Source of the DNA: Clostridia bacterium
GTDB lineage: Bacteria > Bacillota > Clostridia > Oscillospirales > CAG-272
DNA length: 64,000 nt
Assembly: GCA_017447775.1 (NCBI GenBank)
Contig: JAFSMU010000025.1
Location: 158 to 64,157, forward strand
Direction of reading: 5' to 3'
Under the pieces are notes generated by a model, which saw only the letters and a list, made by a program, of their open reading frames with translations, ran no database searches and was not told where the DNA came from. Made by a program: the position numbers and the translations under genes. Numbering within the stretch: the stretch's first letter is position 1; each line of letters opens with the position of its first letter. Positions 1 to 64,000 of the stretch are shown here, one piece after another.

Positions 1-425
1 TGGAATCGAGAAATAACACCAAAAAATTTTTAATTATATTATTACTTTTTTGCCTTCTTTTAAACGGATGTACACTGGGATATGAACCACTCAAAAAAAT
101 AGTTGAAGACAAAATGTGCTGGGAAGCTGAGAATGTAAATTTTTCCATCTCTTTTAAAGATTATGCCGGAAAACTGTATTTTGGGGGATATGAATATAGA
201 TTAGAAGTTCAAATTGGTGTTTACTATAATGATATGGAAATATATGCCTATTCAATTACAGAAAATACTGATGCCAGAATGTATGATGAAAATGATCCTC
301 GAAAATGTGATGGTTGTATTGATTTGAAAGTAAACCGTGTGAAAGAAAACGAATTTGTGGTTTCTGTTATTTATTCTGATTTTGATTTGCCCAAAACATT
401 GATTTTTCACAAGGCAAATAATTGA
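1..425 (+). CDS. Low-GC hypothetical lipoprotein (5' end at window edge)
   Basis: Frame of the 114..425 ORF is open back to base 3: (M)ESRNNTKKFLIILLLFCLLLNGCTLGY. This gives a basic N-region, hydrophobic core and LNGC lipobox. Bases 1-2 'tg' are probably the end of the ATG. Much more AT-rich than the rest of the window. Confidence 0.7.
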   Translation, partial: ESRNNTKKFLIILLLFCLLLNGCTLGYEPLKKIVEDKMCWEAENVNFSISFKDYAGKLYFGGYEYRLEVQIGVYYNDMEIYAYSITENTDARMYDENDPRKCDGCIDLKVNRVKENEFVVSVIYSDFDLPKTLIFHKANN

Positions 426-444
426 TTTTGTGATTTGAAAATGA

Positions 445-660
445 AAAGGAGGAATGTCGCAACCGATACCGAGAACACCGGCAAGGTTTTCTTTTGTAGC
501 GAAGCGGCCGCGAGGGAGTGAATAACGACCTGAATAGTCGTTAGTGCTGAGCGGTGACTGGGCCCGACGGGTTCCCGCGTACGAACGAAGTGAGTGCGTG
601 GGGTTTCGGAGCCGCAGCGAGACCCGCTTTTCTTTTATGAAAAAGAAAAGGGCAAACGTA
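445..660. repeat. Hairpin-rich intergenic element (REP/MITE-like)
   Basis: GC-rich non-coding segment with hairpins taacgac-ctgaata-gtcgtta and gcgaagc, ending in CTTTTCTTTT-atga-AAAAGAAAAG (627-650), the same hairpin type that ends the elements at 20.3-20.75 kb and 63.96 kb. Confidence 0.5.
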
Positions 661-670
661 ACACTTAAAA

Positions 671-705
671 AAAAATATCCACCCGTTTTCGCGGGTGGAT
701 ATTTT
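671..705. terminator. Intrinsic terminator (bidirectional) after ispH-rpsA
   Basis: aaaatatccacccg-ttttcg-cgggtggatatttt inverted repeat flanked by A/T runs. Confidence 0.85.
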
Positions 706-717
706 ATCATGTCAAAA

Positions 718-2745
718 TTATTCTGCTGCCGTTTCCTCAGCGGGAGCATCCTCGGCGGGAGCTTCCTCCGTTTCTTCGGCGGGAACTTCCTCTTCGGGAA
801 GAAGTGCGCGAACCGAAAGGCTGACCTTCTTGCCTTCGTTGTCGATCTCCGTTATCTTCGCGTCAACGACCTGCCCCTTTGAAAGAACTTCCGCCGGCGA
901 GCCGAGCTTCTTGTTAGCTATCTGCGAGATGTGGATAAGACCGTCAACACCGGGGATGATCTGCGCGAATGCGCCGAACGGAAGCAGGGAAACGATCTTT
1001 ACGCTTGCAACGTCGCCGACTTTGTACTGCTCTGTGAAGAGCTTCCACGGGTTCGTTTCTTCCGTCTTGTAACCCAGGGAGATCCTGCCTTTTTCCTTGT
1101 CGAACGATTTGACGAATACGTCAAGCTCGTCGCCTACCTTCACAACGTCGGACGGCTTTGAAATACGCAGCCACGACAGCTCTGAGGTATGTACCATACC
1201 GTCAACGCCGCCAAGGTCAACGAATGCGCCGTAGGATGTAAGGCTCTTTACAACGCCTTTGTAGTGCTTGCCTTCTTCGATCTCGTTCCAGAAAGCTTCC
1301 TCTTTTGCGCGTCTTTCCTCGCGTGCGACGACTCTGATGGAGCCGACGGCGCGTTTGCGGTCTTCTTTTATGTCGATGATCTTGAACTTCTGCACTGTAC
1401 CTACAAGCGTTGAAAGATCGCCGTCGCGCGGAACGGGTGTCTGCGATGCGGGAACGAATATCTTCTGGCTGAGAGCGGATATGATAACGCCGCCTTTGAC
1501 AGCCTCGATAACCTTGCCTTCGAGAACTTCGCCCGTTTCGGCTGCGTTCTTTACTGCTTCCCATTTAGCGCCCGCGTCGCTCTTCTTCTTGGAAAGAACA
1601 GCGATGCCGTCAACGTCGCTTACTCTGACTGCAACAGCCGTTACCTCGTCGCCGAGCTTGAAAAGGTCTTCAAGTTTAGCTGAGGGATCGTCCGTTACGT
1701 TCTCTATTGTAAGAACGCCTGTGCATTTTGAGCCGAGGTCAAGCTTTACCTCGGTATTCGAAACGTACGTAACTACGCCCGTGACCGTATCTCCTGTATT
1801 TAATGTTTTGAAGCTGTCTTCAAGTAATTGCGCGAAATTTTCCTGTTCACTCATTTTGTCTATGACCTCCTTAATCAGACAGTCGGGCGATGACGCTCCG
1901 GCTGCGACTCCTATCATGATCGGAGTCTGCTTATTATTTATTAGCGGCAAATCGTTTGGCGAGGCGACCAGGAATGAATTTTCGCAGAAGCGTTTTGAAA
2001 TTTCGTAAAGTTTGTTTGTGTTGGAACTTCTTTTGTCCCCGACGACGACCATAACGTCGCACTCGCGGGCAAGTTCTTCGACCTCGCGTTGACGGTTTTC
2101 CGTAACACTACATATTGTATCAAAAAAAATTGAATTTGTATATAGTTTTTTGATAAATTTTTTTATTTTTTTATACTTTTCACTGTTTTGAGTCGTCTGC
2201 GACACGACGATAACGCCGATATTCCCGCTTTGCGCCTGCTCGGGCGAGGGAATTTTTTTGTCGTTTATCGCCGCCGTTATCTCGTCCTCATTCAGAAAAA
2301 CGAGCTTTTTTCCGCGCACGTGGCTTGCCGTTCCCACGACCTCGGGGTGATCGGCGGCGCCGAATATCAGCGTCAGCGTTCCGGGGGCGGAGTTTTCGTC
2401 GATAACGTCGTGTATCTTTTTGACAAACGGGCAGGTGCAGTCGATAACGACGCACCCCGTACTCTTTGCCGCGTCATAGAGCAGCTTTGCGTATTTTTTC
2501 TCCGTGCCGTGCGCGCGAATGAGAAAAACCGTGTCCCCGTCGGCATTTTTCGCCGCCGCTTCAAGCTCGCTCTCGTCAAGCGGAACAATGCCCTGCGCCG
2601 CAAGGGATGAAACAACGCCGTCGTTGTGGATAAGTCTGCCGACGGTGTAGACCTTTTTTTTCGTGCCGATAAGTGACGTCGCCGTTTCGTAAGCGCGGCG
2701 CACGCCAAAGCAAAAACCCGAATTTTCAGCAACTTTTACAGTCAT
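718..2745 (-). CDS. ispH-rpsA: Bifunctional IspH (HMBPP reductase) / 30S ribosomal protein S1 fusion
   Basis: N-half has GFCFGV, LIHN, RAHG, DCTCPFV, SQTT, DTICSVT, SSNT (IspH with three Fe-S Cys). C-half has four S1 repeats (YGAFVDLGGVDGMVHTSELS, GVDGLIHISQIA). Start MTVKV at 2745 follows an AGGAG RBS and overlaps the plsC stop. Confidence 0.95.
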   Translation of the reverse strand: MTVKVAENSGFCFGVRRAYETATSLIGTKKKVYTVGRLIHNDGVVSSLAAQGIVPLDESELEAAAKNADGDTVFLIRAHGTEKKYAKLLYDAAKSTGCVVIDCTCPFVKKIHDVIDENSAPGTLTLIFGAADHPEVVGTASHVRGKKLVFLNEDEITAAINDKKIPSPEQAQSGNIGVIVVSQTTQNSEKYKKIKKFIKKLYTNSIFFDTICSVTENRQREVEELARECDVMVVVGDKRSSNTNKLYEISKRFCENSFLVASPNDLPLINNKQTPIMIGVAAGASSPDCLIKEVIDKMSEQENFAQLLEDSFKTLNTGDTVTGVVTYVSNTEVKLDLGSKCTGVLTIENVTDDPSAKLEDLFKLGDEVTAVAVRVSDVDGIAVLSKKKSDAGAKWEAVKNAAETGEVLEGKVIEAVKGGVIISALSQKIFVPASQTPVPRDGDLSTLVGTVQKFKIIDIKEDRKRAVGSIRVVAREERRAKEEAFWNEIEEGKHYKGVVKSLTSYGAFVDLGGVDGMVHTSELSWLRISKPSDVVKVGDELDVFVKSFDKEKGRISLGYKTEETNPWKLFTEQYKVGDVASVKIVSLLPFGAFAQIIPGVDGLIHISQIANKKLGSPAEVLSKGQVVDAKITEIDNEGKKVSLSVRALLPEEEVPAEETEEAPAEDAPAEETAAE
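1866..1872 (-). promoter_or_regulatory. Internal RBS for stand-alone S1 (ATG at 1854)
   Basis: AAGGAGG lies 11 nt before the in-frame ATG (MSEQENFAQLL) at the IspH/S1 junction. Confidence 0.65.
2114..2142 (-). promoter_or_regulatory. Putative internal sigma-A promoter inside ispH
   Basis: TATACA-17 nt-TACAAT with TGn extended -10, preceded by A-tracts, in an unusually AT-rich patch of a GC-rich gene. Confidence 0.5.
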
Positions 2746-3362
2746 TTTTTCTCCTGTATCTCGGGCGCGAGCGCGCAAATGCGCTCCCAGACGAGCGCCG
2801 CCGCCGCGTCGATCTCCGCCTTGTTCTTTTTGTCAAAGCCAAGCTCGGAGTAGCGTATCGGCTCGCCGTAAACGACTTTTATTCGCCTGAACGGCAGCAC
2901 CCTGTATTTTTTTGTGTATATGTATGCGGGGAGCACGTCGCATTCAGCGCGCGCCGCTATCATTCCGACACCGCTTTTGTATTTCGTTTCCGACGGGATC
3001 TTTTCGGGCATTCTCGTCCCCTGCGGGAACATTATAAGCGCGCCGCCCTCGCTCACTTTGTCTATCGCGCCGTGAAGCGCATCCATGTCGGCTGTGCCGC
3101 GCTTTATCGGAATGGCGAAGCGCTTTATAAGCCTGCGAAGCACCGGCGCCCTTGAAAGCTGATCTTTTGCAAGGAACCACGCCTGCCTTTTCAGCCCTAT
3201 CGCAAGGAAGAGCGGGTCGGTTGCGCTTATGTGATTTGAGCAAACGATTATGCCGCGCTCTCTCATCTCGTCCTTCGGCTTTTTTATCTTCAAAAAGAAG
3301 ATGAGCTTGAAAATCGGGCGCAAAAGTCCGCGCCAAAACCTGTAAAAGCCGTTTACCTTCAT
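2742..3362 (-). CDS. plsC: 1-acyl-sn-glycerol-3-phosphate acyltransferase
   Basis: NHISATD (HxxxxD), FLAKDQL and FPQGTR motifs; usual cmk-plsC-ispH context. Confidence 0.9.
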   Translation of the reverse strand: MKVNGFYRFWRGLLRPIFKLIFFLKIKKPKDEMRERGIIVCSNHISATDPLFLAIGLKRQAWFLAKDQLSRAPVLRRLIKRFAIPIKRGTADMDALHGAIDKVSEGGALIMFPQGTRMPEKIPSETKYKSGVGMIAARAECDVLPAYIYTKKYRVLPFRRIKVVYGEPIRYSELGFDKKNKAEIDAAAALVWERICALAPEIQEKK

Positions 3363-4021
3363 TTCGTTCTCTCCCTTATTATTTTCAGCGCCTTCTCGAG
3401 CGTTTCTTCAAACGGGCCGGAATTATCGAGGAATATCGCGTCATCGGCGGGAATTGCCGGCGCGACTTTGCGGCTTTTGTCGTTTTTGTCGCGCGTCGCC
3501 ATGGCGGATTTTACCTCGTCAATGCTTATTTTTTCGCCCTTTTCCACAAGTTCCGCAAGACGTCTTTCGGCGCGCGCGTCGTCAGACGCCGTCATAAAGA
3601 ATTTCACCGTTGCGTCGGGAAGAATGACCGTCCCGATGTCGCGCCCGTCCATAATGACGTTGTTGCGGCGCGCAAAATCGCGCTGAAGCTCAAGTAAGAA
3701 CGTGCGTACCTCCGGTATCGCCGAAACCGCGGACGCGCCCGCCGATATCTCGCTTGTGCGTATTCTGCCCGTAACGTCCTCGCCGCAAAGGATCATCCTC
3801 TGCGCGCCGTCAACGTACTCGATGACGACGTCCATCTTCGGTATAAGCGCGATAACGCCCTCGGCGTCCTTCGGATCAACGCCGCTCTCGATGACGTAAA
3901 GCGCCACCGTGCGATAGATCGCACCGGTGTCAAGATGAATGTACCCAAGGCGCTCTGCCAGCGCGTTTGAAAGGGAACTTTTGCCGGCTCCGCTCGGCCC
4001 GTCAATTGCTATGCTTACCAT
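3359..4021 (-). CDS. cmk: Cytidylate kinase
   Basis: IAIDGPSGAGKS, DTGAIYR, DGRDIGTVILPDA. Confidence 0.97.
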   Translation of the reverse strand: MVSIAIDGPSGAGKSSLSNALAERLGYIHLDTGAIYRTVALYVIESGVDPKDAEGVIALIPKMDVVIEYVDGAQRMILCGEDVTGRIRTSEISAGASAVSAIPEVRTFLLELQRDFARRNNVIMDGRDIGTVILPDATVKFFMTASDDARAERRLAELVEKGEKISIDEVKSAMATRDKNDKSRKVAPAIPADDAIFLDNSGPFEETLEKALKIIRERTK

Positions 4022-4075
4022 AAAAACCCTCGTGTTCGCTTGATTTTTTATATCTTATACATTTGTATTATTTTG

Positions 4076-5332
4076 TTATACAACTGTATATTTTTCGATT
4101 ATCCCGTCGGCGCAGCAAACGCCCGTCGACAGCGCTATCTGGATATTGAAGCCGCCGGTGTACGCGTCGACGTCGATGACCTCGCCCGCAAAGTAAAGAT
4201 TTTTTACCTTTTTTGAACGCATCGTTTTCGGGTCGATCTCGCTTGTTTTAACGCCGCCCGACGTAACTATCGCCTCGTCTATCGGGCGGAAGCCGCGCAC
4301 GGAAACGGGCAGGCGTTTCAGCGTTCCGACGATTTTCGCGCGCTCGGCGCGAGTCACCGAATTTACCTTTTCGCCGTATTCAAGTCCGCACGCTTTTATA
4401 AAAGGATGTATCAGCTTTTGCGGGAGCAAGTCGCCAAGCGCATTGTCAAGATTTTTGTTTTTGTATTTTTCAAAGTCGGAAAGCACCCTTGCGTCGAGCT
4501 GTTCGGCGTCAAGCGCCGGCTTCAAGTCGATGTAAACGACGTATCTGTCGCGGTCCATCGGGCGCAGATGCGCCGAGGCTGAGAGTATCAGCGGGCCGCT
4601 CATGCCGAAATGGGTGAACAGCATCTCGCCGAAATCGTCAAATATCACCTTGCTCATCGCCGTGTCGAGCACGCTTATCGCCACGTTTTTCAGCGACAGT
4701 CCCTGCGTATCGCGGCAGAGCTTATCCTCCGATTCAAGCCCCACAAGCGACGGCACGGGCGGTGTTACGGTGTGCCCGAGCGCGCGCGCAAATTCAAACC
4801 CGTCCCCCGTCGAGCCTGTCAGCGGATACGAAAGCCCGCCCGTGCAAAGCACGATCTCGTCAAAGCTTTCGTATTTTCTCTTTTCTGTTATGACCTCGCT
4901 TATACCGTCGTCATCTGCGCGAAGCGCCGTCACGCGCTCGTTTATGATCTTTGCCCCCGAGGTTATGACGTATTTTTTCATCGCAAGCACAATGTCTGTC
5001 GCGCGGTCTGAAACGGGGAAGACTCTGTTCCCGCGCTCAACTTTGAGCGCAACTCCAAGCCCCTCGAAGAACGCCATCGTGTCCCGCGGCGAAAAGCGGT
5101 TGACGGCGGAAAAAAGGAATTTCCCGTTTGTCGTTATGTTTTTCATAAACGTTTCCGGGGTGCAGTCGTTTGTCAGATTGCACCTGCCTTTGCCCGTTAT
5201 GCCGAGCTTTTTGCCGAGCAGGTCGTTTTTTTCAAATAGGGAAACGGAAAACCCCGCCGCGGCGAGCCTCCCCGCCGCCATCATTCCCGCCGGCCCCGCG
5301 CCGATAACGGCGATTTTTGCTATATTATTCAT
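4076..5332 (-). CDS. NAD(P)/FAD-dependent oxidoreductase, HI0933/YhiN family
   Basis: GAGPAGMMAA, ITGKGRCNLTN, GEMLFTHFG, YTGGFNIQ. Confidence 0.92.
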   Translation of the reverse strand: MNNIAKIAVIGAGPAGMMAAGRLAAAGFSVSLFEKNDLLGKKLGITGKGRCNLTNDCTPETFMKNITTNGKFLFSAVNRFSPRDTMAFFEGLGVALKVERGNRVFPVSDRATDIVLAMKKYVITSGAKIINERVTALRADDDGISEVITEKRKYESFDEIVLCTGGLSYPLTGSTGDGFEFARALGHTVTPPVPSLVGLESEDKLCRDTQGLSLKNVAISVLDTAMSKVIFDDFGEMLFTHFGMSGPLILSASAHLRPMDRDRYVVYIDLKPALDAEQLDARVLSDFEKYKNKNLDNALGDLLPQKLIHPFIKACGLEYGEKVNSVTRAERAKIVGTLKRLPVSVRGFRPIDEAIVTSGGVKTSEIDPKTMRSKKVKNLYFAGEVIDVDAYTGGFNIQIALSTGVCCADGIIEKYTVV

Positions 5333-5346
5333 AAATTCAAATGTTT

Positions 5347-7272
5347 CTATATTTGTTCAAGCCTTGCCAGCTCTTTTTCCGCCTCGTCGTAATCGGCGTA
5401 AAGGCGGTCTGTTTCATCGTTTATTTTCGATATTTCGCCGTCTATTTCCGAGAGGCGCACGTAGTTTGTCGACGCGTCGCCCGCGGCCTCTTTTTCAAGC
5501 TCGGTCTTTCTTTGCTCAAGCTCAAAAATGCGCGCCTCGTTTCGCTCCATGCGCGATTTAAGCCTGCGTATGTCCGACGTTTGCTTTTTCGCCGCCATGT
5601 ATTTTTCCTTTTCGGCGGTCGCGGCCTTTACCTCGCGCGCGTCGTCCTCGCTCGCTTTTTTCTTTTCGCGCTCGGAAAGATATTCCTCGTAGCTGCCCTT
5701 GAAGTCGGCAAAGCCGCCGCCCATATCGAAAATTCGCGTGGCGAGCTTGTTTATGAAGTACCTGTCGTGCGAAACGGCGATTATCGTCCCGTCAAATTCG
5801 AGCAGCGCGCCCTCAAGCGCCTCGCGCGAGGCGATGTCGAGGTGGTTTGTCGGTTCGTCGAGGATCAGCACGTTCACGCGCGAAAGTATCATCTTGCACA
5901 GCATCAGCCGCGCGCGCTCGCCGCCCGAAAGGGAGCCGACCGTCTTGTCTATATCCTCGGCAAAAAAGAGGAACGACGCCAGTGCCGAGCGCAGCTCTGT
6001 GTACGTCAGCTTGTCGTGCGCGGCGCAAAGCTCTTCAAGCACGGTGCGGCTGTCGTCAAGCGTTTTTTGCTCCTGATCGTAGTAGCCGATAACGACGTTT
6101 GCACCGAACTCGCACACGCCGCTATCTGGCGCGATCTGCCCGTCGATGATCTTTATCAGCGTCGATTTGCCGCAGCCGTTCGGCCCGATTATGACGATCC
6201 TGTCGCGTTTTCTGACGAGAAAAGAAACGCCCGAAAGCACCTTTTTTTCGCCAAACGACTTTTCGACCCGCTCGCAAACAAGCACATCGTTGCCGCTTTC
6301 CCCCGCCGAGCGAAACGCCATTTTCACCGCGCGCGGCGCTGTCTTCGGCGCGTCGACCTTTTCCATGCGTTCAATCTGCTTCTGCTTTGACGCGATGGTT
6401 ATAAAGTTGCGCTCCTGCCCGAAGCGGCGCTGCTGGGCGATGATGCCCTCGATGCGCGCTATCTCCTTTTGCTGACGCTCGTATTTTCGCATCAGCGTCT
6501 TTTGCGCCTCCGCCTTCTGCACCGCAAACGCGGAGTAGTTGCCGGGGTAAAGCTTTGCCTCGGTATGCTCGATGTCGAGGATCTTCGTCGTCACTCTGTC
6601 GAGGAAAAACCTGTCGTGCGACACGACGATAAGCGTCTTCGGGTACGCGCGAAGATGCTCTTCAAGCCATTCGAGCGTCTTTGTATCGAGGTGGTTCGTC
6701 GGCTCGTCGAGCATCAGTATGTCGGGCGCTATAAGCAAGAGCCGCACAAGCGCAAGCCGCGTCCGCTCGCCGCCCGAAAGGGAAGAAATGTTCCGCTCAA
6801 GGTCGCGCTCGAAAAATCCGAAACGTTGAAGCATGGAGCGTATCCTCGCGCGGTACTCGTACCCGCCGATGTCCTTAAAATGCTCGGTCAATGCTGAATA
6901 TTCTGATATTATACTATTGTATAACTTATCTTCTACGCTTGTATTATTTATCTTTTCCGAAAGCGCTTCAAGGCGTTTTTCGACAGTGAGCTGCTCGACG
7001 AATGCGCCAAGCATTTCGTCAAATACCGTCTTGTCGCTGTCAAGCATCGCGTTCTGTTCAAGCATCGCAACGCTCCGCCCGCCAAGGATCGAAACGCTGC
7101 CGTCGCTCGCCTGCTGCGTGCCGGCGATTATGCGAAGAAGCGTCGATTTTCCCGCGCCGTTGACGCCGATGACGCCAAGCCTGTCGCCCTCGTTTATCGA
7201 GAAGGAAATGTCTGACAAAACGACGTCCGTGCCGTATTCCACCTTGACGCCGCCAACGCTTAAAATGACCAT
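5347..7272 (-). CDS. ABC-F family ATPase with C-terminal coiled coil
   Basis: Two ABC domains (GVNGAGKST, GPNGCGKST, LSGGE, LDEPTNHLD twice), no TM segments, coiled-coil tail. Confidence 0.93.
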   Translation of the reverse strand: MVILSVGGVKVEYGTDVVLSDISFSINEGDRLGVIGVNGAGKSTLLRIIAGTQQASDGSVSILGGRSVAMLEQNAMLDSDKTVFDEMLGAFVEQLTVEKRLEALSEKINNTSVEDKLYNSIISEYSALTEHFKDIGGYEYRARIRSMLQRFGFFERDLERNISSLSGGERTRLALVRLLLIAPDILMLDEPTNHLDTKTLEWLEEHLRAYPKTLIVVSHDRFFLDRVTTKILDIEHTEAKLYPGNYSAFAVQKAEAQKTLMRKYERQQKEIARIEGIIAQQRRFGQERNFITIASKQKQIERMEKVDAPKTAPRAVKMAFRSAGESGNDVLVCERVEKSFGEKKVLSGVSFLVRKRDRIVIIGPNGCGKSTLIKIIDGQIAPDSGVCEFGANVVIGYYDQEQKTLDDSRTVLEELCAAHDKLTYTELRSALASFLFFAEDIDKTVGSLSGGERARLMLCKMILSRVNVLILDEPTNHLDIASREALEGALLEFDGTIIAVSHDRYFINKLATRIFDMGGGFADFKGSYEEYLSEREKKKASEDDAREVKAATAEKEKYMAAKKQTSDIRRLKSRMERNEARIFELEQRKTELEKEAAGDASTNYVRLSEIDGEISKINDETDRLYADYDEAEKELARLEQI

Positions 7273-7304
7273 TTTGCCTCCCCGATAGATTTACTCCGAT
7301 TTAA

Positions 7305-7333
7305 TATTATAACTCATTACATTTGATTTGTCA
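7305..7333 (-). promoter_or_regulatory. Sigma-A promoter of the ABC-F...ispH-rpsA operon
   Basis: TTGACA-17 nt-TATAAT consensus. Confidence 0.8.
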
Positions 7334-7336
7334 ATC

Positions 7337-7361
7337 AAAAAAGCCCTCGTGCGAGGGCTTT
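7337..7361 (-). terminator. Intrinsic terminator of the ABC exporter operon
   Basis: aaagccctcg-tg-cgagggcttt with T-run on the minus strand. Confidence 0.8.
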
Positions 7362-7364
7362 GAA

Positions 7365-8105
7365 CTATTTTGTCATTTTTGATCTGAATACTACCGTCGC
7401 AAGCGTAAACAAAACGACAGTGTACGCGCACACGATGATAAGAGGTCGGAGGACGCCGTCAAAGGTGAAAATGCCTGCCGCGGCGTTTTGCATGATCACG
7501 GTGACGTTTTTGAACGGTAGCGCGTTCATAACGGTCATAAATCCGCCTTCAAGCCCCTCCGTCGGGAACCACATCCCGCTGAGCACCGACTGCCCCATAA
7601 CGATGACCGACGCGACGCCGCCGACTGATTTTTCGTTGCACAGCGCGCCGAGAAGGAGTCCCGCGGCGATGAAGAACGCGCAGGTAACGGCGCTTAACGG
7701 CAGTATCGTGAATAGATACGGCGAGAAGAACGAAACGTCGATGACGACAGCCGCCGTAAGAAAGATCAGTGTTTGTATCAGAGCAAACGGCACCATCGCC
7801 AAAGCGTACCCGATGATGAATTCCGACGGGCGCGTCCTTGTGGCGTAAAGGCGCGCCATAAACGACGACGAGCGGTCAGTCGTTATAAGAATGCCCGAAA
7901 ACAGCGATATGAACGCCTGCCCGAAGCCCGTCATTGCGGGCGCGAGGTAGCGCATCTCAAATTGCGGCGTCAGCTTGTGGAAAATAAAGTAGAACAGCAC
8001 AAGCATAAACACCGGCAGCCCGAACAGAAAGCCGAGGCTCAGCGTGTCGCGGCGTATCTCCTTGAAGTTGCGCCCGGCAAGCGTCAAAGCTCTTGAAAAC
8101 GACAT
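7365..8105 (-). CDS. ABC-2 type exporter permease
   Basis: About six hydrophobic segments, LSGMWFP motif, adjacent to an ABC ATPase. Confidence 0.9.
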   Translation of the reverse strand: MSFSRALTLAGRNFKEIRRDTLSLGFLFGLPVFMLVLFYFIFHKLTPQFEMRYLAPAMTGFGQAFISLFSGILITTDRSSSFMARLYATRTRPSEFIIGYALAMVPFALIQTLIFLTAAVVIDVSFFSPYLFTILPLSAVTCAFFIAAGLLLGALCNEKSVGGVASVIVMGQSVLSGMWFPTEGLEGGFMTVMNALPFKNVTVIMQNAAAGIFTFDGVLRPLIIVCAYTVVLFTLATVVFRSKMTK

Positions 8106-8106
8106 A

Positions 8107-8835
8107 TCACACGCCCCCTTTCTCGATTACGGAAACGAATGCGTCCTCAAAATTGTCGGCGCCCGTTTTTTTGATAAAACCGTTTGCCGTGTCGACGGCG
8201 ATAAGACGGCCGCCCTTCATTATCCCGATCCTGTCGGAGAGCGCCTGCGCTTCCTCCATGTAGTGCGTTGTTAGCACGATCGTCGTTTTGCCGCGCAGCT
8301 TTTCGATCATCTGCCACAGCTCGCGGCGCGCAAGAACGTCAAGCCCAAGCGTCGGCTCGTCGAGAAACAATACGGCGGGGCGCGAGATCAGCGCGGTTGC
8401 TATCGAGAGCTTGCGCTGCCAGCCGCCCGAGAGCGTTTTTGCGCGTTTGTTCAGCACGGACGAAAAATCAAAACTTTCAACGATCTCCGATATGCGCGCC
8501 TGCGCCTCGTCTTTTTTGATCGAGCAAATGTCGGCGTAAAACGAAAGATTTTCCGAAACGGAAAGATTTTTTGCTATCGCCGTTTCCTGCATCGAAACGT
8601 CGATGAATTTTTTTACCTCATACGGCTCTTTTGTGGCCGACTTTCCCATAATGAACGCGTCCCCCTCCGACGGGCGCGTGAGCGTTGTCAGCATTTTGAC
8701 CGTCGTCGTCTTGCCCGCGCCGTTGACGCCGAGAAGAGCGAATATCTCGCCTTGATCGACGGAAAGATTCAGCTTGTCAACGGCGACTATGTTTTTGTAT
8801 CTTTTGGTCAGATCAACCGTTCTTATCGCTTCCAT
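8107..8835 (-). CDS. ABC exporter ATP-binding protein (DrrA-like)
   Basis: GVNGAGKTT, LSGGWQRK, FLDEPTLGLD, LTTHYMEEA. Confidence 0.93.
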   Translation of the reverse strand: MEAIRTVDLTKRYKNIVAVDKLNLSVDQGEIFALLGVNGAGKTTTVKMLTTLTRPSEGDAFIMGKSATKEPYEVKKFIDVSMQETAIAKNLSVSENLSFYADICSIKKDEAQARISEIVESFDFSSVLNKRAKTLSGGWQRKLSIATALISRPAVLFLDEPTLGLDVLARRELWQMIEKLRGKTTIVLTTHYMEEAQALSDRIGIMKGGRLIAVDTANGFIKKTGADNFEDAFVSVIEKGGV

Positions 8836-9028
8836 TGAACCCTCCCATAAGCTTGTAAAATTCGTCGGACTTGATAAGCGCGATCCCGCGCTCGCGCTCT
8901 CCCATCACCATAAGCGTGTCGCCCTCGGAAATATCGAACATCCGCCGCGCCTCGACGGGTATCGTTATCTGTCCCTTCGGCCCGACCTTGACGCTGACGA
9001 TGAATTTGTCGTTTTGAATGTCTTTCAT
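8813..9028 (-). CDS. AbrB/MazE/SpoVT-family DNA-binding protein
   Basis: VKVGPKGQITIPVEARRMFDISEGD swapped-hairpin motif. Start MKDIQ follows RBS AAGGTGAGG. Confidence 0.88.
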   Translation of the reverse strand: MKDIQNDKFIVSVKVGPKGQITIPVEARRMFDISEGDTLMVMGERERGIALIKSDEFYKLMGGFNGSDKNG

Positions 9029-9035
9029 AGCCTCA

Positions 9036-9092
9036 CCTTTCTTATTTTTCTTACTTTTCTTATATTGTATCACCGAAAGCGACGCTTGTCAA
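9036..9092 (-). promoter_or_regulatory. Promoter with three TAAGAAA direct repeats (putative operator)
   Basis: TTGACA-17-TACAAT (TGn extended) followed by TAAGAAAAG TAAGAAAAA TAAGAAAGG, which runs into the RBS. Confidence 0.7.
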
Positions 9093-9100
9093 TACAAAAA

Positions 9101-9136
9101 TAAAAAATCCGGATGAGGCGTTTATCCTCATCCGGA
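9101..9136 (-). terminator. Intrinsic terminator
   Basis: atccggatgagg...cctcatccggat stem followed by a T-run on the minus strand. Confidence 0.8.
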
Positions 9137-9149
9137 TCCGTTTGCTTTA

Positions 9150-9920
9150 TTATTTGCAGTTAGCGGAAAAACCTACTATGCCGGCTTCGCTGTTGTGCTG
9201 AAGAACGACTCTTATTACTCTGTCTCTTACGTTTACGGAGAACTTCTCGCCGCTCTCGAGCGTCTGGATCACTACAAGTCCCGTCGCCGTAATGCTGAGT
9301 TTGTAGTTTTTAAGAGTGTATCTCGGCTCCGTGCTTTCGTTTATCGTGTCGGCGGTATAGACGTATGCGTTGCTTCCGTCGAATTTAATTCCCACGTTCG
9401 TTCCGTAGTCGCCGGGCGCCGATTCCGTGACGTAGAGCTTGTTCAATTCCGGTGTAAAGAAGCTGATCTCGTCAACTTTCTTGAGGGTGCCGGAAAATGC
9501 GCCGCCGGAGATTGTGTATGAATATATAAGCGATCCGTCGCTCATATAGAAGTCGTAAGTTACTCCGTCGTGAACGGCGCGGGCAGCCGATACGCCGTTT
9601 GCGGAAACGCTCGTATACTTCTCAGTCCACGTTGTATCGGGCGATTTTGCCTGATATTTGTCGTATCCTTCGTAGACGGAAAGCGTGACTGTCTTTGCGT
9701 CGGCGTCGATGGTGAACACGTTGTTTGCCTTTGAAACGTAGCTGCCGCTTTCGAGCTTGACTTCGGGAGCGGGGACGACCTTCTCCGTATCGGTCGGAGC
9801 GGCTTCTGTTCCGGCGGGAACTTTATCCGTTGTCGCCGGTTTTGTTCCGCCGCAGGATGCCAGCGCAAGCATCATCAATGCAAGCACCGAGCAAAGTGTG
9901 ATTTTCAAAAGATTTTTCAT
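9150..9920 (-). CDS. Hypothetical lipoprotein
   Basis: Signal peptide with LASC lipobox, P/T/A-rich linker, beta-rich body; RBS AGGAGG. Confidence 0.85.
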   Translation of the reverse strand: MKNLLKITLCSVLALMMLALASCGGTKPATTDKVPAGTEAAPTDTEKVVPAPEVKLESGSYVSKANNVFTIDADAKTVTLSVYEGYDKYQAKSPDTTWTEKYTSVSANGVSAARAVHDGVTYDFYMSDGSLIYSYTISGGAFSGTLKKVDEISFFTPELNKLYVTESAPGDYGTNVGIKFDGSNAYVYTADTINESTEPRYTLKNYKLSITATGLVVIQTLESGEKFSVNVRDRVIRVVLQHNSEAGIVGFSANCK

Positions 9921-9986
9921 ATTGCCTCCTAATGTAAAAAATAATCGGACTGCAGGCGGCGCGCCGCATACAGCCCAAATTTAGTC

Positions 9987-10060
9987 TGGAGCGAATAACG
10001 GGAATCGAACCCGCATGACGAGCTTGGGAAGCTCGGGTTCTGCCATTGAACTATATTCGC
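9987..10060 (-). tRNA. tRNA-Gly(CCC)
   Basis: GCGAATA acceptor stem, anticodon loop TT-CCC-AA, GGTTCGATTCC T-arm, encoded CCA; upstream TTGCAT-16-TATAAT. Confidence 0.95.
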
Positions 10061-10162
10061 GTACATATAATTATATCAGGTTTTTTCAAAAATGCAAGAG
10101 CAAATTAAAAAATAATCCCGACGCAACGGGCAAAAAAAACGCCGATGTCGGCGCTTTCGATA

Positions 10163-10480
10163 TTATTTTACAACAACCGCGTAATTCGGCTTTTCCGGCA
10201 GGTATTTTATGCGGATCCGATCGCCCACCTCCGTGCGGGTGTAAACGTGATCAAGCACCGCCTCGACCGTCTGCCCGTCGGTCGATGTGTACGTTACGTA
10301 ATATGTGTACTTTACATCATATCCGCCCTCGCTGTCGACCGAGCCGCTCTCCTCGATGCGCGAAACGACGGCGTCCGCCGTTATCCCGCCGCGGCGTATC
10401 TTTGCACTGCGGACTATGGTAAATATCGCATACCCCACTACAACGGCGATTATTGCGCCCATAAAAATATACTTTATCAT
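10163..10480 (-). CDS. Small membrane-anchored protein (DUF3592-like)
   Basis: N-terminal TM, then 'GITADAVVSRI...VTYTSTDG...VGDRIRIKYLPEKP' pattern; GGAGG RBS. Confidence 0.75.
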   Translation of the reverse strand: MIKYIFMGAIIAVVVGYAIFTIVRSAKIRRGGITADAVVSRIEESGSVDSEGGYDVKYTYYVTYTSTDGQTVEAVLDHVYTRTEVGDRIRIKYLPEKPNYAVVVK

Positions 10481-10682
10481 TTTCTTCCTCCGATAGCTCG
10501 AATATATTTTAATATTACCATAAAATATGCGCTTTGTCAACAAAAAAGAAACGGGGCGGCGCGGCAAGATCGGTCAGCCGGCATACTTTTTTTCAAATTA
10601 TATTGAATATTTCGCCGTTTTATTGTATCATATAATAAGCCAGCAAATCGTGTGCGGGCTCAGCGAAAAACGGAGGCGTGAA

Positions 10683-10865
10683 ATGAAAAGGGAAGACATA
10701 CGCATACGCGACCCGTTCGTGCTTTTAAAGAACGGGATTTACTATATATACAGCTCCACCTGCTCGAAAGACAAAACGACAGTCGAGGTCTACAAAAGCC
10801 GCGCTCTTGACAACCGGGACGAGCCGAAGGCGGTCTACAAGATCAAAATATGTGTCAATTATTGA
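10683..10865 (+). pseudogene. Truncated GH43-type glycoside hydrolase N-terminus
   Basis: MKREDIRIRDPFVL...YYIYSST...VYKSRALDNRDEP matches the first blade of GH43 (RDP motif) but stops at 60 aa. GGAGG RBS is intact. Confidence 0.65.
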
Positions 10866-10973
10866 CTTTTCGCCCGAAAAAGAGTATTATATATTTATAA
10901 TGAGATCCGCACAAAAAAGCGAAAAAAGAAAAGCCTCGCCATTCAAGCGGGCTTGACTTTGGAAATAATTCCG

Positions 10974-11049
10974 TGGAGCTGGTGAAAAGACTCGAACTTT
11001 CGACCTGTTGATTACGAATCAACTGCACTACCGACTGTGCTACACCAGC
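10974..11049 (-). tRNA. tRNA-Thr(CGT)
   Basis: GCTGGTG acceptor stem, anticodon loop TT-CGT-AA, encoded CCA; promoter TTGACA-17-TAGAAT at 11060-11088; terminator about 10925-10955. Confidence 0.95.
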
Positions 11050-11116
11050 AACATTGGATATTCTATCACAGAAAAATCGATTTGTCAATATCAAATTAAG
11101 AAAAAACGGAGAATTT

Positions 11117-11953
11117 ATGAGACTTACCGACATATCATACGCGCGCGCCGTGATGCTTCGGCACGGCATCGTTCCGCAAAAGCGCTACGGGCAGAATTTT
11201 CTGACAAATCCGCACGTCGTCGACCTTATCGCCGACGTTTGCGCCGACGATGAATGCGGCATTATCGAGATCGGCCCTGGCATCGGCACACTTACCGAGG
11301 CTTTGTGCGAGCGGTACAAAAAGGTCGTCGCAATAGAGATAGACAAAACGCTCATCCCCGTCCTTGCGGACACGCTCTCGGGCTTTGACAACGTCAAGGT
11401 CATCGAGGGGGACGCGATGAAGCTCGATTTCAACGCCCTTATCGCCGAGCATTTCCCCGGCATGCCGGTCGCCGTCTGCGCAAACCTGCCGTACTACATA
11501 ACGTCCCCGATCATTATGAAAATGCTTGAATACGGGCCGCTTTTTCGCTCGATAACGGTTATGATACAAAAGGAAGTCGCCGACAGGCTGACGTCCGCCG
11601 CCGGCAGCGCCGACTACGGCGCGATAACGCTTGCGGTGAACTACCGCGCGCAGGTGGAAAAGGTGACAAACGTCGCGCCGTCAAACTTCATCCCGCCCCC
11701 GAAGGTCACATCTACGGTGATAAAAATGAACGTTCTGCAAAAGCCGCCCGTCGACGTTTTGAATGAAGAAAAGCTGTTTGATATAATTAAGCTCGCCTTC
11801 GCCCAACGTCGCAAAACGCTTGCAAACGCGCTCGACGAAAAGTACGGCAAGGACGATGTCGCATCGGCGCTTGAAAAAATAAATATCCGCCCCGACGTGC
11901 GCGGCGAGCGGCTCTCGCTTTCGGACTTCGCGCGCCTGTCAGACCTTATCTGA
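11117..11953 (+). CDS. rsmA: 16S rRNA m6,6A1518/1519 dimethyltransferase
   Basis: KRYGQNFL, EIGPGIGTLT, ANLPYYITSP, FAQRRKTL. Confidence 0.97.
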   Translation: MRLTDISYARAVMLRHGIVPQKRYGQNFLTNPHVVDLIADVCADDECGIIEIGPGIGTLTEALCERYKKVVAIEIDKTLIPVLADTLSGFDNVKVIEGDAMKLDFNALIAEHFPGMPVAVCANLPYYITSPIIMKMLEYGPLFRSITVMIQKEVADRLTSAAGSADYGAITLAVNYRAQVEKVTNVAPSNFIPPPKVTSTVIKMNVLQKPPVDVLNEEKLFDIIKLAFAQRRKTLANALDEKYGKDDVASALEKINIRPDVRGERLSLSDFARLSDLI

Positions 11954-12043
11954 CGGTATTCACAAAAAACGAAAAACCCGCATAAAATAAGGATAAATCA
12001 ATTTTATACGTCGGTATAAAACAAAATTATACATTGGTGTAAA

Positions 12044-13390
12044 ATGAACGAAAAACTCGAAAAGTTCAAAAAGGAAATGCGCGGCAAAACGGTAGCTCTT
12101 TTGGGGCTTGGCATATCGAATCGCGCGGCGGCAAAGTTTCTGACGGCGCTCGGCGCCGAGGTTTTCGCGCTCGATCAAAAAGATACCGAGCCGTCAGTGC
12201 TTGACGAGATGACAGCCCTCGGCGTAAAGGTTTGCAAGGTAAATGATTTTTACGGCGTCGACGCTGATATCGTTCTGCGCTCGCCCGGCATCCGCCCCGA
12301 CGCTGTAAGCACGCGCGGTGCGCTTTCAAGCGAAATGGAAATATTCACCTCTCTTTGCCCGTGCCCGATCTACGCCGTAACGGGCAGCGACGGAAAGACA
12401 ACGACGACGACGGTCATATCGAAAATGCTCGAAGCCGAATTTGACGGCACGCGGCGGCGCGTATGGCTCGGCGGCAACATCGGCAACCCGCTTATATGCG
12501 AGCTTGATTCTATCCGCTGCGACGACGTATGCGTGCTTGAGCTGTCGAGCTTTCAGCTTATGACGATGGATTTTTCGCCGCGCGTCGCCGTGGTAACGAA
12601 CATCACGCCAAACCACCTGAATTGGCACACGTCAATGGACGAATACACGGCGGCAAAGAAAAAGATATTTGAGCGTCAGCGCCACGATTGCCGCCTTGTG
12701 ATAAACGCGGACAATGAGATAACGTCGTCGTTTTACGCCTTGGCGCGCGGGGAAGTGAGGACTTTTTCCTCGCGCGGCGCGGGCGACGCCACGATAAGCG
12801 GCGGCGCGATAAGTATTTGCGGGCGAAAGATAATCGACCTTTACCAAATCAAGCTCCCCGGCAGGCACAACGCGGAAAATCTCATGGCGGCGTTTCTCGC
12901 CGTTGACGGCACTGTAAGCGACGAAAATATGAGAAAAATCGCCCGCGATTTTTCCGGCGTTGAACACAGGCTTCAGACCGTTTGCACGCGGGACGGCGTG
13001 AGATTTATCAACAGCTCCATCGACACGTCGCCGACAAGGACGCGCGCGGCGCTGTCATCCTTTGATAATAAGGTGATACTGATCGTCGGCGGGTACGACA
13101 AACACATCCCGCCCGAGCCGCTGACAGAGCCGATAATGGCGCACACAAAGGCCGTTTTCTGCACGGGAGACACCGGCGAAAAAATATATAAAATGATGAA
13201 AAACGCGCTCTACGGCGGGAAAATCGAGCTTATCCCCGACTTTGACACAGCGGTGCTTTCCGCCGCGAAATATGCAAGGGAAGGCGACACGGTGCTGCTT
13301 TCGCCAGCCGCCGCAAGCTTTGATAAATTCAAAAACTTCGAGGAGCGCGGCCACCGCTTTGCCGAGCTTGTTTCAAATTCAAAAATATAA
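12044..13390 (+). CDS. murD: UDP-N-acetylmuramoyl-L-alanine--D-glutamate ligase
   Basis: LGLGISN, AVTGSDGKTTT, GGNIG, LELSSFQL, LSPAAASFD. Confidence 0.95.
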   Translation: MNEKLEKFKKEMRGKTVALLGLGISNRAAAKFLTALGAEVFALDQKDTEPSVLDEMTALGVKVCKVNDFYGVDADIVLRSPGIRPDAVSTRGALSSEMEIFTSLCPCPIYAVTGSDGKTTTTTVISKMLEAEFDGTRRRVWLGGNIGNPLICELDSIRCDDVCVLELSSFQLMTMDFSPRVAVVTNITPNHLNWHTSMDEYTAAKKKIFERQRHDCRLVINADNEITSSFYALARGEVRTFSSRGAGDATISGGAISICGRKIIDLYQIKLPGRHNAENLMAAFLAVDGTVSDENMRKIARDFSGVEHRLQTVCTRDGVRFINSSIDTSPTRTRAALSSFDNKVILIVGGYDKHIPPEPLTEPIMAHTKAVFCTGDTGEKIYKMMKNALYGGKIELIPDFDTAVLSAAKYAREGDTVLLSPAAASFDKFKNFEERGHRFAELVSNSKI

Positions 13391-13414
13391 ATAATTCAAT
13401 ATAAAGGAGAAGAG

Positions 13415-14446
13415 ATGGAAACGAAAGAAATCATCCGCGCCGTCTGCTCGCTTATGTCGATAAACGGGTACGAATACGCCGAGAGCGACAAGCTTTGCGC
13501 CCTTGTGTCGCCGTACTTCGACGTGGTCGAGCGCGATAGCGTCGGCAATCACATCTTTATCAAAAGATCGAAAAAGAAGAACGCCAAAAAGCTCTTTATC
13601 GACACGCACTTTGACGAGATCGGGCTTATGGTGAAGGGCATCACAAATGAGGGCTTTCTGCGCGTTTGCTCCGTCGGCGGCGTTGACGCGCGCCTGCTTC
13701 CGTGCGCCGAGGTGACGGTTTACGGCAAGGGCAAGACGCTCCCCGGCGTCGCTTTGGACAAGCCGGGCTGCATCCGCAAGGACGACGAGCGCGGCAAGCT
13801 CACGCCGGTTACGGATATTCTTGTCGACGTCGGACTTGATAAGACTGAAGTATCGAAATACGTCGATATAGGAACGCCCGTCGGCTTTGCGCCATTTTAC
13901 GGCGAGCTTGGCGACGGTTACTATTTCGGAAAGGCGCTTGACGACAAGCTCTGCTCCGCCGCGGTTATAAAGGCGGTCGAGATGCTCGATCCGGAAAAGC
14001 TCGCCTACGACCTGTATTTTTCGATGTCCTGCCGCGAGGAAGTCGGCCACCGTGCCGTCAGCGCGGCGGCGTACCGCATCGAGCCTGACGCGGCGATAGT
14101 CCTTGACGTTACGTTTGGCCTTGCGCCAGAGGGAAAGAAAGGCTCGGATATGAAAATGGGCGGCGGCGCGGTTATCTCGCTTTCCGTCATTTTAGATAAA
14201 ACGCTTACCGATAATATTATAGCCGTCGCAAAAGAAAACGAGATCCCCTACCAGATCTGCCTTGAAGGCGTTGGCACGGGTACGCACGCCGACGACGTTG
14301 CGTTTGTCGGGCGCGGGATACCTACGGCACTGCTCGGCATACCGATTTATTTTATGCACACGCCGGTTGAAACAACGCTCCTCGACGACGTTGACAGCAC
14401 GGCAAAGCTTGTCGCCGAGTGCTTATGCAAGGAGGGACTTATATGA
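13415..14446 (+). CDS. M42 family (TET-type) aminopeptidase 1
   Basis: THFDE, ALDDK, REEVG, LDVT, MHTP: metal ligands intact. Confidence 0.9.
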   Translation: METKEIIRAVCSLMSINGYEYAESDKLCALVSPYFDVVERDSVGNHIFIKRSKKKNAKKLFIDTHFDEIGLMVKGITNEGFLRVCSVGGVDARLLPCAEVTVYGKGKTLPGVALDKPGCIRKDDERGKLTPVTDILVDVGLDKTEVSKYVDIGTPVGFAPFYGELGDGYYFGKALDDKLCSAAVIKAVEMLDPEKLAYDLYFSMSCREEVGHRAVSAAAYRIEPDAAIVLDVTFGLAPEGKKGSDMKMGGGAVISLSVILDKTLTDNIIAVAKENEIPYQICLEGVGTGTHADDVAFVGRGIPTALLGIPIYFMHTPVETTLLDDVDSTAKLVAECLCKEGLI

Positions 14447-15462
14447 AGCTTCACGGTCTTGAACTTATACGCGCGCTCTCCGATATCTCCGCTCCGTCGG
14501 GGTGCGAGGGAAGAGTTGCCGATTTTATAATCGGGCAGATCGGCGGCGACGCGAAAACTCAAATCGACCGCGTCGGCAACGTTATTGCGACAATACCCGC
14601 GACGGCTGACGCGCCGAAAACGATGATCTGCGCCCACATGGACGAGCCGGGGTTCATCGTTAAGGACGTCGACGGCGACGGCAAGGTCTGGTTCAAATCA
14701 TTCGGCGGCGTGCCGAGCGAGAGGATGTCAGGCAGGCGCGGCGTTATAAACGGCGACGTTTTCTGCATTTTCTCGGCAAAGCCGATACACGTCCTTTCGG
14801 GCGACGAGCGCACAAAACCGACGCCGATGGACAAAATCTACGCCGAGATCGGCGCGAAAGACAAAGACAGCGCCGCGGCAAAAGTCAAAGTCGGAGACTA
14901 CGGTACGCTCGCGCCGTCGTTTTGCGGGATAGGAAAGTACGTCAAGGGCAAAGCGCTCGGCTCGCGCGCGTCGTGCGCGGCGCTTATCGAAACGATAAGG
15001 AGCGTCGCCGCCTCCGACAAAAAGCACGGCGAGATAGTGTTTGCATTCACCACGCGCGGTGAGGTCGGCAATATGGGGGCTGAGGTCGCGTCGTTTGTCG
15101 CGTCCCCCGAAAGAGCGATAATCGTCGACGGTATTCAGGCATACGACACGCCCGACGTGCCAGACGAACTCAAAATATCAACGCTCGGCGGCGGCGCCGT
15201 TATTTCGGGCATCGACGCAAAGACGATATTCGCGCCGGCGCGCGTTGACGAGGCTGTGAAATGCGCCGAGGAAAACGGCATAAAATACCAGTACGTCGTC
15301 CGTCAGTCGCAGGTCGGCGAGGGTGCCGTCGTACAAAGGTCGCTCGGCGGGTGCGAGTGCATCGGCATATCGATTCCCACAAGATACAAAAAGAGCGCGT
15401 CGGAAATGATCAGCCCCGCCGATTACGAGGCTGTCTGCGCGCTTATCGGAAAACTGATATAA
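14443..15462 (+). CDS. M42 family protein 2, active site degenerate
   Basis: AHMDE retained, but ALGSR (for ALDDR), RGEVG (for QEEVG) and RYKKS (for RYxHS). Confidence 0.88.
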   Translation: MKLHGLELIRALSDISAPSGCEGRVADFIIGQIGGDAKTQIDRVGNVIATIPATADAPKTMICAHMDEPGFIVKDVDGDGKVWFKSFGGVPSERMSGRRGVINGDVFCIFSAKPIHVLSGDERTKPTPMDKIYAEIGAKDKDSAAAKVKVGDYGTLAPSFCGIGKYVKGKALGSRASCAALIETIRSVAASDKKHGEIVFAFTTRGEVGNMGAEVASFVASPERAIIVDGIQAYDTPDVPDELKISTLGGGAVISGIDAKTIFAPARVDEAVKCAEENGIKYQYVVRQSQVGEGAVVQRSLGGCECIGISIPTRYKKSASEMISPADYEAVCALIGKLI

Positions 15463-15477
15463 ACGGAGGAAAATGAA

Positions 15478-16479
15478 ATGGCAGAAATAGAATATCTTCG
15501 CAAATTTATGATGGCGCAGGGCGTTTCGGGCGACGAGGGCGAGATAGCAGACCTTATCGCAAAGGAGATAGCTCCTTATGTCGACGAGGTCTACAAGGAC
15601 GCTATGGGCTCGCTTATCGCGCACAAAAAAGGTCGCCCCGGCGCGAAAAAGCTGATGTTCGCCGCACACATGGACGAGATCGGCTTTATGGTGAACTACA
15701 TCACCGACGAGGGGTACCTTCGCGTGTCGAAGATGGGCGGCATCAACTTCACGGCGGCGTCATTCTCTCACGTCGTATTCAAAAACGGTATGCGCGGCGT
15801 GCTTGTTCCCGAGGCGCGCACGGCGGTGCAGAACTATTCGCCTGAAAAGGTGTACGTCGACATCGGCGCAAAGAACAAAAAGGACGCCGAAAAGCGCGTC
15901 AAGATCGGCGACACGTGCAGCGTCGTTTCGGGGCTGTATCACCTTGCGGGCAGCCGCGTCTGCGGCCGTCCGATCGACAACCGCATCGGCTGCTATATGC
16001 TGTACGAGGTCGCAAAGCGGCTTGAAAAATGCGAAAATGACACGTATTTCGTCTTCACCTGCCAGGAGGAGGTCGGCGTGCGCGGCGCAAAGACGAGCGC
16101 GTATGCGATAAATCCCGACTACGGCTGCGCCGTCGATATAGGCGGCTCGGGCGATGTTATCAACGCCGCGCCGTTTGCGGTCGTGCTTGGCGAGGGGCCG
16201 GCTATAAAGGTCAAGGACGGCATGGTCATCTGCCACAGGGACGTCGTCGACCTTATGAAAAAGATAGCCGAGGACAAGAAAATCAAGTATCAGCTTGAAA
16301 TTCTCGAATCCGGCGGCACAGACACTTGTATGCTCCAGCAGGCGCGAGGCGGATGCAAGGCTGGCGCCGTATCCGTTCCCACGCGCTACGGCCACAGCGA
16401 GGTCGAAACGATAGACATGAAGGACGTCGAGGGCGGCATCGAGATAATGAAAGGAATGTGCGAGACAGTCCTCGCATAA
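15478..16479 (+). CDS. M42 family (TET-type) aminopeptidase 3
   Basis: AHMDE, IDNR, QEEVG, GGTD, RYGHS intact. Confidence 0.92.
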   Translation: MAEIEYLRKFMMAQGVSGDEGEIADLIAKEIAPYVDEVYKDAMGSLIAHKKGRPGAKKLMFAAHMDEIGFMVNYITDEGYLRVSKMGGINFTAASFSHVVFKNGMRGVLVPEARTAVQNYSPEKVYVDIGAKNKKDAEKRVKIGDTCSVVSGLYHLAGSRVCGRPIDNRIGCYMLYEVAKRLEKCENDTYFVFTCQEEVGVRGAKTSAYAINPDYGCAVDIGGSGDVINAAPFAVVLGEGPAIKVKDGMVICHRDVVDLMKKIAEDKKIKYQLEILESGGTDTCMLQQARGGCKAGAVSVPTRYGHSEVETIDMKDVEGGIEIMKGMCETVLA

Positions 16480-16513
16480 TTCAAGTATGTAAATACTTGA
16501 ATATATAAAAAAT

Positions 16514-17767
16514 ATGATTTTTTCTGAAAAAATAAGAAATATAGCCGCAAAAGCGGAGCAAGACCTTGCGCCGCTTTTCGCGGAATTTGACAAAATATCG
16601 GAAACAAACACCGCCCGCGTGCTTGACGCGTTCCGCGCCCACAGGGTAAGCGAGGCGATGCTCGGCGGAACGACGGGGTATGGCTACGGCGACATCGGGC
16701 GCGACGCGCTTGAGGCTATCTACGCCGACGTTTTCGGCGCGGAGGACGCGATCGTCAGGCACAACATCGTCAACGGCACGCAGGCGCTGACGATAGGGCT
16801 TTTCGGTCTGCTTCGCCCGGGCGACGTGATGCTCTCCGTGACGGGCGCGCCGTACGATACGCTTGCCGAGGTCATCGGCGACAAATACAGAAACGGCGAC
16901 GGATCGCTGTGCGATTTCGGCGTAAAGTACGATGAAATTCAGCTTAAAGACGGTGCGGTCGACGAGGAACTTTTGCGCGAGAAGATAAAGCGGCACGGCG
17001 ACGCGCTCAAAGTCGTATTTATCCAGCGTTCAAAGGGGTATCAGAACCGCCCGACGCTCTCGCCGGAGGAAATCGGCAGTGTGGCAAAGCTTTGCCACGA
17101 GCTTACAAATGCTTACGTCGTTGTCGACAACTGCTACGGCGAATTTTGCGACGTCACCGAACCGACGCACCACGGCGCGGACATGATAATCGGCTCGCTT
17201 ATAAAAAATCCCGGCGGCGGCATCGCCGAAACGGGTGGCTACATCGCGGGGACAAAGCGCGCAGTCGAGCTTGCGTCGTACAGGCTGACGAGCGTCGGCA
17301 TAGGAAAGGAGTGCGGAGCCACTCTTTCCGAAAACCGCAAGATGTTCAAGGGCTTCTTCTTTGCGCCGCACGTCGTGGCGCAGGCGAAAAAGACGGCGGC
17401 TTTCGCCTCGTATATGTTCGACGCGCTCGGCTATTGTGTCGAGCCGTCGTGGCGCGAGCCGCGGCACGACATAATCCAGACGGTCAGCCTCGGCACGCCC
17501 GAGGGACTATGCGCCTTTTGCCGCGGGATACAGTCCGGCTCCCCCGTCGATTCATACGTTACGCCCGAGCCGTGGGATATGCCGGGATACGAGGACAAAG
17601 TCATCATGGCCGCCGGGACGTTTACGTCGGGCGCGTCGATAGAAATATCGGCGGACGGCCCGCTTCGCCCGCCGTACACGGCGTTCTTCCAAGGGGGACT
17701 AACTTTTGAGAGCGGAAAATATGCCGTTATGTGCGCCGCCGAGGAAACGCAATGCAAAAAAGTGTGA
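16514..17767 (+). CDS. PLP-dependent methionine gamma-lyase-like / aluminium-resistance (YnbB) family protein
   Basis: TTGYGYGDIGRD, IQRSKGY, VDNCYGEF, GSLIKNPGGG, MAAGTFTSGASIEISADGP. Confidence 0.9.
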   Translation: MIFSEKIRNIAAKAEQDLAPLFAEFDKISETNTARVLDAFRAHRVSEAMLGGTTGYGYGDIGRDALEAIYADVFGAEDAIVRHNIVNGTQALTIGLFGLLRPGDVMLSVTGAPYDTLAEVIGDKYRNGDGSLCDFGVKYDEIQLKDGAVDEELLREKIKRHGDALKVVFIQRSKGYQNRPTLSPEEIGSVAKLCHELTNAYVVVDNCYGEFCDVTEPTHHGADMIIGSLIKNPGGGIAETGGYIAGTKRAVELASYRLTSVGIGKECGATLSENRKMFKGFFFAPHVVAQAKKTAAFASYMFDALGYCVEPSWREPRHDIIQTVSLGTPEGLCAFCRGIQSGSPVDSYVTPEPWDMPGYEDKVIMAAGTFTSGASIEISADGPLRPPYTAFFQGGLTFESGKYAVMCAAEETQCKKV

Positions 17768-17839
17768 CGAAAATATCGTAGCGTAAAATAAAATAGCGCG
17801 GGACACGATATATTTTCCATATTCTTAACGGAGGCAAAA

Positions 17840-18172
17840 ATGAACGAATACATAGCGTATTGCGGGATAGACTGCTCGAAATGCGAGGCAAGGATCGCCA
17901 CGGCGAACAACGACGACGACCATCGGCGAAAGGTCGCCGATCTTTGGTCGAAACTCAACGGCGTTTCTATCACCGCGGAAATGATAAACTGCACCGGATG
18001 CCGCGTCGACGGCGCAAAAACGCCATATTGCGAAACGCTCTGCCCAATACGTCGGTGCGCGAGCGAAAAAGGGTTTGTTACGTGCGGCGGCTGCGAGAGC
18101 GTCGACTCTTGCGAAAAGCTCGGCGCAATAACGAAAAACGATCCCGCGGCACTCGACAACCTGAAAAAATAA
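17840..18172 (+). CDS. Small Cys-rich protein (DUF3795-like)
   Basis: IAYCGIDCSKC...CTGC...CPIRRCA...TCGGC pattern. Confidence 0.82.
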   Translation: MNEYIAYCGIDCSKCEARIATANNDDDHRRKVADLWSKLNGVSITAEMINCTGCRVDGAKTPYCETLCPIRRCASEKGFVTCGGCESVDSCEKLGAITKNDPAALDNLKK

Positions 18173-18379
18173 TACATGAAAAAAGGATAAAAGGCGCTTT
18201 CCAAGCGCTTTTTTTATTGCCTCTATTAAACTTATACATTCGTATAATATAAATAATACAGATGTATAAAATAATTTATCGTGTCGTAAACAGGGGAAAA
18301 CAAAAATGCGTCCGCCCCCATATTCCGACCGTATTTTCGCGCGCGCCGTATTACAATAAATAAAAAAAAGGAGCGCGCG

Positions 18380-19216
18380 ATGACGGAGTACATATACGGC
18401 GACGTTTTGTTCATCATCGACTTTTCGATGGATTTTCTGTGCCTTTACCTATCGGGCAAGGTACTGCACCTGAAAATGCGCGCGTGGCGCGTCATTTCAG
18501 CGGCGGCGCTCGGCGCGCTTTACGGCGTTTTATCGCTGCTCATCTCGCCGCCGACGGCACTCGGCATTGCCATCGAGGTGCTTGCCGCGTTTTTGGTGTG
18601 CGCCGCGGGGCTGTTTTCGGGCGGGGTGAAAAATCTTGTCGTTTGCACCGCCGTGTTTTACGCAATATCCGCTCTGCTTGGCGGGGTGATGACGCTGATC
18701 TACTCAAAGCTCGGCAAATACCGCTCGTACGTTGAGGTCGGCGGCACCGTCATGCAGGCGCTTGGGGACGTGCCGCTGTGGGTGTTCGCGCTTTGCGCCG
18801 TTGCGTCAGTCGTGATAACGCGCGCCTTATCGCGCCTTGTAAAAAGAAAGCACGCAAGCGACGTCTGCACGGTTTCATTCACGCTTGACGGAAAGGAGTA
18901 CGAGGTGCGCGGACTTGTTGACAGCGGCAACCTCTGCGCCGATCCGATATCGGGCACGCCCGTGATATTTTTGTCAAAAAAGCACAGCGGACTTATCCCG
19001 TCGTACGACGGCGGCGACGCTGTAAAAAGTACGCGCCGCATCCGCATAATCCCGATAAAAACGGCGAGCGGAGGCGCGCTTGTCTACGCCAAGAAGCCCG
19101 AGCGCTTATATATCGAATGCCGCGGCGATTCCAAGGCGATATGCGCGCTTATCGCCGTCGGGGACGCGGACGATTACGGCGGGTGCGACGCGCTCGTTCC
19201 GGCTGAGCTTATATAA
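18380..19216 (+). CDS. spoIIGA: Pro-sigmaE processing aspartic protease
   Basis: IYGDVLFIIDFSMDF N-terminus, five TM segments, GLVDSGN catalytic motif, upstream of sigE. Confidence 0.92.
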   Translation: MTEYIYGDVLFIIDFSMDFLCLYLSGKVLHLKMRAWRVISAAALGALYGVLSLLISPPTALGIAIEVLAAFLVCAAGLFSGGVKNLVVCTAVFYAISALLGGVMTLIYSKLGKYRSYVEVGGTVMQALGDVPLWVFALCAVASVVITRALSRLVKRKHASDVCTVSFTLDGKEYEVRGLVDSGNLCADPISGTPVIFLSKKHSGLIPSYDGGDAVKSTRRIRIIPIKTASGGALVYAKKPERLYIECRGDSKAICALIAVGDADDYGGCDALVPAELI

Positions 19217-19229
19217 TTAAGGAGGAAAT

Positions 19230-19937
19230 ATGAAGCTTTTTTGGAAGATCAGACTGTTTTTCTCGCGCCTGTGGCTGAAATTTCACCGCCGAGGCGTCTA
19301 CTACGTTACGGGAGCGGAGCTGTTGCCGCCGCCGCTTTCAGCCGAGGAAGAGGCGGAGATAATCGAGCATCTTGACGATCGCCCGGAGGGGCGGCGCACG
19401 CTCGTCGAGCATAACCTGCGCCTTGTCGTTTATATCGCAAAGAAGTTTGAAAACACCTGCGTCGGTCTTGAAGACCTCGTTTCCATCGGCACGATAGGGC
19501 TTATCAAGGCGGCAAACACGTTCCGCGCGGACAAGAACATAAAGCTTGCCACGTATGCCTCGCGCTGTATCGAAAACGAGATACTTATGTTCATCAGAAA
19601 GACGGGCAACGTGCGCGCCGAGGTTTCGTTTGACGAGCCGCTGAACGTTGACGGGGACGGCAACGAGCTGCTCCTTTCAGACGTTGTGGGATCGGATGAG
19701 GACAGCGTCGGGCGGCGCATCGAGGACGCGGAGGAGAAGAAGGTCATCATCGACGCGATAAAGAAGCTGAACGCCCGCGAACGCGAGATAATCGAGCTTC
19801 GCTTCGGGCTTTTCGGCAAAAAGGAGTACACGCAAAAGGAAGTCGCGGATATGATGGGGATATCGCAGTCGTACATTTCGCGCCTTGAAAAGCGGATAAT
19901 CGAGCGACTGCGGGCGGAAATTTCGGGGAAAATATAA
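19230..19937 (+). CDS. sigE: Sporulation sigma factor E (pro-form)
   Basis: Amphipathic pro-peptide, LPPPLS, HNLRLVVYIAKKF, ISQSYISRLEKRI. Confidence 0.96.
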   Translation: MKLFWKIRLFFSRLWLKFHRRGVYYVTGAELLPPPLSAEEEAEIIEHLDDRPEGRRTLVEHNLRLVVYIAKKFENTCVGLEDLVSIGTIGLIKAANTFRADKNIKLATYASRCIENEILMFIRKTGNVRAEVSFDEPLNVDGDGNELLLSDVVGSDEDSVGRRIEDAEEKKVIIDAIKKLNAREREIIELRFGLFGKKEYTQKEVADMMGISQSYISRLEKRIIERLRAEISGKI

Positions 19938-19964
19938 ATTTTTTGAAAAAAATCAAAAAAACTA

Positions 19965-19993
19965 TTGCAAAATTTGCTTTTGTGTGATATTAT
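19965..19993 (+). promoter_or_regulatory. Sigma-A promoter of rpmE
   Basis: TTGCAA-17-TATTAT with TGn, upstream A-tracts. Confidence 0.7.
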
Positions 19994-20033
19994 AATCGGT
20001 GCATAAAAATCTTACAGAGAGGAAAAGGCAACA

Positions 20034-20240
20034 ATGAAAGAGGGAATCCATCCGAACTATGTTGACGCCACGATCACTTGTGCGTGCGGCGAGGTTATTC
20101 ATACAAAGTCAACAAAGGGCGATTTCAAGGTAGAAATTTGCTCGAAATGTCATCCCTTCTATACCGGCAAGCAGAAGTTTGTCGATGCAGGCGGGCGCGT
20201 TGATAAGTTCAAAAAGCGTCTTGAAGGAAAAAGACAGTAA
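20034..20240 (+). CDS. rpmE: 50S ribosomal protein L31 (Zn-binding type)
   Basis: [26 protein letters not shown]. Confidence 0.98.
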
Positions 20241-20248
20241 AAAGACCG

Positions 20249-20279
20249 AGTGGGAATGCGTCGCATTCCCACTTTTTTT
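20249..20279 (+). terminator. rpmE intrinsic terminator
   Basis: agtgggaatgcg-t-cgcattcccact followed by a T-run. Confidence 0.9.
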
Positions 20280-20303
20280 ATGCTTGTGCAAAGCGGAAAC
20301 CAT

Positions 20304-20752
20304 CGCTCTTTTCTTTCGGGGAGCGAAAGAAAAGGAGCGCAAAAGAAAGCTCAAAAGCTTTGTACTCGCCCTATGCGTGCTTCCGTTGTCTGCGACAGCC
20401 GGTTCACGCAAATTCGGGCGAAGGCGGGTAGTCCATCGGACATCAGGCGTTGTATACCTATTCACGAAGCAAAAGCCACAACCCTTGCGGCTCGACTGTT
20501 TCAGAGCGCCTTCGGCGCGAAAGGGCTATGCGGTAGCGGCAGATGCCACGCGTCAACCCGCGATGTTCGCACACCGCCTTCTTTGAGCGCGGAGCGCGAA
20601 TTGAAATAGAGTCTGATGGTATTTTTGGGGAAGAAGAAAAATCGGGCAATATCATAATAAATTAAAGCGTACCCCTCGCGGTTAGCGTAACCCTTTTTAG
20701 CGTGCTTCTTTTGGTACTTTTTCTTGCACGAGCAAGAAAAGTACGCCCGTCC
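20304..20752. repeat. ~450-bp non-coding element with inverted hairpin ends (MITE/REPIN-like)
   Basis: Left end cgctcttttctttcg...cgaaagaaaaggagcg-caaaagaaagc (20304-20350) mirrors right end gcttcttttgg-tactttttcttgc...gcaagaaaagtacg (20704-20745). Bases 20545-20752 recur at 63787-64000. Confidence 0.8.
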
Positions 20753-20799
20753 ATCCCCTCAACCCCACATTTCCAAAAAGCATCACGGAGGTGATACCT

Positions 20800-22065
20800 A
20801 TGCAAAACCTATTCGATAAATCAAAAACGGCGCGCGCGGCGCTCGTTTCCGTTGTGCCGAAGGGCGCCGACGCCGACTTTTACGAGGCGTCCTTATCCGA
20901 ACTTTCGCGCCTGTGCGAAACGGCGGGGGCAGAGGTCGTGGCAACGCTCGTTCAGCAAAAGGAAAGCCCTGACCCGTCGACGTATCTCGGCTCGGGCAAG
21001 CTTATCGAGCTGTGCGAGCTGTGCAAGAACAATGACGTTGACACCGCCGTTTTCGACTGCGAGCTGTCGCCGTCCCAGATAAAGAACGTCGAGGACGCGA
21101 TAGGCGTTTCCGTCATCGACCGCAGTATGCTTATCCTCGATATATTCGCGCTCCACGCGACAAGCGCGGAGGGCAAGCTTCAAGTCGAGCTGGCGCAGCT
21201 AAAGTATACCGTGCCGCGCCTTATCGGAAAGGGCAACGAGCTTTCAAGGCTCGGCGGCGGCATCGGCACGCGCGGCCCCGGCGAGAGCAAGCTTGAAACA
21301 GACCGCCGCCACGTAAAGCGGCGCATGGACGCGCTTGAAGCCGAAATACGCGAGCTTGCGTCAAACAGGGAAACGCAACGCGCGGCGCGCGATCGCTCCG
21401 GCATATTCAAATTCGCCGTCGCGGGATACACCAACGCCGGCAAATCGACGCTGACAAACTACCTCACGGGCGCGGGCATTCTCGCCGAGGACAAGCTTTT
21501 CGCAACGCTCGATCCCACAACGCGCAAGTACGACCTGCCGTCCGGCACGTCGGTACTGCTTACCGACACCGTCGGCTTTATCAGAAACTTGCCGCACCAC
21601 CTTATAAAAGCGTTCAGATCAACGCTTGACGAGGTGGCGTATGCCGACGCGATACTCGTCGTTATAGACTCATCCGATCCCGAGGCGCGCGCACAGCTTG
21701 ACGTTACCGTCGGGCTTATCGAGGAGCTTGGCGCGGGCGCAAAGCCGATAATTTACGTCATGAACAAAGCCGACAAGGCTCAGACGGCGCTTATCGGCAC
21801 GTCGAGCGACGACACGGTGTTCATCTCGGCAAAGACGGGAGATGGAGTCGACGCGCTCATCGACGCTATGGAGAGCGTCGTATCAAAGCGCAAAAAGCGG
21901 CTTAAATTCATGTTCCCGCACGAAAGCCTCGGACTTCTGAACTCGCTTTACACAAACGCCGCCGTGTCAGTCGAAAGCGTGGAATACACCGAAAGCGGCG
22001 CTGTGGTTATCGCCGTGTGCGACGAAAAGACGGCGGGCAGGCTCGGCGGATTTGCTAAGGGGTGA
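20800..22065 (+). CDS. hflX: Ribosome-splitting GTPase HflX
   Basis: EGKLQVELAQL, GGGIGTRGPGE, GYTNAGKST, DTVGFI, NKAD; ATG follows GGAGGTG. Confidence 0.97.
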   Translation: MQNLFDKSKTARAALVSVVPKGADADFYEASLSELSRLCETAGAEVVATLVQQKESPDPSTYLGSGKLIELCELCKNNDVDTAVFDCELSPSQIKNVEDAIGVSVIDRSMLILDIFALHATSAEGKLQVELAQLKYTVPRLIGKGNELSRLGGGIGTRGPGESKLETDRRHVKRRMDALEAEIRELASNRETQRAARDRSGIFKFAVAGYTNAGKSTLTNYLTGAGILAEDKLFATLDPTTRKYDLPSGTSVLLTDTVGFIRNLPHHLIKAFRSTLDEVAYADAILVVIDSSDPEARAQLDVTVGLIEELGAGAKPIIYVMNKADKAQTALIGTSSDDTVFISAKTGDGVDALIDAMESVVSKRKKRLKFMFPHESLGLLNSLYTNAAVSVESVEYTESGAVVIAVCDEKTAGRLGGFAKG

Positions 22066-22688
22066 AAATGATGGACGTTTTGAAAACGCTCGGCAAAGAG
22101 GCCGACGCCGAATTTACGGAAAAGAAGTCCGTTTTCATCGGGTACGCCGCGCCCGTTTCAAGCGAGGACGAGGCGCGCGAATTCGTCGCCAAAATAAAGA
22201 AAAAGCACGCGGACGCGCGCCATAACGTTTCGGCATACGTGCTGTCGGGCGGGATAATGCACTCCTCCGACGACGGCGAGCCGTCGGGAACGGCGGGGGT
22301 GCCGGTGCTTGAAGTGATAAAAAAGAGCGGCGTCGTCAACGCCGTCGTCGTCGTAACGCGCTATTTCGGCGGGATACTGCTGGGCGCGGGCGGGCTTGTG
22401 CGCGCATACTCGGCGGCGGCAAAGGCGGCGATAGACGCATCTGGCGTCGTCGTTTACGAAAAGTTCGACGAGTGCGCGATAAAATGCTCATACGGCGACT
22501 ACAACGACGTGCTTTACCGCCTTTCTCAGTTCACGGTAAAAGTCGGGCAGGCGGCGTTTGACGAAAACGTCACGGTGTCATTTTCCGTGCTGAAAGAGGA
22601 GCGGGGAAGGCTTGACGATGAGATCGCTGCGCGCTTTGACGGGCGCTACTCCGTCGAAAAGCTCGGCGAAAAATATGACGTAAGATGA
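22062..22688 (+). CDS. yigZ: YigZ/IMPACT family protein
   Basis: EKKSVFIG, DDGEPSGTAG, VTRYFGGILLGAGGL. Confidence 0.93.
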   Translation: MKMMDVLKTLGKEADAEFTEKKSVFIGYAAPVSSEDEAREFVAKIKKKHADARHNVSAYVLSGGIMHSSDDGEPSGTAGVPVLEVIKKSGVVNAVVVVTRYFGGILLGAGGLVRAYSAAAKAAIDASGVVVYEKFDECAIKCSYGDYNDVLYRLSQFTVKVGQAAFDENVTVSFSVLKEERGRLDDEIAARFDGRYSVEKLGEKYDVR

Positions 22689-22720
22689 AAAAAACCGACC
22701 TTGCGGTCGGTTTTGTTTTT
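22688..22720. terminator. Bidirectional terminator
   Basis: aaaaccgacc-ttgc-ggtcggtttt between convergent genes. Confidence 0.85.
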
Positions 22721-22723
22721 TCA

Positions 22724-23767
22724 TTATCTCGACGTTTTCTTTACCTTGTCGCCGTATATCGTCTTGAAGTCGTTCTTCATCGATATAACGATAAATCCGT
22801 AGTTTTTCCAGTCCTCGCCGAGCTTTGTCGTCTTTTCGGTGTTGCCCCAGTCCCTGTCCTCGTCGTCGGCGATGAGCATGAACGCCGCGCTCTTGTACTT
22901 GTTGTTCGTGATCGTGTACATGTGCATACTGACGTCCCCTGAGCTGTTGCCGAATGAAAGAACGGGCTGTCTGCCGATCTCCTGCGCGATCTGCGCCACT
23001 TTGTTCATTTTCAGATTTTTTATAAGCAGAGTCGATGTGCGAAGCACTCTGTCGCCTGACGTGAACTGATAATTGAGGCTGTCCTTTTCTCCCTGATTTG
23101 ACGCAACAAGCTTTACGTCCATACCGATCACTCTTTCATACGGTATCCCGCAAGCCTCGCTCGCGAGCGCGCGGCAGATGAATCTGTCGGAACCGCTGAC
23201 GATGTAAGCGAGGAATCCGTTGTCCTGAAGGTAAGAAATGACCTCTATCATCGGCTTGTAGAACGCCTCGGCATACGTCATCCCCTCAAAGCCTTCGGGC
23301 GTCATTTTAAGAAAATCCTTGACGTATTTTTCAAATTCGTCAATGCTCATCCCCTCAAACGCCTTTGCCTGACAAAGCGCGTGCTGCATCGGCATATCGC
23401 TCGGGAATTTGCCGACCTTCGCGCCCTCGCGGATGGCTGTCGCCACCTCTTTCATCTCGTCGCTTGCCGTGTACGTCGGATCGTCAAGGCATCTGTAAGC
23501 GCACAGAAGATACTCGATATACGTCGGGAAAAGCTCGCCGTAAAGGGTGCCGTCCATATCAAAAACGGCAATTCTGTCCTGCTTTGGAATAAAGTTTTCC
23601 GACTTTTCGTCAGTTACGTCGGCAACGTAAGCTTTAAGCGACGTCAGCGCGTCGCACTCGTTCCATAAGATAAGCGACGCCTTTTCTGTCTTCGCGCCGC
23701 ATCCCGCAACGGCGAAAACCGTTACGATGACGATCATGAGCGCGATAATTCTTTTTGTGTTTTTCAT
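22724..23767 (-). CDS. HAD-superfamily phosphatase lipoprotein
   Basis: VAGC lipobox; HAD motifs FDMDGT, IVSGS, FGNSSGD. Confidence 0.88.
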   Translation of the reverse strand: MKNTKRIIALMIVIVTVFAVAGCGAKTEKASLILWNECDALTSLKAYVADVTDEKSENFIPKQDRIAVFDMDGTLYGELFPTYIEYLLCAYRCLDDPTYTASDEMKEVATAIREGAKVGKFPSDMPMQHALCQAKAFEGMSIDEFEKYVKDFLKMTPEGFEGMTYAEAFYKPMIEVISYLQDNGFLAYIVSGSDRFICRALASEACGIPYERVIGMDVKLVASNQGEKDSLNYQFTSGDRVLRTSTLLIKNLKMNKVAQIAQEIGRQPVLSFGNSSGDVSMHMYTITNNKYKSAAFMLIADDEDRDWGNTEKTTKLGEDWKNYGFIVISMKNDFKTIYGDKVKKTSR

Positions 23768-23974
23768 TTTTTCTCCCTATCTTTAGTGAATTATGAAATG
23801 ATTATACTACCGTTTTGCGAAAAAATCAAGAAAAAAATGAAAATATACGGCAAGGCGGCGCCGCTCAAAAACAATTTTACAATAAAATAAAAAATTTTTT
23901 TCATAAAAAAAGAGGATTTTTCGATTTTTTTTCGTATATTATAGGTGAAAAGATAAAATCAGGGGGAAAACGGA

Positions 23975-24979
23975 TTGAACATAGTCGAGATGCTGTACAA
24001 AAAAGAGGACGAATACCTCTCTCCATACGCCTGCAAAAGCCGCGACACAAAGGGAAGAGCCGTTTACGTTGAACCGGACGGGCTTCGCACCGATTTTCAG
24101 CGTGACCGCGACAGGATAACGCACTCAAAGGCGTTCCGTCGGCTTATGCACAAGACGCAGGTCTTTCTCTCACCCGAGGACGAGCATTTCCGCACAAGGC
24201 TGACGCATACGCTTGAAGTCACGCAGATAGCGCGCACCATCGCCCGCGGGCTTTCGCTCAACGAAGACCTGACGGAAGCGGCGGCGCTTGGGCACGACCT
24301 CGGGCACACGCCTTTCGGCCACGCGGGCGAGCGGATACTCCAACAGTGCTTCTCTCCCGACTTTACGCACTACAAGCAGAGCCTGCGCGTCGTTGACAAG
24401 CTTGAAAACGGCGGAGCGGGGCTTAACCTCACGTACGAGGTGCGCGACGGCATCCTCAACCACACGGGCGAGTGCATGGCAAGCACGCTTGAGGGCGTTA
24501 TCGTCAAATTTGCCGACCGCATAGCGTACATAAACCACGACATCGACGACGCGATCCGCGCCGGCGTCATTTCGGGGGACGACATACCGAAGCACCTGCG
24601 CGACATTCTCGGAAACACCCACTCGCAGCGCATAGCGACAATGGTCATCAGCACGATAAATTCAAGCTTCGGTAAAAACGAAATATCAATGGAGCCGGAA
24701 ATTCAGGACGCGATGATGCAACTGCGCGAATTTTTATATGAGCGCGTCTACAAAAACCCCGTCGCCAAAGGCGAGGAGGTGCGCGCCTGCTCGATGCTCG
24801 AGCAGCTCTATGAATATTTCGTAAAGCACCCCGAAAAAATGCCCGAGGAATTTATGCGCGACGAAAGCGAAAGCGTCGAGCGGCACGTTTGCGACTACAT
24901 CGCCGGAATGACGGACAGATTTGCCATAAACCTGTTTGAAGAGCTGTTCATCCCGAAGATCTGGAAAAACATCAAATAA
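23975..24979 (+). CDS. dgt: Deoxyguanosinetriphosphate triphosphohydrolase
   Basis: FQRDRDRI, KTQVF, RTRLTH, GHDLGHTPFGHAGE (HD), DYIAGMTD; TTG start. Confidence 0.95.
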   Translation: MNIVEMLYKKEDEYLSPYACKSRDTKGRAVYVEPDGLRTDFQRDRDRITHSKAFRRLMHKTQVFLSPEDEHFRTRLTHTLEVTQIARTIARGLSLNEDLTEAAALGHDLGHTPFGHAGERILQQCFSPDFTHYKQSLRVVDKLENGGAGLNLTYEVRDGILNHTGECMASTLEGVIVKFADRIAYINHDIDDAIRAGVISGDDIPKHLRDILGNTHSQRIATMVISTINSSFGKNEISMEPEIQDAMMQLREFLYERVYKNPVAKGEEVRACSMLEQLYEYFVKHPEKMPEEFMRDESESVERHVCDYIAGMTDRFAINLFEELFIPKIWKNIK

Positions 24980-25036
24980 ACGCAAAAACATAGAAATATT
25001 TACATACATAAATAAATCAAGCGGAAGGAGGATATA

Positions 25037-26770
25037 ATGAACATCACGCCGGAATTTATCGACGAGCTTAAACTGCGAAATCGCATCGAGGACGTCGTAT
25101 CGTCGTACGTGAATCTGAAACACACCGGTTCAAGCTACGTCGGGCTTTGCCCGTTCCACAGCGAAAGGACGCCGTCCTTCCACGTATCCCCCTCGCGCTC
25201 GATGTTCCACTGCTTCGGATGCGGAGCGGGCGGCGACGTCATAACTTTCGTTATGCGCGCCGAAAACCTCGATTATATCTCGGCGCTTGAGGTGCTGTGC
25301 CACCGCGTCGGTATGGAAATGCCGGGCGACGACGGCAGAAAGAGCGAGCTTTTGCGCCGCTCGCGCATATTTGAAATGAACAGGGAAGCGGCGCGGTTTT
25401 TCAACGCGTGCCTGAACGACCCCTCGGCGACGGCGGCGCAGGCATATCTCAAAAAGCGCGGACTCACACCCGCGGCGGTGAAGCACTTCGGACTCGGGTA
25501 CTCGCCCGATTCGTTTGACGCGCTCCGCAACCATCTGCGCTCTCTCGGCTATCGCGACGAGGAGCTGGGCGAGGCGTTCCTCTGCGGGAAAAGCCGCCGC
25601 ACAGGCGGATATTTCGACTATTTCCGCTCGCGCCTCATGTTCCCGATAATCGACAATATCGGCAACGTCATCGCATTCGGCGGGCGCGCCCTTGACGACT
25701 CCACGCCGAAGTACCTCAACACGTCCGACACCCCCGCGTTCAAAAAGAGCCGCAACCTTTTTGCGCTCAATTTCGCAAAAAACACCGATTTTGACTACTT
25801 CATCCTTTGCGAAGGGTATATGGACGTCATTGCGATGCACATGGCGGGATTTTCAAACGCCGTGGCGACGCTCGGCACCGCGCTGACAAGCGAGCAGGCG
25901 CGCGTCATCGCAAAATACAAAAAGAAGGTCGTCTTGTGCTACGACAGCGACGAGGCGGGGCAGAACGCCACGCGCCGCGCACTGCCGATCCTTGCGGAGG
26001 CGGGACTTGAAACGCGCGTTTTGCGCGTTATCGACGCAAAGGACCCCGACGAATACATAAAAAAATTCGGCGCCGAAAAATTCAAACTGCTCGTCGAGGG
26101 CAGCAAGTCCCGGCTCGAATTTCTGATAGACAGCGCCACCACGAAATACAATATTGTGGTGCCGGAGGAAAAAATCAAAGCCGCAAACGAGCTTTGCGCC
26201 GAGGCGGCGGGCGTTTATTCCGACGTTGAACGTGAAATATATATAGACAGGATCGCCGAAAGGCTCGGCGTCGAGCGGCAAAACGTAAAATCCGACGTCG
26301 ATCGCCGCCGCCGCGCCGCGCGCAAAAAAGAGGACGGCGAGCGCATAACGAACGTTATCTCAAAGACCGTCGGCTACGGCGACAGGATCAACCGCGAGCG
26401 CGCGCAGAACATAAAGGCGTCGCGCGCCGAGGAGTCGATAATCGGAATGATGATACTTTATCCCGAGCTGCGCGAGGCGGTCGTTAGCGGCAGGGTGCAG
26501 ATCGGCCCCGACGATTTTTTGACGGAGTTCAACCGCCGCGCGTTTGAGTCCGTTTTGAAACGAGGCTCCGATATCGGTCTTATCGCGCAGGATTTCACGG
26601 TCGAGGAGATCGCGCGCATCGAGGACGCGGTCGAGCGGCGCGCCGAGCTTTCCGACAACGGCGAAGCTGTGCTGATCGACAACGTAAACGCCCTCAAAGG
26701 CGAGAAAAAAGCCGCGGATGACGATCTTGGCGCGGCGCTTGAAATACTTAAAAAGAAAACAAAAAAGTAA
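25037..26770 (+). CDS. dnaG: DNA primase
   Basis: CPFH...CFGC zinc finger, KYLN, EGYMDV, YDSDEAG, KDPDE. Confidence 0.97.
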   Translation: MNITPEFIDELKLRNRIEDVVSSYVNLKHTGSSYVGLCPFHSERTPSFHVSPSRSMFHCFGCGAGGDVITFVMRAENLDYISALEVLCHRVGMEMPGDDGRKSELLRRSRIFEMNREAARFFNACLNDPSATAAQAYLKKRGLTPAAVKHFGLGYSPDSFDALRNHLRSLGYRDEELGEAFLCGKSRRTGGYFDYFRSRLMFPIIDNIGNVIAFGGRALDDSTPKYLNTSDTPAFKKSRNLFALNFAKNTDFDYFILCEGYMDVIAMHMAGFSNAVATLGTALTSEQARVIAKYKKKVVLCYDSDEAGQNATRRALPILAEAGLETRVLRVIDAKDPDEYIKKFGAEKFKLLVEGSKSRLEFLIDSATTKYNIVVPEEKIKAANELCAEAAGVYSDVEREIYIDRIAERLGVERQNVKSDVDRRRRAARKKEDGERITNVISKTVGYGDRINRERAQNIKASRAEESIIGMMILYPELREAVVSGRVQIGPDDFLTEFNRRAFESVLKRGSDIGLIAQDFTVEEIARIEDAVERRAELSDNGEAVLIDNVNALKGEKKAADDDLGAALEILKKKTKK

Positions 26771-26793
26771 AAATACAATAAGGTGGTAACAAC

Positions 26794-28023
26794 ATGACGG
26801 ACGTAACAAAAAAGAAAGCGGCAGAGCCGATCGAAGAAAACGACATCGACGCGGAGCTTGACGCGAAATTCGACGCGGACGCCGAGGCGGCAAAAGCCGA
26901 GGAAGAAGCGAAAACAGACGATGAAGATAAGGGCACGGGCAACATCCAGTCGCTTATCGACAAAGCAAAGACGAAGGGCAAGCTTTCGTATTCCGAAATA
27001 GTTGAGGCGCTGGGCGACGATTACGAGATCGACCAGATCGAAAAGCTGCACGACACGCTCGAAGGCATGGGCATAAATATGACCGACTTCGGCGACGATC
27101 TGCCCGACGCCGACGACATCGACGACGACGAGCTTGAAGAGATCGAGAGCGTTGAGAACATCGAGCGGACGCTGTCGCAGGACGGCGTCGTGCTTGACGA
27201 CCCCGTAAGAATGTACCTCAAAGAGATCGGCAAGGTGCCGCTTCTCGTCGACGCGGCGGAAGAGATGGAGCTTTCGCGCCGTATGTCGGAGGGGGACGAG
27301 AAGGCAAAGCAGAAGCTTGTCGAGGCCAACCTCCGCCTTGTCGTCAGCATTGCGAAGAAATATATGGGCAAGGGGCTTGTGTTCCTCGATCTGATACAGG
27401 AGGGCAACCTCGGACTTATGAAGGCGGTGTCGAAGTTCGACTACACGAAGGGATATAAATTCTCGACGTACGCGACGTGGTGGATACGTCAGGCGATAAC
27501 GCGCGCCATAGCAGATCAGGCGAGAACCATCCGCATCCCCGTTCACATGGTCGAAACGATACACAAGGTAACGAAAGTTTCGCGCCGTATGCTTCAAGAG
27601 CAGGGGCGCGAGGTCAGCGACGAGGAGATCGCAAAAGAAATGGGCATGAGCGCCGACAAGGTGCGCGAAATAATGAAGATAGCGCAGGATCCTATCTCCC
27701 TTGAAACGCCTATCGGCGAGGAAGAGGACAGCCACATCGGCGACTTCATCGAGGACAGGGAAACGCCGGCTCCCGCGGACGCGGCTTCATACGCTCTGCT
27801 CCGCGAGCAGCTCAACGAAGTGCTTCACACGCTCCAACCGCGCGAGGAAAACGTGCTTAAACTCCGCTTCGGACTTGAGGACGGCCGCCCGCGCACGCTT
27901 GAAGAGGTGGGTAAGCAGTTCAACATCACGCGCGAGCGCATCCGTCAGATCGAGGTCAAGGCGCTTCGCAAACTGCGCCACCCGTCGCGCTCGAAAAAAC
28001 TGAAAGATTTTCTCGATAACTGA
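26794..28023 (+). CDS. rpoD: Primary sigma factor SigA
   Basis: [42 protein letters not shown]. Confidence 0.98.
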
Positions 28024-28117
28024 GCCTGTCCTTTTGTCAACTTGCACATAAATTTGCGCGTTATTTGTCAAATAAAACAAAATTGACCGTCGCGCATCGA
28101 ATGAAACGAAAACCGAC

Positions 28118-28146
28118 TTGACATCAACCGATTTTTGATGTAAAAT
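28118..28146 (+). promoter_or_regulatory. Sigma-A promoter of the giant lipoprotein gene
   Basis: TTGACA-17-TAAAAT; GGAGG RBS before ATG at 28218. Confidence 0.75.
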
Positions 28147-28217
28147 ATATAAGTATTATTTTATAATAATATATTGTTTTGCTCATTTCGGCAGATGTAT
28201 TTTTGGAGGAACACACA

Positions 28218-31200
28218 ATGACAAAGAAAATTTGGTGTATTGTTTTGGCGGCGCTGATGCTTGCGGTGACAGTACTGCTTGCGGGCTGCGGCGAAACAAA
28301 GACAAAAGAACTTTCCGAAAGACTTCCCGCAACGATAAGTGTTCTGGGTATCACCGACGAAAGCACGACTCCGGCGGCGATCGAAAGAGTCGAGGCGGAG
28401 ATAAATAAAGTCATGGAGGCGATGTATCAGACGCACATCGACCTTACCCTTGTCACGCGCGACAAATACGAGGCGCTCGTGCGCGAGCGTGTCGCCCTCG
28501 CCAAATACAACGAAAAGCTGGACAGTGCCGTCAACAGCTATAACACGAATGCGCTCTCCGAGGCTAACGCGGCGGTGATCACAAAGCAGTTCGGCAGATG
28601 GAGAACAAACGTGGCGGGCGTTACTGCGACGACGATAACGACGCGCCCGCAGTATACCGAAAAGCATACGGAGATAAACGAGCAGGGCATCATCGAGGTC
28701 GTTTATCCCGACGCGGCGTCCCCGATCGACGTATTTATGGTCATCGGCGAGGATATGTACGATGAATTCGACGAGCTTGGCGCTCTTCGCTCCATAAAGG
28801 CGGAGCTTTCGACAGAGGCGTTCACAAAGTTCACGCAGTTCATCTACCCCACGTATTTCGATATACTCAAAACAGTAAAGGGCGACGTCAAAGCCATCCC
28901 CAACAATAACCTCCTTGCCGAATACACATACATAATTATAGACAAAGAGCTTGCCGAAAAATACGACTTTGACGTTGAATCGGTAAACAACTACTCCGAT
29001 ATCGAGGGCTTCCTCTCCGACGTCAAGGCGGGCGAGGACGTGATCCCGATGGCGCGCGTTCCGGAGGCGCTCGGCATATTCAACCTGTTTGATAACGAGG
29101 GCATCTCCATCGGAACGTACTGCGATCCGATGGTCGGATATAACACCGAGGAAGGCTCCTCGTACACCATCCAGAACATATTTGACATACCGCAGTACAA
29201 AGCTCACGCCGAGCTTATGGACAAATACAAAGCCGCGGGCTACTTTGAGTCTGCAAGCGGCAGCAAAGACTTTGCCGTTGACGTCATCACCGGCGACGCG
29301 TCGGTCGCAAAAATTTACGGCGACAAGTACGACGTCAAGATAATCCAGAACCCGTTTGTCAGAAGAAGCGACGCGTTTGAGGGAATGCTCGCCGTTTACA
29401 GCAAGACGTCAAGCTACACAAGATCGCTTGAATTCATCCTCGAACTTACGACCAACCCCGAACTCAAAAACCTGTTCCAGTACGGCGTTGAGGACGAAAA
29501 CTACAGTGTTAACGAGGACGGCACGCTTCACATTCTGAACGATACCTACTCGATGAACAACAACCTCACAGGCAACGTCTATATGAGCACTCCGCTTGAA
29601 GGCGAGCTTACCGACAAGTGGGAATATATGAAAAAGACGAACCTCGACTCGCTCATCGATCCCTACCTTACCTTCACCGTATCCGCGGCGGGCGACTATT
29701 CGGGCGTTTACCTTGTTACCGACGCAACGCTTGACGAAATAATCACGCAGGCGCTTGTAAGAGCTTCCGTCGACGAGGAGCTGCGCCTTATGGGCAGTGA
29801 TTACACCTACGACTACTACGTCACAGAGAAGGCAAACAATACGGAGAACGTTGCCCGTGTCGGCAACCCGATAAAACGACTTGCCAAATACAGAGAAAGA
29901 TTCGTTGCCGACATAATGGAAGACGCCGGTGTGTCATACGACAAGGCGACGGATATCCTTCTCAATTCCGCGTCGTATTCCACAACGGGCGCGACGATAC
30001 TTTACTCTTACGACTGGTACTTTGAGCATCTCGCAAAATACAAAAAGGAAGAGAAATACTCAAATCTTTACACCGCAACGGGACTTGACACGGCTATCTG
30101 GGAAAGAATAGCGTCGGCGGCAGGCGTAAGACTTGAAACGTTTGACAACTCCGTCAAGAACGCGAAAGATTATTACAGCAACATCGAAACGCTCAGAATA
30201 ATGACTCGCCTTATCATCTGGGAAGATCTTTCGGATGAAGAGTGGCAGGTTTATCAGGATATGAGCGCCGTCGATTTTGAAAAGGCTGTTTACAATTACG
30301 TGCGCGACCACTACGTTGAGGAAAACAACCTCGACGACGAAAAATACGAGGAACTCGTGCGCGCCTTCATGCTCTCCACCTCGACGTTCATCGACAAAGA
30401 CGACAACACCTCCTACAAGATAACGTGGGATCAGTACAAGGACATCAAAGAAGCGGCTCAGCCGTCGTTTGAGCTTATCAAAGAGCTCCGCGAAGCTTAC
30501 GAAAGCGACCTTAAAGCTTACCTCGGTATGCTTTACTCGATGTACACGGACTCCGAAATTCCGGAAACCGTCCACGAGATGCTCTACGTAAATTGGCTGA
30601 GTGAGAACGGCTACAAGAAATCCGACTTTGAAACGGAGCTTTACAACGAAATTCTCGCGTTTATGGACCTCGATTACGAAGGTTTCCAGAAGCTCCGCCG
30701 CGGTGACAGCGTTAAGTTCGCAGCGCAGATGCGCCGCATAAAAGACCAGTACAAGAGCATTCTTGTCGAGGCTTACTCGGAAGCTCAGTTCAAAAACGAC
30801 AGGATCTCAAACGACAACGTCCTCTCGGCGATTCTCGCACACAAGATCGAGGAGCGCACGGGCATCTATGCGTCGATGAGCGACAAGCTCGGCATCTCGT
30901 ATGGCGAGTACAAGAACAGAATAGCCGCGCTCAATGAGTTTATCGAAAAGGCGACAAGCCTGCGCGACGCGTCCATCTACACGCTTCTCACAAAGTACAC
31001 GCAGTCGCAGATAAACAACTTCGACTACAACGATATCGACGTTATCGTTTATGAAATGATGTCCGAATCGGGCTTCTATACAAATGAATTCTGCCGCTTC
31101 ATCAGCGTAAGCCTGAGCAAATTCATGCAAAAGAAGAGCGACGCGAAGGATTACATCTCGTACGTTACAAAGCTTGCGTCGACATACGCCGATGATATCG

Positions 31201-31487
31201 CCGCCCGCGGATACACGCAGGATGAGTTCGTCGGTCTGCCGATAGACACGGCAAAAGAAGTGCTTTACGACATCGCAAAAGAAAAATACTTCTCCGACGC
31301 GCTGACAGTCGAAGATATGCTCTCCGGCGTTTCCGAAAGCTATGTAAACGGCTATATTACGGCAGACAACTACGCCGAGTATGTAAAGAAGGCGTCAAGC
31401 GAGATCAACTCCGACGCGCTGTTCACGTCTATCGTTTACTACCTCAGAACAGCACTTGCAAAAGAGCTTTCGCCGAGCGAAAGCTGA
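28218..31487 (+). CDS. Giant lipoprotein: ABC solute-binding-like domain plus long helical extension
   Basis: LAGC lipobox. First ~490 aa resemble clostridial sugar-binding proteins (VEAEINK, AIPNN, IDKELAEKY, NLFQYGVEDENY). The remaining ~600 aa are Tyr/Glu/Lys-rich and helical-looking. Confidence 0.75.
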   Translation: MTKKIWCIVLAALMLAVTVLLAGCGETKTKELSERLPATISVLGITDESTTPAAIERVEAEINKVMEAMYQTHIDLTLVTRDKYEALVRERVALAKYNEKLDSAVNSYNTNALSEANAAVITKQFGRWRTNVAGVTATTITTRPQYTEKHTEINEQGIIEVVYPDAASPIDVFMVIGEDMYDEFDELGALRSIKAELSTEAFTKFTQFIYPTYFDILKTVKGDVKAIPNNNLLAEYTYIIIDKELAEKYDFDVESVNNYSDIEGFLSDVKAGEDVIPMARVPEALGIFNLFDNEGISIGTYCDPMVGYNTEEGSSYTIQNIFDIPQYKAHAELMDKYKAAGYFESASGSKDFAVDVITGDASVAKIYGDKYDVKIIQNPFVRRSDAFEGMLAVYSKTSSYTRSLEFILELTTNPELKNLFQYGVEDENYSVNEDGTLHILNDTYSMNNNLTGNVYMSTPLEGELTDKWEYMKKTNLDSLIDPYLTFTVSAAGDYSGVYLVTDATLDEIITQALVRASVDEELRLMGSDYTYDYYVTEKANNTENVARVGNPIKRLAKYRERFVADIMEDAGVSYDKATDILLNSASYSTTGATILYSYDWYFEHLAKYKKEEKYSNLYTATGLDTAIWERIASAAGVRLETFDNSVKNAKDYYSNIETLRIMTRLIIWEDLSDEEWQVYQDMSAVDFEKAVYNYVRDHYVEENNLDDEKYEELVRAFMLSTSTFIDKDDNTSYKITWDQYKDIKEAAQPSFELIKELREAYESDLKAYLGMLYSMYTDSEIPETVHEMLYVNWLSENGYKKSDFETELYNEILAFMDLDYEGFQKLRRGDSVKFAAQMRRIKDQYKSILVEAYSEAQFKNDRISNDNVLSAILAHKIEERTGIYASMSDKLGISYGEYKNRIAALNEFIEKATSLRDASIYTLLTKYTQSQINNFDYNDIDVIVYEMMSESGFYTNEFCRFISVSLSKFMQKKSDAKDYISYVTKLASTYADDIAARGYTQDEFVGLPIDTAKEVLYDIAKEKYFSDALTVEDMLSGVSESYVNGYITADNYAEYVKKASSEINSDALFTSIVYYLRTALAKELSPSES

Positions 31488-31501
31488 TAAATTCCAAAAT
31501 C

Positions 31502-31527
31502 AAAACCCCGCGAAAGCGGGGTTTTTT
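31502..31527 (+). terminator. Intrinsic terminator
   Basis: aaaaccccgc-gaaa-gcggggtttttt. Confidence 0.9.
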
Positions 31528-31577
31528 ATTTTTGCCGTGCTGATAGAGGGCCGATAGCGCCGCAAATAAAAATTGCG

Positions 31578-31606
31578 TCATATTGCCCGCGGGACAACCA
31601 TATACT
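31578..31606 (+). promoter_or_regulatory. Sigma-E promoter of the spoIIIA operon
   Basis: TCATATT-14 nt-CATATACT matches the sigma-E consensus, directly upstream of the spoIIIAA RBS. Confidence 0.8.
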
Positions 31607-31624
31607 TTACTGACAGGAGAAAGT

Positions 31625-32530
31625 ATGAACGAAAACCTACGTAAACTGCTCGCATATCTGCCATATCACACGGCGGCGGCGATATCGGCGCACATTAAGT
31701 CATCCCCCGCCGCGAAAATAACGGAGATACGCCTGCACGCCGAGCGCCCGACGTGCCTTATCCAAAGCGGGAAGAACGTCATTTTGCTCTCGGGCAAGGT
31801 CGATATATGCACGCGCGACGACGTTTTTCAAACGCTGGCGCGCTTGACCGAGGACAGCGTTCACACATACGGCGAGATGATAAATCAAGGCTACGTAAAC
31901 CTTGACGGCGGCTTCCGCGTCGGTATATGCGGCACGGCAAGCGTTTCGGGGGGTGAAATATGCGGCGTGTTCGGGTTTTCTTCGCTGTGCATCCGCATAC
32001 CGCGCGCCGCGCAAAACGTTGACTCGGGGCTTCTCTCGATTATCCGCAAAAACGGAAAAGTGGCGCCAACGCTTATTTTCTCGCCGCCCGGCGTCGGAAA
32101 AACGACGCTTGTTCGGTCAGCGGCGGCAACTCTTTCAAAAGGCTCTGCCGCCTTGCGCGTCGCCGTTGTGGACACGCGCGGGGAGATATATATCAAGGAA
32201 ATGTTTCAAAATTCCATCGCCGATTTTCTTATCGGCTACCCGAAGGCCGCGGGGATCGAGATCGCCACAAGGACGCTGAACCCGGAGCTTATCATCTGCG
32301 ATGAGATCGGCGGCGAGGACGAGGCCCGCGCCATCATCGCTGTGCAGAATACGGGCGTTCCGCTCCTGGCGACCTCACACGCCGACAGCGTGGAAACGCT
32401 TTTGCGCCGCCCCGGGATCAATTCGCTTTGCCGCGCGGGGATATTCCGTTACGTCGTCGGCATTTCACGCGCGCCCGGGGAGGAGGAGTTTTTGCTCGAC
32501 GTAAAAGATATCGCGGGGGAAAAATTATGA
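31625..32530 (+). CDS. spoIIIAA: Stage III sporulation protein AA (ATPase)
   Basis: EIRL, GFRVGICG, SLCIRIPR, SPPGVGKTT, DTRGE, DEIG. Confidence 0.9.
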   Translation: MNENLRKLLAYLPYHTAAAISAHIKSSPAAKITEIRLHAERPTCLIQSGKNVILLSGKVDICTRDDVFQTLARLTEDSVHTYGEMINQGYVNLDGGFRVGICGTASVSGGEICGVFGFSSLCIRIPRAAQNVDSGLLSIIRKNGKVAPTLIFSPPGVGKTTLVRSAAATLSKGSAALRVAVVDTRGEIYIKEMFQNSIADFLIGYPKAAGIEIATRTLNPELIICDEIGGEDEARAIIAVQNTGVPLLATSHADSVETLLRRPGINSLCRAGIFRYVVGISRAPGEEEFLLDVKDIAGEKL

Positions 32531-33030
32531 AAATACTCGGCGCCACAATACTTTTTCTCGCGCTCACCCTTCTCGGCGGAAGCCTTGGGCGGCGCGTGCG
32601 GCGGGGAGAAAACGAGTGCGCGGCGTTTCTTGACTTCATTCGATTTGCCCGCTCGAAAATATGTACCCTTGACGCGCCCACAAAGGAGATATACCGCGGG
32701 TATGAAAACGAAACGCTGAAAGGCTGCGGCTTTTTGTATGCGCTGAAAAAAGCCGAGGCTGAAAGCGTGTACTTTGACGCATTCACGCGCGCGTTTGACG
32801 AGATAAGCGCATCACTTTCTCTTGACGGCGAGGCAAAAACGATAATTCGCTCCTTTGGCGATATAATCGGCAAAAGCGCGCAAAATGAGCAGCTAAGGCT
32901 GATCGACGACGTGATATTTCGCCTTGAAGAGAAGCACAAAAAACTGAACGACGCCGCCGTGCGCGACGCAAAAATGTACCAAACGCTCGGCTTTTCGCTT
33001 GGCGCTATCATATTCATTTTATTGTTGTAG
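32527..33030 (+). CDS. spoIIIAB: Stage III sporulation protein AB
   Basis: MKILGA N-terminal TM, KMYQTLGFSLG C-terminal TM, operon position. Confidence 0.85.
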   Translation: MKILGATILFLALTLLGGSLGRRVRRGENECAAFLDFIRFARSKICTLDAPTKEIYRGYENETLKGCGFLYALKKAEAESVYFDAFTRAFDEISASLSLDGEAKTIIRSFGDIIGKSAQNEQLRLIDDVIFRLEEKHKKLNDAAVRDAKMYQTLGFSLGAIIFILLL

Positions 33031-33039
33031 AGGTAAAAA

Positions 33040-33234
33040 ATGACGACAGAACTCATACTGAAGATCGCCGGGATAGGAATACTCGTCGCCGTGGCGTGCC
33101 AGATACTTTCAAAGACGGGCAGGGATGAGCAGGCGACGTTTGTCGCCGTCGCGGGAATAATCATCGCACTGCTGATGCTCGTCGGCGAGATCGGCGGCCT
33201 GTTTGACAAAATAAAGACGATCTTCGGGCTTTGA
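33040..33234 (+). CDS. spoIIIAC: Stage III sporulation protein AC
   Basis: ILKIAGIGILVAV...GRDEQA...IKTIFGL. Confidence 0.93.
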   Translation: MTTELILKIAGIGILVAVACQILSKTGRDEQATFVAVAGIIIALLMLVGEIGGLFDKIKTIFGL

Positions 33235-33614
33235 GTATGATGCAGATATTCGGCGTTGCGATAATTTCCGCCGCCGCCGTTGCGATAGTTAAAATCTACC
33301 GCCCGGAGTACGTTTTCCCGATGGCAGCCGTTTCATCGACGGCGCTTCTCGGCGCGGCTCTGACGGCGGCGCTCCCCGTTGCCGAGTACGCAAGCACAAT
33401 ATCGTCGGCGGCGGGGTTCGGGGCGTACTTCGGCGCTATAATGAAGGCGCTGGGGATAGGACTTGTCGCCGAGCTTGCCGCGTCCGTGTGCCGCGACAGC
33501 GGACAGGCAACGCTTGCGTCGCGCGTTGAATTTTTCGCAAAAGTGCTGATGATGACAGTCGCGCTCCCTATTATAAAGCAGATAATCGACGCGGCGCTTG
33601 AGGTCGTAAAATGA
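33231..33614 (+). CDS. spoIIIAD: Stage III sporulation protein AD
   Basis: RPEY, KALGIG, CRDSG, ASRVEF..K, ALPI. Start may be the ATG at 33237. Confidence 0.9.
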   Translation: MSMMQIFGVAIISAAAVAIVKIYRPEYVFPMAAVSSTALLGAALTAALPVAEYASTISSAAGFGAYFGAIMKALGIGLVAELAASVCRDSGQATLASRVEFFAKVLMMTVALPIIKQIIDAALEVVK

Positions 33615-34705
33615 AACGGATACTTGCGATAGCTTTTGTATTTTTCGCCATTTTGCTTTTTTGCGTCGATTGCGCGGCGGCAGAGTTTCCCGACGAGATA
33701 AACGGCTTTGTCCCCGACGGCGCGAAAACGTTGCTTCCCGACGGCGTCCCCGACGGCGGCTTTTCTGCACAGCAGATAGATATCGGCTTTTTTGCGTCAA
33801 TGATACTGCGCGCCATAACGTCGGCGGCGCCCGACGCCGCCAAAAACCTTTCGGTGATGCTCGGACTGCTGATAATCTCCTCGGTGCTTGGCGCTTTGAG
33901 GGGCGGCATTTCGTCCAAGGGTTTGAGCGAGGCGCTTGAATTTATCTCCGTTTTGTGCGTGTGCGGCGCGGCGTTTTCGATGACCGCCGCCGTGTTTGAC
34001 ACCGCCGAGCGCTTTATAACGGACGTCGGCGCGTTCCTTGAAGGATTTTTGCCGATACTTGCGGGGCTTAGCGCGGCAAGCGGCAACGTCGCGTTTTCCA
34101 TAGCGTCGTCGGTTTCCGTTTCGGCGGCGCTGTCGGCTGTCAGCGCCGTTTGCGCGTCGGTGGCGATGCCGTTGCTTAAAATTTGTTTTTGCATTTCGAT
34201 CTCGGGCGCCGTTTGCGGCTCTGTCGATCTTTCGGGAATATCGGGCGCGATAAAAAAGCTTATAACCGTCGTTTTGTCGCTGTCCGGCATCGCGCTTTCC
34301 GCCGTTATGATATTTCAGCGCGTCATCACAAAAAGCGCCGACAGCGCCGCCTTGCGCGGCATAAAGTTCTCCGTCGGCACGCTTATCCCGTTTGTCGGCA
34401 ACGCCATCGGCGAGGCGCTGACGACGGTCACCGGCGGCGTCGGGGTGATACGCTCCGCCGTCGGCATATCGGGCGCGGTCGTTTTGTGCGCCATGGCGAT
34501 AATCCCCGTCGCGTCGCTGCTTATAAATAAGCTCTTCCTCGACCTCGCGTCAGGCGCGGCGGGGATGCTGGGGCTTTCAAAGGAAAAAAATTTCATATCG
34601 GGCATGAGCGGCGTCGTCGGCTTTCTTTGCGCCATAACGGCTTTTATCGGCGTGTTCTTCATTTTGTCGGTGTCGCTCATCGCGGGAACGGAGGTGAGCG
34701 TATAA
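33611..34705 (+). CDS. spoIIIAE: Stage III sporulation protein AE
   Basis: Polytopic membrane protein with IPFVGNAIGEA motif; operon position. Confidence 0.88.
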   Translation: MKRILAIAFVFFAILLFCVDCAAAEFPDEINGFVPDGAKTLLPDGVPDGGFSAQQIDIGFFASMILRAITSAAPDAAKNLSVMLGLLIISSVLGALRGGISSKGLSEALEFISVLCVCGAAFSMTAAVFDTAERFITDVGAFLEGFLPILAGLSAASGNVAFSIASSVSVSAALSAVSAVCASVAMPLLKICFCISISGAVCGSVDLSGISGAIKKLITVVLSLSGIALSAVMIFQRVITKSADSAALRGIKFSVGTLIPFVGNAIGEALTTVTGGVGVIRSAVGISGAVVLCAMAIIPVASLLINKLFLDLASGAAGMLGLSKEKNFISGMSGVVGFLCAITAFIGVFFILSVSLIAGTEVSV

Positions 34706-35166
34706 TGACGGCGCATATTGTGTCGATCCTTCTCGTTGTGATCTCGTCGGCGATCGTTACGTTCATCTCGCCGGAGGGTGAGATGAAAAAATACATAAAA
34801 CTCGTGTCAACGCTTGCGGTTTTGGCGGCGATAGTCGTGCCGGTGGTGCAAAGTTTGGTAAAGCTCCCCGAGAAAATAGAATTTGAAGTTGCGCCGAGCG
34901 GGGAAGAATATAGCACAAAGTTCGATATCATCAAAGCGTCAAAGGAGAAAATAGAACAGAGCGTCAAAGCCGAGGTGTGCAACGAATTCTCCCTTGCTGA
35001 CAGCGACGTTTCGGTCACCATAACGCTTGACGACAGCGACACGGCGGCAATAAAGATCGAGCATATCCGCGTCACCGTTCCGCGCTCGGCGGGCGGGTCG
35101 AGGGTTGAAAAGTTTGTTTTGAGCCTTATGAAAAACACAACAAAAGTCACGGTCGAGGAGGTGTGA
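34705..35166 (+). CDS. spoIIIAF: Stage III sporulation protein AF
   Basis: PEGEMKKYIKLV motif between two TM segments; GGAGGTG RBS. Confidence 0.85.
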   Translation: MTAHIVSILLVVISSAIVTFISPEGEMKKYIKLVSTLAVLAAIVVPVVQSLVKLPEKIEFEVAPSGEEYSTKFDIIKASKEKIEQSVKAEVCNEFSLADSDVSVTITLDDSDTAAIKIEHIRVTVPRSAGGSRVEKFVLSLMKNTTKVTVEEV

Positions 35167-35170
35167 TCTT

Positions 35171-35641
35171 ATCAAAGAATTCATTAAAAAGCTCGGCCGC
35201 GGGCGGCTGTGGCTCATTATCGCGGCGGCGGCGCTCGGCGTGCTGCTTATTATAATAGGAATGCAAAGCGGGAAAAACGTCGAAAAAAATGACGGGGAAA
35301 GCGAGGAAAATATCACCGACAAGGCATATATTGCCGACGTTGAGAATAAGATTTGTAACGTAGTAGCAAAGGTTACGGGCGACGCAAACGCCGCCGTGCT
35401 GATAACGGTCAAGGGCGGCACGGAGCGCGTCTACATAAAAAACGGCGACGGCTATATCACCGTGCGGACCGACAGCGGCTATGCGCCGATCTTGTCGCAA
35501 AGCATATATCCCGAGATCACGGGCGTTTCGGTCGTGTGTCGCGGCGGGGACAATTTTGAGGTGAAGAAGAAGCTGATCGACGTCATCTCAACGGCGGTGG
35601 GCGTGTCGAGTAACCGTATTTGCATCGTAGGTACAAAATAA
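35171..35641 (+). CDS. spoIIIAG: Stage III sporulation protein AG (start uncertain, probably non-canonical ATC)
   Basis: YIADVENKICNVV..V.G, YPEITGVSVVCRGGD, GVSSNRI. Frame is open from 35132 and the strong RBS points to ATC at 35171. Confidence 0.8.
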   Translation: MKEFIKKLGRGRLWLIIAAAALGVLLIIIGMQSGKNVEKNDGESEENITDKAYIADVENKICNVVAKVTGDANAAVLITVKGGTERVYIKNGDGYITVRTDSGYAPILSQSIYPEITGVSVVCRGGDNFEVKKKLIDVISTAVGVSSNRICIVGTK

Positions 35642-35661
35642 CAAAAAAAGGAGATACCACC

Positions 35662-36315
35662 ATGAGAAACGAAGCAAGAGCCGCAATGAGAGCGGGAAGC
35701 ACCGAGCAAACGACAACGACGGGATCATTTGAACTTCCGCCCGAGGAAAAGAAAAAGGAGTTCAGATTCAAAAGCTTCTTCACTGGCGAGAGCGTCAAAA
35801 AAGGCTTCCGTAAGATAGGCGTGCGAAACCTTGTCATCATTCTTGCCGTGCTGCTTATCGGCGGCGCGGTGTATGCAAACTGGCGCATTTTCGGCAGCAA
35901 AACGACGACAAATACCGTCCCCGACAAGCAGACCTCGGCGGAGAATGTCGATAGCGAAAAGACAAACTTCTTTGCCGCGTCGCAGGTTGACCGCAAGCGT
36001 TCAAGGGATGAGGCTATCGAGGTGCTTCAAAGCGTCGTTACGGGCGCAAAAGAGGAAGCCGACGCCGCCGCAAAAGAGCAGGCGATGACGAATATTTCCG
36101 CAATAGCGGCGAATATGGAGCTTGAAGCGAACATCGAGAGCCTGATCAAAGCGAAAGGGTTTGAAAACTGCGTTGCCGTCATCAATGGGAACAAAGCGTC
36201 GATCGTTGTGTCGAGCGAGGGACTGAAACCAAACGAGCTTTCGCAAATACTTGAGATCGTCTACGTTCAGGCGAGCATCCTGCCCGAAAATGTGACAATA
36301 ACAGAGGTAGGATAA
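35662..36315 (+). CDS. spoIIIAH: Stage III sporulation protein AH
   Basis: TM AVYANW, FFAASQVDR...RDE, IESLIKAKGFENCV. Confidence 0.9.
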   Translation: MRNEARAAMRAGSTEQTTTTGSFELPPEEKKKEFRFKSFFTGESVKKGFRKIGVRNLVIILAVLLIGGAVYANWRIFGSKTTTNTVPDKQTSAENVDSEKTNFFAASQVDRKRSRDEAIEVLQSVVTGAKEEADAAAKEQAMTNISAIAANMELEANIESLIKAKGFENCVAVINGNKASIVVSSEGLKPNELSQILEIVYVQASILPENVTITEVG

Positions 36316-36350
36316 AAAATGATCCGCGCGCCGCGCGGATCGTAATATAT

Positions 36351-36377
36351 AAAAAAGCCCGCGTTTGCGGGCTTTTT
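36351..36377. terminator. Bidirectional terminator
   Basis: aaaaagcccgc-gttt-gcgggcttttt; a second hairpin gatccgcgc..gcgcggatc lies at 36321-36341. Confidence 0.85.
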
Positions 36378-36386
36378 GATGTTTTA

Positions 36387-37559
36387 TCAGTGGCAGATGC
36401 ACTTTTCTGTGTCTTTGTCGAAAATGTGCATTCTTTCCGTGTCGATAGCGACGGTGATCGTGTCGCCGTTGCGGGCCTGGGAGCGCGGCGAAACGCGCGC
36501 AACGAGCTTCTGCTCGCCCGACTTGTCGACAACGATGTTCTTTCTTGCCGCAAGTTCTTCGTCAACGACCACTCTGTTTGCAAGCAGGTAGAGAAGTATC
36601 TCGGAACCCATAAGCTCCGTAACCTCAACGTAAGCCTCAAACGAGCATCCCTCAAGCGCCGCGATCTGCATCGGCGTGTCTACGATTGCCTCGGGGCGAA
36701 CGCCGCCGATAACTTCCTTGCCGATGTATTCCTGAAGCTCGGGCAGCTCGCCCTTTTCCTTCGGGAGTTTAAGCGATATATCGCCAAACGTGAAGTACAC
36801 GCCGCCGTCTTTCTTTTCGAGCTTGCCGTTTATGAAGTTCATCTGCGGTGTGCCGATGAATCCCGCAACGAACGCGTTGCACGGGCTGTCGTAAAGGTTC
36901 TGCGGCGAGTCGACCTGCTGGATGATACCGTCTTTCATAACGACGATACGCGTTGCCATCGTCATAGCCTCTACCTGATCGTGCGTAACGTAAACAAACG
37001 TCGCGCCGAGTCTGTGGTGCAGCTTTGTGATCTCCGTTCTCATGTTAGCGCGGAGCTTGGCGTCAAGGTTTGAAAGCGGCTCGTCAAGAAGGAATACCTT
37101 CGGGTCGCGCACGATGGCACGTCCGAGCGCAACACGCTGTTTCTGACCGCCGGAGAGAGCCTTCGGGTATCTGTCAAGCAGGTGCGCGATGTCAAGTATT
37201 CTCGCAGCTTCCTCAACTTTTCTCTTTATCGTTTCCTTCGGAACTTTGCGAAGTTTAAGTCCGAAAGCCATATTGTCAAACACCGTCATGTGCGGGTACA
37301 GAGCGTAGTTCTGGAACACCATCGCGATATCTCTGTCCTTGGGCGCAACGTCGTTCATCAGCTTGTCGCCGATGAAAAGCTCGCCTTCCGTGATCTCTTC
37401 AAGTCCCGCGATCATGCGAAGCGTCGTCGATTTACCGCAGCCGGAAGGGCCGACGAAAATGATGAACTCGGTATCTCTGATCTCAAGGCAGAAATCCGAT
37501 ACGGCGGTAACGCCGCCCGGGTATTTTTTGTAGATGTGTCTTAACGATAAACTTGCCAT
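36387..37559 (-). CDS. msmK: Multiple-sugar ABC ATPase (MsmK/MalK/UgpC), orphan
   Basis: GPSGCGKST, VFQNYALYPHM, LSGGQKQR, FVAGFIGTPQMN, C-terminal OB domain; start MASLSL. Confidence 0.92.
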   Translation of the reverse strand: MASLSLRHIYKKYPGGVTAVSDFCLEIRDTEFIIFVGPSGCGKSTTLRMIAGLEEITEGELFIGDKLMNDVAPKDRDIAMVFQNYALYPHMTVFDNMAFGLKLRKVPKETIKRKVEEAARILDIAHLLDRYPKALSGGQKQRVALGRAIVRDPKVFLLDEPLSNLDAKLRANMRTEITKLHHRLGATFVYVTHDQVEAMTMATRIVVMKDGIIQQVDSPQNLYDSPCNAFVAGFIGTPQMNFINGKLEKKDGGVYFTFGDISLKLPKEKGELPELQEYIGKEVIGGVRPEAIVDTPMQIAALEGCSFEAYVEVTELMGSEILLYLLANRVVVDEELAARKNIVVDKSGEQKLVARVSPRSQARNGDTITVAIDTERMHIFDKDTEKCICH

Positions 37560-37797
37560 TATTGTCTCCGTTCTCGGCGATTTGTTTTTGTGCGTCCGCG
37601 TCGCCGCCGCTGTGCCGCACTCGCCGCGTGAATGATACCCAAGCGGCAATTTTAATACATATAATATTATAGCAGAATAATCACCCAAAGGGAAGATGTT
37701 ATTTTCCCGAATTTTATTTTTTTAATTTGTCGAATTTGCACAAAAGCAAGCCGATTTTCCGTTTGCGCCGCCCGATTTGGCGGGCTTTTCTAATAAA

Positions 37798-39957
37798 TTA
37801 GCATAAAATACCCTTCATCGAAAGGCTTATGCGCCTTTTGACGGCGTCGACGGATTTTATCTTCACCTTGACCTTGTCGCCCACGGAGAGCACTTCGCTT
37901 GGGTGCTTTATGAACTTATCCGATATCTCGGAAACGTGAACGAGGCCGTCCTGGTGAACGCCGATATCGACGAAAGCGCCGAAGTCGATGACGTTGCGAA
38001 CAACGCCGTCGAGAATCATGCCGGGTTTGAGATCCGCCATATCGAGAATGTCGGAGCGAAGCTCGGGCATCGGCAGATCGTCGCGTATGTCGCGGCCGGG
38101 CTTTTCAAGCTCTTTTGCGATGTCAAGGATCGTCGGCGCGCCCGCGTCGATCTCGGATGCGAGCTTGTCAACGCCGTATTTTTCGATAGCCGTGCGAAGT
38201 CCGCGTATGCGCGACGCGCGCACGTCCTCGTCGGAGTAGCCGAATTTGTTTATGATCGCGCGCGCCTTGGCGTAAGACTCGGGGTGGATGCCCGTGTTGT
38301 CAAGTATTTCGTCAGAGCCTGAAACGCGCAAAAATCCCGCGCACTGCTCAAACGCCTTCGCGCCGATCTTGGGAACTTTCAGAATTTGCCGTCTTTCTCT
38401 GAACTCGCCGTTTTCCTCGCGGTATTTTACGATGTTCTTCGCCGTTGTGGCGTTGATTCCCGCGATGTGCGAGAGCAGGGAATGGGAAGCCGTGTTTACG
38501 TCGACGCCGACGGCGTTCACGCAGTCCTCGACAACGCCCGAGAGCGCCTCGTCGAGCCGCGCCTGCTTCATATCGTGCTGATACTGCCCGACGCCGATCG
38601 ATTTGGGATCGATCTTCACAAGCTCCGCCAGCGGATCTTGTATGCGGCGCGCTATGCTTACGGCGCTTCGCTGGGTAACGTCAAAATCGGGGAATTCGTC
38701 CGCCGCAAGCTTTGACGCGGAATAAACCGACGCGCCCGCCTCGCTTGTCATTATGTATTTTACCTGCCCGCCGAACTCGCGCAGCGTGTCGGCGATAAAT
38801 ATCTCGCTTTCCTTTGACGCGGTGCCGTTGCCGATGGATACGACGTCAACGCCCCATTTCTTTATCAGGCGCACGACGACTTTTTTGGAGCCTTCGATGT
38901 CCTCGCGCGGCTTTGTGGGGTAGATGACGGCGGTGTCAAGCACCTTGCCCGTTTTGTCGACGACGGCGAGCTTGCATCCCGTGCGGTAGCCGGGGTCAAG
39001 CCCCAGCACCGTTTTGCCCTTTATCGGCGCCTGCATAAGCAGGTTTTTAAGATTCTGCGAAAACAGCTTTATCGCGCCCTCGCTTGCAGCGTCGAACAGA
39101 TCGGAGCGTATCTCGCGCTCGATGGACGGCGCGATCAGCCTGTCGTAGCTGTCTGTCATCGCCGAAATAACGTAAGGCACGGCGGGGCTTTTCGGGTTCG
39201 TCACGACCTCGCCCAGCAGGTAGTTCAGTATGATGTCCGTCGGCACCTCAATCATAGCTTTCAGAAATTCCTCGTTTTCGCCGCGGTTTATGGCAAGAAC
39301 GCGGTGCGGCGGCACGGCGGATATTTTTTCGCTGTAATCGTAGTACATGGAGTAAACGGAGTCCTCGTCCTTCGCCTTTTTTGACGAAAGGAAGCCGTAT
39401 TCGTAAGTCAGGGCGCGGATCTCGCGGCGGTAGTCCGCATTGTCGGAAATATCCTCGGCGATGATGTCTTTTGCGCCCCCGAGCGCGTCCTGCGCCGTTG
39501 CAACTCCCTTTTCCTCGTCGATATAGTCGGCGGCGATGTCGATGATCGGGCGCTCGTATTCGTCCCTCTGCTCGAAAATGAGCTGTGAGAGCGGCTCAAG
39601 TCCGCGCTCGCGCGCAACGGACGCGCGCGTCTTTCTCTTTTGCTTGTACGGGCGGTAGATGTCCTCGACTTCGGCAAGTATCTGCGCCGCGTCGAGCGCG
39701 TCGGAGATCTCGTCCGTCATTTTGCCTTGCTCCGTTATGGCGTTTCTGACTTCATCTTTGCGTTTTTCAAGCGAGCGCAGGTAGTTCAGCCTGTCGAGCA
39801 GGGCGCGCAGCGCGTCGTCGTCAAGCGATCCCGTAACTTCTTTGCGGTAGCGGGCGATAAACGGCACGGTGTTGCCCTCGTCAAGCAGCTTTACCGCCGC
39901 CTCGACCTGCGAAGCCCTTATGTTCAGTTCTTCCGATAATTTTTGAATGATGTCCAT
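37798..39957 (-). CDS. tex: Tex RNA-binding transcriptional accessory protein
   Basis: GNTVPFIARYRKE, LDPGYRTGCK, IGVGQYQHD, HhH and S1 domains. Confidence 0.96.
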   Translation of the reverse strand: MDIIQKLSEELNIRASQVEAAVKLLDEGNTVPFIARYRKEVTGSLDDDALRALLDRLNYLRSLEKRKDEVRNAITEQGKMTDEISDALDAAQILAEVEDIYRPYKQKRKTRASVARERGLEPLSQLIFEQRDEYERPIIDIAADYIDEEKGVATAQDALGGAKDIIAEDISDNADYRREIRALTYEYGFLSSKKAKDEDSVYSMYYDYSEKISAVPPHRVLAINRGENEEFLKAMIEVPTDIILNYLLGEVVTNPKSPAVPYVISAMTDSYDRLIAPSIEREIRSDLFDAASEGAIKLFSQNLKNLLMQAPIKGKTVLGLDPGYRTGCKLAVVDKTGKVLDTAVIYPTKPREDIEGSKKVVVRLIKKWGVDVVSIGNGTASKESEIFIADTLREFGGQVKYIMTSEAGASVYSASKLAADEFPDFDVTQRSAVSIARRIQDPLAELVKIDPKSIGVGQYQHDMKQARLDEALSGVVEDCVNAVGVDVNTASHSLLSHIAGINATTAKNIVKYREENGEFRERRQILKVPKIGAKAFEQCAGFLRVSGSDEILDNTGIHPESYAKARAIINKFGYSDEDVRASRIRGLRTAIEKYGVDKLASEIDAGAPTILDIAKELEKPGRDIRDDLPMPELRSDILDMADLKPGMILDGVVRNVIDFGAFVDIGVHQDGLVHVSEISDKFIKHPSEVLSVGDKVKVKIKSVDAVKRRISLSMKGILC

Positions 39958-39969
39958 ATATTGCTCCTG

Positions 39970-41223
39970 TCAATTATTATTCATTTCCGACCATTTGTCT
40001 TTTGTCAGCAAAGAAACGTGTCCGATCCTTACTTCGTTCATCGCGGGAACGGGTAAGTCGCTTGACGTATGATGATAAACAAACCCCAACTTTTCCTGCA
40101 CCCGCTTTGATTTGCTGTTTCCGTCATAATAACCGCACCAAACAGCGCCAAGATTCAACTCTTCAAAGCCGTATTTAAGTAATGCCTTCGCTGCCTCCGG
40201 CATATAGCCGTTGCCCCAATAAGGCTTGCCCAGCCAATAGCCGAGTTCAAGCTCGTCCGCCTTGTCCGTAAGGTCTGTTTTTGTTTTAAGTTCCACACAT
40301 CCGATGGGATGAATTATATCTTCTTTAAGACAAATGGCAAAACAGTAGGGGTGATGATCGAGAAAGTGGGAGATGATCACTCTGCTGTCGTCGATCGTTT
40401 TGTGCGGCGGCCACCCTGCGATAGGTCCCACGTCGGGATCACAGGCATACTTGAACATTGACGGCGCGTCGCTCATCATCCATTTTCTCAGTATCAGCCT
40501 TTCGGTTTTGAGCATATCGCCTGCTTTCCCGGTTAAAATTTTTATTTCCGTGTCGTCAAGCTCGCGCCACTCGCCGCGCGAAAGGCTTGCGTCAAGCGGT
40601 ATGCCGCCGAATGAGATGCGTTCAAGATACGTTATCTTGTTCCCGATGGCGCCGAACATCCGCTTTATCTGGTGGAATTTGCCCTCGTAAACGGTGATTT
40701 TGCCGCGCGTCGACGATTCGATCTCGACTTTCGCCTGGAGAGTGGACGATTTTTCCCCGATGTCGACACCGTTTTCAAGCACGCGCACGTCGGCTTTCGA
40801 CAGCGGTTTTTCGCACTCGAAAAGGTATGTTTTCTCCGCGTGCTTTGACGGGGAGAGCAGCTCGTGCGCGCTCTTGCCGTCGTTTGTGATGATAAGAAGC
40901 CCCAGCGTGTTTTTGTCGAGCCTGCCGCACGGGAACAGCCCCATTTTTTTGTACTTTTCGGGGAGCAGATCAAGCACCGTTTCGCCCTCTCCGTCCTCGG
41001 TCGCGGAAAGCACCCCGTCGGGCTTGTTGAGCATTATGTAAACGAATCGCCGATACAAAACCGGAACGCCGCCAAAGCAGATTTGCGCCGACTCGGGATC
41101 GACATGAATCGACGTGTCTGATATGACCTTGCCGTCAACGGTGATCTCCCCGGCGCGCGCCGTGCGTTTTGCCTCGGTGCGGGAGCATACTCCCGTTTCC
41201 GATAGAAACCTGTCAAGCCGCAT
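39970..41223 (-). CDS. RsuA-family pseudouridine synthase fused to a RimJ/RimL-type GNAT acetyltransferase
   Basis: S4 domain (MRLDRFL), GRLDKNTLGLL, EGKFHQIKRM, then MLKTERLILR...ELGYWLGKPYWGNGY...EKLGF in the same frame. Confidence 0.88.
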   Translation of the reverse strand: MRLDRFLSETGVCSRTEAKRTARAGEITVDGKVISDTSIHVDPESAQICFGGVPVLYRRFVYIMLNKPDGVLSATEDGEGETVLDLLPEKYKKMGLFPCGRLDKNTLGLLIITNDGKSAHELLSPSKHAEKTYLFECEKPLSKADVRVLENGVDIGEKSSTLQAKVEIESSTRGKITVYEGKFHQIKRMFGAIGNKITYLERISFGGIPLDASLSRGEWRELDDTEIKILTGKAGDMLKTERLILRKWMMSDAPSMFKYACDPDVGPIAGWPPHKTIDDSRVIISHFLDHHPYCFAICLKEDIIHPIGCVELKTKTDLTDKADELELGYWLGKPYWGNGYMPEAAKALLKYGFEELNLGAVWCGYYDGNSKSKRVQEKLGFVYHHTSSDLPVPAMNEVRIGHVSLLTKDKWSEMNNN

Positions 41224-41319
41224 AACGCCCTCCAAGATAATTTATTATATATATTATATCATATTATCGGCGCGATGTAAAGAAAAAAATAAAAAGACGG
41301 GCGATGATTTTCGCGCGGC

Positions 41320-41475
41320 ACTCCTTTGCACAAAATAGGATTTTTTCCGCCGCCAATGCGCGTGCCGGGTGTCGCCAAAGGCGACGGAAGGGGGCGAGGT
41401 TGTTTTACGTCACGAACAATCCCTCCGTCAACTCGCTATGCTCGTTGCCACCTCCCTTTACACAAAGGAGGCTTT
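41320..41475. repeat. REP/REPIN-like inverted pair
   Basis: gggtgtcgccaaaggcgacggaaggg (41367-41392) faces ccctccgtca...tgccacctccctttacacaaaggaggc (41421-41472); non-coding. Confidence 0.6.
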
Positions 41476-41544
41476 TATTCGCGCTCCGCGCCGCAAGGAG
41501 CCTTTTTACCACCGCGCAAAAAGGCGCGTTGCCGCGCCTTTGAG

Positions 41545-42171
41545 TCATTTCCCCACGAACATCTGCGTCCAGTAGTTGCCGTTTTCATAATGCCCGACGC
41601 CGATCTCCGTGTACGTTTTATTCAATATATTCTCGCGATGACCTTTCGAGTTCATCCACCCGTCGACGACCGCCTTCGGAGTCGAATACCCGCGCGCGAT
41701 GTTCTCGCCCGCCGTTTTGTACTGTATGCCGTAGTTTCTCATCATGTCAAACGGCGAGCCGTAACTCGGACTTATGTGCGAAAAATACCCCGCGTCGTGC
41801 ATATCCTTCGACTTTATCCGCGCCACGCGGCAAAGATCGGCTGAAATTTTAAGCTCCGTCAGCCCGTTTTTGCGGCGGATGTCGTTCACAAGGCGGCAGA
41901 CCTCCTCCTCGAATGACGAAACAAGCTTTGAATCAGTATCTTTCGCCGCGTCGTCAGCCGGAAGATAGACCGTGTCGCCGGGATAGATAAGGTTCGGATC
42001 CTTAAGGTGCGTGTTCAGCGAAAGTATATCTGAAAACTTAACTCCGTACTGCCGCGAAATGCCCCACAGCGTGTCGCCGCGCGTTACGGTGTGCGTTGCG
42101 GCAGACGCGCCAACCGACAAAAGCATGATAAGCGTAAACGCGGTAAGTGCAAGCGATGTTGTTTTTTTCAT
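41545..42171 (-). CDS. LysM + CAP(SCP) domain protein (SafA/YkwD-like spore coat protein)
   Basis: Signal-like N-terminus, HTVTRGDTLWGIS...PNLIYPGD (LysM), AGENIA, WMNSKGHRENIL, YWTQMF (CAP). Confidence 0.9.
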   Translation of the reverse strand: MKKTTSLALTAFTLIMLLSVGASAATHTVTRGDTLWGISRQYGVKFSDILSLNTHLKDPNLIYPGDTVYLPADDAAKDTDSKLVSSFEEEVCRLVNDIRRKNGLTELKISADLCRVARIKSKDMHDAGYFSHISPSYGSPFDMMRNYGIQYKTAGENIARGYSTPKAVVDGWMNSKGHRENILNKTYTEIGVGHYENGNYWTQMFVGK

Positions 42172-42334
42172 TTGTGACCTCCTTTTTTCGTCGTTTCTAT
42201 TTTGTCCCACAAAGCGCGCCCGAAACGGTGAAATTTTTCCCATGACCGCATAAATTTATTTTCAAAAAAAGTCATTGACTTATAAATTAAATTATAGTAT
42301 TATAAAGTGAGTAAATGAAAAAACGGTAAATTGT

Positions 42335-42901
42335 ATGGATATTTTTGAGATCATCGCGCTTGCGGTGGGACTTTCGATGGACGCTTTCGCCGTCGCCGTG
42401 TGCAAGGGGCTTTCCGTCGGGCAAGTCAAAGCAAAGCACATCATAATAGTGGGACTTTATTTCGGCGGCTTTCAGGCGCTTATGCCGATGGCGGGATACC
42501 TGCTCGGTTCGCTTTTCGCAACGTACATCGCGTCATTCGACCACTGGATAGCATTTGCCCTGCTTTCGCTGATCGGCGCTAATATGATACGCGAATCATT
42601 TTCAAAGGAAGAGGACAAAACGGGCAACTCGCTTGCGTTTTTCGGCATGATGCTTCTCGCCGTGGCGACAAGCATCGACGCGCTCGCCGTCGGGATAACG
42701 TTCTCGTTTGAAATGGACGTATGGCAGGCGCTTTTATCAAGCGGCATCATCGGGGTCATCACCTTCTCGCTTTCGGCGCTCGGCGTCAAAGTGGGCAGTG
42801 TTTTCGGTGAAAAGTATAAATCAAAAGCCGAACTTGTCGGGGGAATAATACTCATCATTATCGGCATCAAGGTGCTTCTCGAAGGACTTGGCGTAATATA
42901 A
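42335..42901 (+). CDS. mntP: Manganese efflux pump MntP family
   Basis: LSMDAFAVA, FQALMP, ATSIDALAVG; promoter TTGACT-17-TATTAT at 42275-42303. Confidence 0.92.
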   Translation: MDIFEIIALAVGLSMDAFAVAVCKGLSVGQVKAKHIIIVGLYFGGFQALMPMAGYLLGSLFATYIASFDHWIAFALLSLIGANMIRESFSKEEDKTGNSLAFFGMMLLAVATSIDALAVGITFSFEMDVWQALLSSGIIGVITFSLSALGVKVGSVFGEKYKSKAELVGGIILIIIGIKVLLEGLGVI

Positions 42902-42912
42902 AGGAGAAAGAA

Positions 42913-44868
42913 ATGGATAATCGGACAAACGGCGCCCACCGCCATCCCGGCGGCAAGCAAAAGGAGGAACGTCCAAAGACCTTCGGCGAGGCGATGCGCC
43001 GCGTCGGCAAGGTGATAGGCGGCTTTTTCTCGCGCCTCGGCTACATATTCAAACTTGTGTGGGAAACGCGCCCGTGGATACTTTTCGCAATGCTCGGCCT
43101 CGCCATTCTCGAGGGCGCGCTGCCTGTCGTTAAGGCGCTCGCCGCCGCCGAGATACTCAACGAGCTTGCCGCGGCATACAGCGCGTCAAAGCTCGGGCAA
43201 AGCTTTGATTTCTGGCTCATAATGCGGCCGCTCATAATCGAGTTCGTGCTGATATTCATAACAAGCCTTTCGACAAACGTCGACACGATCGTGCGGCGCA
43301 TCGCGGGCGAGCTTGTGGTGCATACTGTAAAGCTCAAAATCATGAAAAAAGCCAAAATAGTCGATATGCAGAGCTTCGACCGCCCCGAATTTTACGAAAA
43401 GCTCGAAAACGCCTCGCGCGAGGCGGGCAACCGCCCGATACAGATAATCGGCTCGACGTTCAACGTCGTCAGCACCGTGATAAGCATGGTTTCGTTCATA
43501 ATCATCCTCTGGGGACTCAGCCCCGCGGCGCCGTTCATAATCGCCGCGCTCGCGCTGCCGGGGGCGATAGTTACGTTCATCTATCGCAAAAAGGTGTTCT
43601 CCTTTGTCCGTATGCGCTCAAAAGACCGCCGCCAGCTTGCGTATTATTCGGACGTCGTAACGAACAAAGACCTCGCGAAAGAGGTACGCATTTTCGGCCT
43701 TTCCGACTTCTTTACCGATAAATATAAAGGCACGTTCAAAAAGTATTTTTCGGGACTGAAACGCCTGTTTCTCGGCGAGGGCGCGTGGAATACCGGCTTT
43801 GCCATAGTCAGCGCCGTCGTCAACTGCCTGCTTTTCTTGTTCGTGGCGCAGGGCGTGTATAACGGCACCTCGCAGATTGGCGACTACTCGCTTTATACGG
43901 GCGCGCTCGGCTCGGTTTCCGGCGCCGTCCGCACGCTTGTCGCCGCAACGGCGACGATATACGAGGGAACGCTGTTCATCGACAACCTCATTTCGTTCAT
44001 AAAGGAGCCGCAGACGCTCATTTCAACGGCGGACGAGCCTGTAATGCCGGAGCGGCACGTGGCGCACAAGATCGAATTTTGCGACGTATCGTTCCGCTAC
44101 CCCGGCGCCGATCACGACACGATAAAGCATTTTTCCGCAACGATAAACCCCGGCGACACCGTCGTGCTTGTGGGACTTAACGGCGCGGGAAAGACGACGC
44201 TTATCAAGCTCCTCACGCGCCTGTACGATCCGACCGACGGCAAGATAATGCTCGACGGGCGCGACATCCGCGAGTACGATCCGACGGCGCTGTATAAGAT
44301 ATTCGGCATCATTTTCCAGGACTTCGGCAAATACGCCGTCAGCGTTGCCGAAAACGTCGCCATGAGCGACACCGACGCGCCGCTCGATATGGAGCGCGTC
44401 AAAGAATCGGCAAAGCAGGGCAACGCCGACAGCTTTATCAAAGACCTGCCCGACGGCTACGAAACGGCGCTTATGCGGATCTTTGAGGAAAACGGCACCG
44501 AGCTTTCCATCGGCCAGTGGCAAAAACTCTCGGTGGCGCGCGCCTTTTACTGCGATTCCGACGTGCTGATCCTCGACGAGCCTACAGCGTCGCTTGACGC
44601 TATCGCCGAGCAGGAAATATACAGCCAGTTCGACAGTCTGCGTAAAGACAAGACGACGATCTTTGTGTCGCACAGGCTGTCAAGCGCGACGGTGGCGGAC
44701 AACATACTCGTCGTTGAAAACGGCATGCTTATCGAGCAGGGAAATCACGCGCAGCTGATGAAGCTCGGCGGCAAGTACGCGGAGCTGTTCACAACGCAGG
44801 CAAAGAGATATATGGAATCAAAAGACGAAGTTGAAGAATACGAAAACGCAAAAGGAGAAAACAAATGA
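42913..44868 (+). CDS. ABC exporter, fused permease/ATPase
   Basis: Six-TM N-domain, AKEVRIF, GLNGAGKTT, LSIGQWQK, LDEPTASLD. Confidence 0.92.
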   Translation: MDNRTNGAHRHPGGKQKEERPKTFGEAMRRVGKVIGGFFSRLGYIFKLVWETRPWILFAMLGLAILEGALPVVKALAAAEILNELAAAYSASKLGQSFDFWLIMRPLIIEFVLIFITSLSTNVDTIVRRIAGELVVHTVKLKIMKKAKIVDMQSFDRPEFYEKLENASREAGNRPIQIIGSTFNVVSTVISMVSFIIILWGLSPAAPFIIAALALPGAIVTFIYRKKVFSFVRMRSKDRRQLAYYSDVVTNKDLAKEVRIFGLSDFFTDKYKGTFKKYFSGLKRLFLGEGAWNTGFAIVSAVVNCLLFLFVAQGVYNGTSQIGDYSLYTGALGSVSGAVRTLVAATATIYEGTLFIDNLISFIKEPQTLISTADEPVMPERHVAHKIEFCDVSFRYPGADHDTIKHFSATINPGDTVVLVGLNGAGKTTLIKLLTRLYDPTDGKIMLDGRDIREYDPTALYKIFGIIFQDFGKYAVSVAENVAMSDTDAPLDMERVKESAKQGNADSFIKDLPDGYETALMRIFEENGTELSIGQWQKLSVARAFYCDSDVLILDEPTASLDAIAEQEIYSQFDSLRKDKTTIFVSHRLSSATVADNILVVENGMLIEQGNHAQLMKLGGKYAELFTTQAKRYMESKDEVEEYENAKGENK

Positions 44869-45650
44869 AAACGGCAATTCAGCTTTACACTTTGCGGCGC
44901 GAGGCCGCAGACGACCTTGAAGGGACGCTCGCCGCGGTGAAAAACGCGGGATACGACGGCGTTGAGCTTGCGGGCCTTTACGGGAGGAGCGGCGAGGAGA
45001 TGAAGGCGCTGCTCGATAAATACGGCCTTGTGCCGATATCGGCGCACATCGGGCTGAACTCGACGGATGAGCAAACACTTTCGGAATATGAAAAAATCGG
45101 CATAAAATACGCCGTCGTTCCGATGACGCGAAAGCCGACCGAGGACACAAAGAGCGAGCTGCTGGCTGAAATTTCGGGCGCCGCCGAAAAATTTTCCGCC
45201 CACGGATTCATCCCCGGCTACCACAACCACACATACGAATTTGAAATTTGCTACGGCGGCCGCCCGTGGCACGACTACGTCATGGACGCCATCCCGTCGG
45301 CTGTGGCTGAGCTTGACCTTTGCTGGCTTGAAGTCGGCGGCGGGGATGCGGCAAAGTACATTGAAAAATACCGCGGCCGCGTCGATCTTCTTCACGTCAA
45401 AGACTACGTCGGGCGCGGAAAAATCACAAAAAACGACGGCACACCGCCCGCATTTCCGCTTGACGCGGGGCTCGACTTTGACCAAAGGGCAGTCGGCGAC
45501 GGCGTGCTTGATATGAAAGCGATCGTGTCGGCGGCAAAGGATTGCGGCACAAAATGGCTTATCGTCGAGCTTGACGAGCCGCAGAAAAACACTACGGCGC
45601 TTGAGTGCGCTACACGATCCGCCGCGGCGCTGAAAACATTTATAAATTGA
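44865..45650 (+). CDS. Sugar phosphate isomerase/epimerase (AP endonuclease 2 TIM barrel)
   Basis: IQLYTLR, GYDGVE, YHNH..EF, ELD..W, HVKD, IVE.D. Confidence 0.9.
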   Translation: MKTAIQLYTLRREAADDLEGTLAAVKNAGYDGVELAGLYGRSGEEMKALLDKYGLVPISAHIGLNSTDEQTLSEYEKIGIKYAVVPMTRKPTEDTKSELLAEISGAAEKFSAHGFIPGYHNHTYEFEICYGGRPWHDYVMDAIPSAVAELDLCWLEVGGGDAAKYIEKYRGRVDLLHVKDYVGRGKITKNDGTPPAFPLDAGLDFDQRAVGDGVLDMKAIVSAAKDCGTKWLIVELDEPQKNTTALECATRSAAALKTFIN

Positions 45651-45744
45651 AATAATTGAATATATGCAGATAGTTAAAAAGCACGGCGCCGCCGTGCTTT
45701 TTAACTGTTTTGAAAGGAGTTTATCTATGAAAACAGAATGAATG

Positions 45745-46665
45745 TCAGAATATCTTTTCGCCGAGTTCTTCAAGCGCCTCGTTCGAGAATTTGCCGATCT
45801 CAACGTCGTCAAAGAGCGTCCAGCGTTCAGTGTGCGTTATCGACTCGCCCTTCTTCAGCTTCTTGACCTCGGACAGCGTTTCGCACTCTGTAAAGAGCGC
45901 CGACGCGTAAACTTCGCACGACATACCGCCGTCGGGGTAGTTGCCGCCGGGGTGATTGACGTCGTAATCCTTCACAAGCGCCTGCCCGTGATTTACGTAA
46001 GCGGCCTTGTGGGATGTGTTGTTTATGCCGAATTTGATAGCGTCCTCAACCTCGGGATCCTGCCTCAGCGCAATGTATTTGTCGCCCCAGAAAACGCGGC
46101 TGTCGCTCATTTTCGTGTACGGCCAGAGGGCGAGAACGCGGTTGTTAAGAAGGCCTGTGTCCTCAGTCGGCTGGGGAACTATGACAGCGCCCCCCTGATC
46201 CATGACCGAAAGGCACCAAACCGCGCCCTCGATCGGCTGTTTTGAGCAGTTTGTGATCTTGTTTGTGACCGTTATCTTCGGCTCCGTTTCGTCAAGCTCG
46301 ACCGAAAGGCAAAGCTGAAGTCCCGTCATATCCTGCTGCGCGGGTGTGAAGACGGCTCCGTTTGCGCTTGTCGTGTAAACGACTTTTTCGTTGTCGGGGT
46401 AGTATGTATCCGGGAACTTTTCGGGGCTGAGCCAAATTCTGTGCCCGCCGTAGATATACCACGATCTGCCCTCGCCGAAAAGCGACGAAACGTCGTGCGA
46501 CAGCTTGCGCTCAACGTCGTTGAACATAAGGTTTTCCTTGCCCGCAAGATTACATTTTATTATTCTCGGACCGAGGTCAACGGTAACGAGGACTTCAACT
46601 TTTTCATTAGAAAGCTGAAGGCACTTGCCGTAGTTCTTATAGGAAACTTCCTTTATCGAAACCAT
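45745..46665 (-). CDS. Conserved hypothetical protein, galactose-mutarotase-like (DUF4380-like)
   Basis: GPRII, YGGHRIW.SPE, YPDGG..CEVY, E.ETLS; AAGGAG RBS before MVSIKE. Confidence 0.7.
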   Translation of the reverse strand: MVSIKEVSYKNYGKCLQLSNEKVEVLVTVDLGPRIIKCNLAGKENLMFNDVERKLSHDVSSLFGEGRSWYIYGGHRIWLSPEKFPDTYYPDNEKVVYTTSANGAVFTPAQQDMTGLQLCLSVELDETEPKITVTNKITNCSKQPIEGAVWCLSVMDQGGAVIVPQPTEDTGLLNNRVLALWPYTKMSDSRVFWGDKYIALRQDPEVEDAIKFGINNTSHKAAYVNHGQALVKDYDVNHPGGNYPDGGMSCEVYASALFTECETLSEVKKLKKGESITHTERWTLFDDVEIGKFSNEALEELGEKIF

Positions 46666-46883
46666 AAAAAAATCTCTCCTTGCATTTATATATAAATATT
46701 TAAGTTTGTCAATATGTTCTCGTCTTTTTCCCCGCCTTTTGTTTTTTGCGCGTACCGCGCACTGTATTCGGGGAAAATTTTTTGACTCGGACTCCGCCGT
46801 CAAGCGTCGCCCGAAGGGGAACATATATAAAACTATAAATATTTACGAATATAAATGTAAAGAGAGATTATTCCGATATAGCC

Positions 46884-47348
46884 TCAATTTTCGCTTTTGT
46901 CGGAGCGTATCTTTTCCAGCTCGCGCAAAAACGTATCGAGATCCTTGAATTCTCTGTAAACGGATGCGAACCTGACGTATGCGACCTCGTCAAGCTCTTT
47001 GAGTTTATCCATAACGAGCACGCCTATATGGCTGCTCGAAATTTCGTGCGAAAGTGAGTTTTGCAGTTCTGCCTCTATCTGCGAGGCGATCGTTTCAAGC
47101 TGCTCCATCGTAACGGGGCGCTTGTTGCACGCGTTCATCATACCGCGGAGCAATTTTTCTTTGTCAAAGACTTCGCGCGTTTTATCTTTTTTGACTACGA
47201 GGAGGGGAAGTGTTTCTATCGTTTCGTACGTTGTAAATCTGTTCTGGCACGAAAGGCACTCGCGGCGGCGGCGGATGCTGACGCCTTCCTCTGTGGGGCG
47301 GGAGTCAACAACTTTGCTTTCTGTATAACCGCATACGGGACACTTCAT
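46884..47348 (-). CDS. nrdR: Transcriptional repressor NrdR
   Basis: [36 protein letters not shown]. Confidence 0.97.
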
Positions 47349-47489
47349 GTTATTACCTCGTATTCCTTTTGATACACGTTAATTATATCACAAAATTTTC
47401 CGTTTGTAAATCGGTAAACGCAAAATTTTTTTATTTTTTTGTTTTGCACAGTTTTTTGATGTTTGATTTTCTTTGCGCGGCGCGTGTTT

Positions 47490-47546
47490 TGTCGCTTTTT
47501 GATGAGTTTTATCGAAAAAAGATGAAAATTGTCGAATGGTGTCAAA
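47490..47546 (+). promoter_or_regulatory. Phased cluster of Spo0A-box-like heptamers
   Basis: TGTCGCT (47490), TATCGAA (47510), TGTCGAA (47530) and TGTCAAA (47540), spaced 20/20/10 bp. Confidence 0.55.
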
Positions 47547-47655
47547 TTCTGCCTTTTCCGCTTGAAAAAGCGACCATTTCTGCCTTTGATCCACTATGGA
47601 AAACGTCCGTTTTGCGATGTATAATCTTATCGTAACGATCACGCGAGGTGAATGT

Positions 47656-47910
47656 ATGAAAGAAAAAAAGAAAATCGCGCCGCTGTGCCGCGGCGCAAAT
47701 CTCATCTGCAAATTGACCGTCCCGCTTATTGTTGTCGAGATCGTCTACATACTTGTTTTTATAAGCTCGCTCGGCGCGCAGGAGATACTGTCGCAGCGCG
47801 ACGTGCTTTCCGTTATGATCGAGGACGTTTTGGCGTCGGTGCTTTGCTCCGTTTTCGGAATGCTTCTTTTCGACTGGGCGTACAAGCGCGAAAACGATCA
47901 GCCTTCGTAA
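47656..47910 (+). CDS. Small two-TM hypothetical membrane protein
   Basis: GAGGTG RBS, upstream TATAAT, two hydrophobic segments, 84 aa. Confidence 0.65.
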   Translation: MKEKKKIAPLCRGANLICKLTVPLIVVEIVYILVFISSLGAQEILSQRDVLSVMIEDVLASVLCSVFGMLLFDWAYKRENDQPS

Positions 47911-48878
47911 AGCGGGGCGAGTATTTTTCGTATTTCCGCGGCGCTTGACGCGCGGCAGAGCAGCTCGCGCACCTTCGTTGCGCCCGACATCCCTTTGAGA
48001 TACCGCCCGAGGTATCGCCGCGACTCGACGACCGCCACGCGCTCGCCCTTATCCTCTATCGAATATTCAAGCTGCCGCAGCGCGACTCTGACGCGCTCAT
48101 CTTTTGTCGGGGGAGTGTACTCTCTGCCCGCCTCGGCCGCGGCTATTTCCTCGAATATCCACGGATTCCCGAGCGCGCCGCGCGCTATCGCCACCCCGTC
48201 GCACCCCGTCTTTTTCATCGCTTCAAGCGCGTCATGCGCGGAAAATATATCGCCGTTTGCAATGACGGGAATACCAAGCGCCGCCTTGACTTTTGCCACG
48301 TGCGAAAAGTCGACGCCGGGGGAGTACATCTGCGCCCTTGTCCTTGCGTGAACGCACACCGCGGCGGCGCCGCCGGCCTCGGCGGCTTTTGCGGCTTCAA
48401 CGACGTTGATCGAGCCCGCGTCCCAGCCGAGCCGCATCTTGACCGTGACGGGAATGTTGATCGCTCGGGCGACAGCCGAAACTATCTTTTCGATCAGCGC
48501 CACGTTTTTCATCAGCGCCGAACCCTCCCCGTTTGACACGACCTTGTGTACGGGGCACCCCATATTTATATCTATCGCGGACGGCAAAACGCCGTCCGCT
48601 TTCGCGTTTTCGATAACTATCGAAGCTCCTCGCGCCATAAATTCAGGCTCGCTTCCGAATATCTGCACCGCCATCGGCGACTCCGCGCCAGTTATTCGCG
48701 CCAAGGCGGGCGTTTTTTTGTCGCCGTAGCACAAAGCCTTTGCCGACACCATCTCCGAGCAGAGATACCCCGCGCCGTGCTCGCGGCAGATGAGGCGGAA
48801 CGCCCTGTCCCCGTCGCCCGCCATCGGCGCAAGCCAGATATTCGGATATTCCTTCCCGCAAAGCCAAACCTTGCCCAT
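47898..48878 (-). CDS. dusB: tRNA-dihydrouridine synthase B
   Basis: LAPMAG, VQIFGS, IDINMGCP, VHARTR, ANGDI, ARGALGNPWIF. Confidence 0.95.
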   Translation of the reverse strand: MGKVWLCGKEYPNIWLAPMAGDGDRAFRLICREHGAGYLCSEMVSAKALCYGDKKTPALARITGAESPMAVQIFGSEPEFMARGASIVIENAKADGVLPSAIDINMGCPVHKVVSNGEGSALMKNVALIEKIVSAVARAINIPVTVKMRLGWDAGSINVVEAAKAAEAGGAAAVCVHARTRAQMYSPGVDFSHVAKVKAALGIPVIANGDIFSAHDALEAMKKTGCDGVAIARGALGNPWIFEEIAAAEAGREYTPPTKDERVRVALRQLEYSIEDKGERVAVVESRRYLGRYLKGMSGATKVRELLCRASSAAEIRKILAPLYEG

Positions 48879-48988
48879 ACGACGCTCCTTTTTTCATTTT
48901 TACGATGATATGATACACCATTTTTCGCGGTTTGTAAAGCAAATTTTGCCAAAACCGTAAAAAATATCGCGCGCGCCCGCATTTTCCC

Positions 48989-49017
48989 TTGCAAAATAGA
49001 AATACTTGTGATATAAT
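48989..49017 (+). promoter_or_regulatory. Sigma-A promoter of the PDT-like/ruvCAB operon
   Basis: TTGCAA-17-TATAAT with TGn. Confidence 0.75.
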
Positions 49018-49054
49018 TAAATTGGACTATAATTTATTATTTTTGTTGGTGGGT

Positions 49055-49993
49055 ATGAAAATTTACAGCGATTTTACCGCGGTGGAGAAAAACCTTGCGG
49101 ACTCCGGGCGGCGCTTTGTCGAGGAGCTTGAATGCCGCGCCTCTCACATTTACGAGGCGGCGCACGTTGCAAAATTCCATCTTGACATGGCGAAGATACC
49201 GCGCGCGTATTCCGATATGATAAAGCTCGACGACACGCGCGCCGCGCTCGTTACCGCTCTCCCGAAAAAGATATTTCCGATACAGTCGCCATTTGACGAC
49301 GGGCCGGCGAAGGCGGCGCTTACAGTCAGCGACCGCTGCGTCTACTCACGCGCGCTGACCGAGGGGGAGAACGTCACCGCCCGAAAGATCAGGGATATGC
49401 TCTTTACGCCCGCCGAGCGAGGGCTTAACAGTAAGATCGCGCTTATCGGAAACGCCGGATCAAACCGCGCGTTTGAGCTGTTTGCGGCAAAGCTGCGCGG
49501 CGTCGGTGCGATCCACACCGAAACGTTTGAGAGCGCCTGCTCGGCCGTTTCCGAAAGGCAGGCCGATTACGCCGTGATCCCGCTGTATTCGCTTTCCGAC
49601 GGCAGACTCGACGGGCTTTACCGCATCGTCGAAAAATACGGCCTTTGCATAATAATGAGCTGCCGCGTCCCGTCGTCTGACGGGAACGTTACAACGTATG
49701 CGCTGCTCGGAAGAGAAGTGCGCGATATCGACTTTTGCGGCGCGTCGAAGCTTGAAATAAAGGTAACGCTCGGCAGTGCGTCCGAGATGACGGAAATAAT
49801 GTGCGCCGCTTCGTTTTTCGGCGCGGAAGTCGAGCGCGTCGAACCGATGCCGTCCCTTTACGGGCGCGACAACACGTTTGGCTTTGTACTTCTCGTCGAT
49901 GGGGCGGAGCTTGCGCCGCTTGTGCTTTATCTGTCGCTGTTCTGCTCGCAGTATATACCGCTCGGCCTTTACGCCGACGTTACGGAGGAATAA
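49055..49993 (+). CDS. Hypothetical protein with partial prephenate-dehydratase-like and ACT-like domains
   Basis: IALIGNAGS..AF, TFESACSAVSERQADYAVIPL..LSDG resemble the first PDT lobe. The TRF motif reads TTY. C-terminus is ACT-like. Confidence 0.6.
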   Translation: MKIYSDFTAVEKNLADSGRRFVEELECRASHIYEAAHVAKFHLDMAKIPRAYSDMIKLDDTRAALVTALPKKIFPIQSPFDDGPAKAALTVSDRCVYSRALTEGENVTARKIRDMLFTPAERGLNSKIALIGNAGSNRAFELFAAKLRGVGAIHTETFESACSAVSERQADYAVIPLYSLSDGRLDGLYRIVEKYGLCIIMSCRVPSSDGNVTTYALLGREVRDIDFCGASKLEIKVTLGSASEMTEIMCAASFFGAEVERVEPMPSLYGRDNTFGFVLLVDGAELAPLVLYLSLFCSQYIPLGLYADVTEE

Positions 49994-50509
49994 ATGAGGA
50001 TACTTGGAATTGACCCGGGGCTTGCCATCGTCGGCTACGGTGTGATAGATTTTGAGCGCGGCAAGTTCAAGACCGTCGCCATGGGCTCCATCGAAACGCC
50101 CGCGGGCATCGACACCGAGGAGAGGCTGAACATCATCTACGACGATCTGTGCGAGGTCATCAACGCGTACCGTCCGAGCGAGGCGGCGATAGAGGAGCTC
50201 TTCTACCACACCAATCAGAAAACGGTCATCGCGGTCGCTGAGGCGAGGGGGGTCATCCTTCTTGCGTGCCGCCGCGCGATGATGAACATTGCCGAATACA
50301 CGCCGCTTCAAGTCAAGCAGTCCGTCGTCGGATACGGGCGCGCCGAGAAAAAGCAGGTAATGGAAATGACGCGGATAATGCTCGGCTTTGAAGACAAGAT
50401 AAAGCTCGACGACACGGCGGACGCGCTTGCGATAGCGATATGCCACGCGCACTCATCGGCGTCGTCCGTCGGCGGGTTCTACAACCAAAAGAAAACGAAA
50501 ATGCTTTAA
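49994..50509 (+). CDS. ruvC: Holliday junction resolvase
   Basis: ILGIDPG, IEELF, EYTPLQVK, DDTADALAIAICH. Confidence 0.97.
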   Translation: MRILGIDPGLAIVGYGVIDFERGKFKTVAMGSIETPAGIDTEERLNIIYDDLCEVINAYRPSEAAIEELFYHTNQKTVIAVAEARGVILLACRRAMMNIAEYTPLQVKQSVVGYGRAEKKQVMEMTRIMLGFEDKIKLDDTADALAIAICHAHSSASSVGGFYNQKKTKML

Positions 50510-50523
50510 GCACGGAGGGATAA

Positions 50524-51132
50524 ATGTTTTACTATCTTAAAGGTACGCTCGCGCTGTGCGAGGCAAACGTCGCCGTTATCGACTGCGGCGGCGTCGGATA
50601 TAAGCTGACGGTGAGCGACACGACGTTCTCGTCTGTCGCGGGGAAGCTCGGCAAAGAGGTCACGCTGTACACACACCTTTCGGTGCGCGAGGACGCGGTG
50701 GAGCTGTTCGGCTTTTACTCAAACGAGGAGCTGTCGGCGTTCCGTATGCTGATATCGGTATCGGGCGTCGGGCCGAAGGCGGCGCTTGCCATACTTTCGG
50801 TGATGAGCCCCGAAAAGTTCGCGTTTGCCGTATCGACGGGGGATGTAAAATCGATCGCGCGCGCCAACGGCGTCGGCAAAAAGACGGCGGAGCGCGTCAT
50901 CCTCGAGCTTAAAGACAAGGTTTCAAAAGAGATTTCGGCGGTGAACACGGAAACGGGCGAGGTGTTCGAGCCTATCGGCGCAACGGGCGTCGTCGCCGAG
51001 GCCGTGAGCGCGCTTATGGTGCTTGGATATACGCGCGCCGAGGCGGAACACGCGCTCTCGGGCGTAGATCTTAACGGAACGCTTGAAAGTATGATCACCG
51101 CGGCGCTGAAAAAGCTTGCCACGCGGCTGTAA
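50524..51132 (+). CDS. ruvA: Holliday junction branch migration protein
   Basis: GGVGY, HLSVRED, VSGVGPK, GVGKKTAERVILELK. Confidence 0.97.
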   Translation: MFYYLKGTLALCEANVAVIDCGGVGYKLTVSDTTFSSVAGKLGKEVTLYTHLSVREDAVELFGFYSNEELSAFRMLISVSGVGPKAALAILSVMSPEKFAFAVSTGDVKSIARANGVGKKTAERVILELKDKVSKEISAVNTETGEVFEPIGATGVVAEAVSALMVLGYTRAEAEHALSGVDLNGTLESMITAALKKLATRL

Positions 51133-51143
51133 GGGGTTAGGAT

Positions 51144-52268
51144 ATGATTAAGAAATTCGATATACCGAAAAACGAAGCGGCGGAAAACGAGGACGAGTTC
51201 GCGTTTGTCGAGCGGCTTGTCGGCACGGGGGAGAGCGACGAGGACAGGGAAGTCGAAGCCGGTCTGCGCCCGCAAAACCTTGACGAATACATCGGTCAGG
51301 AAAAGGCGAAGGAAAATCTTAAAATCTACATAGAGGCGGCAAAGCTGCGCGGCGAATCGCTCGACCACGTTCTGCTTTACGGCCCGCCGGGACTCGGAAA
51401 AACGACGCTTGCGGGCATCATCGCAAACGAAATGGGCGTAAATATCCGTGTAACGTCAGGCCCCGCCATCGAAAAGCAGGGCGACCTTGCCGCAATGCTT
51501 ACAAATCTTGCCGAGGGGGACGTGCTTTTCATCGACGAGATACACCGCCTGTCGCGCAACATTGAGGAGATTCTTTATCCCGCCATGGAGGACTACGCGC
51601 TCGACTGGATCGTCGGCAAAGGCCCCGCTGCGCGCTCGATAAGAATACCTCTGCCGCGTTTTACGCTCATCGGCGCGACAACGCGCGCGGGACAGCTCAC
51701 AACTCCGCTGCGCGACCGCTTCGGCGTGCTGCTCAAACTCGAACTGTATAACACCGACGAGCTTGCGACTATCGTCGGGCGAAGCGCGGGGATACTCGGC
51801 ATCGACATCACCTCCGACGGTATGCGCGAGATAGCGCGCCGCTCGCGCGGAACGCCGCGTGTGGCCAACAGACTGCTCAAACGCGTGCGCGACTTCGCGC
51901 AGGTCAAGGGTGACGGGCGCATCGACAAGGATATCGCCGACCGCGCGCTGAGAATGCTTGAGATCGACGAGCTTGGACTTGACAACACAGACCGCCGTAT
52001 GCTCGAAGCGATAGTCAAGCTGTACGACGGCGGCCCCGTCGGACTTGAAACGCTCGCCGCGACGATCGGCGAGGAGGCGGTGACCATCGAGGACGTTTAC
52101 GAGCCGTACCTTATGCAGATAGGGTTTTTGTCGCGCACGCCGCGCGGCAGATGCGTAACGCGCCCCGCCTGCGAGCATCTGGGACTTTCATTCAAAAGAA
52201 GAACGCCGTCAAGAGCCGACGAAGATCAGCTCTCGCTTGACGTTTTCGCGGAGGACGAGGACAAATGA
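51144..52268 (+). CDS. ruvB: Holliday junction branch migration helicase
   Basis: [40 protein letters not shown]. Confidence 0.98.
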
Positions 52269-53125
52269 TATCATCACAAAATTGGCGCGACTACGAGCTT
52301 ATCGACGCGACGGACGGGGAAAGACTCGAACGCTGGGGAAAATACATCCTTCGCCGCCCCGATCCTCAGGTCGTGTGGAAAAACGCAAAGCGCAGTCCGC
52401 TGTGGAAACGCGCTGACGCCGAATATTCCCGCGAGGGCGGCGGCGGAAGCTGGGTGAGGTGCGACGTGCCGCCGTCGTGGAACATATCGTACGGCGATAT
52501 GACGTTCAAAGTAAAGCCGATGGGCTTTAAGCACACGGGCGTCTTTCCCGAGCAGGCGGCAAACTGGGACTGGACCGCCGAAAAGATCCGCGCGTCCGGC
52601 AGGCGCGTGCGCGTTTTGAATCTGTTTGCTTACACAGGCTGCGCCAGCGTCGCCGCGGCAATGGCGGGGGCGGAGGTATATCACGTCGACGCGGCGAAAA
52701 ATATGGTGGCTCACGCAAAAGAGAACGCCTCTCTTTGCGGCGTATCGGAGAACATCCGCTTTTTCGTCGACGACTGCGTGAAGTTTTTGACGTACGCCGT
52801 CAAAAAAGGCATAAAATACGATGCGATAATAATGGATCCGCCGTCATACGGACGCGGGCCGTCGGGGGAAGTGTGGAAGCTTGAAGACAGCATAAGCGAT
52901 CTTATAACTCTATCCTCGTCCGTGCTTTCGGACGATCCGCTGTTCTTCATCGTAAACTCCTACACAACGGGACTTTCCCCCTCGACGATGGGATATATGC
53001 TCAAAATAAACGTAAAGGATAAATTCGGCGGCGTTGTCTGCTCCGACGAGCTGGGGCTTTTTGTCAGCGAGAGCGGGGCTATACTCCCGTGCGGCGGCAC
53101 GTCGCGCTGGAGCGCCGAAAAATAA
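52265..53125 (+). CDS. Class I SAM-dependent methyltransferase (RlmI/RlmK-like)
   Basis: [27 protein letters not shown]. Confidence 0.9.
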
Positions 53126-53127
53126 TT

Positions 53128-53997
53128 ATGGCAAAAGATGTAATAATTCAGGCAAAGGGGCTTTCTTATTCATACGAGGAGGACGGCAAGAAGACCGAGG
53201 TGCTTCACGGCGTCGACATTGAGATAGAAAAAGGCACGTTCACGGCGGTGCTGGGACACAACGGAAGCGGCAAAAGCACGCTTGCAAAGCTTTTTAACCT
53301 CGTTCTCACACCAAGCGCGGGCGAGCTTTGGCTGTTCGGCAAAAAAATAGACGAAAAGGAGCTTTCCGACGACGAGCTTTACGAAATACGCCGCCGCGTC
53401 GGAATGGTGTTCCAAAACCCCGACAACCAGCTTGTCGCCACCGTCGTCGAGGAGGACGTGGCATTCGGGCCGGAGAACCTCGGCGTAAGACCCGAGGAGA
53501 TACGCCGCCGCGTCGACGACGCGCTGGCTCTTGTCGGCATGACGGAATTTGCGCGCCACAGTCCGCATCAGCTATCGGGCGGGCAAAAGCAGAGAGTCGC
53601 CATCGCGGGCATACTCGCGCTCTCCCCCGACGTCATAATTTTCGACGAATCGACGGCGATGCTCGATCCTATCGGGCGGCGCGAGGTCATCGACACGATA
53701 AAAAAGCTCCGCTACGACGAGGGCAAAACGATAATCCTCATCACTCACTATATGGAAGAGGCGGCGGAGGCCGACAGGGTTGTCGTGCTGAGCGACGGGA
53801 GCGTCACTGCCGTCGGCACGCCGAAAGAGGTCTTCTCAAAAACCGAGCTTCTTCACTCGGCGGGCCTTGAAGCGCCGCAGATAACGGAGCTTATGCAGGC
53901 GCTAAGCGACGCGGGGTATAACGTCCCGCGTGACATACTCGATGTCGAGGGCGGCGCTATGGCAATTTCAAAGCTATTTGGGGAAAACAAAAGATGA
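53128..53997 (+). CDS. ecfA1: ECF transporter ATPase A1
   Basis: GHNGSGKST, VFQNPDNQ, LSGGQKQR, FDESTAMLDP. Confidence 0.93.
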   Translation: MAKDVIIQAKGLSYSYEEDGKKTEVLHGVDIEIEKGTFTAVLGHNGSGKSTLAKLFNLVLTPSAGELWLFGKKIDEKELSDDELYEIRRRVGMVFQNPDNQLVATVVEEDVAFGPENLGVRPEEIRRRVDDALALVGMTEFARHSPHQLSGGQKQRVAIAGILALSPDVIIFDESTAMLDPIGRREVIDTIKKLRYDEGKTIILITHYMEEAAEADRVVVLSDGSVTAVGTPKEVFSKTELLHSAGLEAPQITELMQALSDAGYNVPRDILDVEGGAMAISKLFGENKR

Positions 53998-54860
53998 ATG
54001 CGGCACAACTGAAAAACGTTTCTTATATATACAGCAAAGACACGCCGTTTGAAAAGACGGCCGTTTCGGGCGTTGACATAACTATCGAAAGCGGGCTTAC
54101 AACGGGCGTTATCGGCCACACGGGATCGGGCAAAAGCACGCTTTCGCAGATGATAAACGGACTTATAAAGCCGAGCGAGGGCGAGGTATTTGTCCTTGGC
54201 AAAAATATATGGGACGAGCCGAAAAAGATAAAGCAGGTGCGCTTTCGCGTCGGGCTTGTGTTCCAGTACCCCGAGTACCAGCTTTTTGAGGAGACCGTCC
54301 GCGCCGACATCGCCTTCGGCCCGAAGAATATGAAGCTTGACAAAGACGAGATAGAGCGCCGCGTGCTTGACGCCGCGCGTTTTGTCGGCATACCCGAGGA
54401 TATGCTCGACCGCTCGCCGTTTGACCTTTCGGGCGGGCAGAAGCGGCGCGTCGCAATAGCGGGCGTTATCGCCATGCGCCCCGATATCCTCATCCTCGAC
54501 GAGCCTGCGGCGGGGCTTGATCCGCGCGGCCGCAATGAGATACTGTCGCGCATATCGGAATACAAAAAGGAAACCGGCTCCACCGTCGTTATGATAAGTC
54601 ACTCGATGGAGGATATGGCGAAGTACTGCGACAAAATCCTCGTTATGAACCGCGGCAAAGCGTTCCTTTACGGAACGCCGTCTGAGATATTTTCAAACGC
54701 TCACCTTGTCGAGTCCGTGGGGCTTGGCGTGCCGCAGGTGACGCGCCTTATGCAAAAGCTGCGCGATATGGGATACGATCTTTCGCCCTCCGTCTACACT
54801 GTGGAGGACGCGGCAAAGGAGATAATCCGCGCGCTGGGAGGTGGCGGCAATGCTTCGTGA
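53994..54860 (+). CDS. ecfA2: ECF transporter ATPase A2
   Basis: TPFEK, GHTGSGKST, FQYPEYQLFEET, SPFDLSGGQKRR. Confidence 0.93.
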   Translation: MNAAQLKNVSYIYSKDTPFEKTAVSGVDITIESGLTTGVIGHTGSGKSTLSQMINGLIKPSEGEVFVLGKNIWDEPKKIKQVRFRVGLVFQYPEYQLFEETVRADIAFGPKNMKLDKDEIERRVLDAARFVGIPEDMLDRSPFDLSGGQKRRVAIAGVIAMRPDILILDEPAAGLDPRGRNEILSRISEYKKETGSTVVMISHSMEDMAKYCDKILVMNRGKAFLYGTPSEIFSNAHLVESVGLGVPQVTRLMQKLRDMGYDLSPSVYTVEDAAKEIIRALGGGGNAS

Positions 54861-55671
54861 TATAACACTCGGCCAGTTCTTCCCGGGAAGCTCCGTCCTC
54901 CATAAAACAGACCCGCGCGTGAAAATTCTTCTCGCTATCGCGTATATCGTCGCGGTGTTCCTTGTAAAAAGCCCGTCGGGATACATCCTTCTTTCGGCTT
55001 TTACGATAACGCTTGTGCTTATTTCGGGCGTTAAGGTGAAGGTGGTGCTCAAAGGCATAAAGCCGCTTATCTTCATCGTCATTTTCACCGCGGTGATCAA
55101 CATTTTATTCACAAAGGGCGAAAATCTGCTCGTTTCGTGGTGGATAATAAACATATACGCCGAGGGACTTGCAAACGCGCTGTTTATGTCGCTGAGGATT
55201 ATATCCCTGCTTGTCGGCACGTCGGTCATACTGACGTACACGACATCCCCAATCGCTTTGACGGACGCCATCGAGCGACTGCTCTCGCCGCTGCGCGTGC
55301 TTCACATACCCGTTCACGAATTTGCGATGATGATGACGATAGCTCTGCGCTTCATCCCGACGCTTATCGAGGAGACCGACAAGATCATGAGCGCGCAGAA
55401 ATCGCGCGGCGCCGATTTTCAGACAGGAAAGCTCCATGAGCGCGTCCGCGCATTCGTTCCGGTGCTGATACCGCTGTTCGTTTCCGCATTCCGCCGCGCC
55501 GACGACCTTGCCGTCGCAATGGAGTGCCGCTGTTATCGCGGCGGCCGCGGCAGAACGAGAATGACAAAGCTGCACCTGCACCTGCGCGACCTTTTTGCCG
55601 TTGTCGTAATGGCGGCGTTCATTGCGGGGATAGTTGTGCTTAATAAATACCTTCCGCTGAATTTTGTTTGA
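54850..55671 (+). CDS. ecfT: ECF transporter transmembrane component T
   Basis: DPRVK, ALRFIP, AQKSRG, AMECRCY. Confidence 0.93.
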   Translation: MLRDITLGQFFPGSSVLHKTDPRVKILLAIAYIVAVFLVKSPSGYILLSAFTITLVLISGVKVKVVLKGIKPLIFIVIFTAVINILFTKGENLLVSWWIINIYAEGLANALFMSLRIISLLVGTSVILTYTTSPIALTDAIERLLSPLRVLHIPVHEFAMMMTIALRFIPTLIEETDKIMSAQKSRGADFQTGKLHERVRAFVPVLIPLFVSAFRRADDLAVAMECRCYRGGRGRTRMTKLHLHLRDLFAVVVMAAFIAGIVVLNKYLPLNFV

Positions 55672-55689
55672 GCGGGGAAGTGGGATAAG

Positions 55690-56436
55690 ATGAAATACCT
55701 GCTTAAACTTTCATACCTCGGAACAGATTTTTCCGGCTTTCAGGTGCAATCTGGCAGCGATGCCGTAACCGTTCAGGGCGAGCTGTGCCGCGCCGCTCGC
55801 GAGCTTTTCTGCACGGAGTGCGCCGTTTCCGGCTGTTCGAGAACGGACGCCGGCGTTCACGCCATCGAGTACTTTGCAACGCTTGAGCATCACTCAGGAA
55901 CCTCGATCCCACCCGAGCGGCTGCCGCGCGCCATGGGTGCGTTTTTGCCGAGGACTATCGCTATAAGCGAGGCGACGCCCGTCCCGGACGATTACTCGGT
56001 GCGCGCGCACGTTTGCGAAAAGGAATATATGTACGTAATTTTGAATACCCGCGTGCCGTCTCCGTTTTCCGTCGGGCGCGCGTGGCACGTGCCGCAGACC
56101 CTCGACGTTAAAAAAATGAACGAGGCGGCGGCGCACTTTGTCGGCAGGCGCGACTTTCGCGCGTTTATGGCAAGCGGCAGCGACGTTATCGACACCACGC
56201 GAAGCGTAAGCGTTTGCCGCGTGGAAAAAGACGGCGAAAATATAAAAATTTACATCAAAGCGGACGGTTTTTTATATAATATGGTCAGAATAATCGCGGG
56301 GACGCTCGTCGACGTCGGGCGCGGCGCGACGGACGTATCGGAAATACCTAAAATTATCTCGTCCCTCGACCGCTCGCGCGCGGGAAGGACGGCTCCGCCC
56401 GACGGACTGTACCTTTTACGCGTCATATTAAAATAA
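55690..56436 (+). CDS. truA: tRNA pseudouridine(38-40) synthase
   Basis: FSGFQVQ, SRTDAGVHA, FLYNMVR, APPDGLYL. Confidence 0.96.
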   Translation: MKYLLKLSYLGTDFSGFQVQSGSDAVTVQGELCRAARELFCTECAVSGCSRTDAGVHAIEYFATLEHHSGTSIPPERLPRAMGAFLPRTIAISEATPVPDDYSVRAHVCEKEYMYVILNTRVPSPFSVGRAWHVPQTLDVKKMNEAAAHFVGRRDFRAFMASGSDVIDTTRSVSVCRVEKDGENIKIYIKADGFLYNMVRIIAGTLVDVGRGATDVSEIPKIISSLDRSRAGRTAPPDGLYLLRVILK

Positions 56437-56501
56437 ATGTTACTTTTTTGATAAAATATAGTCAAAATTTTGTGTTACAATTGAAAAAAGGAGAGATGTA
56501 T

Positions 56502-57188
56502 ATGGCAGAGATAATAACCGTATCGGTGCTGATACTTACAGTCGTTATCGCGGCGATAGTCGGGATAAAGCGCGGTTTTGTGCGCTCTATCGCGGGGCTT
56601 TTGGTGTATATCGTTTCGTATATAATCGCAAACAGATTCTATACGCTTATCGTGCCGTATACGTCAAAGATACCGTTCATCGTTTCGATGACGAGCGATG
56701 TCGAAATGCCACAGATCGAGGCGGGAACGGGCTTTATGGGCAAGATCGGGGCGATTATGAAGTACCTGTTCGACAACGCGCAAAGCTCCGGCTCCGATCC
56801 CACCGAAACGGCGCGCGCCGTTATAAACAACTTCCTTGCCGAGCTTATCGCGCAGGCGATATCGTTCCTTGCGCTGTTCATCGTTTCGGTGCTGGTGCTG
56901 AAGCTCCTTACGTTCCTTATCGGAAAGATCTTCGATCTGCCCGGGCTGAACGCCGTCAACCGCGTGCTCGGCCTTGTGTTCGGCGTCCTTTCGGGATTCT
57001 TTATAACGTGGATACTTTCAAACCTTTTCGTCGGCGTTATCCTTCCGATACTCGTCGATAAATTCCCCGACGTTTTCTCCGCCTCAATCGGCGAGAACGT
57101 CATCGTACAGTTCTTTATGAAATTCAGCCCCGTGGCGCTTGTAATGTATCTTGTGAACAAGATAGGCTCGATCGGGGCAGTGAAATAA
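56502..57188 (+). CDS. CvpA-family membrane protein
   Basis: GIKRGFVRS and NRVLGLVFG motifs; multiple TM segments. Confidence 0.8.
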   Translation: MAEIITVSVLILTVVIAAIVGIKRGFVRSIAGLLVYIVSYIIANRFYTLIVPYTSKIPFIVSMTSDVEMPQIEAGTGFMGKIGAIMKYLFDNAQSSGSDPTETARAVINNFLAELIAQAISFLALFIVSVLVLKLLTFLIGKIFDLPGLNAVNRVLGLVFGVLSGFFITWILSNLFVGVILPILVDKFPDVFSASIGENVIVQFFMKFSPVALVMYLVNKIGSIGAVK

Positions 57189-57246
57189 ACTTATGCACAA
57201 AGCGACGGTGCAAATGCAAAAATCTAAGTCGCAGACAGGATAATTT

Positions 57247-59559
57247 ATGCAGTTATGTTCAAGATGCCATAAGAGAATGGCTGTCGTTTTCGTAACGAAG
57301 CTCGAAAACAACGAATCAAAAAACGAAGGGCTTTGCCTTATATGCGCAAAGCAGCTCGGCATCCCGCAGGTCAGCGAAATACTTGACAAAATGGGGATAG
57401 ACGACGAAGACCTTGAAAATATGGACAAGGAAATGAACGGCCTTATCGCAAGCGAGGGCGAGGATGAGGACAACGACGACGACGGCGACGAAGCCGACAG
57501 CCGCACCCCCTCGATAGATTTTGCCAAGCTTTTCGGCGGACTGCCTTTTGAAAACGCCAAAGGCGGCGAAAAGTCCGAAAAGACGGAAAAGAAAAAGGAA
57601 AAGGGCAAAAAGAAGGACGATCACAAGTTCCTCGGGCAATACTGCCGCGACCTTACCGCCGCCGCGCGCGAGGGTAAACTCGACGCTGTCATCGGGCGCG
57701 ATACCGAGGTCGGCAGAATGATGCAGATACTGACGCGCCGCCAGAAGAACAACCCTTGCCTTATCGGTGAACCGGGCGTCGGCAAGACGGCAGTCGCCGA
57801 GGCGCTGGCGCAGAAGATCGCAAAGGGAGATGTGCCGTACAAGCTGCGCGAAAAAGAGGTGTGGCTCGTCGATATGACGGCGATGGTCGCGGGCACGCAG
57901 TTCCGCGGTCAGTTTGAAAGCCGCATGAAAGGGCTTGTCGACGAAGTCAAGGCGCTGGGAAATATAATCCTTGTCATCGACGAGGTGCATACCATCGTCG
58001 GCGTCGGGGACGCTGAGGGCAGCATGAACGCCGCCAACATCTTAAAACCCGCGCTTTCCCGCGGCGAGATACAGCTCATCGGCGCGACAACGCTTACCGA
58101 ATACCGCAAATACATCGAAAAGGACGCCGCGCTCGAGCGCCGCTTCCAGCCTGTAATGATAGAGGAGCCGAGCATCGAGGACACAAAGAAGATCCTTTAC
58201 GGCATCAAGAAATACTACGAGCAGTACCACAAAATTCATATCTCGCAGGAGATTATCGACCGCACCGTCGAGCTTTCGGAGCGCTACATCACCGACAGAT
58301 ACCTTCCCGACAAGGCGATAGACCTGCTTGACGAGGCGGCGGCATACGTTTCGATGAACAGCCCCGTTATCGAGAGGGTAGAGCTTGCCGAGCGCACGCT
58401 CGACGAGCTGAAAAAGCAGACGGCGGCGCTTGAAGAAGCGGAGATGCCGTCAGACTCCGACGACAATGCGCGTCAGGCTCGCTACGAAAAGATAGCGGAG
58501 CTTCGCTCCTCCACGCTCAAAGGCGAGGAAGAGTACGAAAGACTGAAAAACGAGCTTGCGACGGTGGAGCTTACAGCCGACGCGCTGGCGCACGTCATCG
58601 AGATATGGACGGGCGTTCCCGCCGGCTCGATCACCACAAACGAATACGAGCGCCTGCAGGGGCTTGGCGCAAGGCTCAAAGAGCGCGTCAAAGGTCAGGA
58701 CGCGGCGGTGGACGCGGTAGTACGCGCCATCAAGCGCAACCGCGCGGGAGTTTCGTATAAGCGCAAACCCGCCTCGTTCATCTTCGCGGGGCCTACCGGT
58801 GTGGGCAAAACGGAGCTTGTAAAAGTCCTTGCCGACGATCTGTTCAAAACGCCCGACGCGCTGATAAGGCTCGATATGTCGGAATTTATGGAGAAATTCT
58901 CCGTTTCGCGCATCATAGGCTCGCCCCCGGGGTACGTCGGATATGACGACGCGGGGCAGCTCACCGAAAAGATCCGCCGCAAGCCGTACTCCGTGGTGCT
59001 GTTTGACGAGATCGAAAAGGCGCACCCGGACGTTCTCAACATCCTGCTTCAGATACTCGACGACGGCAGAATAACCGACTCGCACGGCAAGGTCGTCAAA
59101 TTCGAGGACGCGATAATCGTCATGACGACAAACGCCGGCTCATCGACGGGGATGAACACCCCCGGCTTTGGCGAGAGCGCGCAGAAAATGAGCGAGGACC
59201 GCACGATGAAGGCGCTCTCCGAGTTCCTCCGCCCCGAATTCATCAACCGCGTGGATGAGATCATCACGTTCCGCGCGCTCGACATGAACGACTTTGTACG
59301 CATTGCCGAGATCATGCTCGGCGATATGAAAAAGACGCTTGCCGAAAAGGGAATTTCGCTTGTGTGGACGGATGCGGCTGCGAAATACGTCGCTGAAAAA
59401 TCGTTCTCGACGAAATTCGGCGCGCGCAATATGCGCCGCTTCATCAGCCGCAACATCGAGGACGCCGTCGCCGAAAAGATCATCGCGGCAGGGCAGCGCG
59501 GCGTGAAGATGATCTCCGTTGACGCAAAAGACGATGAAATCGTGATCGAAGCCGTATAA
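57247..59559 (+). CDS. Clp protease ATP-binding subunit with N-terminal Zn finger (ClpE-like)
   Basis: CxxC...CxxC N-terminus, two AAA+ modules ([16 protein letters not shown]), PGF loop, FGAR. Confidence 0.93.
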
Positions 59560-59568
59560 AAGAATCAT

Positions 59569-59596
59569 AAACGCTCCTATATGGGGCGTTTTTCTT
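59569..59596. terminator. Terminator between convergent genes
   Basis: aaacgctcc-tatat-ggggcgtttt. Confidence 0.75.
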
Positions 59597-59602
59597 TGCC
59601 CG

Positions 59603-60328
59603 TTACCCGTCAGGCTCCCCTTTGGCGAGCGCAAGATCGAACATCTCGTCGTAATCAAACCCGATATGTGAGTGCCGCGTCGTCGTTTCGTCGTTCCACC
59701 GCCGTCCTATAAGCCATTTTGCGGGAGCGGGAACAAAGCGCCCTCCGTCGCGCCTCCATTCGTCCGTCCGCTTTTGCCGATTGACAGCCTCGATGATCTT
59801 TGACGCCGTATCACCGTCGTGACACACCTCCTCATACGCGTCCCGTGCCTCTCTCTGTCCCGTGTGCCTCGGGTAAGCGTTCCAGAACGCGTCAAATCCG
59901 CCCTGCGCGTCACAAGAGAGAGTTGTATTGTCTTGTCTTGATTCGTCTTGTCTTGTATTGTCTTGTCTTGGTTTGTCTTGTTTTGTTTTGTCTTGTTTTG
60001 AGTACGCAGGCTCCTCAAAAGGCACCCTTGCAGGTACCCTCATAGACTCCTCTGACGGCTCATATTCGCAAACATTTGTTCGCTCTTGCTTGCGCCTTTC
60101 TTCGATGCCGTACCGTGCGTATGCCGCGCCGTCGCGCGAGCGTTTCAGAATAGGGAAAATGAGCGTTGCCGCCATCTTTGCTATGCCGTGGAATTCTTCA
60201 GGCTCCGTGCCGTCTTTTGAATATTTCAGCATAGCGCGCAAAAGCGCCTTGCAGTCGTCGCCGCTCAAAAGTTCAAATGCGTCCCCCCAATCGTAGAAGA
60301 ACGCCATTGCTCTGTCTGTTTTTGCCAT
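59603..60328 (-). CDS. Phage-type replication initiator-like protein (DUF6291-like N-domain)
   Basis: N-terminus FFYDW..FELLS..D...LLRAMLKY...G.EP....AKMA; repetitive linker; C-terminus FDAFWNAYPR...W.RDGGRFVPAPAKWL..RRW.DE typical of phage replication proteins; GAGG RBS. Confidence 0.8.
   Translation of the reverse strand: MAKTDRAMAFFYDWGDAFELLSGDDCKALLRAMLKYSKDGTEPEEFHGIAKMAATLIFPILKRSRDGAAYARYGIEERRKQERTNVCEYEPSEESMRVPARVPFEEPAYSKQDKTKQDKPRQDNTRQDESRQDNTTLSCDAQGGFDAFWNAYPRHTGQREARDAYEEVCHDGDTASKIIEAVNRQKRTDEWRRDGGRFVPAPAKWLIGRRWNDETTTRHSHIGFDYDEMFDLALAKGEPDG
59923..60002. repeat. Tandem pentamer array (TTGTC)x16, degenerate, with 15-nt higher-order period
   Basis: ttgta ttgtc ttgtc ttgat tcgtc ttgtc ttgta ttgtc ttgtc ttggt ttgtc ttgtt ttgtt ttgtc ttgtt ttgag; encodes QDKTK-QDKPR-QDNTR-QDESR-QDNTT. 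Confidence 0.95.
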
Positions 60329-60388
60329 TTATTTAACCTCATTGTTTTTAGTTTTTTCACCGCGGTATACCGCGGATTTTATGCCTAT

Positions 60389-60417
60389 ATTATACCATAA
60401 AATCGGCAAAAAGTCAA
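60389..60417 (-). promoter_or_regulatory. Sigma-A promoter of the DUF6291-like gene
   Basis: TTGACT-17-TATAAT with TGn extension. Confidence 0.8.
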
Positions 60418-60425
60418 TATAAAAA

Positions 60426-60439
60426 CGAACATTTGTTCA
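60426..60439. promoter_or_regulatory. LexA (Cheo/SOS) box
   Basis: CGAACATTTGTTCA matches the Firmicutes GAAC-N4-GTTC consensus, 8 bp upstream of the -35. A second near-consensus box CGAACAAATGTTTG lies at 60069-60082 inside the gene. Confidence 0.75.
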
Positions 60440-60570
60440 GAGTCCATGCCGAGCGACGAGCCGAAACGGCGCGATTTTTTTTGCCGAAAAACCGTATTGT
60501 TATTGACTTATCCGCGATTTGCGCTATAATGAATTTATAAAGAAATAATCTATTTTAATGCGAGGTAGAT

Positions 60571-63500
60571 ATGCTTTACAAAAAGAAATTCGAAAAAGAT
60601 TTGTCGCGTGAGCTTTTTGAAAATCCCACGTCGGAATTTCGCGCAGCGCCGTTCTGGGCGTGGAACTGCGAGCTTGACGCAAAGCTTCTGAAAAAAGAGA
60701 TCGAATATATGAAAGAGATGGGCTTTGGCGGCTTCCACATGCACCCGCGCGTCGGAATGTCGACGGAGTATCTTTCCGATGAGTTTATGGCGCTTATCCG
60801 CGAGTGCGTGGAGAAGGCGAAAAGCGAGGATATGCTTGCGTATCTTTACGACGAGGACAAATGGCCCTCGGGCTTTGCGGGCGGCTACAACACAAAGAAT
60901 GTTGAAAACCGCCAAAAGATGCTCTTTTTCACATCCGAGCCGTACAACGACGGCACACTTACGGTGGATGATGACATCAAAAACTCCCGCTTAGACCTGC
61001 CGGAGTCAAAATATTATCTGCTTTCCTGCTATGACGTTGCGCTTGACGAGCGCGGCAATATGACGTCGTACCGCCGCATAGGACTTGACGAAAAAGCCGA
61101 GGGGCGCAAGTGGTTTGCGTATATGGAATACGCGACTCCGACGCCGTGGTTTAACGGCGAGGCTTACGCCGACACGCTCTCCGCCCCCGTTATCGAAAAC
61201 TTTGTAAAGATCACGCACGAGCGTTACAAGGAGTGCGTCGGCGACGAGTTTGACCGTGCCGTGCCGTCGATTTTCACCGACGAGCCGCAGTTCCGCCAGA
61301 AGCAGACGCTCAAAACCCCGTTTGACACGCGCGGCGCTGTCGTTCCGTTCACGTCCGACTTTGACATTACCTTCAAAAAAGCATACGGCTACTCCATTCT
61401 CGACACGCTCCCCGAGGTGTTCTTCGAGCGCGCTGACGGGATCGCTTCCCGCGCCCGCTACCACTTCCACGACCATATAGCCGAAAGGTTCGCCCACGCG
61501 TTTTCAGACACTGTCGGCAAGTGGTGCGAAAATAACGGCATCGCCCTTACCGGCCACATGATGCAGGAGCCGACGCTGTTGTCGCAGACGGCGTCCCTTG
61601 GCGACTGTATGCGCTCCTACCGCGGATTCACCATTCCCGGCATCGATATGCTTTGCGACAGGCTTGAACTTACGACGGCAAAACAGTGCCAGAGCGCCGT
61701 TCACCAATACGGCAGGGAAGGCATGATGAGCGAGCTTTACGGCGTTACGAACTGGGATTTTGACTTCAAGGGGCACAAACTGCAAGGCGACTGGCAGGCG
61801 GCGCTCGGCGTTACGCTGCGCGTGCCGCATCTTTTCTGGGTTTCGATGCGCGGCGAGGCAAAGCGCGATTATCCCGCGTCGATAGGATATCAGTCCCCGT
61901 GGTACAAGGAATACAAATATATAGAAGACCATTTTGCGAGAGTCAACACCGCGATGACGCGCGGCACGCCCGACGTGAAGATCGCCGTCGTTCACCCCGT
62001 TGAATCGTACTGGCTCCGCTTCGGCCCGACCTCGCAGACGACGCTGTGGCGCGAGGAGCTTGAAGTCCGCTTTGACGAAATGATAAAATGGCTGCTTTTT
62101 GCAACGCTTGACTTCGACTATATATGCGAATCGCTCCTGCCGTCGCAGTACGGCGGCGCTGACGGCGGATTTAATGTCGGCAAGATGAAATACGACGCCG
62201 TCGTCGTGCCGTCCCTTCACACGATAAGAAAGACGACGCTTGACGCGCTTGAACAGTTTGCAAACGCGGGCGGCAAGGTCATATTCATGGGCGGCGCGCC
62301 CGAATACGTCGACGCGCTCCCGTCGGACAGCGCGAAAAAGCTTGCCGAAAGATGCGAAAGCATCGAATGGTCGCGCTCGGCTCTCATCGGCTCGCTTGAA
62401 GGGCTTCGCACCGTTTCAGTCCGCGCACCGAGCGGGGAATTTTCGGACAACATCATCTATCAGTCGAGAAACGACGGCGCGCGCAAGTATATCTTCCTTT
62501 GCCACGCAAAAAAGCCGCGCAACGCGGACGTTGAAATGCCCGATCCGTTCACGGTCGGCATCGCGGGCGAGTGGAAAGTGACGCTGCTCGATACGCTGAC
62601 GGGCAAAAGAGTGCCGCTTGCGGCAAAGTACGTCGGCGGCCGCACCGAGATCTTCTGGGAATGCTGCGTGTACGACTCGATCTTGCTTGAACTCGAAGCG
62701 GGCAGGCGCGAGCTTGGCGAGTGCCTCGCATACCCGCGCTACGATAAGGAAACTTACGTTTTCGGCGGCGTAAAATACACCCTCTCCGAGCCGAACGTGC
62801 TTCTTCTCGATATGCCGCGCTATTCGCTGAACGGCGGGGAAGTTTGCGGCCCCGAGGAGATACTCCGCGCCGACGACAAGATACGCGACGCGCTCGGCAT
62901 ACGCCACCGCGACGGCGGAATGGTTCAGCCGTGGGTATCCGCCGCCGACAAAAACCCGAAAGATATCGTAACGCTGATCTACGATTTTGACTCCGACATC
63001 GAATACGACGGCGCGCGCCTCGCGCTTGAATCCGTCGAGTACGCGACGATAAAATTCAACGGAGAGGACGTAGATGCGACGCCGGACGGCTATTACGTCG
63101 ATATCGACTCGATCAAGACGGTGAAGATGCCAAAGATCAGAAAGGGCAAAAACGAGCTTTGCGTAACGTATCGCTTCGGGGACGTAACGCAGCTTGAATC
63201 GATGTACCTGCTCGGCAGCTTTGGCGTTGAAAGTATTGGCGAGGGCGCGAGAATAACGGCGCTGCCCGACGTTCTGTATTTCGGCGATATAACAAGGCAG
63301 GGACTGCCTTATTACGGCGGGAACGTGACGTATCACATAACGTACAAGGGGAAGGCGGGCGCTATCGCCGTGTCCAAATTCCGCGGCGCTCTGATAGCCG
63401 TCGACGTTGACGGGACGCGCGCGGGGATAATTTCGCCAACGCCGCACACACTGCCGCTTGACCTTGGCGACGGCGAGCATACGATCGACCTCACGCTGTT

Positions 63501-63654
63501 CGGCAACCGCTTCAACACATTCGGCGCGCTGCATAACGTGGATAAATTCCGCTGGGCAGGGCCGGGATGCTGGCGCTCAAAGGGAAATTATTTCACCTAC
63601 GAACATCTTGTGCGCGAAACGGGAATTCTGACCGCACCGAGAGTGCTTGAATGA
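60571..63654 (+). CDS. Large cytoplasmic glycoside hydrolase (GH106/alpha-L-rhamnosidase-like)
   Basis: PFWAWN, MGFGGFHMHPR.G, LYDEDKWPSG.AGG, FTDEP, PGID, SELYG, KRDYP; no signal peptide; promoter TTGACT-16-TATAAT at 60503-60530. Confidence 0.8.
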   Translation: MLYKKKFEKDLSRELFENPTSEFRAAPFWAWNCELDAKLLKKEIEYMKEMGFGGFHMHPRVGMSTEYLSDEFMALIRECVEKAKSEDMLAYLYDEDKWPSGFAGGYNTKNVENRQKMLFFTSEPYNDGTLTVDDDIKNSRLDLPESKYYLLSCYDVALDERGNMTSYRRIGLDEKAEGRKWFAYMEYATPTPWFNGEAYADTLSAPVIENFVKITHERYKECVGDEFDRAVPSIFTDEPQFRQKQTLKTPFDTRGAVVPFTSDFDITFKKAYGYSILDTLPEVFFERADGIASRARYHFHDHIAERFAHAFSDTVGKWCENNGIALTGHMMQEPTLLSQTASLGDCMRSYRGFTIPGIDMLCDRLELTTAKQCQSAVHQYGREGMMSELYGVTNWDFDFKGHKLQGDWQAALGVTLRVPHLFWVSMRGEAKRDYPASIGYQSPWYKEYKYIEDHFARVNTAMTRGTPDVKIAVVHPVESYWLRFGPTSQTTLWREELEVRFDEMIKWLLFATLDFDYICESLLPSQYGGADGGFNVGKMKYDAVVVPSLHTIRKTTLDALEQFANAGGKVIFMGGAPEYVDALPSDSAKKLAERCESIEWSRSALIGSLEGLRTVSVRAPSGEFSDNIIYQSRNDGARKYIFLCHAKKPRNADVEMPDPFTVGIAGEWKVTLLDTLTGKRVPLAAKYVGGRTEIFWECCVYDSILLELEAGRRELGECLAYPRYDKETYVFGGVKYTLSEPNVLLLDMPRYSLNGGEVCGPEEILRADDKIRDALGIRHRDGGMVQPWVSAADKNPKDIVTLIYDFDSDIEYDGARLALESVEYATIKFNGEDVDATPDGYYVDIDSIKTVKMPKIRKGKNELCVTYRFGDVTQLESMYLLGSFGVESIGEGARITALPDVLYFGDITRQGLPYYGGNVTYHITYKGKAGAIAVSKFRGALIAVDVDGTRAGIISPTPHTLPLDLGDGEHTIDLTLFGNRFNTFGALHNVDKFRWAGPGCWRSKGNYFTYEHLVRETGILTAPRVLE

Positions 63655-63659
63655 AAATG

Positions 63660-63685
63660 AAAACGGCGGGAAACCGCCGTTTTTT
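63660..63685 (+). terminator. Intrinsic terminator
   Basis: aaaacggcgg-gaaa-ccgccgtttttt. Confidence 0.9.
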
Positions 63686-63694
63686 GATGTAATC

Positions 63695-64000
63695 GAAAGC
63701 CGCTTCCGTCTCCGCCTGCGCTTCGCTTGCCCCATCGCTACGCTCTGCGGAAATTGCCGCTCTCCCAGCCCTTCGGGCGTGGGACATCCCACACGTCCGC
63801 TCGCAATGTTCGCACACCGCCCTCTTTGAGCGCCGCAGGCGCGAATTGAAATAGAGTCTGATGGTACGTTTGGGGAAGAGTAAAAATCGGTCAATATCTA
63901 AATAAATTAAAGCGTACCCTTCGCGGTTAGCGTAACCCTTTTTTTGCGTGCTTCTTTTGGTACTTTTCTTTCACGCCGGAAAGAAAAGTACACGCGTCCC
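63695..64000. repeat. Second copy of the dispersed intergenic element
   Basis: 63787-64000 aligns with 20545-20752 (atgttcgcacaccgcc...gcgcgaattgaaatagagtctgatggta...aataaattaaagcgtaccc.tcgcggttagcgtaaccctttt...gcgtgcttcttttggtactttt...aagaaaagtac); the left part differs. Confidence 0.9.

Follow-up and report, generated by a model that had tools for sequence, protein, structure and literature searches.

We found that the 64,000-nucleotide stretch of Clostridia bacterium DNA analyzed here (hereafter, the window) encodes a phage-type replication initiator gene that stands alone among host genes, is preceded by its own promoter and a LexA-type box, and carries direct repeats inside its coding sequence. 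The initiator is real, its control is unusual, and it was not found in sister species. Our tentative explanation, held with somewhat less than even confidence, is that the locus is a LexA-gated orphan origin–initiator module of phage origin that is stranded alone in the chromosome.

Results

An intact initiator gene alone among host genes

The initiator open reading frame (positions 59603–60328, minus strand) encodes 241 amino acids, is intact and contains no stops. The protein comprises two domains, Pfam DUF6291 and a C-terminal domain that matches PHROG 'replication initiation' families. The former (60065–60328, minus strand; aa 1–88, with helices at 12–20, 23–39 and 49–87) belongs to DUF6291 (PF19808) by its score over aa 10–65, 37.7 bits against a gathering cut-off of 27.2. 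PHROG families 9474, 9327 and 270 match aa ~73–219 in HMM searches (E = 9.1e-21, 2.5e-19 and 7.7e-15, respectively), and their labels, 'replication initiation' or 'primosomal', are annotations. The conserved C-terminal domain (59684–59908, minus strand; aa 141–215) reads FxxFWxAYP...W..DGGRF.P.PA.WL..RRW.DE and is followed by a tail motif, IGFDYDEMFDLALAKGE (59615–59668, minus strand; helix 226–236), which is also retained in a short paralog described below. An AlphaFold2 model (mean pLDDT 80.3) contains two helical domains, both at ~90 or higher, with a linker of low confidence between them.

Phages and prophages commonly encode DUF6291 proteins. A profile search for the initiator family returned 16,452 cluster representatives at E ≤ 1e-3; the Atlas clusters closest to the initiator are mostly viral, and two homologs (loci L040 and L041) are flanked by integrase/excisionase genes and a DnaC-like loader. 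Among 50 aligned homologs, 48 had the DUF6291 Pfam match, and none matched any Pfam family over the conserved C-terminal domain. A clear link to characterized initiators is absent, given that an hhalign comparison of the family profile with SPP1 gp38 yielded a probability of 0.27%, which counts against our preferred explanation, and that no fold match was clear. Foldseek of the model against the PDB gave no match at E ≤ 0.001, and the best VIA-align wide hit, a designed fibre (Z = 6.1), scored below what is quoted as noise for helical models. Neither the initiator nor its aligned homologs matched Pfam replisome-organizer families, three DUF6291 proteins had no NCBIfam match, and a search of PDB sequences with the family profile reached a best E of 0.14; the DUF6291 family was unmentioned in the literature searched.

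The gene converges on its left neighbor (57247–59559), a ClpC-type double AAA+ ATPase, with which it shares a terminator-like hairpin (59569–59591; a 9-pair stem, then a T run on the plus strand). The right neighbor, of 1,027 aa, is plausibly, though not firmly, a glycosidase, since its GH106 match (26 bits) is below the cut-off of 29. NrdR, RuvCAB, EcfA/T, TruA and CvpA are encoded in the 17 kb upstream of the initiator, and no integrase, loader, repressor or structural gene was found in these 17 kb or from the initiator to the contig end. The sequence-only reading had described just such an intact, solitary gene between a Clp ATPase and a glycosidase with no phage functions nearby, and its account stands apart from the glycosidase, which is plausible only. 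Counting against our preferred explanation, no helicase-loader gene follows the initiator on its 3′ side in the window, and the genome has a single match to a phage DnaC-like loader, a weak one (E = 9e-7) with one internal stop. The insert segment, from the stop of the clpC-like gene to the start of the glycosidase-like (GH) gene, spans 1,011 bp (59560–60570) and is missing at the empty site of one congener (G002). Neither direct repeats nor a target-site duplication was found at its ends, and an Rfam scan over 59000–64000 gave a single sub-threshold match, far from the initiator gene.

Intragenic repeats as a candidate origin

Direct repeats inside the own gene are a trait of the replisome organizer class, and the initiator gene has them. 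Five copies of the minus-strand AAGACAAGACAA type (59923–60001; 15-bp spacing), putative iterons, occupy the linker-coding part, which is the lowest-GC stretch of the open reading frame (GC 0.34). Mid-gene repeats are a family-wide trait: tandem repeats were detected in 21 of 24 family genes at a TRF score of at least 30, each with a mid-gene array, and in 19 of 24 at a score of at least 50, against a genome background of 0.04 expected per 726 nt. The AAGACAAGACA unit is also present in the L040 homolog (30% protein identity), with a 12-bp period and in another frame. The five-repeat array is probably the cognate origin of the initiator. Counting against our preferred explanation are the 15-bp spacing, which is without helical phasing, and the absence of DnaA boxes at ≤1 mismatch from 59300–60800; such boxes were likewise absent from the scanned stretches around the short paralog (contig C4) and the C20 cassette.

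LexA-type boxes at the initiator and across the genome

The gene has its own sigma-A-type promoter, TTGACT-17-TGgTATAAT (60389–60417, minus strand), with 11 of 12 consensus matches. Above it lies a LexA-type box, O1 (60426–60439; minus-strand TGAACAAATGTTCG), a GAAC-N4-GTTC box that lies 9 nt above the −35 element when taken as a 12-mer (60427–60438) and 8 nt above it when taken as a 14-mer. Because O1 is upstream of the −35 element and not over it, the strength of repression is uncertain, which counts against our preferred explanation. A second box, O2 (60069–60082; minus-strand CGAACAAATGTTTG), is internal to the gene at codons 83–87, has one mismatch and sits 68 bp ahead of the repeat array; the two boxes have an identical 11-mer in common, 357 bp apart. 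O2 is retained in a second strain (L090) although neighboring codons differ there, and its GCGAACAAAYGTTTG recurs in the short paralog in a different reading frame, outside alignable DNA. The 5′ leader holds a perfect 16-bp palindrome, CCGCGGTATACCGCGG (60360–60375; RNA hairpin of −11 kcal/mol, z = −2.28), which also scores as terminator-like on the plus strand. It is missing from the C4, C20 and G019 leaders, and in run X5 it is short of one central base. The promoter, the box 8 bp above its −35 element, the near-consensus box in the coding sequence and the palindrome were all correctly recognized in the sequence-only reading.

In passages of PMC4234289, GAAC-N4-GTT[CT] is given as the LexA operator of Bacillus and Clostridia. 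In the source genome (G000), a motif of this type is present in the promoter of lexA (contig C8, 130389–130982), overlapping the −35 region, and upstream of both a Y-family polymerase and an S24-peptidase/Y-polymerase operon; it is also present in the lexA promoter of a relative (G018). The box–spacer–TTGACTTTT design was found three times in this genome and not once for a reversed control. The box-plus-promoter design of the initiator also drives the short paralog and an XhlA/holin cassette, and similar boxes lie ahead of a capsid/terminase cluster. From the motif at lexA and at two Y-family polymerase promoters, together with the fixed box-to-promoter design, LexA control of the initiator is well inferred, as had been proposed at the outset.

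Neither recA nor uvrB has a box within 400 bp, which counts against our preferred explanation. The bare motif is not enriched in the window (1 match vs 1.27 expected, with at least one in 74 of 100 shuffles), and the core AACA[AT][AT]TGTT occurs 10 times genome-wide, where 20 third-order Markov simulations average 8.9. The box count is about that expected by chance, which counts against our preferred explanation; the boxes draw their significance from position and comparison.

The LexA-boxed phage-derived loci, i.e., the capsid-terminase cluster and the XhlA/holin cassette, are conserved across genera and merit a study of their own.

Strains, a short paralog and relatives

Strain L090 carries the initiator gene intact at the same locus (97.6% identity), and strains ~2.4% diverged have kept the open reading frame, the promoter, both boxes and the repeats intact. 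An intact gene was found at this locus in strains from several studies. Run X5 bridges the locus and runs X8 and X9 cover part of it, with no indel reported in the covered reading frame. Contigs of X8, an RNA library that may contain DNA, extend into the initiator gene. Those of RNA run X18 cover clpC and GH, leave 59765–60517 bare and continue into unlike sequence. All runs used were contigs, which carry no information on RNA level, and the gap in X18 therefore indicates neither a silent nor a missing gene.

The short paralog has an N-terminal domain 61% identical to that of the initiator over aa 1–84 and keeps the tail, without the linker repeats and without the C-terminal domain; its contig, C4, opens within a second repeat array. 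In L090, the full-length gene bears the paralog-type N-terminal domain, which indicates that these domains were exchanged between copies. Outside the swapped domain, the two strains differ by 16 substitutions, 12 nonsynonymous and 4 synonymous; these numbers are small and give no sign of purifying selection between strains, which counts against our preferred explanation.

The initiator gene was found in none of the three congeners, which counts against our preferred explanation. At the corresponding junction, G002 is empty, with the GH start codon within about 10 nt of the clpC stop, G001 carries other cargo (an XRE regulator and a prepilin-like gene), and the third congener is uninformative. 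Protein matches to the initiator occurred in 2 of 36 sampled family genomes, again counting against our explanation, and in 5 of 61 relatives (G000 included), and PF19808 is present in 53 of 401 family genomes. With the gene found in no congener, a variable junction and mostly nonsynonymous substitutions (12/16), the notion of a host-captured, domesticated factor put forward in the sequence-only reading is left without conservation to support it.

Among 69 other homolog loci, an A/T-centered upstream box was seen at two, both of which belong to short, solitary genes of a single other genus; by sample of homolog loci, the upstream box was seen in 2/25 (one weak), 0/17 and 1/27, which counts against our preferred explanation. 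Solitary LexA-boxed short DUF6291 genes stand among housekeeping genes at different loci in G019 and G648, two species of another genus, where the order upstream is a DnaA-box cluster, then tandem repeats, then the DUF6291 gene. That of G648 adjoins rarA/mgsA, with lexA two genes off. In all, there are four solitary boxed DUF6291 genes, in three species and at four different loci, each with only that gene and origin-like DNA. Recurrence at other loci and in another genus, and the intact gene at one locus in strains from several studies, speak in favor of retention.

A model for the locus and its alternatives

The sequence-only reading, which went without the intragenic repeats, the paralog and the shared operator–promoter design, had proposed three candidate roles: replication restart, an auxiliary origin or a decoy. 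Under our preferred explanation, LexA bound to O1, and perhaps to O2, would keep the strong promoter shut in the undamaged cell, and DNA damage would lead to LexA cleavage and production of the initiator protein. The N-terminal DUF6291 domain would then bind the repeat array of the initiator gene, in the way that SPP1 gp38 and lactococcal Rep2009 bind their intragenic origins. The outcome might be in situ origin binding or firing, with local over-replication, or mere occupation of the repeats; with the phage helicase loader absent, initiation would need host loading factors. The module would derive from a temperate-phage lineage, having been inserted in this species only and having stayed intact since in its strains.

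The patchy spread among congeners, relatives and family genomes, the variable clpC/GH junction, the 12 to 4 ratio of substitutions and the missing loader would also suit an inert prophage remnant of a LexA-governed temperate phage, intact because its insertion is young and expressed upon damage without consequence. We consider this fairly unlikely, given that reading frame, boxes, repeats and promoter have all survived ~2.4% strain divergence, that the paralog preserves O2 in a different frame, and that random decay is not expected to spare the same piece in four solitary boxed genes of three species. Alternatively, the locus might serve as a decoy resembling phage-encoded resistance (PER), in which the chromosomal origin repeats, together with the initiator made upon SOS induction and the truncated paralog, would titrate or poison the replication machinery of related phages, whether incoming or induced. 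According to passages of PMC8965321, a P335-type lactococcal origin region and replisome organizer provided in trans give a PER phenotype; the short paralog, with N-terminal domain and tail only, is shaped like a dominant-negative, and the domain exchange seen in L090 fits this picture. However, PADLOC recognized none of its families among seven proteins (those of the initiator gene, the short paralog and the G019 gene, plus four neighbors at other loci), a cognate phage is not known, and the DnaA-box clusters beside the repeats in the other genus point to initiation over titration, making a decoy unlikely.

It is also conceivable, albeit distinctly improbable, that the gene is not under LexA control or does not encode an initiator, the boxes being due to chance or belonging to another factor and DUF6291 being a transcription regulator. 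The boxes are no more numerous than chance predicts, and PHROG 'replication initiation' is an annotation. Moreover, O1 is centered near −50, a classical activator position from which a second LexA-like protein might act; the source genome carries such a second gene, and a LexA homolog of phage GIL01 activates late genes (PMC6182141). Yet the near-consensus promoter needs no activator, the motif at lexA overlaps the −35 region, the second LexA-like gene is umuD-like in its position ahead of a Y-family polymerase, and phage homologs of the initiator directly precede DnaC-like loaders. Finally, a damage-induced organizer of replication restart would act at stalled forks and load the host replisome there without need of an origin, and the position of the boxed G648 gene by rarA/mgsA, two genes from lexA, agrees with such a role. 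This neighborhood argument is a single case, though, the gene lacks conservation among relatives, homology to gp38 is absent, and gp38 activity of this sort requires a dedicated loader and helicase, neither of which is present here; we regard a restart function as barely probable.

Discussion

The predicted direct LexA gating of a solitary chromosomal replicon core recurs in two genera and constitutes an unusual regulatory state. The locus offers a testable model for DUF6291, in which the N-terminal domain would bind repeats in its own gene, the would-be origin. Should the module fire in situ, it would act as an auxiliary origin inducible by damage; should it not fire, nature would have provided a clean case of a PER-type decoy or of the way in which phage modules are left behind.

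Iteron-type plasmid origins consist of DnaA boxes, iterons and a rep gene, an arrangement resembled by the DnaA-box clusters, tandem repeats and boxed DUF6291 genes of G019 and G648. In contrast, the window gene is without a DnaA box, its repeats are intragenic, and its element is integrated, with no partition or mobilization genes seen.

Replisome organizers with an intragenic origin are also among the closest known systems. In SPP1, oriL is part of gene 38, and its repeats are the target of gp38 (passages of PMC6316719). SPP1 gp38, lactococcal TP901-1 ORF13 and Tuc2009 Rep2009 are, like the predicted initiator, two-part origin-binding proteins whose own genes hold the bound repeats (passages of PMC6316719 and PMC8965321). 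The window gene shares with them repeats in its linker-coding part, and a loader gene follows its phage homologs. It differs in being chromosomal, solitary and LexA-boxed, with no loader or helicase gene adjacent and no detectable relation to gp38. As for its control, host LexA represses the early promoters governing replication genes in phage GIL01 of Bacillus thuringiensis, where Firmicutes SOS boxes likewise stand at a promoter of phage replication functions and DNA damage thereby relieves the repression of replication genes directly (PMC4551915 and PMC6182141). GIL01, however, is a complete linear plasmid-prophage with protein-primed replication and the corepressor gp7, whereas the window gene is an orphan of an unrelated family.

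In BaGTA of Bartonella, a domesticated origin module for run-off replication is coupled to loci from another phage, those for capsid, packaging and lysis. The source genome also has, spread over separate loci, a phage-type origin/initiator module, a capsid-terminase cluster and a lysis cassette, and LexA boxes give the three the same predicted control; the three loci lie on different contigs. The capsid cluster is present in G001, G028 and G023 and the XhlA lysis cassette in G001 and G028, and co-inheritance was not seen, DUF6291 not being found in any of these three genomes. By analogy, there is a slim chance that an SOS-fired in situ origin over-replicates the surrounding chromosome after DNA damage as the same LexA signal switches on two other loci, the XhlA/holin cassette and the tail-less capsid/terminase cluster, in what would amount to a dispersed GTA-like system. 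On this reading, the short DUF6291 genes of the other genus, with their LexA-type and DnaA boxes, would likewise be auxiliary origins inducible by damage. If true, the whole would be a LexA-synchronized, gene-transfer-agent-like system in gut Clostridia, in which the initiator locus would be the counterpart of the run-off-replication module of BaGTA.

An intact phage-type initiator gene among host genes

The initiator gene (59603..60328, minus strand) is an intact ORF of 241 aa with a Pfam match to DUF6291 at aa 10-65 (37.7 bits, cut-off 27.2), and aa ~73-219 fall in PHROGs families labelled 'replication initiation protein' or 'primosomal protein' (E 9e-21 to 8e-15). One flank consists of host genes (NrdR, RuvCAB, EcfA/T, TruA, CvpA and a ClpC-type ATPase) and the other of a large protein. 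These ORF, domain and neighbour calls bear out what the sequence-only reading had described, a phage-type initiator solitary among host genes; of the neighbours it named, the Clp ATPase stands, and the glycosidase is recovered only as a weak, sub-threshold GH106 match. Rechecking of coordinates and consensus likewise upheld its promoter (TTGACT-17-TATAAT, extended -10; 60417..60389, minus strand), a GAAC-N4-GTTC box 8-9 nt above the -35 (O1, 60427-60438), a second box with one mismatch inside the ORF (O2, 60069-60082) and a 16-bp leader palindrome (60360-60375; RNA hairpin -11 kcal/mol). The window corresponds to G000:C23:158-64157, G000 being the studied genome. No tyrosine recombinase was found on the window contig, and the six matches in the genome (1.79 Mb, 35 contigs, 95% complete) are all on other contigs.

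The initiator belongs to a large, mainly viral family. The family profile matches 16,452 cluster representatives at E<=1e-3, the Atlas clusters closest to the initiator are DUF6291 and viral, and 102 phage records match it, mostly over the C-domain, with annotations running from 'replication initiation protein' through 'antirepressor' and 'HTH protein'. In an alignment of 50 full-length homologs both the N-domain and the C-domain (FxxFWxAYP ... W..DGGRYIP.PATWLN..RWEDE) are conserved, with a low-complexity linker between them, and many members end in a short FDxDEFF tail. No Pfam family matched the C-domain in any of the 50. In the AlphaFold2 model of the initiator (mean pLDDT 80.3, pTM 0.45), two domains, both entirely helical and confidently predicted (aa 12-87 and aa 142-207), are joined by a linker (about aa 91-140) in which pLDDT averages 42-59 per 10-residue block, and a terminal helix occupies aa 226-236. 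Two fold searches gave no match above noise, and no paper mentioning DUF6291 was found in the literature searched. In two mobile-element contexts (L040, L041) the homolog sits behind integrase/excisionase genes and immediately ahead of a DnaC-like helicase loader; no such partner lies beside the window gene, and the only match to that loader in the studied genome is weak.

Origin-like repeats in the linker-coding part

Overlooked by the earlier reading, five direct repeats of the AAGACAAGACAA type (minus strand, 59923-60001) recur at exactly 15-bp spacing in the linker-coding part, the lowest-GC stretch of the ORF (GC 0.34). Tandem repeats are a hallmark of the family, occurring in 21 of 24 family genes at a TRF score >=30 (19 of 24 at >=50), against a genomic background of 101 such regions in 1.79 Mb, or 0.04 per gene length. 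All 21 carry a mid-gene array, a few with an extra repeat elsewhere, and the remaining three genes (L061, L075, L048) have none. Repeat units vary from homolog to homolog. The L040 homolog (30% protein identity) has the AAGACAAGACA unit of the window gene at a 12-bp period, translated there as KDKT versus RQDNT in the window gene; because the reading frames differ, the unit is conserved as DNA and not as peptide. This layout matches that of classical replisome organisers that bind repeats within their own gene, as described for SPP1 gp38 at oriL (PMC6316719) and for TP901-1 ORF13 and Tuc2009 Rep2009 (PMC8965321). A profile comparison of the family with SPP1 gp38 was negative (probability 0.27%).

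LexA-type boxes in the genome and at other DUF6291 genes

As a bare motif the box is not above chance in the window (1 match versus 1.27 expected), and the core motif is near chance in the genome (10 observed versus 8.9 simulated). One of the ten overlaps the -35 region of the lexA promoter, one lies upstream of a Y-family polymerase with more box-like sites alongside, two are O1 and O2, and one precedes a short DUF6291 paralog on contig C4; an XhlA/holin cassette on C20 has one in front of it and a terminase-portal-capsid cluster on C30 has two, and the last two are intragenic with poorer ends. The operator given for Bacillus and Clostridia in PMC4234289 is GAAC-N4-GTT[CT]. Another Y-family polymerase shares an operon with a second LexA-like (S24) gene, which comes first and carries a box in the spacer of its promoter, between -35 and -10; this operon (G000:C26:29665-31734, L002; 205-aa S24 protein, 77-aa ORF, polymerase) resembles a umuDC-type SOS mutagenesis cassette. 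Two LexA-type boxes (CAAACATACGTTTG, CAAACTTTTGTTCG) lie in the murG-ftsZ spacer, 175-230 bp upstream of ftsZ (G000:C1:82770-82825).

We searched 41 genomes of the bacterial family for a box followed after 7-11 nt by TTGACTTTT. The studied genome has three matches, G019 has one, upstream of a DUF6291 gene, and G018 has one, upstream of lexA itself, while the reversed control pattern gave none in the studied genome and two across all 41. Within the initiator ORF, the O2 15-mer GCGAACAAAYGTTTG recurs as an isolated identical stretch in the C4 paralog; it falls outside the part of the two genes that BLAST aligns and is read in different frames (ERTNVC in the window gene, GEQTFE in the paralog). 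O2 is kept in a second strain whose flanking codons have changed, and it precedes the repeat array by 68 bp.

When <=2 mismatches were allowed and up to 300 nt of upstream sequence considered, boxes were found at 2 of 25 homolog loci of related genomes, G019 (at -81, with the full box-promoter design) and L061 (at -176, with a GC-rich centre). Another 17 loci with a callable ORF, from metagenomes or viruses and in some cases with little upstream sequence, had none, and one was found among 27 further loci of the bacterial family, in G648, a species of the same genus as G019. The G019 gene (149 aa; L082:8363-9112) neighbours Lgt, FolD, a dockerin protein and a PPIase; the G648 gene (184 aa; L163:7100-7975) lies among shikimate enzymes, a HAD hydrolase and LexA, adjoining rarA/mgsA and two genes from lexA. 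Both are short and solitary among housekeeping genes, at different loci, and the DNA upstream of each holds tandem repeats, five clustered DnaA-box-like sites and a LexA box, along with the promoter seen at the window gene. In total, four solitary boxed DUF6291 genes occupy four loci in three species, with origin-like DNA kept at each.

A shortened paralog and probable exchange between copies

The C4 paralog (G000:C4:1-656, L009) is a 142-aa gene equipped with a LexA box, a promoter and an internal box of its own. Its contig starts within a second array of the window gene's repeat type (AAGAC-type), so that part of the locus is unassembled; about 60 nt further on come the box, a promoter as in the window gene, and the gene. 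Of the full-length protein it retains an N-domain (61% identical across aa 1-84) and the C-terminal tail, with neither linker repeats nor C-domain. A conspecific contig (L090; 97.6% identity over 10.6 kb) carries a full-length gene at the same clpC-side locus, the first 129 nt of which (L090:1-129) are 99% identical to the C4 copy (G000:C4:296-424). Because the paralogs share only ~8 identical bases at the switch point, we infer a true recombinant rather than a mis-join, and the C4-type N-domain allele suggests gene conversion or mosaic exchange between copies. A dispersed repeat family (~170-240 bp, copies 84-94% identical) occurs in the window (63758-63993 and 20543-20758), at C4:3231-3464 and on contigs C3, C5, C14, C17, C24, C30 and C35; many copies lie at the ends of contigs, and the family is the probable cause of assembly breaks.

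Distribution and insertion site

A protein search matched 5 of 61 related genomes (the studied one counted) and none of the three congeners (88%, 63% and 91% complete). PF19808 occurs in 6 of the 61 and in 53 of 401 genomes of the bacterial family, and the family profile matches 21 of 399 genomes of the class. In the congener G002 the GH start lies within about 10 nt of the clpC stop; in G001 the site holds an XRE-type regulator and a prepilin-type N-terminal-domain protein (L019:2400-3460, G001:C88), and in G003 the two flanks are on separate contigs. With the site empty in G002 and filled by other cargo in G001, the initiator thus represents an insertion of 1,011 bp, and the junction that holds it is variable, a cargo hotspot; no direct repeats were found flanking the insert. 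The initiator and divergent GH promoters (60400-60427 and 60493-60520) are imperfect inverted copies (28 nt, 75% complementary); where the insert is missing, the GH gene lacks a promoter of its own.

Within the species the gene is kept. It lies at the same locus in L090, is bridged by a contig of DNA run X5, and is partly covered by runs X9 and X8, with no indel reported in the covered ORF (the repeat stretch being skipped in this comparison); its own 90% cluster is seen on 19 contigs. Outside the swapped N-domain, the two strains differ by 16 substitutions (12 nonsynonymous, 4 synonymous), too few to judge selection, mostly in linker and tail, with one of each kind in the C-domain.

Other LexA-boxed phage-derived loci

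The C30 cluster (G000:C30:7588-15515, L007) encodes TerS, TerL, a P22-like portal, a 171-aa ORF, a major-head-like protein and a 645-aa ORF. Tail-less and compact, it lies between host dxs and a deaminase/radical-SAM pair, with upstream boxes at C30:14993, 15717 and 16014. It is syntenic in G001 at about 72% protein identity, like the flanking dxs, and also occurs in G028 and G023, with boxes at all these loci; a domesticated, SOS-induced particle and a GTA-like element are both possible identities for it. The XhlA-like and holin cassette (G000:C20:19109-19850, L008:10226-10849), solitary between glutathione peroxidase and esterase, has the initiator's box and promoter design; the cassette, its box included, is conserved in G001 (68% identity) and G028 (46%). 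Neither protein search nor PF19808 found a DUF6291 gene in G001, G028 or G023, so this capsid/lysis set does not have the initiator as a conserved member.

Interpretation and relation to known systems

Gene, repeats, promoter and boxes are all present in the DNA. We tentatively read them, at a little short of an even chance, as a LexA-gated orphan origin-initiator module of phage origin, in which LexA would repress the promoter, the N-domain would bind the repeats as iterons in its own gene, and replication initiation might follow. Recurrence at four loci is the best argument for a module retained as a unit, and patchiness the best argument for one that is mobile or transient. An inert remnant is less likely, if a serious contender. 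Of the patchy presence and decay in relatives that the sequence-only reading associated with a prophage remnant, patchy presence was seen, and no decay was seen in the conspecific ORF sequence covered.

Less probable still is a decoy resembling phage-encoded resistance (PER), which has direct experimental precedent in lactococcal phages and would fit the truncated C4 paralog. That the gene is not LexA-controlled, or not an initiator, seems improbable; counting against LexA are the absence of a box within 400 bp of recA and uvrB in this genome and the position of O1 outside the core promoter, without overlap. We give very little weight to a PriA-like restart factor.

[quoted passage not shown] Unlike all three, the locus consists of just one gene, which stands alone and whose family is uncharacterised.
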